A DNA stretch of 64,000 bases, from NCBI GenBank assembly GCA_964016885.1, contig OZ024758.1, positions 31,186,001 through 31,250,000 of the forward strand, read 5' to 3'. The first letter of the stretch is position 1. Each line of letters begins with the position of its first letter. Position numbers and translations under genes: made by a program. Under the pieces are notes generated by a model that was given only the letters and a program-made list of their open reading frames with translations, made no database searches and was not told the origin of the DNA. Source of the stretch: Eledone cirrhosa (lineage: Eukaryota). Positions 1 to 64,000 of this stretch are shown one piece after another.

Positions 1-335
1 TAGACAGTGTCTTCAATATCATCTTTAGGCAATCGGTAACCAATGTGTCCGGTAAAGTTAAAGTCGAACGTAAACTTCAAAAGTTATTAGGTACTAATAC
101 AGTGTTAACGTGAACTTCAATATATAAGTCGAAGGTGCTTAATAACCCCCCCCCCCTCACATACACACACACACCCAGGGGCACCACAATCGATGTACGG
201 AAAATTAAAATAACCTACGACGCGTAATAGGACTTCAGAAACCTATGTATGAAATTTGCTACTAATCGGTTGTAACATGTAGAAATGCATGCGGTTACAC
301 AAACAGGCAGACATCTTCTGTTTTATATATGTAGA
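1..335 (-). mobile_element. 5' end of a non-autonomous Helitron (continues beyond window start)
   Basis: The minus strand begins a|TCTACATATATAAAACAGAAGATGTCTGCCTG, the same terminal style as the Helitron at 11093-12723. It also has a similar subterminal motif (gaaatttgctactaatcggttg). Confidence 0.55.
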
Positions 336-548
336 TTATAATATACGGTTCGGAAAAATCTCTTTGATATATATATATACATATATACATATATATATAT
401 ATATTTATATATATTTACATATATATATATATTTATATATATATATATATATACATATATATAGATATCTTTATATATATATATATACATATATATGTAT
501 ATATATACATATATATAGATAGCTTTATATATATTTACATATATATAT

Positions 549-594
<46 letters not shown>

Positions 595-606
595 TTATAT
601 ATATAC

Positions 607-639
<33 letters not shown>

Positions 640-659
640 TTTACATATATATATATCTT

Positions 660-690
<31 letters not shown>

Positions 691-1104
691 CTTTATATAA
701 TATATACATACATATATATCTTTATATATATATATATCATAAAACATGTCTTTAGCATCACTAGATATAATATATACCATTTCCTCTACCAATTAGTATA
801 ATTAACCATATAAAAAACCAATTAGACCAAGCTATAAGAATAAAGGCTCCTATGAAGAAATCTCCGACAAATAATCGAAAGCAGCCCCTTCGCGGTGGCT
901 ACGATGGAGTATTTATCGAACATTTCGACAGCATGTAGAAATCGACCAGATATACAGTCAACCAAACACAATTAGGTGTAAAATGAAACTTAGAAGAAAT
1001 GCGTACATACCAAATTACCACGTCACGATTCTTAGCCATTTTTGAATGTATTTTTGGCAAAACACATATATATCTATGACTTTATATATATGTAAACCTT
1101 TATA

Positions 1105-1216
<112 letters not shown>

Positions 1217-1668
1217 TATCATTTATTTTGTTTGACCTGTTTAGCTTGATTAGTTTTTTGGCCTAGGTGGTTAACGCCTTCTTAACCACTTTTTCAGTTT
1301 GTATGGCGTTTTAACTTATTGTTTAGCTCTAGTTTTCTTAACTATTGGAGCGCTTGCCAGCATTTCTACGATTTTGCGTTTAGTTTCGCTTTTTCTACCA
1401 GCCGAAATACGATTCTCGCTAAATTTATATTTGTATTAATCTCTTACAATTAACCTGTTTTTAATTCTATTGACAGATTAATTACATAAGTTTATTTTAA
1501 AAACTACCCGGTTGAGTGCTTATTCGATTTGTGCTATCTATGCAATTTTTTGTATGATAAACACATACTGAATTCATTTGCCAAAATCTGGGGAATTTTA
1601 CCCTTGTGACTTACGCATGTGCTTTTACAAAGTTCTGCGTCACTCGCAAAGTTCGTTACAGAGCAGAA

Positions 1669-1783
1669 TTACCTGTTGATAACGTGATATTCCTTGTTCG
1701 ATATTTATGGTGAAAGCTTATAGTTTTAAGCAGACTGTATTATTGATTTAGGTGTCATAGAAACCCTGCATTTGTAAAGGTAA
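1669..1783 (+). ncRNA. Degenerate type I hammerhead ribozyme, U3-A8 core
   Basis: ttacctg-TTGATAA-(gtgatatt...ggtgtcat stem II)-GAAA-ccctgcatttg-TA-aaggtaa. There is a mismatch at the base of stem I and stem III is weak. Confidence 0.45.
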
Positions 1784-1883
1784 CTATAGTAGATAAACCC
1801 TGCATAGTAAAGGTAACTATAGTAGATAAAGTCAATTTTTTAAAATTTATTTTGAAACTTTTTCATTATTTGCTAAACCTGAT

Positions 1884-1985
<102 letters not shown>

Positions 1986-2054
1986 ATCAGGTTTAGCAAA
2001 TAATGAAAAAGTTTCAAAATAAATTTTAAAAAATTGACTTTATCTACTATAGTT

Positions 2055-2138
2055 ACCTTTACCGAATCGGTTTCAAATCTCAAAAATAAACGGAGACCAT
2101 ACGGCCTTCGTTGCAAAGAATGATTCTCGTCAGAAGGT
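2055..2138 (-). ncRNA. Type I hammerhead ribozyme
   Basis: Minus strand reads acctt-CTGACGA-gaatc...gattt-GAAA-ccgattcgg-TA-aaggt. Confidence 0.8.
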
Positions 2139-2709
2139 TCTTTTCATTCGAAGAATATAAAATTCTTGAATTTAAATTACGAACTAGCGCTATCCAAAAC
2201 TGTTCCCGAGATGAGAGTAAATGAAGTGGAATCAATTTTTTCAAGGGCCGAAAGTAAAGATAGAGGCAGAGGGAGGTAGGTCAATCGGCCACCACTATCA
2301 CTAGCAGCAGTCGGAACGACCAAATTTTGTTCTCAACATAGAGGAGAATAGTTCCTACACGCACAAAGCGCTAAGGGACACATGTATTGTCCAACCATAT
2401 GCCAATGTGGTTCAATGGCAGGTTAATAAATTAACGAGCCAGAACATATATAATCAGGTTTAGCAAATAATGAAAAAGTTTCAAAACCTATTATTACTAT
2501 TATCCTCTATGTTGAGAAAAAAATTTGGTCATTCCGACTGCTGCTAGTGATAGTGGTGGCCGATTGACCTACCTCCCTCTGCCTCTATCTTTACTTTCGG
2601 CCCTTGAAAAAATTGATTCCACTTCATTTACTCTCATCTCGGGAACAGTTTTGGATAGCGCTAGTTCGTAATTTAAATTCAAGAATTTTATATTCTTCGA
2701 ATGAAAAGA

Positions 2710-2793
2710 ACCTTCTGAGGAGAATCTTACTTTGCAACGAAGGCCGTATGGTCTCCGTTTATTTTTGAGATTCGAAACCGATTCGGTAAAGGT
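2710..2793 (+). ncRNA. Type I hammerhead ribozyme
   Basis: acctt-CTGAGGA-gaatctta...tgagattc-GAAA-ccg att cgg-TA-aaggt. Stems I, II and III all pair. Confidence 0.88.
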
Positions 2794-2969
2794 AACTATA
2801 GTAGGTAAAGTCAATTTTTTTAAATTTATTTTGAAACTTTTTCATTATTTGCTAAACCTTGTTCTGGCTCGTTAATTTATTAACCTGCCATTGAACCACA
2901 TTGGTGTTTGGTTGGACAATACATGTGTCCCTTAGCGCTTTGTGCGTGTAGGAACACATATCCTATTAT

Positions 2970-3105
<136 letters not shown>

Positions 3106-3122
3106 ATATATATGTATATATG

Positions 3123-3190
<68 letters not shown>

Positions 3191-3277
3191 CATATATATA
3201 TACATATATATATATATACATATATATATACCTATATATATATATATTTATATATATATATATACACATATATATAC

Positions 3278-3370
<93 letters not shown>

Positions 3371-3625
3371 CATGTATATATATATATACATATAATACAT
3401 ATACATATATATAAGTATGTATACGTACATACATATATGTATACAGACGTACAGTAGTATGCTTATATATATATATATATATACATGCACACATATATAT
3501 ATGTACGTATGGATTCACCGAACATTTATTATAATGTTCGGTGTGTTTGTAAACAAACATCCCGAATTAACCCGTACAGCGTCCAGCAACCATCATTGTT
3601 CGTTTGTTCAACACTGACAAAGGAA

Positions 3626-3666
3626 CGCTGTACTAGTTTCAAGCTTATTAGCTATCGTCAGCAACG
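3626..3666 (-). ncRNA. Minimal type I hammerhead ribozyme
   Basis: cgttg-CTGACGA-tagct aata agctt-GAAA-ctag-TA-cagcg, with a palindromic stem III. Confidence 0.88.
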
Positions 3667-3813
3667 TATACCTTCCTGCCAGATGGTTGAACGTCTGAAA
3701 GTATATACTTTCCTCATGCATATTAACGGCTGAGCAGCCTAGTTTGCATATCGAGTGAGTTAATCGGCCGGGGTACCGAAAACGATAAACGAAAAAAATG
3801 AAAGGAAGGTATA

Positions 3814-3854
3814 CGTTGTTGACGATAGCTAATAAGCTTGAAACTAGTACAGTG
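3814..3854 (+). ncRNA. Minimal hammerhead ribozyme, C3U copy
   Basis: cgttg-TTGACGA-tagctaataagctt-GAAA-ctag-TA-cagtg. Confidence 0.7.
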
Positions 3855-4225
3855 TTCCTTTGTCAGTATTGAACAAATGAGCAACGATGGTTGCTAGACA
3901 CTGTACGGCTTAATTTGGGATGTTTGTTTACAAACACACCGAGCATTATAATAAATGTTCGGTGAATCCATACGTACATATATATATATGTGTGCATGTA
4001 TGTATATATTTACATACTACTGTACGTCTGTATACATATATGTATGTACGTATACATACTTATATATATATATACATATATATATATACACATATGTACG
4101 TATACATACTTATATATATATATACATATATATATATACACATATATATATATATATACACACACACATATATATATATATATTGTTTATCGTGAACTCG
4201 TGCGCCGATTTTTCGATACTCGATC

Positions 4226-4318
<93 letters not shown>

Positions 4319-4479
4319 GATATATACATATATATATACATATATATATACATATATATATACATATATTTATTAAAATAACAGATTAAAGTTTAGTCTT
4401 CAAATTTATTATTATTACTATATATACATATAGATAGATAAATATACACGGGTGTGTATGATTGTGTATAGAAGATTAT

Positions 4480-4973
<494 letters not shown>

Positions 4974-4978
4974 CATAC

Positions 4979-5031
<53 letters not shown>

Positions 5032-5041
5032 CATACGTATA

Positions 5042-5073
<32 letters not shown>

Positions 5074-5082
5074 CATATATAA

Positions 5083-5220
5083 CGAAGGAAATGTGGTAAG
5101 GAACCAGGTGGACCATAACGCACCAAAGTACTCAATACTTGAGGTAGTAGAGTGGGTAATAGGAACCAGTAAGACCCCGACAGCTGAGCTCAAGCCGTTT
5201 CGACGGCTAATTCTGGACTC
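5083..5220. repeat. ~140-bp dispersed repeat in (TA)n; copies at 24736-24874, 25384-25524 and 57346-57483
   Basis: Copies share aaggaaatgtggtaaggaaccaggtggaccataacgcacc...gagctcaagccgtttcgacggc. The minus strand has an HHR-like 3' half (GAAA-cggc..gctg-TC) but no CUGANGA. Confidence 0.8.
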
Positions 5221-5324
5221 TATATGTATATATATATGTATATATATATATACATATATATATATATACATATATATATACATATACATACGTATATATA
5301 TATATATATACATATATATTTACA

Positions 5325-5369
<45 letters not shown>

Positions 5370-5446
5370 ACATACATATATATATATACATATATATATA
5401 CATATATATATACATACACATATATATATATATATATGTGTGTATG

Positions 5447-6720
<1,274 letters not shown>

Positions 6721-6721
<1 letters not shown>

Positions 6722-6988
6722 GTTATTCCGGGTTGAATCGGAGGTAACCACAGTAAGTAAGGTACTCAATACATAGCAGAGTATAACAGTTTTAATATAG
6801 ATGAGATTCTACAGGACTAGAACTGTTTCATTCATTAGAAATCATCAGGAATTCAATACATAGCAGAGTATAACAGTTTTAATATAGATGAGATTCTACA
6901 GGACTAGAACTGTTTCATTCATTAGAAATCATCAGAGATTCCTGATGATTTCTAATGAATGAAACAGTTCTAGTCCTGTAGAATCTCA

Positions 6989-6995
<7 letters not shown>
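6721..6995. mobile_element. Tandem (87-bp) plus inverted HHR-bearing unit
   Basis: 6766-6848 is repeated directly at 6853-6935 and then inverted at 6941-6995. Confidence 0.8.
6935..6987 (+). ncRNA. Type I hammerhead ribozyme (minus-strand copies at 6803-6854 and, with broken stem I, 6890-6935)
   Basis: gagattc-CTGATGA-t ttc taat gaa t-GAAA-cag ttctagtc ctg-TA-gaatctc. Confidence 0.9.
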
Positions 6996-7065
<70 letters not shown>

Positions 7066-7138
7066 CTGATATATTTTATATATATATATATGTGTCTGTG
7101 TGTGTGTGTGTATGTATGTATCTGATATATTTTAATAA

Positions 7139-7182
<44 letters not shown>

Positions 7183-8386
7183 ATGTATGCATCTGAGCCT
7201 TCCAATTTCCTTTTACATTATATGCATATTTGTGTATATTTTAATTATTTAAATATTATTTTTATGGTCATGGATGGTCTAGGTATATATACAAACCGAG
7301 TCTTCCTGCGAACTCAACTAACACAAACTGCTCAAACCATTCATTAATCCAAATCATTATGACATTAAGCTACTTCTAATGTCATCATGAAATATATTCC
7401 AGGATGCACAAAATTACATCAGTGACAGGGGACGTAACTATGAACCTTGAAGTGTGTTCCAGACCTGCCAACCTCTAAAAACCCAAACGGTGAGTACCAT
7501 GAAGAAAGGTTCCCCGAAACGGGGAGAAATGAGGCAAAATGGAGAGATTTTACATAATGAATGCAATACCCATTTTCATAAGAGAAGACATATCACACTC
7601 ACCCCAATGTGGTTGGGAAAACTCCGTCAGACGGGAAGAGTTGACAGGTCTGGTGTTCAACAGCGACAGACTCAGCACCTTTCATACAAGCTTCTTTACA
7701 CTTTCTTAAGACCGACTGACCCATACTCATTCGCCTTTAATATTGAGCCCTCCTCTGCTTCCGTATTCCCAGATTATGAACTTGCTTCGACTTAGTCATT
7801 TATATCCAAATGTAATTGGGAATAATGGTATAGCTGCCAAATTTTCTTGAATGGCAATACTATTAGGTGTGTTTCTGGGATTGTCTCACTCAAGTAGCTG
7901 TCATTTTCAGATTCTACATCAGAAGTAACATACATCTAATTTTACTTCAGTAAAAACTAATTTTAACGCATCAAGAATAGGAATACATGATTTATGTGTG
8001 CGTTTGTGAAAGCGCTTGTGTGATTCTTCGTGTGGATTTAAATATAAATCTTCATAAATATATATATACACACATATATATATACACATATATATATTTA
8101 CATACACATATATTTACATATATATATACATACACATATATTTACATATATATATACATACACATATATTTACATATCTATATATATACATACACATATA
8201 TTTACATATATATATACATACACATATATTTACATATCTATATATATACATACACATATATTTACATATATATATACATACACATATTTACATATATATA
8301 TACATACACATATATTTACATATATATACATACACATATATATGCTTATATATATGTGTGTGTACACATCTATATATAGATATATA

Positions 8387-8430
<44 letters not shown>

Positions 8431-9882
8431 TATATATCTATATATATATGTACGTATATATACATATATATACATATATATACGCACATATATATATATA
8501 CACATAAGGAAAGTGTAAAGAGGGGGGGGAGTATTCAGGGCGGAGAGAGGTTGACGAGAGATGACATCAAATCACAATGGATTTATGTACCATCACACAT
8601 GCAACCAGAATATAAATGCGTGCATGTATGTATAATTGGTCTCAAGTGTATATATGTGTGTGTCTGTGTGTGTGTGTGTGTATGTGTATATATATATATA
8701 TATGTGTGTGTGAGTATGTATGTATGTGTATATATATACATATATATGTGTGTGTGAGTGTGTATGTATGTATGTATATATATGTATATATACATATATA
8801 TAAACACTTTAATTTATTCGGTTACTCGATATAATCATTCAATGAATTAAACATTTGTTCGATTATTGGACATGTCGCACCCCATAATCCAGCATGAATA
8901 TTGCATTAGTTCATTGCTTTAAAGCACTTTAGATTAATAGTATGACCTCCATCTATATTGCTAAGACAACACTAGTTTAACAATGCTTTCATCTTTATCG
9001 CTATTTGCATCACTTAACATTGTTGACGTCTGGGCAGATTTTAAGAAAAATTCTGAAATCTAGACTGTCCCATTATCAGTAAAATACTCAACCTACACCA
9101 ACACCAAAAACAAAGTACAAAAAGTAGTTTGATGGACGACGTTTCAGCGATCTTGATCTCCATCGAAATAATTGGAAAACATAATGTTGACTTCTTCATT
9201 TAAATGTTCTCCGTTCGTATACTATCACCCACTACCGATGTTCCGTATGGCTATAGTATATACGAAAACATAAGGGAAATTACTGCTAGGGTGTATGTGA
9301 GGTATATAAATAGTGTTCATAATACCCAGCACCTTATCTGATGAGTTTATCATAGCACTGCAAGCCAAAGAAACATTTTACACTTTTACAACATCACCAG
9401 TGTTTGAAAGGGTCAAATATATTATTTCGGGATATTTACGCACAACAAGAAGGGCTGGACGTTGCAGATTTAAACGCCTTAGTAAAGGACACAATGCTCG
9501 GCAAATTAGAGGGCACATGGTATCAACTTGATGATGATCTAAGGCTGTTTGTGTTGAGAATATATCAAATTACTTTCCACTTATTAATATAATAAACGAC
9601 ACTGTGTAGGAGCCCGAACATACAAAAAGTTCATGAGGATGTGTGGTAATCTGTTTGACAAGACTAAATCTACCCACAGAGGAAGCTGTATGTATGTGTG
9701 TATGTATGAACATATAACTCCTGGTGGGGTCGTATCAGCGCCGTTGTGTCATACAACGTTTCTTTGGAATTTTGTTAACCCTGGTGGAACTCATCCCCTC
9801 TCCAGGTCTCAACACTGCCTATTTCTTCTAGAGAAGAAGCGAGAGTGATTGAGAGAAGTTAGAAAGAGATATAAGAAAAGAA

Positions 9883-10010
9883 ACGACTCCAGTATTGGAC
9901 TGGTACTAAAGTTGAATCAAGCAGGATTTGAGCTCAGAGTGCAAAGAGCCGGAACGAATACCGCAAACCATTCTATCCGACGTTCTAACGACTCTGCCAA
10001 TTCGCCACCC
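9883..10010 (-). mobile_element. tRNA-derived SINE (second subfamily)
   Basis: Minus strand reads ggtggcgaatTGGCAGAGTCGTTAG (A box) ... GAGCTCAAATCC (B box) ... agtaccagt. Confidence 0.6.
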
Positions 10011-10575
10011 AGAGGAAAGTATAAAACATATCAACTCCAGACAAATTGGATGATTTTGAACCAAGTACACCAAGATACCAAGTACACCAAGTACATAGTG
10101 ACAGTAACACGTCTTCATGTTATAAGCTGAGGTAGATGGAATCATGCAAAGTTCAGTATTTTGTTTTGCTGTCTAATCCCAGCTCAGGCTAGATCATGCA
10201 GGCTTATCATTAAAGGTGTTCCAGTCGTAACCATCCCAGCTGTTCTTCTGTGAATGTAGGACTACTTTATCTAATATAGCCTCCCTTTCTAAACTAGTAA
10301 GGTGTGAGGCTAGGGGTGGAGGGTGGTGTAACTGACTATTATCTCTAGAAAGTCGAGAGACTGTGCAACACTAGGGAAAAGATCTGAAACAACGCTTTGA
10401 CGAAATCTTTCAACTCAATCTGATGGAACTCTTTGAAATACACTATTAATATGAATTACAGACACTTTAATATCTGCAATGCAAATCAAACTGACGTTAC
10501 TTTAATATTTAGGATATTAGAATTCTGGTAAATAAACACCATATATAGTCATCTCATGCTGATAGTTTACTTAAT

Positions 10576-10759
10576 AATTGTTTCTACTTTAGGCACAAGG
10601 CCAGCAATTACCCAGTGCATTACTGGTACTTTATTTTATCGACCCCGTAAGGATGAAAGGCAAAGTTAATCTCGGCGGGATTTGAACTCAGATCGTAAAG
10701 GGACGTAACTATGCTGTAAAGCATGGCGTCCGACCCTCTACCGATACTGCCAATCCACC
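10576..10759 (-). mobile_element. tRNA-derived SINE with Deu/Nin-like central domain
   Basis: A box TGGCAGTATCGG, B box GAGTTCAAATCC, then gcctttcatccttacggggtcgataaaataaagtaccag and an (ATT) tail. Multicopy in the window. Confidence 0.85.
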
Positions 10760-11092
10760 AATAAAATACTGACACTAATTTCATAAGACTAATAAAGGAT
10801 TTAATAGAATATATATCTAAAAATGTAAATACAAATAACTATTTTTTACAGTAGGGTCACACTAGTAAATGTACTATCAACTATTCCTTTTTACATACAC
10901 CACAGCCTGTTTAGGGATAAATATTTTGTTAATGATTTCTAAGTAGGGCACAATTCCATATATATATATATATGATCTGAAAAACGTTAGAAAAGTCTCT
11001 GGAAAGATTTCAGAGTCAGGAACGAACATAATCGATCGTTCCTCGAGCTAATCGGCAGTGAAACATATGTAATATGTTATTATATATGTATA

Positions 11093-12723
11093 CTAGCAGC
11101 AGGACCCGGCGTTACACGGGGTAGGAAACGTGAAATAGCAACACGCATATGTAAAGATTGAGGAATGTAGCTGTGTACTTAGATGAACAGTATATGAACA
11201 ATCATTCCCTGAGAATAAGGGAATGATTGTTCATCTACTGGAAACGTAGAACACCAGCAGACCCGAATCGTGAAACATCTGCATGCATGTGCAAAATCTG
11301 AAGAAAATCAAAATCTGAAGAAAATCAAAATCTGAAGAAAATCAAAATCTGAAGAAAATCAAAATCTGAAGAAAATCAAAATCTGAAGAAAATCAAAATC
11401 TGAAGAAAATCAGCTGGATACTCTTTAAGCGTACTGAATCTTAGAGTATGATTTTTCTTCCATTTGGAGAAAATCGGTTAGGTTCTTTTCGAGTTTTATA
11501 GATTCACACCCAGTCATCTACTGTAACTAACAAAGTAGGTAGAATTAATGCGCCACGACGTATACAGCGCCACGAAAACTAAAAGTGGGAATAAAAGAAG
11601 TGTTAGGCTATTGAAAGGCGTCGTAGTCAATGCAATTGCTTAAAACTGGTGAAAAAGTATAGTGTACGTACCAACTTTCTGTGGAATGAGTGAAGGATTG
11701 ATCTCGAGCAGGGATACCAGTAGTAGCAGTGTCAGTGGGCTGATTGCGGCAATCCTATATTTGCGAAAGGAGTAAGTGTTGTGGGGCGATGTATGTCGTA
11801 AGTCTGTTCACGAATTATGTCACCGATGGGGAACACACGTCAGTCTGAAGGAGCGATGTAGTCAATTGTGTGAAAACCAAGTAGGGATGTATGTTTCAGT
11901 AGGGATATTGAGATGACGAAATCAGCGTGGCAACGCAGCTGCAGCAGAAGGGGGTCATAGTGCAATTAGCAGAAACGCCGGGCAGCACTGATTGCACTGC
12001 GTTTACACAGCAACAAAGGTGCGACAAAAGGGGTCACCGTGGAATTAGCACAACCGTTGTTCTGCGTACTTGCGCAGGGCGTTCATACTGCGGTGTAGGT
12101 GCAACAAAAGGGGTCTTAGTAGAAATAGCATAGACGTGAGTTTTACGGTGTCAATAACACGGCAACGTACACAGGGCCCGGATTTGCGCGTGATGAAAGC
12201 ACGAAGCGTCAACAGGGCGCCGACAAAAATTTTAAGGTCCTCCTCATGTCCTCAATCCCCAGAAAATGGTTTTGCTTAAAAGTAAGTGTCATGTCCTCTG
12301 TTAAATAAACTACATTTTTAACGAAATATTAGACGCTACGTACGATGTTTAAGTAGCGTTTATATTGAAAATCAAAATGGCATGAAATGCCCAATGCGAA
12401 TTCGTAAATTTCCTAGAAACCATCAATGGAATCGGAAATTATTTTGTCCACAACAATACAAGAGCACTAACTAATGTGTACTGCAAATTTCGAGGAAATC
12501 GGCTGGATTATCTTTAAGTTAGGCCTCAAAAAAGCCTAAGATTACCTTTAAAATGCGGTTTCTCCCCAGGGCAGAAAAATTTTTTTTTAATTTATCCCAT
12601 TGCATTTCAAGAAATATAAGTACTGCATGTGTAAAGTTTGAAAAAATCGGTCAACTACTTCTCGAGTTTTAGGGATTTACACAGTCAGACAGAGAGACAT
12701 ACTCTGTTTTATATATAGAGAGA
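11093..12723 (-). mobile_element. Non-autonomous Helitron
   Basis: The minus strand starts a|TC and ends with the hairpin cccgtgtaacgccggg followed by CTAG|t. There is no TSD. It contains an internal 17-bp tandem array. Confidence 0.75.
11293..11411. repeat. Minisatellite (AAAATCTGAAGAAAATC) x7 inside the Helitron
   Basis: Seven identical 17-bp units, seen directly. Confidence 0.95.
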
Positions 12724-12804
12724 TGATGCACTACTGATTCTTTGTTCCCTAATTATTATTATATATATATATATATTTATATTTATATTTAAACTAAGAG
12801 TTTA

Positions 12805-13001
12805 CGAAGGTCGGCTGAAACGCTCATAGGCTGACTATGAAGGAGAGATGCTAGAGCTGTGAAATCTTGCATGCATTAATTTCAACTCTTATTGCAACAA
12901 CTGCATTGTTTTCTTCCAGCGACTATGTTGAAAAATAAACCTCATTTGGTCATTCCATGAGAGTATCTTGGTCAGATTATCAACTTTTCAATCGACCCTC
13001 G
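12805..13001. mobile_element. Mariner-type MITE
   Basis: TA|cgaaggtcggctgaaacgct ... aacttttcaatcgaccctcg|TA, giving imperfect TIRs with a TA target duplication. Confidence 0.75.
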
Positions 13002-14012
13002 TACTGTCATTTGATAATCTCAATAATATGATAGTTGCATGTCAATATAGTTTAGAAAGTATCAGTAATAATCAAGTGAGTGGCCCTAAATACTATCAAT
13101 ATATTCACTTAAAATATAATTTAAGATTTGGGGGGAATAATTCAGATAATTCATATAATTTATACGATGATACTGTGTGTCATAATTTAACTCATTTTAT
13201 TCTGTATCATATGGATACCTAACTTCTGACTAATCCAAAATTTGATGTTTGCTTTGTTTTTCTATTCTAACAATATTACTCATTGTCGTTGCGATACATA
13301 GCTTTTGTTCCAATGTTATTTTTTGTTGTTGTTTTTTGTATTTTGTCCGAAAATATTTATACAATGATAACCAAAAATAGTATTTTCTGCTGAATTCAGG
13401 TTTTCGCTTGACAAGACTCGGTGTTCGCCTGACTGACCAAAACGTTTTGCCTAGTTGAGCACAATGCACAAATATTTTAATGCACCAATTTCTTGACAAT
13501 ATAAAAGAAAATCTTGAAAAAATACAGAAACTTTTCGAAATCTATAATATAACTTCTTAAATAAAATTTACGCGTTGGTGTTAAGCTTATCAGGAAAATT
13601 ATAAGTCGAGATTGAAAACAAAAGTGTTTAGTAGTTTTGACAAGTTTTAGGATAAGTGAAGTAGAAGCAATACATGTATAGGAGAAGTCTGTCACAGGCT
13701 TGTGTACGTATGTTTGTTTGGATAGAATTCAGCATTGCATCTTTCGTTGGAATCTGGCAAGCTAAAACTTAATAAATAGTAAATTGATAACACACACATA
13801 AATAACACCTAAGTTGTGATTTTTGGAATAAAAAGTAAAAAGAAACGATAATGAAGAATATAATACTCAACATTCGTGTAACACTTTTTTGCTTCGATGA
13901 TATATGTCTGTTTCAATGAGACATAAAGTATTATTGTCTAAATTATATTTTCTAAGATGACTACAAATATCATATACCTACCTTTCGTTGCCTCTCTTTA
14001 TACACACACACA

Positions 14013-14121
<109 letters not shown>

Positions 14122-14160
14122 TCAAAATATTAACAAAAATAGACATTCGTGTGACAAGTA

Positions 14161-14219
14161 TATTTTATTATACATATTTCAGTGGTATCTTCAACAGAAC
14201 GTCCTCATCAGATAAAATA
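14161..14219 (-). ncRNA. Type I hammerhead ribozyme
   Basis: tattttat-CTGATGA-ggacgttctgttgaagataccact-GAAA-tatgta-TA-ataaaata. Stem I is 8 bp; stem II is weak. Confidence 0.7.
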
Positions 14220-14289
14220 AGATGATGCATGACATACCCTGACATATCCTGACTTAGTAGATGGTTAAGATTCAGTCATGATATATATA

Positions 14290-14610
14290 TATTGGTACGC
14301 TTTCATCAGATAAAATACAAAGTTTGTTTTATAAATAGAGTCATACCCATGAAAATCATAACTTATCGATAAGGTATGATTTCTTTTCATGGGTACGTCT
14401 CTATTTATTAAACAAACTTTGTATTTTATCTCAATGTTGTCTTGGTGCCCTTCAAATATATATAATAAAATAAATATGGTTTTATAAATATAGTTTCCAT
14501 TTATTTAATATCATTGAATATTTATTCCAGTAAACTGTTGAGTGCTCTAAATCAGTTATAAACTTTTATATTTGTCGGACTCCAAACAAATTAAATACCA
14601 CTTCTACTTA
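14290..14610. mobile_element. Fold-back PLE pLTR remnant (family of 35880-36050 and 56841-57291)
   Basis: Palindrome centred on ttatcgataa (~14368). The HHR core is deleted from the + arm and truncated in the - arm. The 3' terminus resembles the pLTR of the PLE at 20264-24363. Confidence 0.75.
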
Positions 14611-15238
14611 TATATATATATATATTTATATATATAAATATATATATATAAAGATATATATATATTGTTATACTTTGGGAGGGTCATGTTGCCAATAAGA
14701 AACACACGCACCAGTTGCTTTCACTTCAATTTATTATATATTTATAAATTTATAAATTTACAAATCTACAAACTTATAAATTTCTGGTTGGTTGGTTGGT
14801 TCCACAACCAGATAGTTGTTTATATATAGTCATAGTCATATGAGTGGAACAGCAACATCACAACTTACAATTAAGGACAAAATGAAAACACACACACACA
14901 TAGAACAAACAACCAACCAACAATAAATAAATAAATAAATAAACAAATAGATAAATGAACACAAACACACACAGACACCCGGATGTGGCGCATGCGCAAA
15001 CTGAGCACACATTATACTAATTTTTAGTATTATAGACCTAATTAATGTACATTTTAGAAATATATTTATAATTTGGTTAACCTAAAAACTTAATTTAATT
15101 GGCTTAAAATTAATATCCTAATACAGATGGATTGCAGAGTGTCATGTAATCATAGACTGAGATAGGTTTTGGATGTATACCTAGTTAATATATTCTTTGC
15201 AATTTTTGAAAAAATATGTATATGTATGTGTATATATG

Positions 15239-15273
<35 letters not shown>

Positions 15274-15930
15274 GTGTATATGTATGTGTGTATGTATTAA
15301 TTTTAATTTCTGTTTACCTATAATTATATTCTACTATGGATAAAATACAATATCTGTTTTAATTATTATAAACCTAATTAACATATACTATAGAAATTAA
15401 TATATAATTTTTAATTTCGTTAACCTATAATTTATATTCTACTACCGATGTAATACTTTATTTGATTTTTCCCTATTACTAAATTCATTTTCTAATATTG
15501 ATACCATAACGTTAATAATTTTAATTTAGTTATACTATAATTAATACTCTACTACTATTTAACTTCAAAATTCCGCTTCAAATATTATAAACCTAAGTAG
15601 TATACACCTTAGAAATCAATATATTAACTATCTTTAATTTAGTTAACCTATAATTAATGGTATACTTATATTGAAATGCATAATTTTGCCTTCTTTCTTA
15701 CATTTCCTAATACTGAAACTACTATGTAAACGCATATTATGATCTAAATACAGATTAATATTCTATGTTTCTTGAAACCTATATTTACTATAATCCCCCC
15801 CCCCCTACTATTATTATTTGTATTTGTAAACGTGGATGAATGTATGTATATATAGGTAGGTATGTATGTTTGGGTGTTTGTATGTGAGTATAAAAATACA
15901 TATGTGCGCATGTAAATAAAGGTGTATGAT

Positions 15931-15983
<53 letters not shown>

Positions 15984-16510
15984 AGTTGATGTGTGTATGT
16001 GTATATATATATATGTATGTATGTGTATATATATATATATATGTGTATATATATGTGTGTGTACGTGTATGTATATATATATGTATGTGTATGTGTGTGC
16101 ATATTTGTCTGACTGAGTGTATTAATTTATTTATTTATTTATTTATTTTATTTCATTATTTTATTTCTTTATTTTTTTATATATATGTATATATGTGTGT
16201 ATGTGTATGTATGTGTATATGTATATATGTGTATATATATGTATATATATATATATATATGTATGTATGTGTATATGTGTATGTGTGTGTATATATATGT
16301 ATGTGTGTTTGCGTGTGTACGTGTGTATATATTTATATGTGTATATGTATCTCTATTTATATATGTATATATGTGTATGTATATCCCTTTATTTATGTAT
16401 GTCTGAGTTGTGCGAGCGTGTGGTGGTGTTTGTATGTATATACGCATACATGGATATGTATGTATGTGTGTATATATGCGTATATGTATGTGTGTATGTG
16501 TGTGTGAGTA

Positions 16511-16554
<44 letters not shown>

Positions 16555-16785
16555 GAAACACACAGATACATGCGGACACACACATATATACATGAATGCA
16601 TCCGCACCCAACTGTGAGTTAAGGGTGCCAACTTCACCGATGTTGCTCAATGAATGACTGGGACAGACCAATTCAGTTTGAACCAGACTGAACCAGTATC
16701 AGAGTTAAAAATACATTATGAAGAGAGAAGAAACATTTAGATATAATTAGTAATAAAATGTATCATACCTAAACTGTTCCTAAAT

Positions 16786-16873
16786 TCCTCGACTACGTAG
16801 TTTCGTGGCATAAACAAAAACAATATATCAAAGATATAGAGTCCTTGCGAGGTCTGCCGACTTATCAAGAGGA
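16786..16873 (-). ncRNA. Type I hammerhead ribozyme, U3-A8 core
   Basis: tcctc-TTGATAA-gtcggca...tgccac-GAAA-ctacgtag-TC-gagga. Confidence 0.8.
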
Positions 16874-17208
16874 TACCTCATTTTACTAGTCTCAAGAACG
16901 CGTCTACACGACGTGAGAAAGAATCCCAAAAGGCGGAGGGGGAGACAGTCACGCGATATAACGGTCGAGAAACAGAGCTAAGCCTCTTATAACCACGAAG
17001 AAAATACCACGGAGGCGGAGGGGACGAAGAAAATACCACGGAGGCGGAGGGGGTATTCATATCGAGGCCGTAGAATATATATATATATTTATATATATAT
17101 TTATTTATATTATATATGTGTGTGTGTGTGTATATATATCTTTATATATGTGTATGTGTATGTGTGTGTATGTATGTGTGTGTATATATATATATATATG
17201 TGTGTGTA

Positions 17209-17317
<109 letters not shown>

Positions 17318-17319
17318 GC

Positions 17320-17375
<56 letters not shown>

Positions 17376-17431
17376 GTGGGTATGTATGTGTATGTGTGTA
17401 TATACATGAGTGTGTTTATATATGTGTCTAG

Positions 17432-17479
<48 letters not shown>

Positions 17480-17706
17480 GTGTTGTGAATGTATATATAT
17501 ATATATATATATGTATGCGTGTATGTGTGTATATATATATATATATATGTCTGTATGTGTGTATATGTCTATGTATTTATATGTGTATATGTATGTGTCT
17601 CTATATGTATGTGTGTGTGTATGTGTATGCGTATTTATATGGTGTGTGTATGTATATGTATGTGTATGTATGTGTTTATGTATATGTGTATGTATATGTA
17701 TGTATA

Positions 17707-17747
<41 letters not shown>

Positions 17748-17782
17748 GTATGTATATCGATGTATATTTTATATTTTACTTG

Positions 17783-17848
<66 letters not shown>

Positions 17849-18418
17849 CTTGATATATTTCTTTTTTATTTTTATTTTATTTTTATTTCTAAATTTATAG
17901 ATACATTTATAAATAGGCAGCTTGCTGACACCGCTAAATACTGACCTCTCCCCCCCCCCCCACCTACTTTCTGTATCTGGATCTAAATATGTGTGGCAGT
18001 GTTTATGTGCGCGCATTAATGTCCATATGCTTATGATAATAGTATATACACACATATATATGTGTGTGGGGGTGTGTGTGTGTATGTATGTTCGTGGTTG
18101 TGTGTATGTTTATGTGTGTGTGTGAATGTACGTATATGTGTGAGTATATAAATGTGTGTGTATATTTGTTTTTATACGTATTTTATCTGTAGATTATAAA
18201 CATACAGAGACATTAGCCTTGAATTTTTGTATTTACATACATCTTTTTGGCATGCGTATGCATGTGAACATACATCTTTATGCATATCTGTGAACGAAGT
18301 TAATTACATATATACACACACTTAACTGTATAAACTTTTTGTATTTTCATTGGTCAATTTGAATTCTGTTCCCAAACAGACCTGTAATTTTGAATTGTGT
18401 TATTATCAATAAATATAT

Positions 18419-18572
18419 TTCATTATTTCTGAAGACGGCATATATATGTGTTGGTATGTATATTTAATTTTGATAGTTTGTATAATTTTGTATAATTTTG
18501 TACATAGATCTGTTGAATATGCATGCCAATTCTAACACATATATATCCTAGAAACGATCGTTAAATAATGAA
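18419..18572 (+). ncRNA. Type I hammerhead ribozyme with ~115-nt stem II
   Basis: ttcattattt-CTGAAGA-(atatatatgtgttgg...ctaacacatatatat)-GAAA-cgatcg-TT-aaataatgaa. Stem I is 10 bp. Confidence 0.8.
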
Positions 18573-18655
18573 CTTTTTTTGTTTAATATAAGGAACTGTT
18601 TCATTGTTTTATTCATTATTTTTTTAATATTTTATATATATATATATTTATATTT

Positions 18656-18711
<56 letters not shown>

Positions 18712-18732
18712 CACACATATATATATATATAT

Positions 18733-18930
18733 AAGTGGTAACACAACAATTAGTTCACCATACCGAGAACAATTGCTTCACCTTATTCGGATACGCAACT
18801 CGTGACCATTACGAGTTGAGGATCCACTAAGGTGAAACAATTGTTCTCGTTATGGTGAAGTAACTGTTGTGTTACCACTTCTAATTCGTCCCATGGACGA
18901 CGGATATTATCTTCCTGTGTTCTACCTCTC
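18733..18930. mobile_element. Fold-back unit with HHR (18806-18855, +, C3U core)
   Basis: Arms 18733-18803 and 18811-18880. The HHR reads ccattacgag-TTGAGGA-tccactaaggt-GAAA-caattg-TT-ctcgttatgg. Confidence 0.75.
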
Positions 18931-19191
18931 TCTATACATATATATATATATATATATAATATATATATAATATATTTATTAATATATATAATATATTTAT
19001 TAATATATATATATAATATATATATTTATATATATATATATATATAATATATATAAAAAATATAATATATATATATATAATATATATATATAATATATAT
19101 ATATAATATATATAATATATATATATATAATATATATAATATATATATAAAATATATATATATATATATAATATATATATAGATAATATAT

Positions 19192-19223
<32 letters not shown>

Positions 19224-19385
19224 ATATATATATAATATATATACTATAAATATATAATATATATATATATAATATATATATAATATATATAATGTATATA
19301 TATAATATATATAATATATATATATAATATATATATAATATATATAATATATATATAATATATATAATATATATATATATAATAT

Positions 19386-19434
<49 letters not shown>

Positions 19435-19565
19435 TATATATATAATATATATATATATATATAATATATATATATATTATATATATATATAATATATATA
19501 TATTTATTAAAATAACAGATTAAAGTTTAAGCAAAGAATCTATATATATATAATATATATAATAT

Positions 19566-19743
<178 letters not shown>

Positions 19744-19767
19744 TATATATGTATATAAATGTATTTA

Positions 19768-20178
19768 AATGCTTTTAATTAAGCATAAAGTGTATTTCAA
19801 AATACATTATATATACATCCATAAATATATTGCTATTTCAGAGCTCCAATTCTAATTTTTAATTTCTGCCTGACCAACAACCGCTCTGCATAATCAGCTC
19901 CTGATTATTTACTAGATTTCTATAAGAATATAACATCAATGATCTCAGTAAACAGGTGGGTTAGTTGGCCTTGATAAGCTTCAACCAAAGCGAAACAAGT
20001 CTTGTCGGCTTATCTCCCCTGTTTGCTGAGATCAAAGTGAGTGAATTTGTCACTACTTTAAAACAATATCTTACGGTCTTCAAAATGCTTTTAATTAAGC
20101 ATAAAGTGTATTTCAAAATACATTATATATACATCCATATATATATTGCTATTTCAGAGCTCCAATTCTAAATTTTAA
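19768..20178 (+). mobile_element. Partial tandem (~317-bp period) HHR-bearing unit, retrozyme/pLTR-like
   Basis: 19768-19860 is repeated at 20085-20178. Related units occur at 25880-26290 and 56216-56790. Confidence 0.75.
19940..20034 (+). ncRNA. Type I hammerhead ribozyme, U3-A8 core, extended stem I
   Basis: ggcc-TTGATAA-gct tcaaccaa agc-GAAA-caa gtc ttg-TC-ggct, enclosed by tgatctcagtaaacagg/cctgtttgctgagatca. Confidence 0.85.
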
Positions 20179-20562
20179 TATATATATATATATTATATAT
20201 TTATACATATATAATATATATATATATAATATATATATATTATATATATATATATAATATATATATATTTATTTCATTATATATATTTCAGGGATATCAT
20301 ATTAACAATATGTTATGCCTTCTTCAGACAAAATACAATATAGACAGTTTTATATGATATCCCTGAAATATATATAATGAAATAAATATGGTTTTATAAA
20401 TATAGTTTCCATTTATTTAATATCGTAAATATACTCCAAATACTTGTTGAGTGCTTTTATATCAGTTATAAATATTTACTAGTTGTAACCCAACAATTTA
20501 AATATAACTTTCCATGTATCTTGCTCCAATACTGTTGAGCGCTTTATATTATAACTGAAAAA

Positions 20563-22776
20563 ATGGAATTCTTTAAGATTTCTTCCTCTTTAAAAGACAT
20601 ACCTCTACCTAGAAACAAAGACTTTATAAAACAATTAATAGATAAATCTGACTCTTTTATAAGGAGAATCAGGTGGCGAGCATTCCACTTTGATAAATCT
20701 AATATAAATGAAAATGTCTCGGACTTAAACAAAGTTTTCAAATCTAAAAGAAATCCACCCCCTAACAAACTTTTATCTGACTTTGAAAACGATATAATTT
20801 CTATCATACAAGGGGTCAAATTCAAGAGAAACTTCAAAGGCCAGGAATATCTGAAAGGCATTAAGGATAATATTGAGAGCTTAGAGAAAACTGAGAAGAT
20901 CTTGGTGAAATCTGACAAGACCAACAACCTCTATGGAGTGCAGAAAGACATGTATAATGGCCTCATACTGAAGGAACTGAGGAAAAAGTACAAGGTAGCA
21001 GATAAGGCCGAGCTTGAGAAAATGAATGTTGAAGCATCTTGTATAATGCACGAGTTGGAAATTGAGAACAGAACACAACCTTTCGTACCCAGGAAAGATC
21101 ACAAAAGGAATTTTGAAAATGACTTGCCAGTTAGATTGATCGCACCATCAAAATCGGACCTGGGCAAATTAAGCAAAAACATTCTTGACAGGGTGATACA
21201 GCAAATTAAAAACTTGGATTGTTTACCTAACCTGAGCTTGTGGAAGGGAACTGGAGAGGTTGTTGAGTGGTTTAAGCAAATTAAATATAACAATAATAAT
21301 AAGTTTATTCAACTTGATATTGCTAACTATTATTCTTCTATTACCCCTAATCTACTAAATAAGGCACTAAATTACGCATTCAAACATACAGACCTAACTA
21401 GCAATGAAATGCACATTATATTATCGGCTAGGAAAACATTGATAGAATTTAATGACCAATTATGGACCAGAGCAGATAGAGATAGCAATTTTGACATTAC
21501 TATGGGATCATCCGACTCAGCTCAGGTAACTGACCTTGTGGGCTTATTTTTAATCAATTCGCTACATAGGAAAATACCTGGTACTACCGGAGGTTTATAT
21601 AGAGATGACATGCTTTTACTTATTGATAATAATAACTCTGAACTAAATAGAAAAAGAAAACAAATTACACAATTTTTTAATTACTTTAATCTAAAAATAG
21701 AAATTGAGAACAACCATAGAATAGTCAATTTCCTAGATATAACATTAAATCTCAACACATGTCTTCACTATCCATTTCACAAGTTGAATGAAAACTTAAA
21801 CTATGTCAGCTTTAACTCTAACCACCCCAGATCTGTCAAAAACACTATAGTAAACTCTGTTCAAAAACGTATCTCTAGAATCTCGTCTAATAGAAAGATT
21901 TTCGACGAAAAAGCCCAGTACTACAATGAAGCGTTAGCTAGAGCAGGATATAGTGATAAGATTATGTACATAGATAATGATAGACAAACTAAACAAAATA
22001 ACAACTATTTTAATTACGGCTACAACCTTAACAACTATAATAGAAAGCATTACAATAATTCCAAAAGCCAAAAAAGAAATAGAACTAGGAACATAATATG
22101 GTTTGCCCCCCCTTTCTCACTAAACATTAAAACCCACATCGCTAAACTATTTTTTAAAGCTCTTGATAATCGCTTCCCTAGAACACATAGGTATCACTCA
22201 ATTTTCAATAGACATACTATAAAATTAACCTACTCATCCACCAAAAATTTAGCACAAAATATTAATAGAATAAATAATAGGAACTTAAAACCTAGCGATA
22301 ATAGCATAAATAATATACAAGTTAACAAATGTAACTGTAGAGATAGATCTAAATGTCCGTTAAATAACAACTGCTCGTTAAATAACAACTGCTTAGTTAA
22401 AAATATAATATACAACTGTAATGTTAAAACGGACTCTAATTCTTTTAACTACGTCGGTTCCACATCGACGGAATTTAAACTTCGCTATAATAACCACAAA
22501 AATTCTTTCACAGATCCAAGCAAAAAATCTTCAACAGCACTATCAGGCGTACTCTGGCAACTTAGGCAAGATAACGTTAGATATTCGACGGCTTGGAATA
22601 TAGTCTCAAGAGGGATTCCTTTTAATTCATCCTCTGAGACATGTGACCTCTGCGCGGAGGAGATATTCTTTATACTAAAATCTAAAAATTCCCTTAATCT
22701 AGGGACACATTTATTCAGTTGCTGCAAACATAGATTGAACTCAACTTTTAAATATAAATTTAAATTTAAAATGTAG
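20563..22776 (+). CDS. PLE reverse transcriptase + C-terminal GIY-YIG endonuclease (737 aa, uninterrupted)
   Basis: Motifs KSDKT, KDHK..RLI, LDIANYY, MGSSDS, LYRDD and FLDITL. The linker is CNCRDRSKCPL, followed by IIY..YVG, FKLRYNNHK and CDLCAEE. Confidence 0.92.
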   Translation: MEFFKISSSLKDIPLPRNKDFIKQLIDKSDSFIRRIRWRAFHFDKSNINENVSDLNKVFKSKRNPPPNKLLSDFENDIISIIQGVKFKRNFKGQEYLKGIKDNIESLEKTEKILVKSDKTNNLYGVQKDMYNGLILKELRKKYKVADKAELEKMNVEASCIMHELEIENRTQPFVPRKDHKRNFENDLPVRLIAPSKSDLGKLSKNILDRVIQQIKNLDCLPNLSLWKGTGEVVEWFKQIKYNNNNKFIQLDIANYYSSITPNLLNKALNYAFKHTDLTSNEMHIILSARKTLIEFNDQLWTRADRDSNFDITMGSSDSAQVTDLVGLFLINSLHRKIPGTTGGLYRDDMLLLIDNNNSELNRKRKQITQFFNYFNLKIEIENNHRIVNFLDITLNLNTCLHYPFHKLNENLNYVSFNSNHPRSVKNTIVNSVQKRISRISSNRKIFDEKAQYYNEALARAGYSDKIMYIDNDRQTKQNNNYFNYGYNLNNYNRKHYNNSKSQKRNRTRNIIWFAPPFSLNIKTHIAKLFFKALDNRFPRTHRYHSIFNRHTIKLTYSSTKNLAQNINRINNRNLKPSDNSINNIQVNKCNCRDRSKCPLNNNCSLNNNCLVKNIIYNCNVKTDSNSFNYVGSTSTEFKLRYNNHKNSFTDPSKKSSTALSGVLWQLRQDNVRYSTAWNIVSRGIPFNSSSETCDLCAEEIFFILKSKNSLNLGTHLFSCCKHRLNSTFKYKFKFKM

Positions 22777-22860
22777 TATATTTAGTTTGATTTGTAATTA
22801 TTTGGGAAACTAGCCGATAAATCTTTCGATTTCTTCTTTTTATTATTCTTTTTATTTTTT

Positions 22861-22891
<31 letters not shown>

Positions 22892-24167
22892 AACATTCTT
22901 CATGAATAATTAAACTACCCTAAAAGTTGATGCTCCAAATATATCGAATAAACGTTACACTAGATAAACTTCTATATTAAATATAAGAACATATGTAGAC
23001 CAAATGGGCATCCTAAACTTTTGAAATGATTTCTGCTAGACGTGATTTGGTAAATAATTTTTAGCTTTATCTGTTTTCGACTCTGATGCTTATAATGAAC
23101 TTGGCAATATATTGTCAATTAATTTTGAAGGGTTGATCTTTGTGGTCGATTTGCGTGGCATATTATGTTTTTATTTTTTATTATTTTAATATTTTTTAAT
23201 ATTTTTAATTTTTAATATTTTTAATATTTTTATTTTTAATATGTAATATTTTTTAGTTTTCTATTTTATTTATTTGTTTATTATTTTTATTATTATTATT
23301 ATTATTATTATATTTTTTGTTTTTGTTTCTGATATTTTTATTAATATATTGAAATCTGTTCTCTATTTCTGCTTGATAGATAATCATGTAGAGTAAAGAC
23401 ATGAATAGTATTGTTAAAATTAATATAGACTCTATATATATGTGTATATATACACATATATGTATACTTAAATTTTTATAGCACAATGAGAATGTTCTCC
23501 GTGTGAAATAGGGGTTTGCAGAGTTGATCACGTAAATTCACATCGATGTTTGTAATTATCATATAAACATATGAGTTTTTAAAACTAGGCATAAGATCAT
23601 TACTTTTCACACATTATAGATACGTGTCTCATTCAGGAATACTGATATTTACATTATAGTGCCTGGTTTTTATACGAACTAGTATCTCTACATTAAAACA
23701 TAGGGTTTTTAAATTCTGCCTCGCCTATGTCTGGTTACTTTTCATTTTTCTCTCTATATAACGGCTGGTTTCTTTCCTAACCACATATATCTCCCTTACA
23801 TTAATACTAGAGCTAAATAAATAAATAAATAAATAAATGTATCATTGATACGTCATGCAACTACCTACTTTTCTCTATATATATATCTATCTCTATCTAT
23901 TTCCTCTCTCTATATATCTCTCTCTGTTTCTTTACATGAAGTTCTTCTCTTTATCTATCTTTCCATCTCTCTATTTTGTTGCATGCATTTCTTCTTTTTC
24001 TTTTTTCTTCTTTTTTCTTCTTTTTCTTCGTTTTCTTTCTTTCTTTCTTTCCTTCTTTCTTTCTTTCTTTCTGTTTACAATTTTTCACTGCCAAATCAAC
24101 TTTTTCAAATACAAGTCGATGTTGAACGGTATGTCAAATCTATTTATCTATAAAACTGTCTATATTG

Positions 24168-24233
24168 TATTTTGTCTGAAGAAGGCATAACATATTGTTA
24201 ATATGATATCCCTGAAATATATATAATGAAATA
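24168..24233 (+). ncRNA. pLTR hammerhead ribozyme (antisense copy 20270-20335; paralogue 51621-51686)
   Basis: tattttgt-CTGAAGA-agg..catatt gtt aatatg..cct-GAAA-tatata-TA-atgaaata. Confidence 0.8.
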
Positions 24234-24360
24234 AATATGGTTTTATAAATATAGTTTCCATATATTTAATATCGTAGATATACTCCAAATACTTGTTGAG
24301 TGCTTTTATATCAGTTATAAATATTTACTAGTTGTAACCCAACAATTTAAATATAACTTT

Positions 24361-24434
<74 letters not shown>

Positions 24435-24565
24435 GTGATGTTTTTTTTACAAAATGAAAAATAACCGAGGTGTCCTACACGAGTGAAAGTATAAAGAAAA
24501 AGAGATGAAATCGAAAATGCAACTGGAGTCTTATTTTTTTTTTAAATATATATATTTATTTGGTT

Positions 24566-24603
24566 CCTTTACCGGTTTCGCAGTTCTTCTGCTTTTCAAA
24601 AGG
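24566..24603 (-). ncRNA. Minimal hammerhead ribozyme, U3-A8 core
   Basis: cctt-TTGAAAA-gcag aagaa ctgc-GAAA-ccgg-TA-aagg (38 nt). Confidence 0.8.
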
Positions 24604-24634
24604 TGAGTTGAGATGGAGGGTCTGTGGTTTTTCT

Positions 24635-24696
<62 letters not shown>

Positions 24697-24699
24697 TAT

Positions 24700-24739
<40 letters not shown>

Positions 24740-24883
24740 GAATTGTGGTAAGGAACCAGATGGATCATAACGCACTAGAGTACTCAATACTTAGGGTAGT
24801 AGAGTGGGAAATAGGAGTACAGAAATAGCCGTCGAAACGGCTTGAGCTTTGCCGTCGAGGTCATACTGTTTCCTAAATATATG

Positions 24884-24989
<106 letters not shown>

Positions 24990-25082
24990 CCTTTATATAC
25001 ATATATAATTTTAAATATATATATATATACATATATATATATAATTTTAAATATATATATATATACATATATATCTATATAT

Positions 25083-25132
<50 letters not shown>

Positions 25133-25195
25133 GTATATATATGTTTATATATATATATACATATATATATATGTTTATATATATATATATATAAA

Positions 25196-25247
<52 letters not shown>

Positions 25248-25248
25248 A

Positions 25249-25299
<51 letters not shown>

Positions 25300-25519
25300 A
25301 AGATAGATATATATATATAAAGATATATATATATATAAAGAAATATATATATATAAAGATATATATATGTATATATATATATATAGGAAAAAGTATGACC
25401 TCGACGGCAGAGCTCAAGCCGTTTCGACGGCTATTTCTGGATTCCTATTTTCCACTCTACTATCCTAAGTATTGAGTACTCCAGTGCGTTATGGTCCATC
25501 TGGTTCCTTACCACAATTC

Positions 25520-25616
<97 letters not shown>

Positions 25617-26118
25617 TTATATATATATATATATATATATTTATATAAATATAAATTGAGCGAGAATCGCATTTCGGCTGGTAGAAAAAAAAGAGACGTA
25701 ACGCAAAGTCCGAGTCATATATATATATATATTTTTTTTTATATATATATACATATATATATATAGGCGGTTCATAGAGACGTTCATTTTCAGAGAACGT
25801 CTCTATGAACCACCTACTAGAATATTATTCTACGACTTCTTTTATACCATAAACTGTTTTCTGAAAATCATGAATGTTTAATTCTTATAGAATTTCTAGT
25901 AATAATCAGGAACTGATTATACAGGGCGGTTGCCGGTCAAGCAGAAATTTAAAATTAGAATTGGCGCTCTGAAATAGCTATATATATATGAATGTATATA
26001 TAGTGTATTTTGCAATACACCGTATGCTTAATTAAAAGCATTTCGAAGACATTATGCTATTGTTTTAGAGTAGTGACAGTCACACTTACTTTACATTTTC
26101 AGCAAACAGGGGAGATAA

Positions 26119-26163
26119 AGCTGACAGAGCTATGTTTCGTACTGATTGGTACTTATCAAAGCC
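26119..26163 (-). ncRNA. Hammerhead ribozyme, U3-A8 core, at the centre of the 25992-26288 fold-back
   Basis: ggct-TTGATAA-gtac caatca gtac-GAAA-ca tagctc tg-TC-agct. Stems covary with the copy at 19967-20010. Confidence 0.85.
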
Positions 26164-26286
26164 AAGTACTCCACCTGTTTGCTGAAAATTTAAAGTGAGT
26201 GAGTCTGTCACTACTCTAAAACAATAGCATAAGGTCTTCGAAATGCTTTTAAGCATACAGTGTATTTCAAAATACACTATATATAC

Positions 26287-29690
<3,404 letters not shown>

Positions 29691-29747
29691 TATATATATA
29701 TACCTATATATATATATAAATATGTATATATATATATGCATATACAT

Positions 29748-30781
<1,034 letters not shown>

Positions 30782-30789
30782 GTATATAC

Positions 30790-30823
<34 letters not shown>

Positions 30824-30983
30824 GTATATATAAATATAAGTTAAACAATGAAGAACATGTTTTTGCCTGCATCATATCACATAAATGCAAATTCATCTGA
30901 GGAAATCACACCCATACCAGCCAGCCAGAAACAAATGCATATACTGCATCTTAAATTCCATACAGGTCGCCATAGAAATAATT

Positions 30984-31166
30984 ATAATTGTTTCTACTAT
31001 TGTCACAAGGCCAGCAATTATCCCAGCGCATTACTGGTACTTTATTTTATTGACCCCGTAAGGATGAGAGTCAAAGTTAACCTCGGCGGGATTTGAACTC
31101 AGAATGGCAAGGGCCGTAACTCTATGCATCAAAGCATGGCGTCCGACCCTCTACCGATACTGCCAA
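30984..31166 (-). mobile_element. tRNA/Deu-Nin SINE
   Basis: Same family as 10576-10759. Confidence 0.85.
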
Positions 31167-31599
31167 TGAATAAATGCTTCATGTAAACACAGCATCTTAA
31201 TGTGATTCTGAATATACAATAGTAAATATAGAGTAATGTAAATGGTAACGGGTTAAACTGTAACAAGGAGATTCTGTTGACAAGATCTTGCTGGAACTCC
31301 TCTCTATGCCCTCTAATTTCAAACTGCCTTCAGCACTTACCTTAAGAGGTATGGTGTCGTTGTTGAACAACATTCCGCACGTAAGAATAGATGTAAACAT
31401 AGAAACACGTGTATACCAGGTCCGAACACGGAGGAGCCAAACTCCCACTGTCACCACCTCTCTCTCTCCCACTCTCTCATGTACACCAGGTCCAAACACA
31501 GAGGAACCAAACTCCCACTGTCACCAACTCTGTCTCCCTTGCCCTCACCATCTCTCACTATTATGAGCAAATGAGGTCCCACACGTTGGTCACCCCACG

Positions 31600-32100
31600 G
31601 CCGCGGTGGACAGAATAAGAAGGCTTTTCCCCGGAGGATTGTGAGGGAGATGCGCTGGAAGAGCCATTCCATCTCGCGGGGCTCACACCTGCGGCTAGCC
31701 AGCTCAGCGCCTATGGTGGTAAGTATGGAGGTGGCCCTAGGGCCAAGGACACCAGAAATGTCCACTGCTCGGGGATCGACTGCTGTCAGAGAGCGACCGA
31801 TACTTGGAGAGCTTACCCTCCTCAGCCCGACATGCAGCAAAACCTGGGTTAGTCGCAGACTGCACCAGGTTACCGCTAGAAAATGTGTCGCTGCATGTGG
31901 CATCCCAGACGAGGGGTTTACCACCGTGGAACGGGAAGATGGTCATGCCGTCTGGCTTTTTGCCGCCCCCTCAACCCCACCAGCTCGAGCTTGGAGGGGG
32001 AGCCTGCAGCATCCAAGCTATGCATTATCACCTCGTTGAGAGCAGCATGGCGTGGAAGGCGGCCGACACTGTAGCTACAGGACAGTAGGTCGAGGCCGAA
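31600..32100 (-). pseudogene. C-terminal restriction-like endonuclease fragment of a CRE-like non-LTR retrotransposon
   Basis: KPDGMTIFPFHGGKPLVWDATCSDTF ... EEGKLSKY ... WLFQRISLTILRG, with frameshifts. Confidence 0.7.
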
Positions 32101-32961
32101 AGTGTCTACGGTGTTATTCTTATACTGAATGTAGAGAGCTTTCTCCTGTTTTTACCAAAGTGGCATCCCAAGCTCACACAGATAAACAATTTTTTTACTG
32201 GACATTATATATATATATATTTGTGTGTATGTATGTATCTATTTATCTATGTGTGTATGTGTGTATTTTGAGTTGTGTTCCGTCTGTCTGTCTTTATGTC
32301 CCGCAACAAAGTGATCGATTCAACGAAAACAGATCGAGTACCAGGCTTGAAAAAAATAAAAACAATAAGTATTGGGAATTGATAAGATCAACTAAATCAA
32401 GGCGATGTCACAGTATGGCCGCAGTTTAATGACTGAAACAAGTAAAAGAATAGAAGAATAGAGAAAAATCAAACGAAATATTAGAGCTGGTTTTCATGAA
32501 AGACAATTGAATCACCAAATATATATTACATTTCCCCCAATGGAGGAGTTATGTCAAACGACGTTCAGACGACATATGATTCGTTATTTAGCCTATTTAT
32601 TTTCAATATGACAGTATCATTTAAAGATTATAAAGTGACAAATCATTAAATATATTTGGTTGAGCAATTTACTGACAAGTTAATCAAATGAAAGCAACAA
32701 TTTCAAAGACTTGTTTTAATGAAACTATAAAAGATAACGATAAACTATTGAAGCTTAAACACTCACATTCTTTCTCTTTCTCTATCCTTTATTGTCCCTT
32801 ATTCTCTCTCACTCATTCACTCTTTCCTGTTCTCTTCTTTTTCTATCTCTTTCTCACACTCTATCCTTCATTATCACTCATTCACTTTCTTTCTCATTCT
32901 CTCTCTCTCTCTGTGCCACTTTTTCACTATTTATCTGCCTATCATTTATCTCTATTCTCCA

Positions 32962-33150
32962 GGGCGGTGGATTGGCAGTATCGGTAGAGGGTCGGACGCC
33001 ATGTTTTCCAGCATAGTTACGTCCCTTTACGGTCTGAGTTCAAATCCCGCCGAGGTTAACTTTGCCTTTCATCCTTACTGGGTCGATAAAATAAAGTACC
33101 AGTAATGTACTGGTTAATTGATGGCTTTGTGCCAAAAGTGGAAACAATTA
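32962..33150 (+). mobile_element. tRNA/Deu-Nin SINE
   Basis: gggcggtggattggcagtatcgg...gagttcaaatccc...tcatccttactgggtcgataaaataaagtaccag. Confidence 0.85.
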
Positions 33151-33603
33151 TCTCTATTCTCATCTGCTTCCGACAAAACATTCTGCTCAAATTTTAGATT
33201 TTGCTTGTTTGTATATTTGTTTATTTGTTTGTTTGTTTCTTACTACATAAAATGTATTCCATTGTTAGAAGCTTTAGTATATCTATTTAACTACATATTT
33301 GTTTTCTAACTGTCGCTCTGCTTCTTGCAACCAAGCCAATCATCAAATCATACAGCCAGCCAACCAGCCATCTAACCAGTCAATCATCCAGACAACCAAA
33401 CATCCAGTCAATCAATCAATTAATGCAACCAACCACATAACGTTTTGCCTGCATGTATGCCTGATTGCGTTGAGCTTATAAGTTGAGTGTAATAAAGCTA
33501 TTATTTCTAGCACAACCACTCATACCATGTAGAGCTTACAACCCACGAGGTGTATGTTACGCCTGTGAGTTGTTGTTAGATGTGTTTTGTTTCATTTGAT
33601 CTT

Positions 33604-33692
33604 ATCTCTCACTGAGGAAAGCCTACGGCTTATCTGTTACAAACACAATTTTCAGGGCGAAACAGATTAAATCTCTAATCTGTCCGAGAGAT
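33604..33692 (+). ncRNA. Type I hammerhead ribozyme with full stem III
   Basis: atctctca-CTGAGGA-aagcct...gggc-GAAA-cagatta aatctc taatctg-TC-cgagagat. There is an A.C mismatch at 2.1/1.1. Confidence 0.75.
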
Positions 33693-33919
33693 GAAATGGT
33701 TATTGATACGGTCTGTATAAATTCTATATCTCACTGTATGATTCAGATTAAATATATAAAACATTTGTGGTATAGCTACCCTCGTAATTTTAGACACAGA
33801 ATTCTCTGTGTTTATTTCTACATATATTATTATTATATATATACATATGCAACAAGATACATTTTTTTTGTTCTTATGTCAAAAGTATCAACCCTGATTT
33901 CATTACAGTCACGGAAACA

Positions 33920-35735
33920 TGGGCACATTCCTTGTGATGGAGTTTTCAGCATAACTGGCTACAACTTGTTTCGTAAAGACCGCATTAATCGTGGTGGTGG
34001 TGGTGGTGGTGGTGTAATGGTTTGCGTTCGGTCAAACTTTTCAGCAATCACTTGCATTGATTTGAACCAATCACAACAAGAAGTATTTTTCTGCTATATA
34101 CATATGACCACGTCAACACTGCTACTTGGAGTTTTTTACCGCCCCCCAAATTACTATTCGGACAAACAGCTTTTTGGTATCCTCAGAGCTGCTGCCAGGA
34201 AAACAGCCACTTATGTTTTTATTGCAGGGGACTTCAATCACTCTGAGATTAATTGGGAAACCTTTCGTTGGCCGCAAAGAACAAATGATTTCCTTGAACT
34301 AGTGCTGGACTCGAACTGGTCCCAAGTAGTCACCTCCCCAACAAGAAGTGACAACACTTTGGATCTATTCTTTACCACTTCTCCTGAAACGGTTATTAGT
34401 GTTACTACTGAGGAACCTTTAGGTGACTCTGATCATGCTATGATCATTACCAATCTGTGTCTCTTGTGGGCAGTAACAAAAACCACAACCATCTCCAAAA
34501 TGCTCGCTTTGACTGTAATAAAGCAGACTGGAACTATTACTGCACCGAGCTGCAACACCCAAACTGGCTTGAATTTTAAGACTCTGGGTATGTGAACACT
34601 ATACTTCAGAACATCCTGAACTCAATATGGACTGCATGTGCAGCATCAGTTCCACATAAGTAGAACGCCCCCCAGCCCCAGTACAATTTGGGAGACTGCA
34701 GCGGTCCGACTTGCCAGGAAAGAACGTCGTAATTCTGAAAGGGAATACGAACTGCATAAATCAGATATCAATAGAAAGAAGTGAAATAAATCATCCAGTC
34801 ATCTCAAGCAGGTGACAAAAAGGCGGTGCTTGAATTTGAACAGCGCATAGCAACCAGCCCTGACAGTAAGGTGTTCTGGAAATATGTACATTCAAAGCAG
34901 AGACCTCACTCTCCAGTCGCTCCTTTTCGCAATCCCCACGCAAACCAGATTACTGACGACCCCAAGAAAAGCACAATACTAAATGCTATGAAGGCATTTT
35001 CACTATTGAAAACCAAAACGTATCATCTCCACCACCTCTGACATCAAATTCTATAAAACCTTCATTGCTGCGACGTCACCTTAAAAATAAACGCAACCAT
35101 GTCTCTCTTGGTCTTGATGGTGTTGCGTACCTGCTTCTCAAACGTGGTGGGTACTTCCTTCTGCACCAGTTATCACTCTTCTTTTAATTCTGTCTTAGCA
35201 ATGGTGCTACTCCGGAGCAGTGGAAAACTGCCAGTATCATTGTTCAAAAAGGGTGACTGCACGTCGCCTGTTAACTATCGTCCAGTCTGTCTTACTAGCT
35301 GCATTGCCAAACTGATGGAATCCTGTGTCAGAGAAACACTCTGGAACTTCTGGAATTCTCACAGTCTGGATGTATTCTCACAATTTGGATGTATCCCTAA
35401 CTCCAGCTGCTGTGATCAACTTATCGAGTTTCCTGAAGACATCACCCGGATCACTGATGGCGGTTCATGGGTGGATGTTGTTTACTTTGACTTTACGAAA
35501 GCTTTCAATTCTGTGCCACACAAAAGGCTTATGGCAAAACTCTCTGCAATGGGTGTGAAGGATGATCTTTTTAACTGGTTGAAGTCCTTCATTCTCAGTC
35601 GAAGAGAGGTAGTCACGGTTCTAGTACAGCATTCCTCACCATATGAGATGTCATCTGGTGTACCACAGGGATCTGTTCTTGGCCCCATTTTGTTTGTGGC
35701 ATATATTAATGACATATATGCCAACTTAAAGAATG
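33920..35735 (+). pseudogene. Decayed CR1/L2-group LINE ORF2 (APE + RT)
   Basis: APE motifs GYNLFRKDR..GGGV, YRPP, GDFN, PTR..N.LDL and SDH. RT motifs NYRPVCLTS, DFTKAF and GVPQGSVLGP.LF..YIND. It has stops and frameshifts and is cut by microsatellite before the catalytic DD. Confidence 0.85.
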
Positions 35736-35781
35736 CATATATATACATATATGCATATATACGCGCGCACACACACACGCT

Positions 35782-36588
<807 letters not shown>

Positions 36589-36679
36589 CCACATCCATGA
36601 TGCTCAAGCTTAAGTATCAAGTGGTGGCATTACTCGAAATTGAGTTGCAGCCATCAATCAACCTTATATATGTATGTCA

Positions 36680-37275
36680 GTTGGTGCTACTGGTAACATG
36701 TATCCCAGTACAACCTGTCTCATGGTCGGGTCGTTGGCAACTAAACTGGCAACCCCACCAAGGTTTCTTGGTGAGGAGGGTGACTTTGGACATCCTGCAG
36801 GACTAAAAACAAAACCTGTCAAAGGGCAAAGGAGCTCTTAAGAGTCAATGGCCATCCAAAATCACCTGGAGAGATGACCCCTTAGCCTTTGTCAAGGCAG
36901 AATTCTAGGAGAAGGAAAACTCTGATATAACACCTGCAACCCTGATGGTATCCAATGATGTTGACTTGTTCTTTTTTTGGTAAATATCATCTTGGGTAAG
37001 AGAGTGGGACTGGCTTTGTACAGTGCCTTTGCTCACTATAAAAGCTTCGCGGCACAGGCATTGCTTTATATCTGGAGATCTCTCTGTACTTGTCGTCACA
37101 TGGTACCATGGGCACAGCACTATGTGTCAATAATTGTCACAAGTGTAGTGTTTGTACCATAGTTTTCAAGTCGCTGGCTGGACTAAAAAGTCACACTCGT
37201 TCAGCGCATCGGTAGGGGTTCTCCTACATGGATATAAAGTAGTGGCCGTACTCGAAAACGAGTTGGGAGCCACCA
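36680..37275 (+). mobile_element. RTE-derived bipartite non-autonomous element with (TATG)n tail
   Basis: The RTE 5'-UTR-type motif taggagaaggaaaactctga is fused to a terminal C2H2 remnant (CSVCTIVFKSLAGLKSHTRSAHR*), a 3' hairpin and (TATG)n. Confidence 0.7.
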
Positions 37276-37770
37276 TGTATGTATGTATGTGTGTGTATGT
37301 ATGTATGTATTTGTGTATGTATGTATGTGAGTGTGTGTGTATGTATGTGTGTATGTATGTATGTGTGTGTGTATGTATGTATGCATGTGTGTGTATGTGT
37401 GTATGTATATATATGTATGTGTGTGTGCATGTGTGTGTGTGTATATATGTATATATATATATAATATATATATATATATATACACACAACCCTTGTATCA
37501 TAGACACCCTATATATTTCCAGGGGTACTTAGTACCTGTGGGCATATTAACTTCTTTTAATTATCTCCATTATGTAGAGAACAAATCTGTTGTTCTATTT
37601 AGCTGCTATTTTTAGTGGCGAGGTAGACAACACGTTTATGTTTACTTCCGCTTATACTACGGACTGGTTAATGTACAGGTCAAATTTTCGGCCCCATTCG
37701 ATCCTGTGCTAGCTGGCAGATAGCAATATATTTTGCCGTTCCTGGGACTTTTAGGCCTAGGAAAGGAAAA

Positions 37771-37854
37771 TGCTTTCTGATGATCTAAACTTTTCCATTG
37801 GAAGTCCCCATCGATCTCCAATCGTTTGTGAAGTGAAACCGATCGGTAAAAGCA
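37771..37854 (+). ncRNA. Type I hammerhead ribozyme
   Basis: tgcttt-CTGATGA-(51-nt stem II region)-GAAA-ccgatcgg-TA-aaagca. Confidence 0.75.
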
Positions 37855-37932
37855 ATTGGAATAGGTAAATATTTAAATTATATTTTTTTATGTTTTTTAA
37901 AATTGTTTGAATCTTGCTTGCTCCGCTTATCT

Positions 37933-38032
<100 letters not shown>

Positions 38033-38616
38033 TACATATATATATATATACACACACATACATACATACACACATTCATATACACACATACATACACACA
38101 CACACATACATACACACATACGCACACATACATACATACACACACATACATACATACTCTCATACACACATACACACACACATACATACACACACACTCA
38201 CATACATACATACACACATACATACATACACACACACATACATACATACATACATACATACATACATACATACATACATACATACGTAAAACTTTGTGAA
38301 ATTATAAAACCAGAACATACATACATGGAACAGTAAAAATATGTAAAACATCCCCAAAATTTTGCATCTAATAACTGCATATACACATGTACAGATGCAA
38401 AGCATATACACATGCACACATATAACTCAAAAACATACACATCCACACTTATAATAACATCCATATCTACACATGCAGACATACATACATATCTACCTAG
38501 TTGATGTTATATAAATTCCAATGAGAGAGTCTTGTGTCTATGTTAGAAACCGACTCTCTCTCTATTGGTAAAACTTTGTGAAATTATAAAATCAGAAGAA
38601 CATACATACATACATA

Positions 38617-39027
38617 CATGGTGGCTGCCAACTCGTTTTCGAGTACGGTCACTACTTTATATCCATGTAGGAGAACCCCTACCGATGCGCTGAACGCGTG
38701 TAACTTTTTAGTCCAGCCAGCGACTTGAAAACTCTGGTACAAACACTACGCTTGTGACAATTATTGACACATAGTGCTAGGCCCATGGTACCATGTGACG
38801 ACAAGTGCAGAGAGATCTCCAGATATAAAGCAATGCCTGTGCCGTGAAGCTTTTATAGTGAGCAAAGGCACTGCACAAAGCCAGTCCCACTCTCTTAACC
38901 AAGATGATATTTACCAAAAAGAAGTACAAGTCAACATCATTGGATATCATGAGGGTTGCAGGTGTTATATCAGAGTTTTCCTTCTCCTAGAATTCTGCCT
39001 TGACAAAGGCTAAGGGGTCATCTCTCC
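38617..39027 (-). mobile_element. RTE-derived bipartite element (5'-truncated copy of 36868-37275)
   Basis: Near-identical reverse complement, with a (TACA)n flank. Confidence 0.8.
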
Positions 39028-39162
39028 AATACATACATACATACATACATACATACATACATACATACATACATACATACACACACACATACACACATAC
39101 ATACATACATACATACATACATACATACATACATACATACATACATACATACATACATACAT

Positions 39163-41012
39163 AAAGTCCCACAACCATTGGTAGCTGCTGTTGAACGCCT
39201 GACCAAGAACTGGTACACCAGTTTGATCCTTAGAGGTGAGAAGGAGCAGGTTAAGACTGATAAGATACATTACCAGAAGGGCATCTTTCAGGGTGATGGC
39301 TTGTCAGTGCTACTCTTCGTTCTCTCACTGAATCCACTATCTTACCTACTCAGGAAACAAGGTCGACAAAGAAGTGGGACCAGAAGTATCTCCCATCTTT
39401 TCTTTGTTGATGACCTGAAGTTGTATGGGCCAAATATCAATGACATCAAGAAACAATTGGACCTCATTACACAATTTTCAACCGACATCAAAATGAAATT
39501 TGGTGAGTCCAAGTGTGCATATTTGGCAGTAAAACGTGGAAGAGCTGTGCCCTCCTCTAGAAATCTAGAGATGAACGGCCTGACAATACAACCTCTGCAG
39601 TCAGGTGACAACTACAGATATCTTGGACAGGATGAGAATGTCAGATATGATGGACCCATAAATAAGGAGAGAACCAGAACTGAATACCTCAGAAGAGTAA
39701 AGAAAATATGGTCATCAGAACTGTCAGCATACAACAAATACATTGCCCACAATACTTATGCTGTGCCAATTCTAACGCCAACATTTGGCCTACTGAACTG
39801 GTCATTGCAAGAACTAAGTGAGATGGATGTTAGAACTCGAAAACTTCTCAGTGTTACTGGGAACTTTAACATCAATGGTGATGTGGATAGGCTATACTTC
39901 TCACGCAAGGAAGGTGGCCGGGGTCTAAAATCAATATTAACAACATATGAGACCCGGATAGTGACACTGAAGCAACACCTTCAACAGAGGAAAAAGGTTG
40001 GCAACCATCTTGCCCAGGTTTATGACCATGAAAAAAGAAATATCATTAGAATAGCGACTGATCTGGAGGAGAGATATGGAATAAAGCCCGATATAAATCT
40101 CTCACCCAGAGAAATCGGAAGATCCTATTCAATGTTCAAACAAGAAAAAAAAATTGACCAATTTACAGAAAAAGTTGTGCATGGATACTTGAGGCGTAAA
40201 ACACAGACCATAGAGGGGATAAACCACTCAAAAAGCCTGGCATGGAGTTCCGACAAGTTTATGACATCACACCTTGAGGGATATCTCTATGCAATACAGG
40301 AACAAGAACTCCCTACCAAATATCTGCTGCACAAAAGAGGAGGGCCAGCAGCTGACAATAAATGTAGGCTATGTAAAACAAAGATCGAGGATGTAAGCCA
40401 CATTGTTGCCAGCTGCGAAAGAATGTCATCTCGCTACTACCTCCCCATGAGACACGATGGGATAGCTAGAACCATCTGGAACGCACTTCGGAAAACAAAA
40501 TCAACAACAAACGAGGAAGAATATATTGAGACAGATAGCACTAAGGAATACTGGTGGAACCTGAAAATAAAAACTGCCACCAAATTAAAGCACAACCGGC
40601 CTGATATTGTAGTTTGGGACCACACATTGAAAACGTGTTCTGTTGTGGAGATCAGCTGCCCACTTGATGTAAACGTTGTCAGAAAAATACAGGAGAAGGA
40701 GGACATCTACGGACCATTGATGAGGAGTTTACAAATCCAGTATCCAAGATACACCTTTAGCTTCATACCCATCATTATTGGTGCTACGGGTTATATACCA
40801 ACCCGCTTGGACCAAAGTATGACTGAACTTGGATTTGCGGACAAAAAGCGCAGCTCCCTAATTCATAGTCTACAAATGGCTGCGATAGCTGGCACCTTCA
40901 AAATTTGCAAAACATTCTTGCGATTCAAGGGATGACAATTTCTTTTCTTTTACAACCTTGCCACCAGGAAGGTGGCCGGTCAAAAAATATACTCAAAATT
41001 AAGAGAAAGAGA
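39163..41012 (+). mobile_element. 5'-truncated R4/Dong-like RLE non-LTR retrotransposon; ORF 39178-40935 open
   Basis: RT motifs GIFQGD, HLFFVDDLK and YRYLG, a CCHC knuckle CRLC..ED..HI...C, and RLE motifs RPDIV..EIS..K. It is flanked by (TACA)n. Confidence 0.9.
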
Positions 41013-41027
41013 AAACATACATACATA

Positions 41028-41400
41028 AAGTTGATGGCTGCAACTCAATTTCGAGTAATGCCACCACTTGATACTTAAGCTTGAGCATCATGGATGTCGC
41101 TTTTTAGTCCTGTTAGGGACTTGCCTAAGGCCAGCAATACCCTGAATCGCAAAAAAGTCACATATCAAGCGATGCCTGTTCTTGAAGCTTTTTTAAGTGA
41201 GGAAAGGCTTTGCACGGATCAATCCCACTCTCTGAACATCAAATGCATTTTCCCAAAAAGCAGAACTGGTCTACATCATTGGATACAAACGATGTGGCAG
41301 GTTTTATATGGGAGTGACCTTCTCCTAGAAAAGAAAAGGAGTCTCTCGTTCCACAAAAAAAAAATTATTGGATGGCCAATGATTCTCCTGCGGAGGAACA
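41028..41400 (-). mobile_element. RTE-derived bipartite element, second subfamily (3' end also at 36585-36657, +)
   Basis: The minus strand has ctaggagaagg, ggactaaaaagcgac, a 3' hairpin and a (TATG) tail. Confidence 0.65.
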
Positions 41401-41624
41401 TAAATACATACAAACATCTAAAACCATACATACATACATGATGGCTGCCTCCTCCTTATCGAGTATGGCCATTGCACGAGGAGAAAAAAATATATATATT
41501 AATAGATAAATAAAAAAATAAAAAAATAAAAAAAAATAAATATATATATACACACATACATATACATATATACACACACATATATATATATACACACACA
41601 CATATACATTAATAACAATAATAA

Positions 41625-41807
41625 TAATTGTTTCTACTTTAGGCACAAGGCCAGCAATTATCCAGTTCATAACTGGTACTTTATTTTATCGACCCCGTAA
41701 GGATGAAAGGCAAAGTAAACCTCGGCAGGATTTGAACTCAGATCGTAAAGGGACGTAACTATGCTGGAAAGCATAGCGTCCGACCCTCTACCGATACTGC
41801 CAATCCA
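41625..41807 (-). mobile_element. tRNA/Deu-Nin SINE
   Basis: Same family as 10576-10759. Confidence 0.85.
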
Positions 41808-41894
41808 AATAATAATAACAACAATAATAATATACATATATATATACACACACACGCACACACATAAACATATCTATACACACACACACACGAT

Positions 41895-42515
41895 AGCAAC
41901 TAACAGCGCTGCGAACGAATGTAGCTTTTTAGCCCAGCCAATGATCTAAAATGTCTTGCACAGAGTCGGCAACCAAAACATTCACTGGGAATAGTCGGCT
42001 GTGGTTGGAGTTCGTGTACTTTTGTATGTCGCTTGAGTCCTCCTGCTGATTTACATTCTCTACCACATGTTTGGCAAGCATGATGAGTAGCATCTCCAAC
42101 AGCAGCCTGGTAGTCAACCACTGGTCTTACTTTATGACTGCGAAGATGACTTTCGAGTCCAGCTTTGCTTAGGCAGAGTCTCGTACAGACGCTGCATGTC
42201 AGCACCATAGGAGGACCCTCGCCGTCTGGAAGTGCAACAGCATTGCCCTTCCTCACATCTCGCTTTACTTTCTCGTATGCGATTCGAGATGCCTCAAAGG
42301 CAACTTTTCCCTCATATATAGTCTTTCTCCATTTATTATGATCAGCAGCAATATTTTCCCATGTATCAGCAGAGATGTTAGCGTCTTTCAAAGAGGCTTT
42401 CAAGGAATCCTTATACCTCTTTTTTGGTTTATGTGGCGGTCGTTTTCCTTTAACCAACTCTCCATAAAAGAGTTGTTTTGGTATTCTAGAATGCTTCATC
42501 CTGGCAAGGTGACCA
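41895..42515 (-). pseudogene. 3' fragment of RTE-clade LINE ORF with three C2H2 zinc fingers
   Basis: GHLARM..SRIPKQLFYGEL..GKR...PKKRYKD, then CSVC..HLRSH, CQTC..HTKVH and a degenerate CRLC finger. Confidence 0.85.
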
Positions 42516-42540
42516 CATACATACACACATACATACATAC

Positions 42541-45487
42541 AAACATCTAAAACCACGCAATCAAGATACAAACAAAAGGCCTGAATCAGTATGGATGCGA
42601 AATCTAAAAAGTAAAATTTTGTCCCTCAGACGAAGAATCTCACACATCGCAGTCGTTATGAAATGCAACATAGAGAGCAACTTCACACGACACCAGGAAG
42701 ACCTAAAAAAAACTTAGAGAGACGATTTGGAGATACAAAATTTAAAACTTTAAACTCCAAATTACACCAGTTGAAACAACAACTCACAGCTTCAACAGAA
42801 AGACTAAAATATAAGTCAACAGCAGAAATGGACTCTATTGATTGTATTACGTTTTCTCATGTATTAGGGTATAAATATTGAGTTTTCTCATAAGTTAATC
42901 ACTACCTTGAACGACAAGTGCTAAATAGATTGTTTGCCAGAGATCCTAAATCAGTTTATCGCAGCTTCGGTGGCAAAAGCTCAATCTCTGTAAATGACAC
43001 CCCTTCAAAGGAACAGGTTGAGAGCTACTGGAGATCTGTATGGGAAACGGATGACGGATTCAACAGACAAACTAATTGGCTAAAAGAACTGGAACAGGAC
43101 TACTGCCAATATGTCCAGACAAAACAATATGACATAGATGGGTCAATACTGGAAACAGCTCTACAGAAAATGTCGAATAGGAAATCACCAGGCCCAGACC
43201 TCATTACAGGATACTGTTTGAAGAATTTCACTTTCTATCGGCAAGATCTCATACGGTTGTTTACAGAAACCATTAAAGGCACACAAGAACTGCCCAGATG
43301 GTTATCAACTGCCACTACTCTCCTCATTCCCCAAAATAGCCAAACCACCCTTGCTAAAAATTACCGCCCAATAGCCTGCCAAAACATGATCTATAAATTA
43401 TATACTGGGTGCCTTAACCTGTTCTTACAGGATCACTGTGCTACCAACAACATCATAACATCTGAGCAAGCTGGTGGAAAGAGGGAGGTGTGGGGTTGCA
43501 TAGATCACCTACTAACTAATAAAATGATTCAAGAAAAAACAACAAAGAATCGCAGAAACATGACTGTGGTGTGGTTGGACTATCAAAAATCATTTGATAG
43601 TGTACCTCATGGGTGGATTGTTAAGGCTTTACAGTTAGCCAAAGTCCCACAGCCACTGGTAGCTTATGTTGAACGTCTGACCAAGAACTGGTACACCAAT
43701 TTGATCATTAGAGATGAGAAGGAGCAAGTTAAGACTGATAAGATACATTACCAGAAGGGCATCTTTCAGGGTGATAGCTTGTCAGTGCTACTCTTCGTTC
43801 TCTCACTAAATCCACTATCTTACCTACTCAGGAAACAAGGTGGACAAAGAAGTGGGTCCAGAAGTATCTCCCATCTTTTCTTTGTTGATGACCTGAAGTT
43901 GTATGGGCCAAATATCAATGACATCAAGAAACAATTGGACCTCATTACACAATTTTCAACAGATATCAAAATGAAATTTGGTGAGTCCAAGTGTGCATAT
44001 TTGGCAGTAAAACGTGGAAGAGCTGTGCCCTCCTCTAGAAATCTAGAGATGAACGGCCTGACAATACAACTTCTACAGTCAGGTGACAACTACAGATATC
44101 TTGGACAGGATGAGAATGTCAGCTATGAGGGACCCATAAATAAGGAGAGAACTGAATACCTCAACAGAGTAAAGAAAATATAGTCATCAGAACTGTCAGC
44201 GTACAACAAATACATTGCCCACAATACTTATGCTGTGCCAATTCTAACGCCAACATTTGGCCTGCTGAACTGGTCATTGCAAGAACTAAGTGACATGGAT
44301 GTTAGAACTTGTAAACTTCTTAGTGTTACTTGGAACTTTAACATCAATGGTGATGTGGATAGGCTATACTTCTCACGCAAGGAAGGTGGCCGGGCTCTAA
44401 AATCCATATTAACATCATATGAGACCCGGATAGTAACACTGAAGCAACACCTTCAACAGAGGAAAAAGGTTGGCAACCATCTTGCCCAGGTTTATGAGCA
44501 TGAAAAAAAAATATCATTAGAATAGCGACTGATCTGGAGGAGAGATATGGAATAAAGCCTGATATAAATCTCTCACCCAGAGAAATCGGAAGATCCTATT
44601 CAATGTTCAAACAAGATGAAAAATTGACCAATTTACAGAAAAAGTTGTGCATGGATACTTGAGACGTAAAACACGGACCATAGAGGGGATAAACCACCCA
44701 AAAAGCCTGGCATGGAGTTCCGACAAGTTTATGACATCACACCTTGAGGGATATCTCTATGCAATACAGGAACAAGAACTCCCTACCAAATAGCTGCTGC
44801 ACAAAAGGGGAGGGCCATCAGCTGACAATAAATGTAGGCTATGTAAAACAAAGATCGGGGATGTTAGCCACATTGTTGCCAGCTGCGAAAGAATGGCATC
44901 TCGCTAATACCTCCCCATGAGACACGATGGGATAGCTAGAACCATCTGGAACGCATTTCGGAAAACAAAATTAACAATAAACGAGGAAGAATATATTGAG
45001 ACAGATGGCACTAAGGAATACTGGTGGAGCCTGAAAATAAAAACTGCCACCAGATTAAAGCACAACCGGCCTGATATTGTTGTTTGGGACCACACATTGA
45101 AAACGTGTTCTGTTGTGGAGATCAGCTACCCACTTGATGTAAACGTTGTCAGAAAAATACAGGAGAAGGAGGACATCTACGGACCATTGATGAGGAGTTT
45201 ACAAATCCAGTATCCAAGATACACCTTTAGCTTCATACCCATCATTATTGGTGCTACGGGTTATATACCAACCCGCTTGGACCAAAGTATGACCGAACTT
45301 GGATTTGCGGACAATGAGCGCAGCTCCCTAATTCATAGTCTACAAATGGCTGCGATAGCTGACACCTTCAAAATTTGCAAAACATTCTTGCGATTCAAGG
45401 GATGACAATTTCTTTTCTTTTACAACCTTGCCACCAGGTAGGTGGCCGGTCAAAAAAATATACTCGAAATTAAAAGAAAGAGATAAC
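42541..45487 (+). mobile_element. Longer, disrupted copy of the R4/Dong-like RLE element
   Basis: ORF pieces 42918-44183, 44235-44525 and 44917-45405 nearly match 39178-40935. The 3' UTR is the same, and the flanks are (TACA)n. Confidence 0.9.
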
Positions 45488-46617
45488 ATACGTACATACA
45501 CACACACTATTCCGAAAATATCCATCCACAACTTCCACCTTATGTGAACAACTTAAATCAATCGAAAGCTTACGATGGCGTCGACCAGCGTTAGTCTTTA
45601 ATGCTTCGAATCAGTTTTCAGAAGATGAATTGCTGCAATGTTCAGCGGCATTTTCTCTGTAGTCAGAGTGAACGGTCATCTCTCGGAACCGTTCGACATC
45701 ATCCGCTCAGTCAGCCAAGAGCGTCTCCGTTCGTCCCTGCTGTACGTACTGACTCTATGTGTTACTACTGAACAAATTAGAGATGTTGAGAAGCATCCCG
45801 CGCGAACTAGAGTGTGATATATGCGTGGCACCATTGAGCTGATCGGCACCTATCTGAGGGAATATGAAGCGGACACGGGAAATGTAGGTGGGCCTGCGGC
45901 TCGTCACTTGGTGAGGCAGGTTCATGCCGTTCAACAGCAGGGCGACAAAATGGTCCTGTACACACTCGTCCACTGTCCGAACATTGCTGACTTGTGGGTT
46001 TATGTAGAACACCTGCTGTCACGTGTAGAACTGTGTAAGTCAACTTATACAGCTTCGTATGCAAATGGGGTTACTCAGCTCACCTACACACGAAAAAAAA
46101 CTATCGCCCTAGGGGAAGCACTGTCAGGAGCTTGAAATGCAATAGACACTTGTCACCCGCTGCTTCTGCCGGAAGCTAGACGGCACTAGCAGTCAACCTT
46201 TCAATATTCGTAGCTGGCTATCAAAATGTCTATTCATTAAACATACCGTAGATCTTTATATATACGAAATTCACATACTTGTATGTATACGGCTATGTCG
46301 GAGCTAAATGTATATATATATATATATATTTAAACTCCACTTCAATCCCTACAAAATCAATATAAAATAAAACCCTTTAAGGAATACTTATAAATACAAA
46401 ATATCAAGCAATTAACTTTATTCATCAGATATATTTACTGTGAATAAAATATTGATTGATTCTTGATTAGTTGTAGTGTTAAAGTTAAGTAACACGTTTC
46501 ATCTCCTATGTTATGTCTTACTTTCTTTTTCAAAACATGAAAATCTTACCTTGGAATGTCTTACCAATACATATTTCAGTCATTTTAAGCAATTTATCAA
46601 CAATTGTCTACATCATC

Positions 46618-46653
<36 letters not shown>

Positions 46654-46683
46654 GCGTTTGAGATTTTGAAGTAGTCGTTTATT

Positions 46684-46794
46684 GAAGAAGAAGAAGAAGA
46701 AGAAGAAGAAGAAGAAGAAGAAGAAGAAGAAGAAGAAGAAGAAGAAGAAGAAGAAGAAGAAGAAGAAGAAGAAGAAGAAGAAGAAGAAGAAGAA
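46684..46794. repeat. (GAA)n microsatellite
   Basis: A pure GAA run of about 110 bp. Confidence 0.98.
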
Positions 46795-48103
46795 GGGATG
46801 GAATAAAAGAAGGAATAGAAGGAAGGAGGGAGAAAGGCAGAAGGAGAAGGAGCAGAAAACGAAGGACGCAAAACAACAGCAAAAATCTTATCTGGTGGTG
46901 AATATTTCACACTCAATTATATTAGTTGGTTCTACTAACGATTGTCAAAATAATTATATAAAACGAAAGCAATAGTATCCTTGATATATACAATTACCTG
47001 ACGTTCCCATCCGCTTTATAATGTTGGTAATTATAGCTACAGTGTAATTAGCATTAATAAATACAATTGGCTACAAAGGAGTGTTTTTTTTTTTGTTGGT
47101 TTTGTTTTGTTTTTGTATAAGTTTTTTAAATACATTTCTGATGATGAATGTTCTATTTTCGAATTCACTGTAACTAAGTGAACAATTTCCTGTGCGATAA
47201 TTTAATTGTAGAGTATATTTCATGATTGAAACGTAGAGGCATAAAGTGAAAAACATCAATTCTAGAGTCTTGTGAATATTGAAATGAATTAGACGATTGC
47301 TTGAGTGAAATTTGAAAGATAGATGAAAAATGTCTGAATAATAAACGTTTCAAAACATTTGAATCGTATTTAACTTAGAATAATAATGAATAATGATCTC
47401 TTCATTCAATGAGATAGAAATAGAAGAGCTGTCACACTTCTAATTACAAATAGATTAGTAATGCTATGTTTTTGTTGATTAAAGAGAAAAATATGCTTTG
47501 AGTGTACAGATCTGAAAATCTTCAAATATTGAAAATATAAAATCAAGATGATAAAATCTAATATCAAAACTACATAGGTAAAACACATTTTTTTTGTAAT
47601 TTACCCAACAACTGTCTTTAAAATGTTTAATTATTTTTCTTTTTTCATTCATTTTTTTTTTGTATTAAAATCAAACGTTTATGTTTCTAATACATTCAAA
47701 AAGTGTATTTCGGACGAATTTCAAAACAAAATGAGATATTTGCAGTTTTATCTGAAATGATTTAATGAGAAATTATTTTTAATAATAAAAAAAAAAGATT
47801 AACAAACGCTGTAAATCAAAATACTTTTTATCTTATTTCTTTTGTATACAATATCATTTGTATAATATTCCAGTTGTTATTTGAATCATTTTTGCATTTT
47901 GTAACTTTTATCAAATCACTTTCTATTTACTTTCTTTATTTTCATATCGAAAATTGTCATATTCGGAAACCATTTAAATATGCGTTGCATTTTTTGCGAG
48001 GAATAGGACTGAAATACTTCTGATTGAAAGCGAGTCGTATCACTGTAGATAAATATATGAAGGGTAAAAGCTTGCTACTCGATTCACACACATCGACCAC
48101 GCT

Positions 48104-48178
<75 letters not shown>

Positions 48179-48348
48179 GGGCAAAGAAGCAGAAAAAAAG
48201 AAAAAACGAGAGCAAGAGAGTACACGGTAAGATCAAAGGATTCTAGTTTGAAGCTTAGAAGAGAAATTAATATGAAATGTTATGATCTACGTCCTCCATT
48301 GTATGATGGAGAGAGGAAGAAAAGATTGACATGATAATCGTTAGATAA

Positions 48349-48553
48349 GGGCTGTGGATTGGCAGTATGCGTCAGACAGCATGCTTGGTGGCATAGAGTT
48401 ATGGCCCTTTACGTTCTGAGTTCAAATCCCGCCTAGGTTAGCTTTCCCTTTCATCCTTAAGATAAAATAAAGTACCAGTAATGTACTGGGTCGATTTAAT
48501 CGACCTTCCCCTCCCCTTCAAATTGTTGGTTTTGTGCCTAATGTAGAAACAAA
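48349..48553 (+). mobile_element. tRNA/Deu-Nin SINE (diverged)
   Basis: ggattggcagtat..gagttcaaatccc..tcatcctt..gataaaataaagtaccag..gtagaaacaa. Confidence 0.75.
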
Positions 48554-49041
48554 TAGTTCATATAAAGACTATTGCAAATACCAGGAAAGTAGATTTCATC
48601 AAACTATCAGTATTTTTGTTGCTTTTTATTGAAATAGTATTTCGACCTTCAAAGTGAAGTGTTTCCCATGTTGATATCTAAGAAAATATGCAAAGACAGA
48701 CAATATAAACCGTAGAGGAAGATACATTATAAGCTCTAGAAATTAGGTCACAATCTTAAGAGACTGAAGATTTGAAAGCAATCACTTTAATTATCAAAAC
48801 GTAATCTACTTGAGTCACAAGAGCAATAACTTTGCTGAAGAAGAATCGATACTGACAAGGTGGGTGATATTCTTATATTCTTTTATTGATTTCAGTCATT
48901 TGATTAAGGTCAATGGATTTAGACAATTATATCGAGCCCACTACTTAGTTTGATGCTCATTTTAGCGCTGTCTACTCATCAAATCACTACGGTCACTGTC
49001 TTAAGTTACGTTACCTTTTAAGGGGATACTTCACTTGGGGT

Positions 49042-49079
<38 letters not shown>

Positions 49080-49081
<2 letters not shown>

Positions 49082-51723
49082 GGAAAGTTATATTTAAAAT
49101 TGTTGGGTTACAACTAGTAAATATTTATAATATTTATAATATTTATAATATTTATAATATCAAAAACGTATCTCTAGGATCTCGTCGAATAGAAAGATTT
49201 TCGACGAAAAGGCCCAATACTATAATGAAGCATTAGCTAGGGCAGGATATGCTGATAAGATTGTGTACATAGATAATTGTTTCTACTTTTGGCACAAGGC
49301 CAGCAATTACCCAGTACATTACTGGTTCTTTATTTTATCGACCCCGTAAGGATGAAAGGCAAAGTTAACCTCGGCGGGATTTGAACTCAGACCATAAAGG
49401 GACGTAACTATGCTGGAAAGCATGGCGTCCGACTCTCTACTGATACTGCCAATCCACCGTCCTATTGTGTACATAGATAATGATAGACAAACTAAACAAA
49501 GTAACAACTTTTTTAATTACGGCAACAACCTTAACAACTATAATAGAAAGCATTACAATAATTCCAAAGGCCAAAAAAGAAATAGAACTAGGAACATAAT
49601 TTGGTTTGCCCCCCCTTTCTCACTAAACATTAAAACCCACATCGCTAAATTATTTTTCAAAGCTCTTGATAATCGCTTCCCTAGAACACATAGGTATCAC
49701 TCAATTTTCAATAGGCATACAATTAAATTAACCTACTCATCCACCAAAAATTTAGCACAAAATATTAATAGAATAAATAATAGGAACTTAAAACCTAGTG
49801 ATAATAGCATAAATAATATACAAGTTAACAAATGTAACTGTAGAGATAGATCTAAATGTCCGTTAAATAACAACTGCTTAGTTAAAAATATAGTATACAA
49901 TTGTAATGTTAATACTGACTCTAATTCTTTTAACTACGTCGGTTCCACATCGACGGAATTTAAACTTCGCTATAATAACCACAAGAATTCTTTCACAGAT
50001 CCAAGTAAAAAATCTTCAACGGCACTATCAGGCGTACTCTGGCAACTTAAGCTAGATAACGTTAGATATTCGACGGCTTGGATTATAGTCTCAAGAGGGA
50101 TTCCTTTTAATTCATCCTCTGAGACATGTGACCTCTGCGCAGAGGAGATATTCTTTATACTAAAATCTAAAAATTCCCTTAATCTACGGACAAATTTACT
50201 CAGTTGTTGCAAACATAGATTAAACTCAACGTTTAAATATAAATTTAAATTTAAAATGTAGTATATTTAGTTTGATTTATATTTATATGGGAAACTAGCC
50301 GATAAATTTTTGATTCCTTAAATTTTTGATTCCTTCTTTTTATTCTTTTTTTATTGTTTATTTTAATTTTATTTTTATTTAAACATTCCTCAAGAAAAAT
50401 TAAGCTACCCTAAAAGCTGATGCTCCAAATATTTTGAATAAACCTTACACTAGATAAACTTCTATATTAAATATAAGAACACATGTAGACCAATTCGGAC
50501 ATCATAAACTTTTTGAAATGATCTTTGCTAGATGTGATTTGATAGATAATTTTTTAACTTTGTCTTATAATGAACTTGGCAATATATTGTCAATTAATTT
50601 TGAAGGGTTGATCTTTGTGGTTTATTTTTATTTTTATTTTTATTTTTATTTATTTTTTATTATTGTAGTATTTTATAATATTTTTTATTTTTATTTTTAA
50701 TATCTTTAATATGTAAAAAATTTTTAATACGTAATATATTTTTTAATATGTAATATTTTTAATATGTAATATTCTTTCGTAATATTTTTTTAGTTTTCTA
50801 TTTTATTATTACTTATTATTATTATTATTGTTATCTTTTTATTTTTTTAGTTTTGTTTCTGATATATATTTTATTAGTATATTGAAATCTGCTCTCTATT
50901 TCTGCTTGATAGATAATCTTGTAAAGTAAAGACGGGAATAATAATACACATATATGTATACTCAAATTTTTATACCACATTTTTTATACCACATTGAGAA
51001 TGTTTTCCGTGAACTTAGAGTTTGCAGAGTTGATTTTTTTTAAAAACTAAACATAAGATAATTAATTTTCACACACTATGGATACTTGTCTCATTCAGGA
51101 ATACTGATATTTACAATATGGTGGAAGTTTTATAAATACTTATAAATACTATTACATTAAAACATAGGGTTTTTACGCCTCGAATATATCTGGCTATTTT
51201 TAAATTTTTTCTCTCGCTATTTTTTCTCTCTATATATATCTCCCTTACATTAATACTAGAGCTAAATAAATAAATAAATAAATAAATGTATCATTGATAC
51301 ATTTACTGAACTGACCTCCCACTACCTAATTTTCTATATATATATGTATCTATCTCTATTTCCTCTCTCTCTCTATATATATATATCTTTCTGTTTCTTT
51401 ACATGGAGTTTCTTCTCTTTATCTATCTTTCCATCTCTCTATTTTGTTCCATGCATTTCTTCTTTTTCTTCCTTTTCTTCGTTTTCTGTCTTTCTTTCTT
51501 TTTTCTCTCTTTCTTTCTCTCTGTGTAAAATTTTTTCACTGCCTGTTTTAACCTCTCCAAATGCAAGTCGGTGTTATTACGGTATGTCGAATATATTTAT
51601 CTATAAAACTGTTTATATTGTATTTTGTCTGAGGAAGGCATAGCATATTGTTAATATGATATCCCCGAAATATATATAATGAAATAAATATGGTTTTATA
51701 AATATAGTTTCCATTTATTTAAT

Positions 51724-51727
<4 letters not shown>
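49080..51727 (+). mobile_element. 5'-truncated paralogue of the 20264-24363 PLE
   Basis: Starts with an inverted pLTR end (49080-49130). 49162-50261 matches the C-terminal part of the ORF, followed by the 3' UTR and a pLTR with an HHR at 51621-51686. Confidence 0.9.
49274..49463 (-). mobile_element. SINE inserted in the PLE with ~18-bp TSD
   Basis: attgtgtacatagataat occurs at 49260-49277 and 49464-49481. Confidence 0.9.
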
Positions 51728-51774
<47 letters not shown>

Positions 51775-51998
51775 GGGTGGAAATTTTTCAGCAAGAAGGA
51801 AAATTTATCCAAACATTTGATTTTGATTTTAATTTTAAACCCTTCGTTTTTAACTCCTATTAACTCTTTTTATTTTTTTACACTCAACATTTGATAAGAT
51901 GGATTTTAATAACACATCGAAACCAGTAATACTTCATATATTTTATATATATTATAAAAAAACTTTTTTTAAAAGAATTGTCCCTCTCATTTTTTTAA

Positions 51999-52170
51999 TA
52001 ATTGTTTCTACTTTTTGCACAAGGCCAGCAATTAACCAGTACATGACTGGTACTTTATTTTATCGACCCCGTATGGATGAAAGGCAAAGTTAACCTCGGC
52101 GAGATTTGAACTCAGAATGGAAAGGGCCGTAACTCTTTGCGTCAAAACATGGCGTCCGACTCTCTACCGA
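51999..52170 (-). mobile_element. tRNA/Deu-Nin SINE
   Basis: Same family as 10576-10759. Confidence 0.8.
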
Positions 52171-52699
52171 TTTTTTAATAATGTTATCTTTTCAATAATG
52201 TCACTTTGACGAATCAAAAAAGAAAAACACACCCTTAAATATATTTCCCGTGTTATTTCCAACTTCACCTTTTCTCTCTCTATCTATCTATCTATCTATC
52301 TATCTTTGACGAAAGAAATTTTAGCCTGATAGTGGCGTTTAGAACCCACATAAAAGAAGACTTTTCCGGATGCTATAAGCGGCTAGAGATTTGAAGAACG
52401 CAGAGACCTTTCCGGGTACTATAAGCAATTATAGATTTGCGAGATTGAATCCATTAACAATAACACTAACAACGAAAGTCGTTATATACAGTAGATCGTA
52501 CTGTTGCTACCTGCGATTGTGTACTGTATGACATGTGGCTCCACCTTAACATTGAAAATGTATGAATCCTGCCAACAAATGGAGTATTAAAATAATGGAT
52601 TTGTTGACTAATTTTACATACAAACACTTCATATATATATGAAATAGTTACACTCCACCAGAATTCCATCGTTCTTAATGCGTTCAAAGAATAGAATGA

Positions 52700-55600
52700 A
52701 CTAAATCTGGAAAAAGAAGCTTTCAAAAAAGAAATCAAATGAAAAATATTTGCAACCAATTGCTAAGTCAAAGAAAACAGGCATACTGGAAAGCCTTGAG
52801 GAATGAAAACCTAGCGGACACATACGAGATATGGCGAAGTAAGGAACAAGTTATCCTCCCGAGAAAATTCCGAATTAAAGAGATAACATCGGAATCAAAT
52901 GAAGAAACCAAAATAAGACTAAATCTAGCACTCCAGAAACTTGAGACAGAAATCACTTTACTCCGTCTAAGAGTGACAAAATTCAAAGGAAAACTTGAAA
53001 AGTGCAACTCCACCATTAGAGAAGAAATAAACAAAAGAAGCAGCGGCAATGTACGGGAAAACCCCTTTGACGAATGGAAAACCGATACAACCAGATAGGA
53101 ATTAAAATCAAAGAAAATATTGGAGTCAAGAACACAATGGCTACAAGAATATGAAAAGAATTATGGGAAAGACCAAATAAAATCCAAAAAACAAGCCCAT
53201 CAGAAAACCCTCAAATTCAGGAATATTCAAAAACACAAGAAATGAAGAACTCTCACGCAATAAACAAACATCAACCAGAGATCGGAGAATCCCAAACACA
53301 CAATTATACAGAAACCAAATACTAAACACTAGAACCAGATACAACTACTGTCAAAACCCCCAAGAACAATTACCAGCGGCAAAATCAAAGACATCTGAAG
53401 ACTGAACGGAACAACAGAAGAACCAGACCCCCCATATATCAACAACCAAACAAGATCCTACCGTTCAGAAAATTATCAACATGAAATACCAGCGAACAGA
53501 ATATTTCACCACAACAGAAACACCGCTATCTCAAATAGGAATTATTTTTTAGGACAAGATGCCTTCCACCAAATGAAAGAAAAAATTAAAAAAACACAAC
53601 CCTTCAAGTGGCACTTGACGAGAAAACCCCAAAGGAACCAAAAATAATCAACTTATCAGCCAAGAAACTAACACAACAGGAAATGAAATTGTTAGAAAAT
53701 GGGCTAAAGTTCACACCCACTCCAAAAGCAGATCAAGCCGACCTTATAAAAGGCACAGAAGATTCTTGTCGAAAATTACGTCTAGAATTCTTCTGGGGTG
53801 TAGAATACTAGGAGGAATCACTAGTAAGAAACACAAAAACTTCGAAACCCCCGTTAAATAGAGATAAACACCTGGAGGAATACATAACCTGCCTACGACA
53901 ACGGGCACAGTCAAATATTGCAGAAACGAAACACAAACGCAACATTCTTACAGACCAACTGCTAGCACTAAACAAGCTACAAAAAAAACTCCTCAATAAT
54001 CATAAAAGAAACTGACAAAGGTGGAGCAATCGTCATCATGGACAAAAGCCACTACAAGGATATAGTCCTGGAACAGTTGAGTAACGAGGGTTTTTACAGG
54101 GTTTTTATCAGCAAAAACGAAGAAAGAAAATCAATGATTAAAGTAGCTAAACTGACAATAAAGTACCAAAATAACCTCACGCTAAAGGAAATCAACCAAC
54201 TTCGAAATGAAAACCAGCAATTTTTATGAATTGCCGAAAGTTCACAAATTCAGAGAAATTCAAAACAACATAAAAGGCAAAAATACATCATATGTTGTAC
54301 CAAAACCGACATATTTAAAATCACGCCCAATTATTGCTGATCCAGCCTCAATCACATAACGTCTAAGCAACCTATTAGACATCATACTGAAAAGGTGGAG
54401 CATCCAGAGATGATATGGAATTCCCAAACTATATCCCCAGAAAGTACACCAAGAAACAATCTTAATCAGCTTTAACATAACAAGCTTATATACGAACATC
54501 CCGCAGGACTTAGGAATTGAAGCTGTTGACTTCTGGATTACAAAACACCCAGACTTCATTTCAGAGAGATTCCCCAAAACGTTTATTTTGGAAGGACTCA
54601 AATTAGTATTGGAGAACAACCACTTCCTTTTTGATAAAAGGGACGGCCATGAGCACCAAAATAGCCCCAACATATGCAACACTCGTTATGGGTCACCTAG
54701 AGGCAAAATCATATTCCGAGCTGCAGGAAACATTCAGTCATGACTTCGCCACCTACATTAATCACAACTGGAAATGTTACCTAGACGACTTCTTCATCTT
54801 CTGTAATAGGAGCCAAGAAGACCTGCAAAGATTTTATTCCATCATAAACAGTCTTCACGAAGCAACAAAACTTACCATGGAATTTAATAAAAAGGAACTA
54901 CCGCTTCTGGATATCCTTATTATAAAAGACGAGGAAAATATCAAAACAGACCTATTTTACAAAACAACAGACACACACCAATACTTGAATTTCCGATCAG
55001 CACACCCTTCACATACCAAAAGGAACATTCCCTTGTACATGGCAAGACTCATTTGCACCATAGTAACACACCCCACACTACTGGAAAAAAGATTATATTA
55101 ACTAAAAGAGTTCCTTAAAAGATAAGAATATCCGGTGAACCTCATCAGTGTGGCCATCTCCAAAGCCCAAAACATCCCAGTGACAACACTGAAAAAAACA
55201 AACCAACAAAATAAAAGGGAAAAAACAGTTATCCCTTTTGACTCACAATCTAAGAAACTTCAACATTGTGAAAGCCGCCGCTAAACAATATCTCCCGATT
55301 CTCCAGCAGTCCCCCAAAATGAATGCACTCATAAAAGACTCACAAATAATATATAGAAGACACCAAGCACCCAACCTAAAAAAACTTATTAACAAGGCGA
55401 AATTTATTTCTAACAATGAAACAATGCAAGTTAATAAATGTGGAGACCCTCGATGCGGAACTGGTGAACACATTGAAGAGGGTGAACAAATCTCCTTTAA
55501 AAACAATGAGATTTTCCAAGTTAATGCAAACATGAATTGCAAAACAAAAAACTTAATTTACTGTGCTACCTGCCCACAATGTAAAGGAAACTACATTGGT

Positions 55601-55810
55601 GAAACCGGAACGGGTCTACATAACAGAGTTCGAGTACATAAACAACAAATTAGAGATCCCTCTGTCAGAAACACCACATGCAGTGAACACTTCGCTTCAT
55701 GCAGAAAGGGAAAATTCGCAATCTTCCCCTTCTTTAAGATATGGTGGGAAAACGAACATTCCGGAAATATAGAGAAGAATTCTTCATTAGAAACCACAAA
55801 CTACTACTGA
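52700..55810 (+). pseudogene. Decayed Neptune-like PLE ORF (RT + GIY-YIG)
   Basis: GLKFTPTP, AMSTKIAP, CYLDD, TDTHQYL, CGDPRC and IYCATC..C..YIGET. It has many stops and frameshifts and is homologous to 27232-29411. Confidence 0.88.
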
Positions 55811-56215
55811 ACACAAAAAAAAATGATATTCCATCTTCAAATAACGGGATTCTCTCCTTTTTTTAAAAAAGAATCGCGTATTGAAAAAAGAAATATATCC
55901 AAATAGAAGTGGAGGATTCTCACACTTTCAAACATTGTTGAAGAGAACAACCCTCGGAGGTACACTAACATTTTACTAATCTCCACCCCCACCCCCATTG
56001 TATATGTAAGCGTGAATACTTGAGTAGATGTGTATACGTGTGTGTGTAGATGTGTATGTATGTATATGTATATATGTATGTAGGTGTACAGGTGTGTGTG
56101 TGTGTATGTATGTATGTGTGTATATGTACGAATATGTGCATGTGCATGTTTGTATATATTTATGTATGTGTACATATATATATATGTGTGTGTATAGATA
56201 TAGATATGTATATAT

Positions 56216-56787
56216 AATAGGATTGGTGCTCTGAAATAGCGATGTAAACATGAATGTATGTATAGTGTATATGATAATATACCGTATGTTTAATTAAAAA
56301 CATTTTGAAGACCTTGCGCTATTATTTTAAAGTAGTGACTATTTCACTTACTTCTTTTTTCGGCAATGGAAGGGAGAGAAGCTGATTGTTGGTGTTCCTC
56401 AGAGCATCGTACTCCCCGCCTTTGCCGAAAATTATAGAGGCTGGATTCTTATAGAATTCCAGTAATAATCTGGAACTGATTATACAGAGCGATTGCCGGT
56501 CCAGCAAAAATAAAAAAATAGGATTGGTGCTCTGAAATAGCGATGTATACATGAATGTATGTATAGTGTATTTGGTAATATACCGTATGTTTAATTAAAA
56601 ACATTTTAAAAACAATTTTCGGCAAAGGAGGAACACCAACAGTGTGAAACAGAATCTGTCAGCTTCTCTCCCTTCCATTTCCGAAAAAAGAAGTAAGTGA
56701 TATAGTCACTACTTTAAAAATAACGCAAGGTCTTCAAAATGTTTTTAATTAAACATACGGTATATTGCCAAATATACTATACATACC

Positions 56788-56790
<3 letters not shown>
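56216..56790. mobile_element. Tandem (~301 bp) plus inverted HHR unit related to 19768-20178
   Basis: 56216-56306 is repeated at 56517-56607 and inverted at about 56660-56790. It has two complementary half-deleted HHRs. Confidence 0.75.
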
Positions 56791-56840
<50 letters not shown>

Positions 56841-56847
<7 letters not shown>

Positions 56848-57290
56848 ATATTAACAAATGGAAACTATATTTATAAAACCATATTTATTTCATTATACAT
56901 ATTTCAAGGGCCACCAAGGCAGATTATGGTGCGCTTTCATCAGAAAAATATAATATAGATTAGTTTTATAAATAAATATTGACGTACCCTGAAAAAATGC
57001 TACCTTCACGGTTGGAGTCTCCTGGATACTCCAACCGTGAAGGTTGCATTTTTTCAGGGTATGTCAATATTTATTTATAAAACTAATCTATATTATATTT
57101 TATCTGATGAAAGCGCACCATAATCTGCCTTGGTGGCCCTTGAAATATGTATAATGAAATAAATATGGTTTTATAAATATAGTTTCCATTTGTTAATATA
57201 TTGTATATTTACTCCAATAATTTGTTGAGTGCTTTATATCAGTTATAAAAATATTTTGCTTGCTGTAGCCCAACAAATTAAATATAACCT

Positions 57291-57291
<1 letters not shown>
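56841..57291. mobile_element. Asymmetric palindromic pLTR element with HHR in both arms
   Basis: Arms 56841-57018 and 57028-57206, plus a unique 3' tail to 57291. The HHR at 57096-57161 reads tattttat-CTGATGA-aagcgcacca..tggtggccctt-GAAA-tatgta-TA-atgaaata; its mirror is at 56886-56950. Confidence 0.88.
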
Positions 57292-57346
<55 letters not shown>

Positions 57347-58372
57347 CGAAGGAAATGTGGTAAGGAACCAGGTGGACCATAACGCACCAAAGTACTCAAT
57401 ACTTAGGGTAGTAGAGTGGGTAATAGGAACAAGTAAGACCCCGACGGCTGAGCTCAAGCCGTTTCGACGGCTAATTCTGGACTATATATGTGTGTGTGTG
57501 TGTGGACACATATATGTGTGTGTATGTATATGTATATGGGCTGTATGTATGTGAAGTAAATATGTGACCTAGCATGATCTCCCACCTTCCCTCCCAAACC
57601 ACCATCCTCAACATACATTTCTATCAACAAATATTCCAAAACTAACCTTGTTTTTCTCTTTTTACTGTCATCCCATTTTTATCAAAAGACATGTATCTTA
57701 CACCTCATTAACCCGCCACCCCACCAGAACCACACCCAAATTCATATTTAATATAGAGAATTGTTGAAGTTATTCTTTATAAATTTATGATAGTTGATTT
57801 AACTATAAGGAAAGAATTTGATAAACATCTGGCCACTATATTCACCAAAGGTCGTTTATTGAAATGGAACCAGCAGGAGGGCACTTTGAAAACCCTCCTT
57901 AAAACCCTCCTGAAAACCCACTTTCTAAAACACTCCTTAAATACCCCAACACCTCCCAACTCCACTCCCAATCAATTATCTTGCTCTTACCATTCACTAT
58001 TTTCTGTATATATATGGTTTAATTCCTTTAAATCTTCATCAACACTCCTTCACTCCCACACTCATTACCCCCCCCCCCCACACACACACACCCAAATCTC
58101 TTATATATAGAGTCACACATCACAACCCAACCTGAGATCAGTTTGACTATCGCCACCGACGAATGCAAGAAAGTTCTCCAGCAAAGTTAACCGGGAATGT
58201 TTTTAAAAAATCTCCCCACCGAAGTTAACAAAGAACTTACTACACCTACAAAACCAAATTGTCAAATTATAATATTATAAAATTAAATTAAATTGTTTAG
58301 AACTACAAGTGAAGTCATTCTTTTCCCTTTTTTAAATACACCTAACTGTACCAAGGATTTCACACATTTTCC

Positions 58373-58455
<83 letters not shown>

Positions 58456-58537
58456 TTATATTATTTGTTAGTTTCAGAAGATCCCGCTAAGGGTGAAAGC
58501 AGCGATACTTTACTTAAACTTTAATCTGTTATTTTGA

Positions 58538-58569
<32 letters not shown>

Positions 58570-58628
58570 AAAGGTAAACAGAAATAACAACACAATCGGT
58601 ACAGTATATGGAAGGTACATTAATATAT

Positions 58629-58723
<95 letters not shown>

Positions 58724-58843
58724 GGGTAATATTAAATATTATCCAATTACAAGTATGAGAGTAGCTCAATGTAAAATAACAAATATAATACAGAGCCGAA
58801 ATACTTCATAAATAACAATAAAGAGTGTTTAAGAACATTTAAT

Positions 58844-58889
58844 TATTAACGATCGTTTCATTCAAGCCCAATGCCAGTTCATCGGAGTA
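58844..58889 (-). ncRNA. Degenerate hammerhead-like motif, CCGATGA (U4C) core
   Basis: tact-CCGATGA-...-GAAA-cgatcg-TT-aata. 58879-58924 is mirrored at 60309-60354. Confidence 0.45.
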
Positions 58890-59088
58890 CAAATCCAAAG
58901 TTAAAACACAGATAAACTTGTCAAAGAACATTCTGGGGATACCGTGTATGGGAAGAAGGCATAAATAATTATTAAGAGTGCAAAAATACATCTTCAAAGT
59001 ATATTTTTACTATAATTATAATAAAAAAAGTTCAACTCCATCTTTCAGTCCTAAGTATACAGATAATCTATTATACTTCAAATGTAAT

Positions 59089-59270
59089 AATTGTTTCTAC
59101 TATAGGCACAAGGCCAGCAATTACCCAGTGCATTACTGGTACTTTATTTTATCGACCCCGTAAGGATGAAAGGCAAAGTCAACCTCGGCGGGATTTGAAC
59201 TCAGATCGTAAAGGGACGTAACTATGCTGGAAAGCATGGCGTCTGACCCTCTACCGATATTGCCAATCCA
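59089..59270 (-). mobile_element. tRNA/Deu-Nin SINE
   Basis: Same family as 10576-10759. Confidence 0.85.
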
Positions 59271-61005
59271 CATAATATCCGCTGGGTGCAGTCAGCAAAA
59301 TAAATGTTAAAATGTTACACTGTTGTTATTATTAATACTTAATCAAACCAATCGAAATGATTAATATTGAGAAAATGACCAGCAAAGTAAGATCCAATAT
59401 GTATATATATTTGTTGCTATCATAAGCGAAAGGTACCACATATAAGGATAAGGTGGAGAAAGTCATATATACACGACCCCATCTTAATAGAGTTATTTGA
59501 ATTTATCAAATAACGGTTGATGGAAAAAAAGAGAATGGAAGGGAGGTAATCTATAATCTTTTTTTAAATGTTTATTTAGTAAGTCAAGGTATAATAACAA
59601 CAATAATAAATCTTAGGGCTAATGATTATAGAACTAAAGAAATTATTTTTAAAAATCATTGATAAATATCAAAACTAATAAACTAATTTTTCAATGTATA
59701 TTAAAATTTATCAAAATGATAATCAAAACATTTCTATCAAAAATTTTTTAGCAAAACATTTTTTTAAATTCTCTAAAGAAACTTATTTCTACATATTCCA
59801 AAAATATGGAAGGATAAAAGGAATAACAAATCATCTAAAGATAACAAATAATAACTAATTAATCAATAATGTAATAAATTATGTAAGACTTGAAGGTATA
59901 CTACTGGAAAACCAAAGATAGAGGTAATGGCTAATAATAAAATATTAATAAAAATAAAAATAAAATCAGATCAGGTGGACTTATTAAAGATAATCTAAAT
60001 GTAATAAAATAAAAAAAGATAAATAGATGGCTAAATGTGATGGGATTGTTATAATAGATTGTAATCAAAGTGGAAGTGAATAGGGATGTCATAAGCATAT
60101 AATGATATTAATATTACTAAAGAAATACATATATAGATAAATCTACATTGGTATAAATTAGTTACTAGGTTTAAAGTAGTGAAAAGACTGATGATTGATA
60201 TGTTGACAAGTAGAAAAAATCTCAGATTTGCTATTTAATAAATATAATTTAGAGAAGATAATAGTGTGGGATTCAAGAAGGCAAACGTTACAGAATGTAT
60301 TGGGGGGGTTGACAAGTTTATCTGTGTTTTAACTTTTGATTTGTACTCCGATGATTCAATTTGAATGGGAAATTCCTGTTTCATCTATTTTCTCCGTAAC
60401 CATGAAAAGTACAAAACAATACATGAATTGTTTCTACTAAACCTTCAATTTAAGACACAACCTACATATTTGATAGGACTCCAGCTCACTTCTTCTTCTT
60501 CTTCATCTTCTTTTGCTCCCCCTGGAACATTGGGCTGCGACCCACCCCCACACGACGCCATGTTCTGAGTCTGCTTTTCAACTCCACCTGTCCACAAAGT
60601 AAGATTTACTTGCATATCCCCGCTCATATAAACACATAAATACATGCATACTTACATTACAGTTGATATTTTTTTTATTAAAGCGTTTTCATATTATATA
60701 TATATATAGTGATGAAACATAAGTCAATTGCATGAACTCACAATCCTTTATTTACTGCTTTATTTGTATGAAATTGTAAATAAGACAAAAGTATTAGAAC
60801 AGGGGGAAATAACTCACCGAACGCGATAGTTTTGGGGCCCCAGGGACCACATTTTTCAAGTTAGAGATTTGAAACCTCGTCTATTTGCTTCCTTGGCACT
60901 TTTTAGATAGGTGTGTAATTTTTTATGTCAGTCCGACCACGTCTACTACCATTTAACCGTGCACATCTGAATTTCAACCACCACCCATTTCACAAATATA
61001 TATAA

Positions 61006-63383
61006 CACTGGTCAACAAGTATTTTTCATCAAGCATATATTAAGGTGTACTTAGTGTAGTTTTTAATGCTGAATTCAAATATACAATTAGTTTTTTGACA
61101 TCACGTACATTTTTCAAGATGAGAAAGTTTTTTGGTTTTAACTAATGACGTGTATGCATGTATTCCATTTACATCATGGAAACATACCTTTAAAATAAAC
61201 TACATTATTCATTGCTGAATAGTTCAGATGCAATATTTCATCATCTTAAATTTACCAATCAAGTTTTTTCTGATGAAATAGGTATTTCCACATCTCAAAT
61301 TGTCCAGTCATAATTGGTCTAATGAAATATTACATCTCAAATTCAATATAAGTATAACTGTTTGTATCTATTTCCTTACTTGTTTTACAGTGTTAACAAT
61401 GTCAAGACAGTGTAGAAATCGTCTTGGTGTGTTTTGTTGTCTGTGGACAATTTATTGTGAAAGCTCAAAAACGTACAATAACACCAGAGACCAAGAAGAT
61501 TTATAAGCTCTACTTTGACTGTCCTCTTGGAGATCAGGACAAGTTATGGGCACCACATTTTATCTGCTCAGCTTGCTCAAATGGCTTACGTGACTGGCTC
61601 AATAAGAAGAGGAAGTCCATGCCTTTTACCATTCCAATGATATGGAGGGAGCCGAAAGACCATTTCAATGACTGCTATTTTTGCAAAGTAAATGTCACAG
61701 GATTTTCTATGAAGAATAAACACAAAATTGTGTATCCCAATTTGGATTCTGCAATGAGACCTGTGCCTCACAATGGAAGTCTACCAATTCCAGTTCCACC
61801 AAATGATGGTATTCAAACATCAGATGATGATGTTGACTGTCCCGATAGTGCTGCTGAGGAAGATTACATGGCTTATGACGATAGCTTTGAACCTCAGATA
61901 TTTTCCCAAACTGAACTGAATGACCTTGTCAGAGACCTATCCCTCTCAAAAGATAAAGCAGAACTGTTGGCACCAATACTGAAGGAGAAGTATCTGCTAG
62001 AGCAAGGTGTTCGTATAACTTATTTTCGGCAGAGAAATGTGGTTCTACAAACGTGTTTTTCTGTTGAAGGCCCGCTTTGCTTTTGCAGTAACATCGATGG
62101 ACTTTTCGAATGTTTATCACAAAATCATGATCCTGCAGAATGGCGTTTGTTTACTGACTCTTCAAAACGAAGCTTAAAAGCTGTACTTCTCCATAATGGT
62201 AATTTGAAGCCCTCCATTCCTATTGCACACTCCGTTCATATTCATGAATCATATGAGAATATGGAACTTTTACTTCATGCCATTGCCTATGAAAGATACT
62301 CATTGAAAATATGTGGAGATTTAAAAGTCATTGGAATGTTAATGGGAATGCAGTCAAGTTTCACAAAATACTGTTGTTTCTTGAGTCTATGGGATAGTCG
62401 GGCAACTAACAGACATTATTCGGAATCAAAGTGGCAGACAAGAACATCATACCAGCCAGGACTGTCTAGCGTCAAGAATGCACCTCTTATAGATCCATGT
62501 AATGTCTTATTGCCTCCTTTGTACAAAGCTTGGGCTGATGAAACAGTTTTTAAAGACACTAAGGAAGAGAAATGCCAGAGGGTTTGAATATATTGTAGAA
62601 AAGTTTCCCAAAATCATACAGGCGAAGTTGAAGAGGGTATCTTTGTCAGACCCTAAATTAGAGAAGTACTCAAAGATGTCAAGACAACACTGGATGAACT
62701 GGACACTTCAAGACAACACTTCAAGACAACACTGGATGAACCGGAACTGCCTGGAATGCTTTCAATTTGATCTGTGAGAAATTCTTGGGCAACAAGCAAT
62801 GGTCTACAAAGATGGCATCAAGAATCTTCTGAAATATTACTCAGCAATGGGTTGTCGCATGTCAATGAAAGTTCACTTCTTGGACTCCCATCTGGATTTC
62901 TTCACAGATAACCTTGGAGCAGTGTCTGATGAACATGATGAAAGATTTCACCAAGACATTAGTGCTATGGAGAAACGGTACCAAGGCTTCTAGAATGACA
63001 GTATGCTGGCTGACTACTGTTAGACACTTTGCCGTGATCAACCAGATCAGGAACACCGCAGGAAATCCAAATCACAATGTTTTTAACTCCGTTGTTCTAA
63101 CTTGGTCTGTTTTGTCGGACCCATTTTTTGTGTATTCACTCTCTGTAGAATAATAGTGATGATTTTTAACTCAAACTCATTTACTTTCTAAAAATAATAT
63201 GTCCTTATTTATTACGTTAATGATTTCATATCTACAAATATGTAAATATGTGCATGTATCTACTGAAAGACTGATACATGCTGCATACAAATGGAGTGAA
63301 ATTTTGAAATCAGCACGAGAAATTAGTCTATAAAAGTTGGTTTGCATTCATGAGTATAATACATTTAATTTTGTTGACCAATA
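61006..63383 (+). mobile_element. Chapaev3-like (CMC superfamily) DNA transposon
   Basis: taa|CACTGGTCAACAA ... TTGTTGACCAATA|taa, i.e. an imperfect TIR with a 3-bp TAA TSD. There is also a subterminal IR, tgctgaattcaaa/tttgaaatcagca. Confidence 0.75.
61399..63075 (+). pseudogene. Frameshifted transposase
   Basis: CG..LGDQDK.WAPH..C..C, WREP..H..DCYFC, WRLF.DSS, CGDLK, MSMKVHFLDSH and SDEH.ERFHQDI. Confidence 0.8.
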
Positions 63384-63384
63384 T

Positions 63385-63557
63385 AATTGTTTCTACTTTT
63401 GGCACAAGGCCAGCAATTATTCCAGTACATTACTGATACTTTATTTTATCGACCTCGTAAGGATGAAAGGCAAAGTGAACCTCGGCAGGATTTTAACTCA
63501 AACTATAATGGGCGTAAACTCTACGCTGCAAAGCGTTCGACCTTCTACCGATACTGC
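63385..63557 (-). mobile_element. tRNA/Deu-Nin SINE (diverged)
   Basis: Same family; it abuts the transposon end. Confidence 0.75.
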
Positions 63558-63565
63558 ATAACAAT

Positions 63566-63839
63566 AATAATAATACAAGGACGATTTGTTGAGCCTTCAT
63601 TGCGTTTATTGATTGGTGACGCGCGTTTCGCTATTGATCAGCTCAAGGTGCAACTTCAGCTGATCAATAGGGAAACGCGCGTCACCAATCAATAAACGTA
63701 ATGAAGGGTTAAGAAATCGTCCCTGTATTATTATATTATTGCATTACCATCTGTCAAGCTCTACACCTCGCCACTGGAGTGAACCTAAACATCGAGTGCT
63801 CACCTGGGTGAACCTACAGTAACTTTACGGTACACTCCT

Positions 63840-63843
<4 letters not shown>
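63566..63843. mobile_element. Fold-back unit with partial HHR
   Basis: Arms 63566-63643 and 63658-63733. The motif CTGATCA-atagg-GAAA-cgcgcg-TC-acc has a palindromic stem III but an abnormal 5' core. Confidence 0.65.
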
Positions 63844-63891
<48 letters not shown>

Positions 63892-63917
63892 CAAAAGATG
63901 GTTAAAAGAGTTCCATG

Positions 63918-63988
63918 TATTTTATTATGCGCATTTCAAAAACAAATATCATCATGCAATAACATTTGTGTTTTCATCAAATAAAATA
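63918..63988 (-). ncRNA. Type I hammerhead ribozyme, C3U core
   Basis: tattttat-TTGATGA-aaacacaaatgttat..atgatatttgttttt-GAAA-tgcgca-TA-ataaaata. Confidence 0.75.
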
Positions 63989-64000
63989 GGAAGACATGAT

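Follow-up and report, generated by a model that had tools for sequence, protein, structure and literature searches.

The finding of several diverged, hammerhead-bearing regions in a short stretch of the Eledone cirrhosa genome raises the question of which RNA was copied into DNA at these sites, and by which enzyme. The window analysed is the whole stretch of 64,000 nucleotides from position 31,186,001 to 31,250,000 of contig OZ024758.1 (GCA_964016885.1). As a family it is ordinary, since the element type, the U3-A8 core of its ribozyme and its one-sided tail have all been published before. Its worth is that of a natural record: hundreds of near-identical, multi-unit and two-armed insertions can be used to ask what RNA serves a Penelope enzyme as template and where the inverted arm and the tail come from, steps that are unsettled in the accessible text of the papers cited below. 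We suggest, with a probability of about 0.6, that the hammerhead element is written into (TA)n by the reverse transcriptase-endonuclease of a Penelope-like element (PLE), which would extend both ends of the break on one uncleaved multimer. If true, the multimer reading puts in doubt the circular template assumed so far for animal retrozymes, and yields a prediction that the available in vitro PLE assay could address directly.

An earlier note on this DNA had claimed three members with homologous flanks, and the homology is clear: member 1 matches member 2 at 82-87% and member 3 at 74% (E 6e-60 to 3e-63). A fourth, distant member was absent from that note (Table 1). The unit, numbered u1-u316 from 19767 onwards, occupies 19767-20082 in member 1, which ends at a long end (u97), sits between (TA)n runs and contains no ORF of 130 aa or more. 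The two partial tandems of about 300-320 bp reported before are members 1 and 3, with periods of 316 and 301. Member 2 is an inverted pair rather than a tandem, its arms being joined via the natural stem around the hammerhead and its minus arm having an atypical outer end at u189.

Table 1. Features of the hammerhead family in the window (positions of the window; u, position in the unit).
Feature	Position	Strand	Description or basis
Member 1, subfamily A, one-armed insertion	19767..20179	+	316-bp unit plus 97 bases of the next
Type I hammerhead, member 1	19967..20010 (motif 19971-20006)	+	motif inspection, Rfam, covariation
Long stem with the hammerhead at its tip, member 1	19938..20036	+	predicted folds
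Short-end site (u54-64), member 1	20120..20146	+	AU-rich hairpin with CAUCCA loop (predicted)
Optional tail of 26-33 bases leading to the long-end sites (u90-97), member 1	20147..20179	+	
Member 2, subfamily B, minus arm	25854..26185	-	complete U3-A8 hammerhead 26163-26119 (motif 26159-26123)
Member 2, inverted arm (u248-316, u1-64)	26169..26300	+	short end in (TA)n
Member 3, subfamily C, minus arm	56218..56613	-	partial tandem, long end, CTGAGGA with internal deletion
Member 3, inverted arm	56614..56800	+	short end in (TA)n; hammerhead without the start of its core
Fourth member, subfamily F, distant	46114..46331	+	long-type end in (TA)n, hammerhead core deleted

Members 1 and 2 contain complete type I hammerheads (core N3-UGA-N-N8-A, GAAA, NUH, three helices, open at helix I), both with UUGAUAA and GUC. 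Member 1 has stem I GGCC/GGCU, the U3-A8 core at 19971-19977, stem II at 19978-19991 followed by GAAA, and a palindromic stem III at 19995-20005, and the predicted cut falls after the GUC at 20006, that is, after u240. All stems and cores quoted by the earlier note are present in the window sequence, but a hammerhead in all three members is not: member 3 is incomplete, and its column of stems and core was a composite of two deleted inverted arms. The minus arm keeps CTGAGGA without the 3' side of stem II, GAAA and most of stem III (AUC remains), while the plus arm keeps GAAA...GUC and has lost the start of the core. CTGAGGA hammerheads are intact (C3-G8) in copies elsewhere in the genome. The Rfam model HH9, which describes one specific family, gave 25.9 bits for member 1 (E 1.2e-4) and 18.2 bits for member 2 (E 0.022), both under its gathering score of 52. 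Among the 150 matches listed in a scan of the whole window with Rfam, only microsatellite-driven miRNA matches were found.

Pattern and similarity searches covered the 3.0 Gb genome. An exact pattern for the member 1 hammerhead gave 616 matches genome-wide and that for CUGAUGA relatives gave 281, with 0 for the reversed control in each case. The 316-bp unit is non-coding and dispersed in (TA)n, and at least 7 subfamilies were recognised (the letters A-G are labels of this analysis). Copies of subfamily A are 97-99% identical and scattered; mean identity to A is 0.78 for B, about 0.70 for C and D/E, 0.55 for F and 0.46 for G. Units also stand head to tail in arrays of 9, 26 (L081) and 106 units, the longest spanning 33.6 kb (G000:C3:114922971-114956614; L290-L294), and higher-order repeats in both the 26- and the 106-unit array indicate local expansion. 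The 106-unit array begins at u245, four bases past the predicted cut site, and has no TA flanks. It was ruled out as the source of the dispersed copies of the same haplotype, since nearly all its units carry variants absent from them. No PLE ORF is present in the copies spaced by 2.6 kb at G000:C2:133.63 Mb. Both ends of L002:1140-1790 are flanked by a direct repeat of about 30 bases, which may be a target-site duplication. Among sites of subfamilies F and G (L317-L366) preselected for a near match, 6 of 11 in F and 9 of 13 in G carry an exact ATGCAAAT octamer upstream of the hammerhead, compared with none of 91 A-E sites. This octamer may have a link with the snRNA-type promoters of newt satellite 2, for which a literature search gave no confirmation.

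In the fetched family loci, 356 hammerhead motifs were found. Among 16 variants from subfamilies A-E, two-sided changes occur in 8 of 18 pairs and 90.9% of cells pair. This score is reached by 0 of 500 shuffles, a test that related sequences inflate, and slid controls have at most one two-sided pair. The proposed covariation in all stems and at the 3-8 pair therefore beats both controls, but with few independent events and unevenly, two-sided pairs being 1 of 4 in stem I, 4 of 4 in stem II and 2 of 5 in stem III. When F and G were added (17 sequences, with stem III misplaced and only stem II and the 3-8 pair countable), the 3-8 pair was C-G in 8 and U-A in 8. At least two switches of this pair are required on a tree built without the ribozyme columns, which the bootstrap only partly settled. 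In every subfamily, the most frequent stem III is self-complementary and has 8 to 16 bases, and one A haplotype (37 copies) swaps a stem III pair while keeping the palindrome. As to the claim that the ribozyme is functional, what speaks for it is solely its conservation among mobile source lineages, and many array units have broken cores or stems. Selection on mobile source copies, rather than a host function, is the most likely cause of this conservation. A U3-A8 core and a palindromic helix III are known from PLE hammerheads (PMC4209133): the core covariation resembles that of the Schistosoma Cercyon hammerheads, and the self-complementary helix III, as in the palindromic ones, is suited to dimers. 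Unlike in the accessible text of that study, the 3-8 pair here switches repeatedly within one family, and helix III is palindromic in spite of its length. Cutting by the hammerhead is probably slow, or takes place in a dimer formed via the palindromic stem III. Of 9 Xenopus elements, 8 did not cleave (10.64898/2026.07.22.740005).

In all likelihood, the element is a non-LTR retrozyme working like a non-autonomous Penelope element. The retrozyme-like nature given by the earlier note is borne out by the 316-bp tandem units, the 26- and 106-unit arrays and the covariation: a non-coding tandem unit within 150-450 bp has the hammerhead in consecutive units, and dispersed copies coexist with PLEs in the same genome. 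Metazoan retrozymes likewise have one type I hammerhead per unit, low GC and copies from monomers to long arrays, in host genomes with PLEs, and they were already proposed as non-autonomous PLE derivatives (PMC7229834; 10.64898/2026.07.22.740005). The genome has at least 150 GIY-YIG matches. No autonomous PLE, with an RT and GIY-YIG ORF continuous with the repeat, was found in 277 family loci, and an ORF-bearing PLE ending in the unit, the check suggested before, was not seen in them: no PLE ORF end runs into a unit, so these copies are not plain PLE 3' ends. Likewise, no pLTR homology to the unit was found in 80 ORF-bearing PLE loci (30 GIY-YIG, 30 of the PLE family at 27.2-29.5 kb and 20 with long ORFs), a small sample of the 10,597 GIY-YIG candidates; these loci contained the family only as separate neighbouring insertions.

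The link with Penelope comes from the insertion ends, a signature (inverted arms, two fixed ends, TA targets) that adds to the earlier note. Outer ends fall at two places, short (S, u54-64) or long (L, u90-97). In subfamily A, 55 of the 57 classifiable two-armed insertions are L+S, 2 are L+L and none is S+S (binomial p 1e-14), and L+S pairs make up 20/20 in B, 7/7 in C and 6/7 in D/E (33/34 for B-E). In total, the two head-to-head arms end differently, one short and one long, in 88 of the 91 two-armed insertions that could be classified; 20 more (10 in A, 10 in B-E) were unclassifiable. Among one-armed A copies, 12 end long, 12 short and 2 elsewhere. AT-rich or microsatellite targets are seen as TA flanks in the family loci whose flanks were inspected. 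Two other ORF-encoding PLE families of this genome, which we take to be Neptune-like from the cysteine linker before the Pfam GIY-YIG domain, have L+S ends in TA in 4 of 4 two-armed insertions (L307, L310 and L315 with ORF, L142 without).

As expected for a non-autonomous PLE, there is an inverted 5'-truncated arm and an optional tail at one end, the latter being a PLE trait (PMC8557442; PMC3846280). EN+ PLEs share these features, together with partial tandems, AT-rich targets and a hammerhead upstream of two start sites (PMC8557442; PMC3846280; PMC11167929), but they differ in having an ORF and a minimal hammerhead form instead of full stems I-III. In vitro, a PLE enzyme cuts and extends both target strands, uses unprocessed RNA and has two internal start sites bounding the tail (PMC11167929). 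By analogy, the short-end site, a predicted hairpin, may be the first start of reverse transcription, and the long-end sites the second. For published retrozymes, the accessible text does not analyse insertion ends, which here follow the PLE tail rule; on the other hand, it reports expression and circles, while the present analysis covered genomic copies.

Both arms very likely come from two primers on one RNA. Of 27 informative insertions (23 were uninformative), 22 have the same haplotype markers in the first units of both arms, against a mean of 1.5 and a maximum of 8 in 2000 shuffles; the other 5 pairs mismatch, two of them fully. Arm lengths are uncorrelated, with 41 of 55 pairs differing by more than 100 bases, and the longer-reaching arm may be of either end type (31 and 24 of 55). 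Arm junctions show an overlap of 1-8 bases in 28 of 55. In L032-L053, the natural stem around the hammerhead is a recurrent junction of B arms, and the hammerhead may lie on the long or on the short arm; the query for this set selected for that junction.

Regarding the template, only 2 of 160 5' ends fall at the cut site (u236-246), and this lack of a pile-up makes a cleaved linear monomer improbable. Of 110 arms, 25 cross at least two cut sites, although arms that cross the hammerhead are over-represented, the loci having been picked by similarity or by exact patterns around it. Overlapping fetches of one insertion were dropped before counting, as were the 26- and 106-unit arrays for the variant spectrum. 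Eight variants in 6 insertions are common to units of the same rank from each tail and missing from another unit: A188G in L003, C290A in L087, A229T and T236A in L221, T205G in L227, A43G and A49G in L231, and C298A in L285. In the informative cases, these variants argue for an uncleaved multimer over a monomer circle as the putative template, and such multimers are probably the usual template. A search of the literature, with subscription journals and supplements outside its reach, found no description of in-register variants in both arms.

The circle model was proposed for retrozymes in PMC7229834 and repeated in 10.64898/2026.07.22.740005. Applied here, the template would be a monomeric circle of about 316 nt, made by hammerhead cleavage and ligation, and the in-register variants would come from later conversion. 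Circles were shown for coral, mussel and axolotl retrozymes and proposed as templates (PMC7229834), the unit folds well (z -7.3), and a circle also accounts for the L+S pairing, the common haplotypes, the multi-unit arms and the missing pile-up at the cut site. A circle is equally compatible with most multi-unit insertions, which are homogeneous, and 50 variants covered at least 3 times occur in every piece of their insertion. Another 42 variants occur in some pieces only, and a monomer circle cannot yield the in-register variants, because other units of the same insertion lack them; these insertions need a heterogeneous multimer. Moreover, where tail and centre registers differ (L003, L087 and L221), all three follow the tail. 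The two shared changes of L231 are A>G substitutions in a predicted hairpin, separated by six bases. Of the six insertions, only L087 and L221 are incompatible with a dimer circle. Later conversion between arms at a low rate could give the 8 variants, given 197 unshared versus 90 shared variants in the tail register, and L152 (truncated end), L176 (two haplotypes in one arm) and A186G of L285 are out of register. On balance, we consider the monomer circle rather unlikely.

Still less probable are the other three explanations. If the inverted arm were a fold-back, self-primed copy, as proposed for the inverted junctions of rotifer PLEs (PMC3846280), or if the arms came from two independent RNAs, it would be understandable that many B copies join at the natural stem and that L176 and L285 mix haplotypes. 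But the uncorrelated arm lengths, the occurrence of either end type on the longer arm and the short overlaps at the junctions disagree with a fold-back, and with independent templates roughly half of the insertions should be L+L or S+S and haplotype matches should be few, whereas 3/91 and 22/27 were seen. This largely refutes both versions for most insertions, leaving them very little probability. An origin of the copies as pLTRs, the truncated ends of an ordinary Penelope element with an ORF, is slightly harder still to maintain: their ends, tail and TA targets match PLEs in a genome rich in PLE ORFs, but units follow another unit upstream, in arrays of up to 106, and a same-strand PLE ORF end within 1.2 kb upstream is always separated by a TA run or an inverted arm. 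Finally, a co-option of the hammerhead RNA by the host has a nearly negligible probability. The structure is kept across subfamilies only 46-78% identical, but the near-identical A copies are scattered, members 3 and 4 of the window are broken, and mobility alone accounts for the selection.

Under the multimer reading, tandem copies would be transcribed into multimers, and a PLE protein acting in trans would bind the hairpins downstream of the hammerhead and cut both strands of an AT-rich target. Synthesis from one DNA end would begin at the short site, and synthesis from the other at the long site, which lies 26-33 bases downstream (3') on that RNA; both cDNAs would read back through the predicted cut site. 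They would then join head to head, often via a microhomology of a few bases, and some insertions would later expand into satellites by local duplication. Circles may form, being unneeded to explain these insertions.

One arm of L176 (1378-1997) changes haplotype at a junction missing about 16 bases, which suggests a template jump. The variants present in both arms include 29 A>G versus 3 T>C (8 versus 2 distinct sites), and the sites are mostly within the long stem, which would tolerate G-U pairs. They are a weak hint of RNA editing.

A possible off switch, in which the hammerhead core would pair with stem III, is a lead rather than a result. For A-E, RNAalifold chose a helix of N1.1-N3-U4-G5 with the 5' strand of stem III over stems I and III; it pairs in 96.9% of cells and has two two-sided pairs, both on the A branch. 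Among the representatives, the predicted helix is strong in 7 of 11 from A-E, partial in member 2 and absent from all 4 of F/G. One of its pairs is broken in one A haplotype and in member 2, and the CAUGUCAUG haplotype is without the off helix. All 15 representatives favour non-hammerhead folds by 3-13 kcal/mol in an energy model that ignores tertiary contacts, and since F and G do so without the off helix, folding energies cannot show that the hammerhead is off. As a tentative extension, which we hold to be somewhat doubtful, a Penelope protein pair might load both cut (TA)n ends onto one uncleaved multimer at the two fixed starts. Every two-armed insertion would then be two in-register copies, the covarying core-stem III helix would restrain the hammerhead, and circles would be a by-product.

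The window also contains a separate hammerhead family in inverted-repeat insertions, at 14211(-), 20327(-), 24176(+), 57104(+) and 63980(-), with an inverted pair at 56850-57197. It has CUGAUGA or CUGAAGA after tattttat, an 8-bp stem I and a cut at AUA or similar. A hammerhead-like inverted pair with a long stem II lies at 2133(-) and 2715(+). A 745-aa frame at 20539-22776 (+), with a partial copy at 49161-50261, is PLE RT-endonuclease-like without a Pfam match, and may belong to a 'Hydra clade' PLE. Two broken Neptune-like PLEs were found at 26718-29552 (-) and 53635-55810 (+), the former with its own CUGAAGA hammerhead and two alternative 3' ends. In an ORF-bearing PLE family (24599(-) in the window; L297, L298, L301, L307 and L315), the terminal hammerhead is also U3-A8 (UUGAAAA), with a tail of about 66 bases. 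Other transposon-like frames, at 39004-45405, 33600-35899 and 61397-62587, are by appearance LINE-type RT fragments and a cysteine-rich frame.
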